DNA of 20,000 nucleotides. It comes from an uncultured virus (IMG/VR IMGVR_UViG_2757320830_000006). Taxonomy: Duplodnaviria > Heunggongvirae > Uroviricota > Caudoviricetes. Shown one piece after another: positions 1 to 20,000 of this stretch (positions are counted from its first letter, which is position 1; every line of letters starts with the position of its first letter). The stretch lies in the IMG/VR virus record IMGVR_UViG_2757320830_000006; one strand, 5' to 3'. The translations under genes and the position numbers were made by a program. Under the pieces are notes generated by a model. It saw nothing but the letters and a program-made list of their open reading frames with translations, had not been told where the DNA came from and did not search any database.

Positions 1-1032
1 ACCAAAGGATCCGGCGACGCGAGGATGCAGCCCTTGTTCTTCCTCATCACCACCGCCGGGAACGACACGCACTCCATCTGCTACGAGCAGCATGAGAAGG
101 CACTCGACATCATGAACGGCAGGAAGCACGATCCGACCTTCTACCCGGTCATCTTCGGAGCGGACGAGTCCGAGGACTGGACGGACCCGAAGGTCTGGAA
201 GAAAGCGAACCCGAGCCTCGGCATCACGGTCGGCATCGACAAGGTCAAGGCGGCCTGCGAGAGCGCGAAGCAAAACCCCGGCGAGGAGAACGCCTTCCGG
301 CAGCTCCGCCTCAACCAGTGGGTGAAGCAGTCCGTCCGCTGGATGCCGATGGACAAATGGGACGCCTGCGACTTCCCGGTGAACGAGGACGACCTTGAGG
401 GCCGCGTCTGCTACGGAGGGCTCGACCTTTCCAGCACGACCGACATCACCGCCTTCGTCCTCGTGTTCCCTCCGCAGGACGATGACGACAGGTATGCGAT
501 CCTCCCGTACTTCTGGGTTCCCGAGGACACGCTCGACCTCCGGGTCCGCCGCGACCACGTCCCCTACGACCTCTGGGAGAAACAGGGCGTCATCCAGACC
601 ACGGAGGGAAACGTCATCCACTACGGCTATATCGAGAAGTTCATCGAACGCCTCGGCGAGCGGTTCAACATCCGCGAGATCGCCTTCGACCGATGGGGAG
701 CCGTCCAGATGGTGCAGAACCTCGAAGGCATGGGCTTCACCGTCGTCCCGTTCGGACAGGGCTTCAAGGACATGAGCCCGCCCACCAAGGAGCTCATGAA
801 GCTCGTCCTTGAGAAGCGCATCGCGCACGGCGGGCATCCGGTCCTCCGCTGGATGATGGACAACATCTACATCCGCACCGACCCCGCCGGGAACATCAAG
901 GCCGACAAGGAGAAATCCACGGAGAAGATCGACGGCGCGATCGCCACCATCATGGCCCTCGACCGCGCGATCCGCATGGGTAACGACAATGCCGAGTCCG
1001 TCTATGACAGCCGCGGCATTCTTTTTATCTGA
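1..1032 (+). CDS. terL: Terminase large subunit, 5'-truncated by the window edge
   Basis: Frame is open from base 1 (TKGSGDARMQPLFFLITTAG), so the ATG at 25 is internal. ITTAG coupling motif, nuclease motifs GGLDLSSTTD and KIDGAIA; directly upstream of the portal. Confidence 0.95.
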   Translation, partial: TKGSGDARMQPLFFLITTAGNDTHSICYEQHEKALDIMNGRKHDPTFYPVIFGADESEDWTDPKVWKKANPSLGITVGIDKVKAACESAKQNPGEENAFRQLRLNQWVKQSVRWMPMDKWDACDFPVNEDDLEGRVCYGGLDLSSTTDITAFVLVFPPQDDDDRYAILPYFWVPEDTLDLRVRRDHVPYDLWEKQGVIQTTEGNVIHYGYIEKFIERLGERFNIREIAFDRWGAVQMVQNLEGMGFTVVPFGQGFKDMSPPTKELMKLVLEKRIAHGGHPVLRWMMDNIYIRTDPAGNIKADKEKSTEKIDGAIATIMALDRAIRMGNDNAESVYDSRGILFI

Positions 1033-1052
1033 AACACACGGAGGACAAGCCT

Positions 1053-2393
1053 ATGAGCATATTCAAGGGAATATTCAAAAGCCGCGACAAGCCAAAGGAC
1101 TCCACCGCCGGAAGCAGCTACCGCTTCTTCTTCGGAGGCACCACCTCCGGCAAGACGGTGACGGAACGCTCCGCCATGCAGATGACAGCGGTCTACTCCT
1201 GCGTCCGGATCCTGTCCGAGGCGATCGCGGGACTCCCGCTGCACCTGTACCGCTACACGGAAAACGGCAGCAAGGAGAAAGCCATCGACCACCCGCTCTA
1301 CGAGCTTTTGCATGACGAGCCGAACCCCGAGATGACGAGCTTCGTCTTGCGGGAAACGCTCATGACGCACCTGCTCCTGTGGGGCAATGCCTACGCGCAG
1401 ATCATCCGAAACGGCAAGGGCGAGGTCGTCGCGCTCTACCCGCTCATGCCAAACCGCATGACCGTCGACCGGGACGAGAACGGGCACCTCTACTACGAAT
1501 ACCAGACCTCGCAGGACGAGGCTCACACGATGAACGGGAGCCTCGTCAGGCTCTCACCTTACGACGTGCTCCACATCCCCGGTCTCGGCTTCGACGGGCT
1601 CGTCGGCTACTCGCCCATCGCGATGGCCAAAAACTCGATCGGCATGTCGATTGCCTGCGAGGAGTACGGCGCGAAGTTCTTCGCAAACGGCGCGACGCCC
1701 GGCGGAATCCTCGAACACCCCGGCGTGGTGAAGGACCCGGAAAGGGTCCGGGAAAGCTGGAACACGGCCTTCGGCGGCTCCGCCAACTCCAACAAAGTGG
1801 CGGTCCTCGAGGAAGGCATGAAATACACACCGATCAGCATCAGCCCGGAGCAGGCACAGTTCCTCGAGACACGGAAATTCCAGATCGACGAGATCGCGAG
1901 GATCTTCCGCATCCCGCCCCACATGATCGGCGACCTTGAGAAAAGCTCGTTCAGCAACATCGAGCAGCAGTCCCTGGAATTCGTGAAATACACGCTCGAC
2001 CCGTGGGTCTCCCGCTGGGAGCAGTCCATGCGTAGAGCGCTCCTCCGCCCCGAGGAGAAGAAGGAATACTTCTTCAAATTCAACGTGGACGGGCTTCTCA
2101 GAGGCGACTACCAGAGCCGCATGAACGGATACGCGACTGCACGCCAGAACGGATGGATGTCTGCGAACGACATCCGCGAGCTCGAAAACCTCGACCGCAT
2201 CCCCGCCGAGGAAGGCGGGGACCTGTACCTCATCAACGGCAACATGACCAAGCTCGAGGACGCCGGGATCTTCGCCGCCACGGCACCGCAGGAAACTGAG
2301 GAACCCGACAGAACACAGGAAGAACAGACAGAAGAACCACAGGAACAATCGGAGTCCGATAACCGGCTCCGGGGAAGGAGGAAAACCCTATGA
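1053..2393 (+). CDS. Phage portal protein, HK97 family
   Basis: GGAGG at 1040-1044. Motifs AVYSCVRILSEAIAGLPL, LLLWGNAY, GFDGLVGYSPI, QFLETRKFQIDEIARIFRIPP; acidic low-complexity C-terminal tail. Confidence 0.95.
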   Translation: MSIFKGIFKSRDKPKDSTAGSSYRFFFGGTTSGKTVTERSAMQMTAVYSCVRILSEAIAGLPLHLYRYTENGSKEKAIDHPLYELLHDEPNPEMTSFVLRETLMTHLLLWGNAYAQIIRNGKGEVVALYPLMPNRMTVDRDENGHLYYEYQTSQDEAHTMNGSLVRLSPYDVLHIPGLGFDGLVGYSPIAMAKNSIGMSIACEEYGAKFFANGATPGGILEHPGVVKDPERVRESWNTAFGGSANSNKVAVLEEGMKYTPISISPEQAQFLETRKFQIDEIARIFRIPPHMIGDLEKSSFSNIEQQSLEFVKYTLDPWVSRWEQSMRRALLRPEEKKEYFFKFNVDGLLRGDYQSRMNGYATARQNGWMSANDIRELENLDRIPAEEGGDLYLINGNMTKLEDAGIFAATAPQETEEPDRTQEEQTEEPQEQSESDNRLRGRRKTL

Positions 2394-3124
2394 CAAGAAA
2401 ATTCTGGCGATGGGCGCGAAACGAGACCCCGGACGGCTTCGGATCCGACCGCACGCTCTACCTCGAAGGGGAGATCTCCGATGAGACCTGGTACGGCGAC
2501 GAGATCACCCCACGGGCCTTCAAGGACGAGCTCAACTCCGGCAAGGGCGACATCACCCTCTGGATCAACTCGCCCGGCGGGGACGTCTTCGCAGCCGCGC
2601 AGATCTACAACATGCTCATGGACTACCCGTACGACGTGACCGTCAAGATCGACGCGCTCGCGGCATCCGCGGCATCCGTCATCGCGATGGCCGGTACAAG
2701 GGTCTGCATGAGCCCCGTCGCGATGCTCATGGTGCACAACCCCGCGACCATCGCGATCGGCGACAGCGAGGAGATGCAGAAAGCCATCGACATGCTTTCC
2801 GAGGTCAAGGAAAGCATCATGAACGCCTACGAGCTCAAGTCCGGGCTGTCCCGGAACAAGATCTCGAAGCTCATGGACGCCGAGACCTGGATGAACGCCA
2901 GGGAAGCGAAGAAGCTCGGATTCGCGGACGAGATCCTCTTCTCGGACGGCACCGAGCCAGCCGAGGAGGACGGCACGGAGATCGAGATGCTCTTCTCACG
3001 GAAGGCCGTCACCGACTCGCTTCTCTCCAGGCTCATCCCGAAACGCGCACCCGCGCAGAAAGATACGAAACCGGCCGTCAAGGCCGCCGACCTCAGGAAG
3101 CGCCTGTCGCTTCTCAGCCACTGA
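2390..3124 (+). CDS. ClpP-like (S14) prohead maturation protease
   Basis: INSPGGDVF, catalytic-Ser motif LAASAASVIAMAG, MVHNP, ETWMNAREAKKLGFAD; located between portal and capsid. Confidence 0.93.
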   Translation: MTRKFWRWARNETPDGFGSDRTLYLEGEISDETWYGDEITPRAFKDELNSGKGDITLWINSPGGDVFAAAQIYNMLMDYPYDVTVKIDALAASAASVIAMAGTRVCMSPVAMLMVHNPATIAIGDSEEMQKAIDMLSEVKESIMNAYELKSGLSRNKISKLMDAETWMNAREAKKLGFADEILFSDGTEPAEEDGTEIEMLFSRKAVTDSLLSRLIPKRAPAQKDTKPAVKAADLRKRLSLLSH

Positions 3125-3145
3125 AACGAAATGGAGGAATCCGAA

Positions 3146-4351
3146 ATGACCAAGATCATGGACCTTATGGAAAAAAGAGCCAAGGCGTGGGACGCCGCGA
3201 AGAACTTCCTCGACACCCACTCCACGGGCGGCGGCAACGTGTCCGCGGAGGACGCCGCCACCTATGACAGGATGGAGAAGGAGGTCACCGACCTCACGCA
3301 CGACATCGAGCGCCTGCAGCGTCAGGAGCAGATCGACAAGATGCTCTCCCAGCCGACCTCTGCGCCGCTTACCGGGAAACCGGGCGCAAAGGCCGAGCCG
3401 GACGACAAGCCGGGCATCGCGTCCAAGGCGTACAAGACCGCGTTCTGGGACAGCATCCGCAAGCGCAACTGGTACGACGTCAAGAACGTCCTCGAGGCCG
3501 GGACCGACGCGAACGGCGGCTACCTCGTCCCGGACGAGTACGAGAGGCAGCTCGTGCAGGCGCTGACCGACGAGAACTTCTTCCGCTCCCTCGCCCACGT
3601 CATCCAGACCGACAGCGGGACGCACACCATCCCGATCGTCGCATCCCACGGGACGGCAAGCTGGATGGAGGAGAACGGCCTGTACCCGGAATCCGACGAG
3701 ACCTTCGACCAGATCACGCTCTCCGCGTACAAGCTCGGCACCGCCATCAAGGTTTCCGAGGAGCTGATGAACGACTCCGTCTTCGACCTAGAGAGCTACA
3801 TCTCCACCGAGTTCGCACGGCGCATCGGTGCCGCCGAGGAGGAGGCGTTCCTCGTCGGCGACGGCCAGAAGAAGCCTGAGGGCGTCTTCACCAAGGTCAA
3901 GGCGACCGATGGCGCGACCACGGAGATCGCGAACACGAACCTCACCTTCGACCAGATCATGGACGTGTTCCACTCCCTGAGAAGCGTGTACCGCAACCGC
4001 GCGGTCTGGATCCTGAACGACTCAACCGTCAAGGCGCTGCGCAAGATCAAGGACGGCAACGGGAACTACATCTGGCAGCCGAGCGTGGTCGCAGGCCAGC
4101 CGGACACCATCCTCAACCGCCCGTACAGGACGAGCATCTACGCGCCGGAACTGGCGGCCGGGAACGTGCCGATCCTGTTCGGCGACTTCTCCTACTACTG
4201 GATCGCCGACCGCCAGGGACGCTCCTTCAAGCGCCTGTCCGAACTGTACGCGGCGAACGGGCAGATCGGCTTCCTCGCCTCCGAAAGGGTCGACGGCAAG
4301 CTCATCCTGCCTGAGGCCGTGCGCGGCCTTTCCGTCAAGGCATCCGCCTGA
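3146..4351 (+). CDS. Major capsid protein, HK97 fold, with N-terminal coiled-coil scaffold (delta) segment
   Basis: GGAGG at 3133-3137 favours ATG 3146 over 3131. Motifs GGYLVPDEY, VSEELMNDS, GDGQKKPEG, KDGNGNYIWQP, FGDFSYY, ERVDGKL. Confidence 0.95.
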   Translation: MTKIMDLMEKRAKAWDAAKNFLDTHSTGGGNVSAEDAATYDRMEKEVTDLTHDIERLQRQEQIDKMLSQPTSAPLTGKPGAKAEPDDKPGIASKAYKTAFWDSIRKRNWYDVKNVLEAGTDANGGYLVPDEYERQLVQALTDENFFRSLAHVIQTDSGTHTIPIVASHGTASWMEENGLYPESDETFDQITLSAYKLGTAIKVSEELMNDSVFDLESYISTEFARRIGAAEEEAFLVGDGQKKPEGVFTKVKATDGATTEIANTNLTFDQIMDVFHSLRSVYRNRAVWILNDSTVKALRKIKDGNGNYIWQPSVVAGQPDTILNRPYRTSIYAPELAAGNVPILFGDFSYYWIADRQGRSFKRLSELYAANGQIGFLASERVDGKLILPEAVRGLSVKASA

Positions 4352-4369
4352 TCCGCGCATTGAACACAC

Positions 4370-4398
4370 GGGCATCCCCGGTTCTCCCGGAGGTGCCC
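4370..4398 (+). promoter_or_regulatory. GC-rich hairpin after the capsid gene (weak terminator/attenuator or mRNA-stability element)
   Basis: GGGCATC-C-CCGG-ttctc-CCGG-A-GGTGCCC pairs with one G-U and one mismatch. It is followed by TTCCCCTTT, a poor U-tract. Confidence 0.5.
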
Positions 4399-4420
4399 TT
4401 CCCCTTTATGGAGGTGCCTT

Positions 4421-4708
4421 ATGGAAGTGACGCTTGACGAAGCGAAAACCTATCTCAGGGTCAGTTCCTCCGACGAGGACGAGCTGATCAAGAGCCTCAT
4501 CACGACCGCGACGGAGATGGTGCAGGACATCGCCCGTTTCTCCGACGAGGAACGGGAGGCGAGCGAGGAAAGGATCCTCATCCGCATGCGCATCGCCATC
4601 CTCTACACCGTGGCGTACCTCTACGAGCACCGGGAGGAGGCGGACCACAACCAGCTGAACCTCACGCTCCGCGCGCTGCTCTTCGGCGTCAGGAAGGAGG
4701 GCTTCTGA
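4421..4708 (+). CDS. Head-tail connector protein (gp6-like)
   Basis: GGAGGT RBS at 4410. VTLDEAKTYLRV..DEDELIKSLI and AILYTVAYLYEHREE pattern; directly after the capsid. Confidence 0.9.
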   Translation: MEVTLDEAKTYLRVSSSDEDELIKSLITTATEMVQDIARFSDEEREASEERILIRMRIAILYTVAYLYEHREEADHNQLNLTLRALLFGVRKEGF

Positions 4709-5040
4709 TGAACATCGCCGCGCTCCGCGTCCCCGTGACCTTCCAGAAGAACGCGGTCACGGTCGACAAGTACGGGAACCACATCTCGGCATGGACGGAC
4801 TACTTCACGTGCCATGCCACCATCGGCACGCAGACCGGCACCGAGTCGAGCGGCGAGATCATCAGCCCCGAGGAGTCCCTCGACTTCACCTGCCGCTGGT
4901 GCTCCGAGCTCGCCGTGGTCGAATCCACGAAATACCGGATCCTCGCGGAAGGCAAGACCTACAACATCACCTACGTGAACCCGATGGGATACAAACGCAA
5001 CTCGATCAAATTCAACTGCAGGCTGGAGAAAGGCACATGA
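4708..5040 (+). CDS. Head-tail adaptor / head closure protein (SPP1 gp16-like)
   Basis: LRVPVTFQ..VDKYGN..W, KYRILAEGKTYNI pattern; position; TGATG coupling. Confidence 0.85.
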   Translation: MNIAALRVPVTFQKNAVTVDKYGNHISAWTDYFTCHATIGTQTGTESSGEIISPEESLDFTCRWCSELAVVESTKYRILAEGKTYNITYVNPMGYKRNSIKFNCRLEKGT

Positions 5041-5417
5041 GCAGGAACACGTCGATCGACGACATGGACTCCGCCATCATGACGGAGCTTGAGAAATACG
5101 CGGACCTCGCGGCGGACGACCTGAAGGACGCCGTGAAGGAAACGGCGAAATCCGTCCGCAAGGACATCCAAGACAACGCCCCGGTGGACACGGGGAAATA
5201 CAAGAAATCGTGGTCCGTGAAGAACGTCCACGAGGACTCCGAATCCATCGACCTCGTCGTGCACTCGAGGAACCGCTACCAGATCGCCCACCTGCTCGAA
5301 CACGGGCACGCCAAGCGCGGCGGCGGAAGGGTCGCCGCACGGCCCCACATCGCAAGCGCCGAGCAGCGCGGCAGCGAGAAGCTCGTCGAGGCCATCGAAA
5401 GCAAGCTGAAAGGATGA
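5037..5417 (+). CDS. HK97 gp10-family neck/tail protein (126 aa)
   Basis: Real start is the ATGA overlap at 5037, not the ORF-track 4791. Motifs APVDTGKYKKSW, AHLLEHGH, ARPHI. Confidence 0.88.
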   Translation: MSRNTSIDDMDSAIMTELEKYADLAADDLKDAVKETAKSVRKDIQDNAPVDTGKYKKSWSVKNVHEDSESIDLVVHSRNRYQIAHLLEHGHAKRGGGRVAARPHIASAEQRGSEKLVEAIESKLKG

Positions 5418-5423
5418 CATCCC

Positions 5424-5750
5424 ATGACATTCGAGGAAACGAAATCGATGATCGAGGAGACCGGGCTCCCCGTCGCCTACGACCACTTCGCGGAAGGCGA
5501 GTCCCCGGACCCGCCCTTCATCTGCTTCCTTTTCCCGGGAAGCGACAACCTGTTTGCGGACAACACGGTCTTCCAGAAGATCGACGAACTCAATGTCGAG
5601 CTCTACACGGACAGGAAGGATCCTGATATGGAAACCCGGATCGAGGACATCCTCAACTCGCATGAGCTCCCCTTCGAAAAATCGGAGGTGTGGATCGCGG
5701 AGGAACGGATGAACGAGGTCCTGTACCAGACACAGATCATAGGAGGTTAA
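5424..5750 (+). CDS. Putative tail completion/terminator protein
   Basis: 108 aa; GLPVAYDHF..PPFI..FADN..ELYTDRKD; immediately upstream of the major tail protein. Confidence 0.72.
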   Translation: MTFEETKSMIEETGLPVAYDHFAEGESPDPPFICFLFPGSDNLFADNTVFQKIDELNVELYTDRKDPDMETRIEDILNSHELPFEKSEVWIAEERMNEVLYQTQIIGG

Positions 5751-5755
5751 CAGAT

Positions 5756-6361
5756 ATGGCTAACAAGAAAAACAAGGTCAAGTTCGGCCTCAAGAACTGC
5801 CACTACGCGATCGCGACGCTCGCCGAGGACGGCACGGTCACGTTCGGCACACCCGTCGCCATGCCCGGCGCGGTATCGCTCTCCCTTGACGCGGAGGGCG
5901 ACAATGACCCGTTCTACGCGGATGACTCCGTGTATTACATGGTCTCGAACAACAACGGATACTCCGGCGACTTCGAGCTTGCCCTCATCCCGGAGAGCTT
6001 CCTCACGGACGTGATGCACGAGACGGAGGACGCAAACGGTGTCATCGCCGAGAACAAGGACGTGGAGCCGGAGCATTTCGCGCTCCTTTTCGAGTTCTCC
6101 GGCGACCAGCGGAAGATCCGCCACTGCATGTACTACTGCTCGGCGATCCGCCCGTCTGTGTCCAGCTCCACGAAGGAGGACTCCACGGAGGTGCAGACGG
6201 AGACCCTCTCCCTCACCGTGTCCCCGCTTCCGTCCGGGCTCGTGAAGGTCAAGACCGGCACGAACACTACCGACGCGGTGTACAACGCATGGTACGACAA
6301 GGTCTACGAGCCTTCGGCAAGTGCAACGGCATCCTCGTCCACGAGCGGCGCAAGTGAGTGA
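5756..6361 (+). CDS. Major tail protein (phi13-like family)
   Basis: AGGAGG at 5741 supports ATG 5756. NKVKFGLKNCHYA, PGAVSLSL, FYADD, GYSGDFELA, FALLFEF; Ser/Thr/Ala-rich C-terminus. Confidence 0.9.
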   Translation: MANKKNKVKFGLKNCHYAIATLAEDGTVTFGTPVAMPGAVSLSLDAEGDNDPFYADDSVYYMVSNNNGYSGDFELALIPESFLTDVMHETEDANGVIAENKDVEPEHFALLFEFSGDQRKIRHCMYYCSAIRPSVSSSTKEDSTEVQTETLSLTVSPLPSGLVKVKTGTNTTDAVYNAWYDKVYEPSASATASSSTSGASE

Positions 6362-6372
6362 GGTGAACGGTT

Positions 6373-6750
6373 ATGGCAGTGACAAAGACCATCGACCTTG
6401 ACGGCAGACAGGTGACGTTCCGCGCGTCCGCCGCGATCCCGAGACTCTACAGGAACAAGTTCCATCGGGACATCTACCGTGACCTGAACGAACTGCAGAA
6501 AGGCATCGACGAAAACGACGCTGAGAACTCCAGCCTCGACACGTTCAGTCTCGAACTGTTCGAGAACATCGCGTGGCTCATGGCTAAGCACGCGGACAAG
6601 ACCGTGCCGGACACCCCGGAGGAATGGCTGGACGAATTTAATACATTCTCGATCTACGAGATTCTCCCGCAGATCATCGAGCTGTGGGGACTCAATACCG
6701 AGCAGCAGGTGCCCGTTAAAAAAAACAGCATGCGACAGAGCGGGAAATGA
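6373..6750 (+). CDS. Tail assembly chaperone (lambda gpG analogue)
   Basis: 125 aa between major tail and TMP genes; ends ...PVKKN.. across an A8 run. Confidence 0.85.
   Translation: MAVTKTIDLDGRQVTFRASAAIPRLYRNKFHRDIYRDLNELQKGIDENDAENSSLDTFSLELFENIAWLMAKHADKTVPDTPEEWLDEFNTFSIYEILPQIIELWGLNTEQQVPVKKNSMRQSGK
6720..6726 (+). promoter_or_regulatory. -1 programmed ribosomal frameshift slippery heptamer A AAA AAC
   Basis: X XXY YYZ heptamer correctly phased in the chaperone frame; the -1 frame stays open to TAA at 6909-6911. Confidence 0.82.
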
Positions 6751-6911
6751 CGACCCCGCTCTTCCTGCTCCGCTGCGTGCAGATCGGGCTTTCCATCTCG
6801 GAACTCGACCTTCTGACGATCGGAACCGTCAACGACATGTATGCCGAGATGAGCAACGACGACTATGACTATGCCGAGATCGCAACGCAGGAGCAGATGG
6901 ACAGATTCTAA
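6747..6911 (+). CDS. Tail assembly chaperone extension (gpT analogue), 54 aa; probably made mainly as a ~179-aa frameshift fusion 6373-6911
   Basis: Missing from the ORF track (<60 aa). Hand translation: MTTPLFLLRCVQIGLSISELDLLTIGTVNDMYAEMSNDDYDYAEIATQEQMDRF. Lies in the -1 frame and fills the gap to the TMP gene. Confidence 0.85.
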   Translation: MTTPLFLLRCVQIGLSISELDLLTIGTVNDMYAEMSNDDYDYAEIATQEQMDRF

Positions 6912-6926
6912 GGAAGGAGGCAGCGT

Positions 6927-9644
6927 ATGGCTGACAGAATCAAAGGCATCACAGTCGAGATCGGCGGCGATACGACCGGCCTCTCGAAGGCGCTGTCCGG
7001 TGTCAACAAGGAAATCCGAAGCACACAGTCGCAGCTCAAGGACGTGAACAAGCTCCTCAAGCTCGACCCGACCAACTCCGAGCTCATCGCCCAGAAGCAG
7101 AAACTCCTCTCACAGGCGGTGATGGAGACCAAGGACAAGCTCACACAGCTCAAGTCCGTGCAGGACCAGATGGACGAGGGCCTCAAAAGCGGCAGCGTCA
7201 CACAGGAGCAGTACGACGCATGGCAGCGTGAGATCATCGCGACCGAACAGGAACTCAAGAACCTCGAAAAGGAAGCGAAGAACACCGACTCCTCCATCTC
7301 CGCCACCCTGAAGGAGACCGGCTCCACGATGCAGGAGGTCGGAGGCAGGATCAGCGGAGTCGGAGAATCCCTCTCCAAGGGTGTGACCGCGCCCATCGCC
7401 GCCATAGGAGCTGCCTCCCTTGCCGCGTTCAGCGAGGTGGATTCCGGCCTTGATATCGTGACGCAGAAGACCGGCGCGTCCGGTCAGGCGCTCGAAGAGA
7501 TGCAGCAGAGCGTCAAGAACCTCGCGACGCGGATTCCTACGGATTTTGAAACTGCGGGCGCTGCCGTCGGCGAGGTCAACACGAGGTTCGGGCTGACCGG
7601 GCAGGCGCTGGAGGATCTGTCCGGCAAGTTCATCAAGTTCGCGCAGCTCAACGACACGGACGTGTCCACCTCCGTCGGCAACGTCTCCTCCGTCCTGAAC
7701 GCCTTCGGGCAGTCCACGGACGACGCGGGCGATCTCCTTGACGCGCTCAACGCCACCGGGCAGGCGACCGGGATCTCCATGGACACGCTGGCGAACGACC
7801 TGTCCCAGAACGCCGCGCAGTTCAAGGAGATGGGCCTTACCGCCCAGCAGGCCGCAGGATTCATGGGCATGGTCGAGATGTCCGGCCTTGACACTTCCAC
7901 CGCGATGGCCGGTCTCAAGAAGGCCATGAAGAACGCTGCGGACGACGGCATGACCCTCGACGACGCGCTCAAGGGCTTCTCCGACACGATGAGCTCCAAC
8001 AAATCGGACACCGAGAAGCTGCAGGCAGCCTACGACCTGTTCGGAAGCAAGGCAGGCGCAGCCTTCTACAACGCCGTGCAAAGCGGGAAACTCAACCTCG
8101 GCGACCTGTCCGGCACGCTCGGCGACTTCTCCGGCAGCGTGGAGAACACCTTCAGCGAGACGCTAGACCCGATCGACCAGTTCCAGATGACCCTGAACTC
8201 CCTGAAGGAAGTCGGGGCCGACATTGGGAACAGCCTCGCGACCGTCCTCCAGCCCGTCCTGCAGGACATGTCCGCCGCGCTCCAGAAGTTCGCGGACGTC
8301 TGGAACTCCATCCCCGGGCCCGTGCAGGAGACCATCGTTAAGATCGCCCTCATCGCCGCAGCCGTGGGGCCCGTGCTCATCGTCATCGGAAAGCTGATCA
8401 CATCGGTGGGGACGATCCTCACCGTCATCCCGAAGGTCACGACGGCGATCACCGCGATGAAAACCGTCATGACGGGACTCAATGCGACCATGGCCGCGAA
8501 CCCGATCGGGCTTATCATCACAGCCATCGGTCTTCTCGTCGCAGCGTTCCTCTACCTGTGGAATAACTGCGAGAGCTTCCGGGACTTCTGGACCGGCCTC
8601 TGGGACAACATCAAGCAGGTCGCTGTCACGGTGTTCACCGCGATCAGGGACTTCTTCACGACGATCTGGACGGCGATCGCGGGCGTTTTCACCACCGCCG
8701 TGAACGGAATCAGCACGTTCCTCTCCGGTGCGTGGAACGGCATCAGGACCGTCGTCGAAACCGTCATGAACGATATCAGCACCGTGATCCAGACCATCTG
8801 GAACGGCATCACGTCGTTCTTCACGACCATCTTCACGGCGATCCAGACCGTGGTGACGACCTACTTCAACATCTACAAGACCGTCATCACCACCGTTCTC
8901 ACCGCCATCCAGACCGTGGTCAGCACCATCTGGAACGCGATCAAAACCGTGATCACCACAGTCGTGACAGCGATCGGCACAGCCGTATCCACCGCATGGA
9001 ACGCCATAAAAACCACGACCAGCACGATATTCAACGGCGTGAAATCCGTCGTGACGTCGATCTGGAACGGAATCAAGTCTGCTGTGATGACGGTCGTGAA
9101 CGCCATGAAGAGCGGCATCACCGGCGCGTTCAACGCGATCAAGAGCACGATCTCCGGAATCCTGAACGGCATCAAGGGGACGTTCTCCTCTGTGTTCAAC
9201 GGCATCTGGAGCTTCGTTTCCGGGATCGTCGGGAAACTCAAGAGCGTCTTCAACTTCAAATGGAGCCTGCCGAAGATCAAGCTCCCGCACTTCTCCATAA
9301 CCGGCAGCTTCAGCCTGAACCCGCCGAGCATCCCGCACTTCTCCGTCTCCTGGTACAAGAAGGCGATGGAAGGCGGCATGATCCTGAAGGACGCGACGAT
9401 CTTCGGACAGTCGAATGGCACGCTCCTTGGCGGAGGCGAGGCCGGGGACGAGGCCGTCGTCGGCACAGGATCGCTTCGCTCCATGATCCGCGACGCCGTA
9501 AGCGACGTCTCCACCGGAAACAACGGCCCGCTCATCAACATCGAGACGATGAGCGTCAGGAACGACGACGACATACGCAGAATCTCCCAGCAGCTCAACA
9601 CGCTGCTCGTGGGAAGCCGCCGCGCGAAAGGAACGGTGATCTAA
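6927..9644 (+). CDS. Tail tape measure protein (905 aa)
   Basis: IKGITVEIGGDTTGL N-terminus, long Ala/Gly-rich helical body, hydrophobic segment, W/F-spaced repeats, C-terminal GGGEAGDEAVV. Confidence 0.95.
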   Translation: MADRIKGITVEIGGDTTGLSKALSGVNKEIRSTQSQLKDVNKLLKLDPTNSELIAQKQKLLSQAVMETKDKLTQLKSVQDQMDEGLKSGSVTQEQYDAWQREIIATEQELKNLEKEAKNTDSSISATLKETGSTMQEVGGRISGVGESLSKGVTAPIAAIGAASLAAFSEVDSGLDIVTQKTGASGQALEEMQQSVKNLATRIPTDFETAGAAVGEVNTRFGLTGQALEDLSGKFIKFAQLNDTDVSTSVGNVSSVLNAFGQSTDDAGDLLDALNATGQATGISMDTLANDLSQNAAQFKEMGLTAQQAAGFMGMVEMSGLDTSTAMAGLKKAMKNAADDGMTLDDALKGFSDTMSSNKSDTEKLQAAYDLFGSKAGAAFYNAVQSGKLNLGDLSGTLGDFSGSVENTFSETLDPIDQFQMTLNSLKEVGADIGNSLATVLQPVLQDMSAALQKFADVWNSIPGPVQETIVKIALIAAAVGPVLIVIGKLITSVGTILTVIPKVTTAITAMKTVMTGLNATMAANPIGLIITAIGLLVAAFLYLWNNCESFRDFWTGLWDNIKQVAVTVFTAIRDFFTTIWTAIAGVFTTAVNGISTFLSGAWNGIRTVVETVMNDISTVIQTIWNGITSFFTTIFTAIQTVVTTYFNIYKTVITTVLTAIQTVVSTIWNAIKTVITTVVTAIGTAVSTAWNAIKTTTSTIFNGVKSVVTSIWNGIKSAVMTVVNAMKSGITGAFNAIKSTISGILNGIKGTFSSVFNGIWSFVSGIVGKLKSVFNFKWSLPKIKLPHFSITGSFSLNPPSIPHFSVSWYKKAMEGGMILKDATIFGQSNGTLLGGGEAGDEAVVGTGSLRSMIRDAVSDVSTGNNGPLINIETMSVRNDDDIRRISQQLNTLLVGSRRAKGTVI
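8580..9260 (+). repeat. Degenerate ~11-aa (33-bp) repeats in the tape measure protein
   Basis: Recurring IWNGI / AWNAI / IFNGV / VFNGI units at 11/22-residue spacing; DNA repeats such as atctggaacg. Boundaries approximate. Confidence 0.8.
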
Positions 9645-11549
9645 ATGGGATTCAGATTCAACGGACGGACATCCCAGAGCTTCGGCCTCGCCACACGGCA
9701 GACGAAGGAAAACAGGATGCCGGACTTCACCAACAACACGGTCACCGTCCCGGGACGCGAGGGCGTGTTCGACTTCGGCGAGACCATCGGCGAACGCAAG
9801 ATCGAGATCTCCTGCTTCATCCCGCCGGGGAAAACGGACGAGGAGTTCCTCGCCCGGAAGGACGAGATCATCGCCTGGCTGAACCCGGACAACGGCCTCA
9901 AGGACCTCATCCTCGACAAGGAGCCCGGACGCGTGTACCGGGCGAGGCTCGAAGGCGGCTTCTCCTTCGACAAGGCCGTGCGGAACTCCTGCACCTTCGA
10001 CCTCACGTTCCTGTGCCCCGACCCGTACGCCTACGCCGAGGCGGACGAGACCTACGAGTTCACCGAGCCCGGCACCTTCACGGTGAGCCGGAGCCTCGGG
10101 AACGCGGACTCCCTCCCGGTCTACTCCCTCACGGCGGAGCTCACGAAGGAAACGAAAGCCGTCATCACCACCAACGGCAACGCGCTCGAAATAAGCGGAA
10201 GGCTCGCGAAGGACGAGATCCTCGTGATCGACTCCTCGCTCATGACGGCAATGGTTACAGACCAGGATGGCAACACGCTCCGAAACGGCCTGCCGCTCGT
10301 CAACAGCCTGGACTTCCCGGAGTTAAAGGCCGGGGAGAACACGCTCGTGATCGACGCGGACATCAGCACGACAAAGGCCGTGAAGAAGCTCAGCACGCAG
10401 GACGCGTTCACCGGGCAGGTGCCATCCTCATGGGGAGCGGACGGCCTGTGGCGGTTCAACGAATCCGAACCGGACTCATCCACGAGCCTCACGGACTCAT
10501 CCGGCAAGGGACGCAGCGCCGTGATCAGCGGCTGGAGCGGGACGACCGCAAGCCTTCCGACCGGGCGCCTAGGACGGTCCTTCCGTATGAACATCAACGA
10601 CCCGCCGACCGAGAAGACCTACCTCAAGGTGACGAACGACGGCACGATCTTCCAGACGTTCGGCGAGACGATCGCCGTCGGCGGATGGTTCATGCCGACC
10701 ACCTACTCGGTCGGGAACACGTTCTGCCCGCTTTTCAACACGCGCTACGGCCCGGGCCAGCCGATCCTGTACCTGTCGCTCCTGTCCGGGAAACCGAGGA
10801 TCATGCTCTACGATTCGACCGGCACGCTGATCCTCGACAAGTCCGTGACGCCGTCCTTCACGTTGGAGAACGCCGCCTGGTATTTCATCGCCTGCCTCAT
10901 CAAGCCGGTTGCCAAGACCGCACAGTACATCCTCGGCAGCCGGAGCACCGGCGCGGTCTGGGAATCCGACGTCCTCGGCTTCACCGGGACGCTCAACGCG
11001 TCCTGCACGGCGGACCTCGTCTGGGGCATGCACGCCGACTCCTACTGGTACGCGGGGAACTTCGACGACTGGTTCCTCGACTGCGACTCCGACCTCACCG
11101 TGGACGATATCTCCCTGTGGTTCAGGGAATCCCTGTCCGCGAACGCCGCCGACTCCGACGCCATCGTGGACGGGCTCACGACAGAAGACGCCGTGACCCT
11201 GAAAGCCACGAGCGGCGCGTACCCATCGTCCGGGACGCTCACCACGGCGGCCGTCACCTACGGGATCGAAGGCACCTGCCTTGTCTCCGTGGACGCGGAC
11301 CTGCCGGACGGGACCGGGATCGGCGTCGAGACCTCGACATCGGACGACCTCATGGCGTGGAGCGACTGGGCGGCGACCGGGGATGACGGAAGCGTCAAGT
11401 CCGCGGCGGGACAGTACATCCGCTTCCGGCTCACGCTCGCGACGACCGACACATCCACGACGCCGACCCTCAGAAGCATCAGCCTCTCCGTGCCGGGGGA
11501 ATCGGCGTTCAGGAAACTCGTCATCAACGCGCACAGCAGATGGAGGTGA
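9645..11549 (+). CDS. dit: Distal tail protein (Dit) with an inserted LamG/ConA-like lectin module
   Basis: Dit N-terminus (FRFNGRTSQSFGL..VPGREG..FLCPDPYAY), galectin-domain pattern (LVIDS..FPELKAGENTLVI) and terminal ..SRWR. The insert has GLWRFNE..DSSGKGRSA..WYFIAC..GNFDDW typical of LamG-like domains. Confidence 0.85.
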   Translation: MGFRFNGRTSQSFGLATRQTKENRMPDFTNNTVTVPGREGVFDFGETIGERKIEISCFIPPGKTDEEFLARKDEIIAWLNPDNGLKDLILDKEPGRVYRARLEGGFSFDKAVRNSCTFDLTFLCPDPYAYAEADETYEFTEPGTFTVSRSLGNADSLPVYSLTAELTKETKAVITTNGNALEISGRLAKDEILVIDSSLMTAMVTDQDGNTLRNGLPLVNSLDFPELKAGENTLVIDADISTTKAVKKLSTQDAFTGQVPSSWGADGLWRFNESEPDSSTSLTDSSGKGRSAVISGWSGTTASLPTGRLGRSFRMNINDPPTEKTYLKVTNDGTIFQTFGETIAVGGWFMPTTYSVGNTFCPLFNTRYGPGQPILYLSLLSGKPRIMLYDSTGTLILDKSVTPSFTLENAAWYFIACLIKPVAKTAQYILGSRSTGAVWESDVLGFTGTLNASCTADLVWGMHADSYWYAGNFDDWFLDCDSDLTVDDISLWFRESLSANAADSDAIVDGLTTEDAVTLKATSGAYPSSGTLTTAAVTYGIEGTCLVSVDADLPDGTGIGVETSTSDDLMAWSDWAATGDDGSVKSAAGQYIRFRLTLATTDTSTTPTLRSISLSVPGESAFRKLVINAHSRWR

Positions 11550-11554
11550 CAGGA

Positions 11555-12928
11555 ATGTCAGACCAGACAAGCCTTGTCGTCATGGACAAGGACGACAACC
11601 CGGAGGCCGTGCTCGAAAACGCCTACGACATCATCGCCACCGGCGAGATCAACGGCATCGACACGCTCGAATTCAACCTCCCGTTCCGCGACGGCAAACG
11701 GCGGCATCTCGAAAACGAAAAACAGATCTCCGTCGGCGGCGACACCTACCGCATCCGCACGATCACGGACGAGAAGAACGAGCAGGGTACCGCCATCACC
11801 TCCGTGTACGCCGAGGCCACGTTCTACGACCTCGGGTTCTCCGTCAAGAAAACGGAGCAGACCTTCAACGCGGACACGGCGGACGTCCCGATGGCCTACG
11901 CGCTGCAGGACACCGGCTGGGCGCTCGGGACCGTCAACATCCGCACGAAGCGCACCTGGACATCCACGGAGAAAAACGCCCTCGCGATCCTCCGGAAGGT
12001 GCAGGACCTCCACGGAGGCGACCTCATCTTCGACAACAAAAACAGGACCGTGAGCCTTCTGACCTTCAGCGGCACGGACTCCGGCGCGCTCTTCTGCTAC
12101 AGGAAGAACATGAAGTCCATCAAGCGCGTCATCGACACGCAGAGCCTCATCACACGGCTCTACGCCTACGGCAAGGACGGCATGACCTTCGCGTCCATCA
12201 ACGACGGCAAGGAGTACGTCGAGGACACCACGTACACGGACGAGATCCGCATATCCACGCTCGACTGCTCGAACTTCACGAACCCGTACCAGATGCTGGA
12301 GTACGCCAACATGCGCCTCGCCGACTACGCAAGCCCGCGCATCTCCTACGTCCTGAACGCGATGGACCTCTCCGTCCTCACCGGCTACGGGCACGAGACA
12401 TGGAAGCTCGGCGACATCGTGACCGTGAAGGACGACGAGCTGGACCTTTCCATCAAGACAAGGATCGTGCGCCGCGAATACAACCTCCGCGAACCGTGGA
12501 ACACCGTCCTCGAACTGTCGACCACCCTCCGGGAGCTCGGCGACTCCTCCTCACAGTGGGATGCCGCCGCCGACACGCTAGCCGGTGCGAACCTCGTCGA
12601 CAGCCAGGAGATGAAGGACCTTGTCCCGTTCAACCATCTGAGAAACTCAAGAGCCGACTCAGGATTTTCTTACTGGGAGAATTCCGGATTCGAGGTGGAT
12701 ACGGAAAACGGCGTCTCCGGAACCGCATCCTTCAAATGCGAAGGAGCCCTCGTCACCACGAAAAGCCTGACGCAGACCGTGATCCCGGCAAACCGGGACA
12801 GTTACACCTTCTCCTGCCAGATCGCGTCGGACGACCTCACGATGGGCGACAATGGGCAGGTCGGCGTGGAGGTCACCTTTGAATACGAGGACGGGACGAC
12901 GGAGACACGGTTCATCGACCTGATGTAA
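11555..12928 (+). CDS. Tail-associated hub/spike protein (Tal, prophage-endopeptidase-like family) ending in a partial CBM-like domain
   Basis: GGAGGT at 11542 supports ATG 11555. EINGIDTLEF, YRKNMKSIKR..ITRLYAYGKDG, KLGDIVTVKD..RIVRREY; follows Dit. Confidence 0.85.
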   Translation: MSDQTSLVVMDKDDNPEAVLENAYDIIATGEINGIDTLEFNLPFRDGKRRHLENEKQISVGGDTYRIRTITDEKNEQGTAITSVYAEATFYDLGFSVKKTEQTFNADTADVPMAYALQDTGWALGTVNIRTKRTWTSTEKNALAILRKVQDLHGGDLIFDNKNRTVSLLTFSGTDSGALFCYRKNMKSIKRVIDTQSLITRLYAYGKDGMTFASINDGKEYVEDTTYTDEIRISTLDCSNFTNPYQMLEYANMRLADYASPRISYVLNAMDLSVLTGYGHETWKLGDIVTVKDDELDLSIKTRIVRREYNLREPWNTVLELSTTLRELGDSSSQWDAAADTLAGANLVDSQEMKDLVPFNHLRNSRADSGFSYWENSGFEVDTENGVSGTASFKCEGALVTTKSLTQTVIPANRDSYTFSCQIASDDLTMGDNGQVGVEVTFEYEDGTTETRFIDLM

Positions 12929-12941
12929 AGGAGGAACCCAT

Positions 12942-13136
12942 ATGGCTTCGTTTTCACATGTGGCGCAGGCGGTCTCCCCGCAGAACGGGCGCGTCAGCAA
13001 AATGCGGATCCGCATCTGCGTGACCGACTGCACCGGAACCATTCACATCACGGACATGCTCCTTCAGGGCGGCTCCATCGCGACCGGCTGGGTCGGGCAC
13101 GTCAGTGAGATCAAATGGACTGAGGACGGTGAGTGA
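12942..13136 (+). CDS. 64-aa tail-tip protein resembling the C-terminal strands of a CBM-like jelly roll
   Basis: Strong RBS AAGGAGG at 12928-12934. DCTGT..TDMLLQGGSIATGW; paralogous to the N-terminus of the next gene. Confidence 0.8.
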   Translation: MASFSHVAQAVSPQNGRVSKMRIRICVTDCTGTIHITDMLLQGGSIATGWVGHVSEIKWTEDGE

Positions 13137-13138
13137 TC

Positions 13139-13720
13139 ATGCCGGTATTCACAAGGTTCACGGAAACCATCCGGAAAAAGGAAAAGAAACGCATCGTCAG
13201 CGTAACCCTGAAACCGCAGGTGAAGGACTGCACGGGAACGGTCTGGTTCACGGACCTCATACTGCAGGAAGGAGACCGCCTCTCCGGATACGTCATCAAC
13301 ACCGAAACGCTCCAGAAGACATACGCGACCGGGGACGAATACGCGGTCTCCGGGAAACGTTTCTACAACGGCATCGTCCGCGGAAGCATGACCTGCGTCA
13401 TCTTCAACCTCGGCAAGACCACCGTCGGGCTCGACTGGAAGATTACGCCCAATCAAAACATGAAGGCCGGAAGCATCTCCCTCGCACTCGGGGCGGGCGC
13501 GCACAAGGCTACCTTCACCCATGCTGCCAGCGCAGGTAACGAACTGTCCCTGCTTGCGTCGACAAGGGAGTGCCTGAAAAACGGCTCGCCCACCCCGAAG
13601 GACGGGTTCTTCCAGTATTCCGCCGCCGGGGACAGCAAACACCCTGTGACGGTCGGGGACAAGAAGTCAGCGCGGCTCTACGTGGAGTTCCGGGAAATGG
13701 AGGACGGTGATCTGATATGA
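13139..13720 (+). CDS. Tail-tip protein: half-CBM segment plus probable Dit-galectin-like domain (alternative start GTG 13133)
   Basis: Coupled to both neighbours. N-terminal DCTGTVWFTDLILQEG; C-terminal part has a Dit-C-like pattern (FNLG..WKITP..GNELSL..LKNG..FF..AGD..LYVEFRE). The fold call is inference. Confidence 0.75.
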   Translation: MPVFTRFTETIRKKEKKRIVSVTLKPQVKDCTGTVWFTDLILQEGDRLSGYVINTETLQKTYATGDEYAVSGKRFYNGIVRGSMTCVIFNLGKTTVGLDWKITPNQNMKAGSISLALGAGAHKATFTHAASAGNELSLLASTRECLKNGSPTPKDGFFQYSAAGDSKHPVTVGDKKSARLYVEFREMEDGDLI

Positions 13721-16191
13721 GTCTGGATATTCTCAAAGGCCGCAAATGCATGGTCTGGACGTTCATGGGAAACGCGAGGATGTACACCGCCCTCAAAAAA
13801 TACGGGGATCGCCTGTCACAGGTCGGTCTCTTCTCCTTCAAGGTGGGCGCCACCGGGACGATCACGGAATCCGGCGTGGCAATCAGCGACATGCTCACCT
13901 ACGTGAACAAGTACCCGCACATCACATGGCTCCTGACCGTCCGGAACGACGGAACATCCAGCGTGTTCACCGCACTCCGGGAAAACACGGACGGCGCGCA
14001 GGACACGTTCCTGACGGAACTCGTGCGAATCATGGAGAAATACCCGTGGTGCGCGGGCGTCGACATCGACCTCGAGCGGGGCGGCGACTATTCCACGCAC
14101 ACCAAGTCCACTGCCCTGTTCCGGAACATCTGGAACACTGTCAAAGCCTATGACAGCAAGAAGAAGGTCAACATCTGCCTTCCCGGCATGAACTCGGTGA
14201 ACGGATCGGTCGGCGGCGAGAACTGGTGCGTCTATGCGGATCTGGACCCGTACTGCGACACGGCGGCCATCATGAGCTACGGCATGGCGTGGGCAGGCTC
14301 CGCTCCCGGTCCCGTGTCCCCGAAGGACTGGCTGGACGGAATCTACGACTACGCCTCCCGCGTCATGACACCGGCCAAAGTGTTCATGGGGCTTCCCGCC
14401 TACGGATGGAACTGGCAGATCTACGACACGCCGGAGAACCTCGGCGAAACCTACCGGGGCGTCTCCAACACCTACTATGCGGCGAAGAACTGGATGACCG
14501 GCAAGTACAACTTCACGGACGACAATGCCCCTCAGCCATTCATCCCGATCCTCGCGTACTGGGACGACTACAACAAGGTGCCCTACGCCTTCCCGCAGGT
14601 CTACGACTTCATGGAAGGCCGCGACGCCGCGAGCTATGAGTACCCGCAGCTGAACGGCACCTACAACCGGCATCATTACCTGACCGCTTTCAGCAAGCAG
14701 CAGAAAGCCACGTTCGGCACGATCTATGTGGACCGCGACGGGACACCGGACAGCTACTCCGGCATCGTATCCAGTGAAAACGGCATCGCCGTCATGGGCG
14801 ACGACGGGAGCGCGACCTACCGTTTCACCATCCCGTCCCCCGGTACCTACGACATTGCCGTAAAACTCTGCTATCCCTTCTGGGACAAGAACGGCATCTA
14901 CGTGTCAATTGACGGATCGCAGAGTCATTTCACGGAGTTCCGTCTGTGGTGGCCGTACTGGAGAAGCACCTTCTGGGCGAGGCTCGCGGACGGGATGACG
15001 CTTTCCGCCGGGTCGCACACCATCACGGTGTCGGTTGACGTGAAGGGCGTGCAGTTCTACGGGTTCCGCGTCTGCTCGACGTTTTCCGAAGCGCCGTCCG
15101 CGGGCTCCGCATCCTTCACGCTCTCTCCCCGGAAGTTCATCGACGTGGACGGGAACGAATGCCAGCCGGACAAGGGCTTCAAGCTCACGACCGAGGTGCT
15201 CCGCAGGAAACCCGACTCCGCGCTCATCTGGTACGCGGACTTCGAGGACTACGGCATGCTCGACACCGGCTACTGGCAGACACTGTCCGGCTCGTGGAAG
15301 ATCTGGCGGGAGGACGAATACTCCGAGGAGCGCGTCTACTCGCAGCTTGACGGAAGCGGTAAATTCGCATGGAACTACGACGGCTTCCGCGACATCCACC
15401 TGCGGGCGCGTCTCGCGTTCCCCTCCGGGAGCACCGGGCGCGCCGGCGTCTTCTGCGGGAGTCTGTTCTGCTGCCTGAACCACGACACGCAGGCCGTGGA
15501 GCTCTGGAACGGAAGCACAAAACTCGGAAGCTACAGCCAGAGCATCAGCCCGACAAGAACAACCGACCTTCGGGCCGATCCCACGATGTACACCATCGAG
15601 ATGCGGATCCGGGGAAGCACGGTGCGCGTCTATTCCGGCGCGTCCTACACGCTCCGCTTCACCGCGAGCGTCAGTGGATTCACCGGCGGCGAGGCGGGAT
15701 ACCAGAGCGACAACCGGACCGTGTGTGAGCTTCTCCGCATGGGCGATGCATGGACCTACGAGCCATACGAGCGCTTTGATGTCACGTTCCCTGACGGCAC
15801 CGTCACGCAGTACGGCAGGATCAGCCGCACGGACTGCACATGGGACGATGAGTTCCAGGTGTTCACGCTGACCTCCGACGTGGAGGAGCCCGACACGAGA
15901 AGCGAATCCATCTCGATGGACTACGAGTTCTACCATTCGGCGCAGCTCAGCCTCGAATGCGGAAACGACTACACGGTTACCATCACGCCGCTGGACATCA
16001 ACATCTGGCTGTCGCGCCTGTTCCTCGGAGACGCGGACGGGTTTTCGATCCTCTACTACCAGGACGTGGACTCGCTCGTCTACTGGGCGAATCAGGCGGC
16101 CTACCGGTGGGGACTTCGCGGGATCGCGATCTGGTCCCTCGGACAGGAGGATCTCAGGCTCTGGGAGGCGCTCCCAAGGCAAACCGGATAA
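13717..16191 (+). CDS. Glycoside hydrolase family 18 protein with a large internal insertion; probably virion-associated
   Basis: GVDIDLE (DxDxE at 14062-14076), IMSYG..GSAPGPVSP..W, KVFMGLPAYGWNW, and C-terminal YYQDVDSL..WGLRGIAIWSLGQED closing the barrel. Confidence 0.88.
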   Translation: MSLDILKGRKCMVWTFMGNARMYTALKKYGDRLSQVGLFSFKVGATGTITESGVAISDMLTYVNKYPHITWLLTVRNDGTSSVFTALRENTDGAQDTFLTELVRIMEKYPWCAGVDIDLERGGDYSTHTKSTALFRNIWNTVKAYDSKKKVNICLPGMNSVNGSVGGENWCVYADLDPYCDTAAIMSYGMAWAGSAPGPVSPKDWLDGIYDYASRVMTPAKVFMGLPAYGWNWQIYDTPENLGETYRGVSNTYYAAKNWMTGKYNFTDDNAPQPFIPILAYWDDYNKVPYAFPQVYDFMEGRDAASYEYPQLNGTYNRHHYLTAFSKQQKATFGTIYVDRDGTPDSYSGIVSSENGIAVMGDDGSATYRFTIPSPGTYDIAVKLCYPFWDKNGIYVSIDGSQSHFTEFRLWWPYWRSTFWARLADGMTLSAGSHTITVSVDVKGVQFYGFRVCSTFSEAPSAGSASFTLSPRKFIDVDGNECQPDKGFKLTTEVLRRKPDSALIWYADFEDYGMLDTGYWQTLSGSWKIWREDEYSEERVYSQLDGSGKFAWNYDGFRDIHLRARLAFPSGSTGRAGVFCGSLFCCLNHDTQAVELWNGSTKLGSYSQSISPTRTTDLRADPTMYTIEMRIRGSTVRVYSGASYTLRFTASVSGFTGGEAGYQSDNRTVCELLRMGDAWTYEPYERFDVTFPDGTVTQYGRISRTDCTWDDEFQVFTLTSDVEEPDTRSESISMDYEFYHSAQLSLECGNDYTVTITPLDINIWLSRLFLGDADGFSILYYQDVDSLVYWANQAAYRWGLRGIAIWSLGQEDLRLWEALPRQTG

Positions 16192-16215
16192 CAGAATACG
16201 TATACCTGCGCACAT

Positions 16216-16250
16216 GGCTGCCCGCGATCACGCGGACGGCCTTTATTTAT
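16216..16250 (+). terminator. Probable intrinsic terminator between tail and lysis modules
   Basis: GGCTGCCCGCG-atca-CGCGGACGGCC (11-bp stem, one mismatch, one G-U) followed by TTTATTTAT. Confidence 0.68.
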
Positions 16251-16275
16251 GCCAATTTTCAAAGGAGGTCTACAC

Positions 16276-16686
16276 ATGAAGGAATTCTGGTCAATCATCC
16301 AGCTCATCTTCGCTGGAGTCGGCGGATGGCTCGGCTACTTTCTCGGAGGCTGCGACGGGCTCCTGGTCGCTCTCATCATCTTCGTGGCCTGCGACTACAT
16401 CACCGGCGTCCTGTGCGCCATCTCCGACAGGAAGCTCTCGAGCGCGGTCGGATTCAAAGGGATCTGCCGCAAGATGCTGATCTTCATTCTGGTCGGCATC
16501 GCCAACATCCTCGACATCCACGTGCTCGGCCACGAAGGAGTCCTGAGGACGGCGATCATCTTCTTCTACATCTCGAACGAAGGGCTATCCCTCACCGAGA
16601 ATGCCGCTCACCTCGGTCTCCCGGTGCCGGAGAAGCTCAAGAACGTACTGGAACAACTGCATGACAGAAACAAGGAGGAACAATAA
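16276..16686 (+). CDS. Phage holin (holin_4_1 / toxin-secretion-phage-lysis family), 136 aa
   Basis: AAGGAGGT at 16262 supports ATG 16276. Hydrophobic helices with DYITGV, KLSSAVGFKGICRK, FYISNEGLSLTENAAHLGLPVP; directly before the lysin. Confidence 0.93.
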   Translation: MKEFWSIIQLIFAGVGGWLGYFLGGCDGLLVALIIFVACDYITGVLCAISDRKLSSAVGFKGICRKMLIFILVGIANILDIHVLGHEGVLRTAIIFFYISNEGLSLTENAAHLGLPVPEKLKNVLEQLHDRNKEEQ

Positions 16687-16687
16687 C

Positions 16688-17650
16688 ATGGCAATCAAGG
16701 GAATTGACGTAAGCCACTGGCAGGGGAACATCGACTGGAGCAAGGTAAAAGCTGCCGGAATCCAGTTTGCCATCATCAAGGCAGGAGGCTCGGATGACGG
16801 CTTCTACACAGACAGCAAGTGGGAAGCCAATTACAAGGGCGCGAAAGCGAACGGCATCGCAGTCGGAGCCTACTACTTCGTCGGGCCGAAATGCGTGAAC
16901 GCCGCAGCCGGGAAAGCGGACGCCGAAAGGTTCATCCAGCTCCTCAAAGGCAAGCAGCTCGAATACCCGGTCTTCATGGACAACGAGGCACAGCCCGCCT
17001 CCGCAAAAGCCGGGATCACGGAGGCGACGATCGCCTTCTGCGAGACGATGGAAGCCGCCGGATACTTCGTCGGGATCTACGGCTCCACGGATTCCGGATT
17101 CCACGAGAGGATGGACGACTCCAGGCTCACCGCATACACCCATTGGGTCGCGCAGTACGCTTCGAAATGCACCTACTCCGGATCCTACGGCATCTGGCAG
17201 CATTCCTCCTCGGGACGAGTAAACGGAATCAGCGGAAACGTCGACATGGACCTGTCCTACGTGGACTACCCGTCCGCAATCAAGAACGGTGGCTTCAACG
17301 GATACGCGAAAGGCACGGCAACCGGCAACACCCCGGCAGCGCCCGCGAAGAAGTCCGTGGACGAGATCGCCTCCGAGGTAATCGCCGGAAAATGGGGAAA
17401 CGGCGACGACCGCAGGAACAGGCTCACCACCGCCGGATACAACTACAGCGCCGTGCAGTCGAAGGTCAACGAGAAGCTCGGGGCAACGGCAGAACAATCC
17501 GCCGTCTATTACACAGTGAAACGCGGCGACACGCTCTCGGCCATCGCAAGCAAGTACGGCACGAGCGTCTCCGCCATCCAGAAGCTGAACAGCTCACTTA
17601 TCAAGAACGTGAACCTCATCCAGGTCGGATGGCGGATTCGCGTGAAATAA
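16688..17650 (+). CDS. Endolysin: GH25 muramidase + CW_7 (Cpl-7-like) repeat + LysM, 320 aa
   Basis: AAGGAGG upstream supports ATG 16688. GH25: KGIDVSHWQGNIDW, VFMDNE, WQHSSSG..VDMD. CW_7: EVIAGKWGNGDDRRNRL..VQSKVN. LysM: YTVKRGDTLSAIASKYGTSV..NLIQVG. Confidence 0.93.
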   Translation: MAIKGIDVSHWQGNIDWSKVKAAGIQFAIIKAGGSDDGFYTDSKWEANYKGAKANGIAVGAYYFVGPKCVNAAAGKADAERFIQLLKGKQLEYPVFMDNEAQPASAKAGITEATIAFCETMEAAGYFVGIYGSTDSGFHERMDDSRLTAYTHWVAQYASKCTYSGSYGIWQHSSSGRVNGISGNVDMDLSYVDYPSAIKNGGFNGYAKGTATGNTPAAPAKKSVDEIASEVIAGKWGNGDDRRNRLTTAGYNYSAVQSKVNEKLGATAEQSAVYYTVKRGDTLSAIASKYGTSVSAIQKLNSSLIKNVNLIQVGWRIRVK

Positions 17651-17666
17651 CCACATCACCTTCTTT

Positions 17667-17712
17667 GGCCCACTGGCTTTCCTTTATCTGGGATTGCCGG
17701 TGGGTCTTTTTT
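17667..17712 (+). terminator. Intrinsic terminator ending the late operon
   Basis: GGCCCACTGGC (17667-17677) pairs with GCCGGTGGGTC (17696-17706), followed by TTTTTT. Confidence 0.8.
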
Positions 17713-17772
17713 CATTTCCGCTTCGTCAAAACGGGCCTCCAGCCTCCAGTGGAAAGCAGGAGGCGAAACATC

Positions 17773-17985
17773 ATGACGGAGGAAAACAACTACTACACGG
17801 ATGAGCGCATCCGCAACGATCTCGACTACCAACGGGCGCAGAGGACTGCCAGATGCATGCTTGATACAGGCCTTATTTCCGATGACGAATTCAACAAATT
17901 ATGCGACATCAACCGCAAAACATTCTCACCCCTGTTTGCGGAAATATATCCGAAAACTGCTTGCTATGTGTCCGAAAAAGAGTGA
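17773..17985 (+). CDS. Small SHOCT-like domain protein (70 aa)
   Basis: AGGAGG at 17758-17763; it is the real C-terminal part of ORF-track 16819..17985. MLDTGLISDDEFNKL fits the SHOCT pattern L..G.I...EF. Confidence 0.75.
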   Translation: MTEENNYYTDERIRNDLDYQRAQRTARCMLDTGLISDDEFNKLCDINRKTFSPLFAEIYPKTACYVSEKE

Positions 17986-18015
17986 TTGATAGACACTAAC
18001 AAGGAGGCAGGCCAA

Positions 18016-19575
18016 TTGAAGAAAATCACAAGAATCGAACAGGCAAGCAAGGGAAAAACAGAGCCAAAGAAGCTGCGTGTTGCCGCCTACTGCCGCGTCT
18101 CCACAGACTCGGACGAGCAGCTCGAAAGTCTTGAAACACAGAAGGCGCACTATGAAAGCTACATCACATCCCGCGACGACTGGCAGTTCGCCGGAATCTA
18201 CTACGACGAGGGCATCAGCGGCACCGGCAAATCCCGGCGTCCGGAGCTTGAACGGCTCATGCAGGACTGCAAGGCCGGGAAGATCGACATGGTCATCACC
18301 AAGAGCATCAGCCGATTTTCACGCAACACCACCGACTGTCTTGAACTCGTCAGAAAGCTCCTCGCGCAGAATATCCCCATATGGTTCGAGAAGGAAAACA
18401 TCAACACCGGTTCGATGGAGAGTGAGCTGTTCCTCTCCATCCTCTCCAGCATGGCTGCGGACGAATCCCTTTCCATCAGTCTGAACAGCAAATGGAGCAT
18501 CAAGAAACGGTTTGAGAACGGTACGTTCAAGATAAGCTACCCACCATACGGGTACGACTGGGACGGCGAGACGATGGCCATCAATCCAGAGCAGGCACAG
18601 ATTGTCCGCCGCATCTTCTCAGAGACGCTTGCCGGGAAGGGAACCGCAGCCATTGCCACTGAACTCAACCGGGAGCAGATCCCGACAAAGCGCGGCGGAA
18701 ACTGGAGCCCATCCGTCGTCCGCGGGATGATCGCAAACGAGAAATACTGCGGCGACTGCCTTTATCAGAAGACGTGGTCGGATTCAGCCTACAAGCGGCA
18801 CCTGAACCACGGCGAGCAGACACAGTACCTGCAGCAGAATCATCACGAGCCCATCGTCAGCCGCGAGGACTGGGAAGCCGCGCAGAAGCTCATCTCCCAG
18901 CGGGCCGATGAGAAGAACATCAGCAAGGGCGATGAAAAGTACCAGAACCGCTACGCATTCTCCGGCAGAATCATCTGCGGCGAGTGCGGCGCAACGTTCA
19001 AGCGGCGCATCAACTACACAACGGACGGAAGCTACGCCGCATGGAGCTGCAAGACGCATCTCGCCAATAAAAGCAAATGCTCCATGCTCTTCATCCGGGA
19101 CAATGACCTCAAGCTCGCATTCGGGGCCATGATGAACAAACTCATCTTCGCGCACCGGCTGATCCTCAAACCCTACGCGGAAAGCCTGAAGAGGAGCTCG
19201 ACGAGCCAGACACTCAGCCGCATACAGCATCTTGAAACCGGCCTCGCAGAAAACGCTGACAAGCGCAAGACGCTCACGAAGCTCATGGCGCAGGGATTCA
19301 TCGACCAGGTGATCTACAGCCAGCAAACCGCCGAGCTTCTCTCGCAGGCCGACGACATTAGAAAACAGATAGACGCCCTGAAAAACACGACAAGCAATGA
19401 AGCCACAGTTCTGGTACAGGCGGAGGATCTGCTGCGCTTCACCGAGAAGAGCCCGATGCTGGAAGCCTTCGACGACCAGCTTTTTACACGGTTCGTTGAG
19501 CGTATCGTCATCCGCTCACGGCACGAGGCAGTATTCCATCTCAAATGCGGGCTCACGCTCACGGAAAGGATGTGA
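18016..19575 (+). CDS. Large serine recombinase (resolvase + recombinase + zinc-ribbon/coiled-coil domains)
   Basis: AAGGAGG at 18001 supports TTG 18016. RVAAYCRVST with catalytic Ser (18100-18102), DEGISGT, KSISRFSRN, PYGY, NEKYCGD, HEPIVS, ICGECG..WSC..C. Confidence 0.95.
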   Translation: MKKITRIEQASKGKTEPKKLRVAAYCRVSTDSDEQLESLETQKAHYESYITSRDDWQFAGIYYDEGISGTGKSRRPELERLMQDCKAGKIDMVITKSISRFSRNTTDCLELVRKLLAQNIPIWFEKENINTGSMESELFLSILSSMAADESLSISLNSKWSIKKRFENGTFKISYPPYGYDWDGETMAINPEQAQIVRRIFSETLAGKGTAAIATELNREQIPTKRGGNWSPSVVRGMIANEKYCGDCLYQKTWSDSAYKRHLNHGEQTQYLQQNHHEPIVSREDWEAAQKLISQRADEKNISKGDEKYQNRYAFSGRIICGECGATFKRRINYTTDGSYAAWSCKTHLANKSKCSMLFIRDNDLKLAFGAMMNKLIFAHRLILKPYAESLKRSSTSQTLSRIQHLETGLAENADKRKTLTKLMAQGFIDQVIYSQQTAELLSQADDIRKQIDALKNTTSNEATVLVQAEDLLRFTEKSPMLEAFDDQLFTRFVERIVIRSRHEAVFHLKCGLTLTERM

Positions 19576-19580
19576 AAATC

Positions 19581-20000
19581 ATGGGACACACACCATACGG
19601 ATACAGAACCGAAAACGGCAAAGCGGTCATCGACGAAGAGAAAGCCCAGCAGATAAGAAACCTCTACAGGAACTACCTTGACGGAATGGCGCTTGCCAGG
19701 GCTGCGCACGAAGCAGGAATCGAGACGTGGCACGGCTCGGCAAAACGCCTGCTCGAAAACAAGCACTACCTCGGAGACGACTACTATCCCGCCATCATCG
19801 ACCAGCAAACCTACGACAGAGCACAGGCCGAACGCCTGCGCCGGGCAAAGGTGCTCGGACGGACGAACAGGAAAAAGCAGTCGCCGGATACACGAAAGCC
19901 GCCAACCCGGTTCAAGCTCGCCGCTCCTGAACAGGCCTACGACGACCCGAAGCAGCAGGCGGAATACCTGTACAGCCTGATTGAAAGCGAGGCACGGTGA
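19581..20000 (+). CDS. Small recombinase-domain protein lacking the catalytic domain (139 aa)
   Basis: AAGGA upstream, ATG 19581. Begins GHTPYGY..IDEEKAQQIR and contains LENKHYLG..YPAIID, matching the DNA-binding recombinase domain of the upstream gene; no YxRVS motif. Stop at 19998-20000. Confidence 0.78.
   Translation: MGHTPYGYRTENGKAVIDEEKAQQIRNLYRNYLDGMALARAAHEAGIETWHGSAKRLLENKHYLGDDYYPAIIDQQTYDRAQAERLRRAKVLGRTNRKKQSPDTRKPPTRFKLAAPEQAYDDPKQQAEYLYSLIESEAR

Follow-up and report, generated by a model that had tools for sequence, protein, structure and literature searches.

The window analysed here is a 20,000-nucleotide stretch of DNA from an uncultured virus, in which a run of tail-tip genes lies on one strand (Table 1). 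Residues 3–238 of Dit correspond to the Dit family phrog_33 and residues 249–614 to the N-terminal part of phrog_3475, a profile that Tal then matches over positions 397–841 of 841, reaching its end. Tal lies above both curated Pfam cut-offs, with 252.4 bits for PF06605 (cut-off 31.3) and 55.9 bits for PF18994 (cut-off 23.6). Two small genes follow, ORF64 and ORF193. Because homologues of ORF193 begin MP.FTRF, its start is most likely the ATG at 13139, 2 nt past the ORF64 stop. The ORF193 stop is in turn overlapped (ATGA) by the start of the 824-aa protein, in which the GH18 match spans residues 57–292 (50.3 bits; PF00704 cut-off 29.6).

Table 1 Features of the tail-tip locus, with positions in the window
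Feature	Position	Strand	Basis or detail
Dit, 634 aa, with C-terminal ~360-aa extension	9645..11549	+	PF05709 E 2.9e-18
Tal, tail-tip protein, 462 aa	11540..12928	+	PF18994 E 5e-15; PF06605 E 6.6e-75
Tal-C, incomplete CBM_4_9-like half-domain, proposed socket	12620..12925	+	about residues 361-462
Gene junction Tal/ORF64	12921..12941	+	TGA 12921-12923, TAA 12926-12928, AAGGAGG 12928-12934
ORF64, 64-aa stand-alone putative plug module	12942..13136	+	phrog_3473 E 1e-25, positions 2-64/66
ORF193, putative plug module and galectin-like domain	13139..13720	+	phrog_12827 E 3.3e-67, positions 5-190/194
ORF193 putative plug module, residues 1-63, paralogous to whole ORF64	13139..13327	+	phrog_3473 E 2.5e-6
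Dit-type galectin-like domain of ORF193, residues 79-189	13373..13705	+	structural superposition
GH18-containing minor tail protein, 824 aa	13717..16191	+	PF00704 E 3.6e-13; phrog_3432 E 0

The C-terminus of Tal reads ...FNHLRNSRAD...EVTFEYEDGTTETRFIDLM and is closed by TAA; the AAGGAGG site begins on the last letter of that stop and lies upstream of the ORF64 ATG at 12942. Neither the Tal frame nor the ORF64 frame stays open as far as this ATG. An earlier note on this DNA had described the end of Tal, the AAGGAGG ribosome-binding site and the closure of the ORF64 frame by TGA at 12921, and all these details are borne out by the letters. It had also taken the segments at 13020–13094 and 13220–13294 to be homologous, and a recount of the translations again gives 13 of 25 identical residues.

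The paralogy of ORF64 and ORF193 goes beyond chance and covers ~63 residues, rather than those 25 alone. ORF64 matches the ORF193 family phrog_12827 at E 6.9e-11, ORF193 matches the ORF64 family phrog_3473 at E 2.3e-5, and an HMM of the putative ORF64 cap finds the ORF193 module at E 3e-28. ORF64 has 138 homologues, mostly of 64 aa, with a strongly conserved C-terminal tail (GHVSEI.WT.DG), and its family cluster in the ESM Atlas has 3,162 members. The family phrog_3473, a 66-aa phage protein of unknown function, is matched by all eight small module proteins taken from other lineages. Modules from the same phage resemble each other more closely (0.294) than do modules of different phages (0.248), a difference reached in 0 of 10,000 permutations by a test that ignores the relatedness of loci. 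Phage Montesquieu has two module-bearing proteins of ~157 aa each. Links from the module to Gp58 (PF07902) were weak, with E 0.06–0.2 for 3 of 44 modules and an ESM score of 0.79; the phage's own record held no Gp58 match, and tblastn following this lead returned the same family only (12 records).

To follow the gene boundary, we compared 162 related loci, 159 of which hold both Tal-C and the module and form 26 clusters at 88% Tal-C identity. Tal-C and the module share one open frame in none of the 159. Tal ends 0 or −1 residue from the end of the Tal-C model in 155 loci, and relative to Tal the module gene lies in frame +1 (87 loci), +2 (46) or 0 (26). Spacers measure 9–18 nt in 131 loci, and the genes overlap or lie at most 1 nt apart in 23. 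A Shine-Dalgarno sequence in the spacer is usual, and the junctions of loci L001–L084 have an ATG or GTG start preceded by a GGAGG-type site. Two module-bearing genes are present in 155 of the 159 loci. The hosts span Bacillota and Actinomycetota (Clostridia, Streptococcus, Erysipelothrix, Bacillus, Geobacillus, Microbacterium and Glutamicibacter), and the module occurs in 161 records of Microbacterium phages.

Fused homologues were not found. Among the 120 close Tal relatives listed, 116 stop at the same terminal residue and none contains an ORF64-like segment; nor was there a Tal–module fusion among the best 150 of 206 profile matches from a search of 1.84 billion representatives. The family phrog_22322, whose profile runs 66 positions past Tal-C, was considered as a fused form and rejected, with no match at HMMER sensitivity from any of nine small modules (ORF64 of the window and eight from other lineages). 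The earlier note had regarded the split as deliberate; with Tal closed and a new gene begun at the equivalent point in all 159 loci, the split is supported as deliberate and ancient, and not as a lesion.

The N-terminal portion of a carbohydrate-binding fold is recognizable in Tal-C. PF02018 (CBM_4_9) matches 5 of 19 diverse Tal-C segments, in each case only from profile position 2/3 to 94/97 of 136 and ending where the protein ends; Tal-C of phage Montesquieu reaches 26.2 bits (cut-off 25.9; E 1.2e-5), and the other four are sub-threshold. The same family matches 6 of the 76 members of Tal-C alignment A4. A complete CBM_4_9 domain in one chain (profile ~1–136) was not encountered, all five matches stopping at the Tal C-terminus. 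Tal-C, a predicted sugar binder, thus resembles a CBM_4_9 domain cut off after ~70% of its length, in line with the half-domain of the earlier note. Of the two motifs which that note gave as typical of CBM4/9 domains, only the one for the start is backed by the PF02018 match. The window's own Tal-C gave no PF02018 match even at E up to 10, which counts against a domain shared between chains.

Structure prediction for Tal-C folded alone (AF2) did not yield a confident domain, bearing on the question, raised previously, of whether the Tal C-terminus is complete by itself. The pLDDT was 68, and residues 1–14 and 19–25 of the 113-residue fragment fell below 50; shallow alignments, rather than an incomplete fold, may account for these values. 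The best-ranked fold matches of the model were chains of CBM16, CBM61, CBM22 and CBM35, with low Z (≤4.6) and aligned only over the first ~100 of their 126–159 residues. Foldseek found no fold match for the model in the PDB (best E 2.1), a PDB profile search with Tal-C gave nothing significant (best E 0.25), and a PDB sequence search with Tal or ORF64 alone gave no match. No second Tal-C-like segment was found: across loci the Tal-C HMM matches Tal only, with 158 matches at the Tal C-terminus and 3 with a short tail beyond, and the phage's own 25.8-kb record has a single such segment, in Tal.

The module aligns with the part that Tal-C lacks. In protein P0488, it maps to positions 116–157 of a 160-residue tandem repeat (hhalign 93%, E 3e-7), corresponding to the last three strands of the complete repeat, with ORF64 itself placed on the final 40–42 residues, and so agrees with the earlier proposal that the next two genes start with a completing segment. 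Tal-C is colinear on the same repeat at positions 2–112, but not significantly (hhalign E 0.14). Pfam does not call the P0488 repeat CBM_4_9, and it therefore serves only for comparison, as a complete single-chain repeat. PF02018 matched none of 44 module sequences, and a PDB profile search with the module gave a best E of 0.13, with chance matches to designed 'Pizza' propeller repeats. In ORF193 folded alone (AF2), residues 1–94 had a pLDDT below 50, which shallow alignments may likewise explain.

Beyond the module, ORF193 brings an extra domain, as had been suggested, and the model identifies it as a Dit-type galectin-like fold. Residues 79–189 superpose on residues 143–253 of SPP1 Dit (2x8k_A; VIA-align Z 8.7, rmsd 2.2, 98 aligned), and other Dit galectin domains follow (9j1k_K, Z 8.3; 6v8i_AC, Z 7.6; 2wzp_P, Z 6.6). 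In 10-residue blocks, pLDDT was 56 over residues 91–100, 71–88 over 101–160 and 53–72 over 161–190. No Pfam family was found in ORF193 at E up to 0.1, so that SPP1_Dit (PF22768) lies below its cut-off; a distant relative, P0501, scored 21.1 bits for this family (cut-off 25). A PDB sequence search with ORF193 returned chance rows only (E at least 0.19).

Virion data exist for phage TP-84. According to the accessible text of one study, its homologues of Tal and of ORF193 (TP84_25) are virion proteins, the latter found by mass spectrometry and annotated by HHpred as distal tail protein, and its 69-aa homologue of ORF64 was undetected in a gel-based analysis that could miss a 7.9-kDa protein (PMC5889276). 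The TP-84 homologue of the 824-aa GH18 protein is a capsule depolymerase (PMC10131341). In the literature we found no other virion proteome covering an ORF64-type small protein, and the accessible parts of that literature, baseplate cryo-EM papers included, held no account of the Tal/module split.

Together, these observations suggest a plug-and-socket attachment of accessory proteins to the tail tip. In the reading that we favour and consider probable, though well short of secure, one CBM_4_9 domain is split between two chains, with the first ~70% in Tal-C and the last three strands in the module. The last ~100 residues of Tal would encode only this first part of the jelly roll, and each of the two following genes would open with the missing strands, carried in a portable module of 63 residues. 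Once made by closely coupled translation, the module would insert its strands into the Tal half-domain, giving one β-sandwich built from two chains. On the Tal socket, ORF64 would serve as a cap and nothing more; ORF193 would use the same plug and thereby place its galectin-like domain at the tail tip, as a probable platform for further proteins such as the GH18 depolymerase-like protein. Tal sockets would be filled by one or other of the two, and accessory proteins may be held at the sub-stoichiometric ratio that the earlier note envisaged. What the data show is the conserved split, the homology of either half, the paralogy of the modules and the C-terminal fold of ORF193; binding, and the choice and ratio of partners, we infer. 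The cross-chain reading leaves two conserved plugs for a single socket type unexplained.

Several other explanations could account for parts of this pattern. A lesion, a sequencing error, or programmed frameshifting or readthrough yielding a fused Tal–ORF64 would fit the 26 of 159 loci in which the genes share a frame with one stop between them. However, all three relative frames occur, the window closes both frames ahead of the ATG, and the junctions of L001–L084 have their own GGAGG-type site and start codon; with the same boundary in every locus holding both parts and at the same residue in nearly all listed relatives (116 of 120), this is refuted as a general explanation, and we give it almost no credence. 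A stronger rival holds that Tal-C is a small autonomous β domain resembling the start of a CBM, and that the module common to ORF64 and ORF193, in this view ordinary subunits of the baseplate, folds or oligomerizes alone and binds at some other site, such as Dit or the body of Tal, through surface contacts. The missing CBM match in the window's own Tal-C, the low Z of the fold matches and the lack of PF02018 in all 44 module sequences would be expected if this were so, but every PF02018 match breaks off at profile position ~96 of 136, precisely where Tal ends, the module maps to the complementary end of a repeat contained in one chain, Tal and the module gene are always adjacent and tightly spaced, and neither part folds confidently alone. 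We regard an autonomous Tal-C as rather unlikely.

In a variant of the favoured reading, ORF64 would be a chaperone-like cap that preserves the fold of the Tal half-domain while the tail assembles and is then displaced by the plug of ORF193, in the manner of donor-strand exchange in pili, leaving ORF193 alone in the virion. ORF64 is the module alone and ORF193 the module with a functional domain, only one socket type was found, and, in the accessible account of TP-84 virions, the ORF193 homologue was detected and that of ORF64 was not (PMC5889276). Yet that absence is read from gel bands only, the conserved GHVSEI.WT.DG tail would be superfluous in a mere placeholder, and Montesquieu's two module-bearing proteins both measure ~157 aa; we judge a displaced cap improbable. 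The same low standing goes to its extension, in which siphophages of Bacillota and Actinomycetota share both a general socket, the Tal half-CBM, and a portable plug, the module. As the tail tip assembles, the galectin-domain protein would take the place of the bare, chaperone-like 64-aa placeholder, a role that perhaps falls to larger Gp58-type tail proteins in other phage groups. If true, viruses would have their own form of donor-strand exchange, controlling the loading of accessory proteins and depolymerases.

If the favoured cross-chain reading is correct, a natural split-domain docking device operates where a very widespread siphophage tail module recognizes its host. It would account for two small, unannotated and strictly conserved genes, hint at a route by which depolymerase-bearing accessory proteins are attached, and provide protein engineers with a compact, naturally occurring plug and socket.

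In chaperone-usher pili (Fim/Pap), donor-strand complementation and exchange complete an incomplete β-sandwich. The arrangement proposed here would likewise complete an incomplete sandwich in one chain from another, using a complementing segment that, as in pili, occurs both in a small protein dedicated to the task and in a 'next subunit'. The sequence comparisons favour a domain whose core strands are partly encoded in another chain, although the fold evidence is weak (Z ≤4.6). Whereas one strand of an Ig fold is missing in pili, Tal would lack three strands, or ~40 residues, from a jelly roll of CBM type, and the components are phage tail-tip proteins. The 'evolved' Tal and Dit of Gram-positive siphophages, as described in the accessible parts of two reports, embed CBMs inside the proteins themselves (PMC7533335, PMC7291167); they share with the present locus a CBM-like domain on the Dit–Tal core of the adhesion device, whereas here the domain is divided where one gene ends and the next begins, and two paralogous modules would complete it. 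ORF193 residues 79–189 superpose on the galectin domains of SPP1 gp19.1 (2x8k), the 80alpha baseplate (6v8i) and the monocin tip (9j1k), but unlike Dit, ORF193 has the 63-residue module in place of an N-terminal belt (ring) domain; it therefore cannot form a Dit ring and must dock in another way. Finally, compared with the full Pfam CBM_4_9 domain, Tal lacks the final ~40 profile positions in all lineages.

Tal, the tail-tip protein, lies in a late region of the typical Gram-positive siphophage type on the plus strand of the window. It ends in ...EVTFEYEDGTTETRFIDLM with a TAA stop at 12926, followed by AAGGAGG at 12928-12934 and by the ATG of the 64-aa gene ORF64 at 12942. Since the ORF64 frame is closed by a TGA at 12921, Tal and ORF64 cannot be fused by a single indel or a simple frameshift. 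Segments of 25 residues in ORF64 and the next gene, ORF193, are 13/25 identical; these details, read from the sequence in the earlier note, were all correct on re-reading. The likeness spans all ~63 residues of ORF64 (hereafter the module), with ORF64 matching the ORF193 family phrog_12827 (E 6.9e-11) and ORF193 matching the ORF64 family phrog_3473 (E 2.3e-5). At the sequence level the similarity is real, and the observation on Tal, ORF64 and ORF193 is confirmed.

Tail-region features of the window
Feature	Coordinates	Strand	Domains
Tape measure protein	6927-9644	+	
Dit with ~360-aa extension	9645-11549	+	
Tal	11540-12928	+	PF18994, PF06605
ORF64	12942-13136	+	
ORF193	13139-13720	+	
GH18-containing minor tail protein, 824 aa	13717-16191	+	
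Holin, then GH25/CW_7/LysM endolysin	after GH18-containing gene	+	

Tal, ORF64, ORF193 and the GH18 gene form a chain with junctions of 13 nt (12926-12944), 2 nt (13134-13141) and an ATGA overlap (13717-13720). Such very short or overlapping junctions suggest that the four proteins may be translationally coupled. The Pfam GH18 match of the 824-aa protein covers aa 57-292 only (profile positions 52-280 of 317); its final residues, ..GIAIWSLGQEDLRLW.., resemble a GH18 barrel end and, if so, an ~480-aa insertion would interrupt the catalytic domain. The ~360-aa Dit extension, the N-terminal part of phrog_3475, varies in gene context between phages (further instances in locus L001, 2035-4491, and L002, 1948-3006): it is joined to the Dit C-terminus in the window and to the Tal N-terminus in NatCom_35866, Knox and TP-84, and is a gene of its own, GBK2_16, in phage GBK2.

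The stop and ribosome-binding site recur at the same point in related phages, a conservation that the earlier note had named as a check on its proposal of a split domain. Tblastn of Tal and ORF64 against 50,697 phage records found adjacent homologues in Oscillospiraceae, Acutalibacteraceae, Anaerosphaera, Streptococcus, Erysipelothrix, Geobacillus, Bacillus, Weizmannia, Glutamicibacter and Microbacterium phages (161 records for Microbacterium). In 7/7 annotated regions with that order, a gene of 61-74 aa directly follows Tal, and after it come a 'tail protein' of 190-302 aa and a minor tail protein or glycosidase of 700-1,000 aa; phage Montesquieu has a variant order, with both module-bearing proteins ~157 aa. 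We then gathered 162 loci, a redundant set forming 26 clusters at 88% Tal-C identity (Tal-C being the last ~100 residues of Tal), and scanned stop-to-stop frames with HMMs for Tal-C and the module. Tal-C was present in 160/162, the other two being cut off upstream, and the module in 161/162. The exception, L115 (about 1780-1911), is a prophage remnant in which a deletion links the Tal end to the middle of the GH18 gene and both module genes are gone. Five genome-collection loci (L120, L126, L127, L130, L131) place this Bacillota-type tail module in MAGs labelled Burkholderiales, Pseudomonadota, Porticoccaceae, Caldisericia or Spirochaetes, likely mis-binned contigs.

In all 159 loci with both segments, Tal-C and the module lie in different open frames, and Tal ends 0 or -1 residue from the model end in 155 of them (TP-84, PK2.1 and BpsM-61 have an extra 17-20-residue tail). 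Relative to Tal, the module sits in frame +1 at 87 loci, +2 at 46 and 0 at 26. Spacers measure 9-18 nt in 131 loci and 46-77 nt in five; in the other 23 the two genes overlap or come within 1 nt. A GGAGG-type site directly follows the Tal stop at the junctions examined (L001-L084). A lesion is excluded by the separate frames in every locus and the presence of all three relative frames, and recoding by frameshift or readthrough is also excluded, the TGA at 12921 barring a simple frameshift fusion in the window. The possibility that close homologues are mostly fused was not borne out among the best 120 of 141 Tal-C relatives: 116 stop at the same residue, three have 7 and one has 24 extra C-terminal residues, and none carries an ORF64-like segment. 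An ORF64 profile run against 1.84 billion representatives gave 206 matches; the best 150 were proteins of ~60-66 aa, fragments, or proteins of 100-217 aa matching at the N-terminus. The exceptions (P0482 left aside) were P0488, three repetitive sequences and short fragments of chimeric or frameshifted make-up, P0368 and P0469 among them. In P0368 (163 aa, metagenomic), the Tal N-terminus and linker run straight into the module (from its residue ~11 on) with the half-domain missing, probably through a deletion or assembly chimera.

The window's own Tal-C had no significant Pfam match. Among diverse Tal-C segments, 5/19 matched CBM_4_9 (PF02018), each from profile position 2 or 3 to 94-97 of 136 and ending at the protein C-terminus; that of Montesquieu reached 26.2 bits (E 1.2e-5), above the curated cut-off of 25.9 bits. 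Matches occurred in 6/76 members of the Tal-C alignment and in 0/44 modules. The module profile matched each of the four tandem 160-residue repeats of P0488, a bacterial protein of 1,171 aa, once (E 7.7e-7 library-wide). By hhalign, the module falls on repeat positions 116-157 (93%, E 3e-7) and Tal-C, colinearly and below significance (E 0.14), on positions 2-112; Pfam makes no CBM_4_9 call on this repeat. From these placements and the PF02018 coverage, Tal-C and the module appear to cover complementary stretches of one single-chain unit without overlap, about 100 + about 42 of its 136-160 residues. Weak matches of 4/9 small modules (window 12942-13133; L002, L003, L088) to the C-terminal end of phrog_38552 (positions ~365-415 of 430, E 0.018-0.16) suggest that this phage protein may hold the complete domain in one chain. 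Modules (window 13139-13327 and relatives) also weakly match the N-terminus of Gp58 (PF07902, positions 21-63 of 594; 3/44 modules, E 0.06-0.2), and an ESM Atlas gp58-like cluster scored 0.79 with the module; larger tail proteins of other phages might begin with this plug.

Modelled alone from 76 sequences of three lineages, Tal-C had a mean pLDDT of 68, with fragment residues 1-14 and 19-25 below 50. Foldseek gave no match (best E 2.1), and all-against-all VIA-align scores were low (best Z 4.6); its top rows were CBM16, CBM61, CBM22 and CBM35 chains, with only the first ~100 of their 126-159 residues aligned, a consistent lead from modelling, not proof. ORF193 had pLDDT below 50 over residues 1-94. 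Its C-terminal domain was better defined and superposed on the galectin-like domain of SPP1 Dit (2x8k; Z 8.7, rmsd 2.2, 98 aligned), monocin 9j1k_K (Z 8.3) and 80alpha 6v8i_AC (Z 7.6), giving a Dit-type fold to the extra domain that the earlier note had ascribed to the 193-aa protein.

Two module-bearing proteins are encoded in 155/159 loci; of the remaining four, three are truncated. L121 (Oscillospiraceae MAG) carries 64-aa module genes at both 1842-2036 and 2998-3192, about 1 kb from one another, and no small + long pair. Across 16 lineages, small modules are closer to each other (0.384) than to long-protein modules (0.248), which points to an old duplication. The paired modules within one phage are slightly closer than those of different phages (0.294 against 0.248), a value reached in 0/10,000 permutations, a test that ignores relatedness of loci. 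A single Tal-C-like segment occurs in the source record, of which the window is part (25.8 kb, estimated about 54% complete), and the loci too show only one. Both plugs could therefore dock in the Tal socket, whether as alternatives or one after the other; one plug may instead have a second, unrecognisable socket.

Our best reading, held with somewhat better than even confidence, is that a conserved CBM-type domain is encoded in two pieces by separate genes and that a portable 63-residue module completes it in trans. On this reading ORF64 or ORF193 would occupy Tal, in a ratio that is likewise inferred, and ORF193 may carry the GH18 enzyme. No published description of the Tal/module split was found in the literature searched. 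For TP-84, the virion account in PMC5889276 gives the 69-aa TP84_24 and TP84_26 as 'ND', not detected; from gel bands of virions it identifies TP84_23, homologous to Tal, and TP84_25, the counterpart of ORF193, to which HHpred gave a Dit-like annotation. TP84_26, the GH18 homologue, is described in PMC10131341 as a capsule depolymerase, present in soluble form and as a faint virion band.
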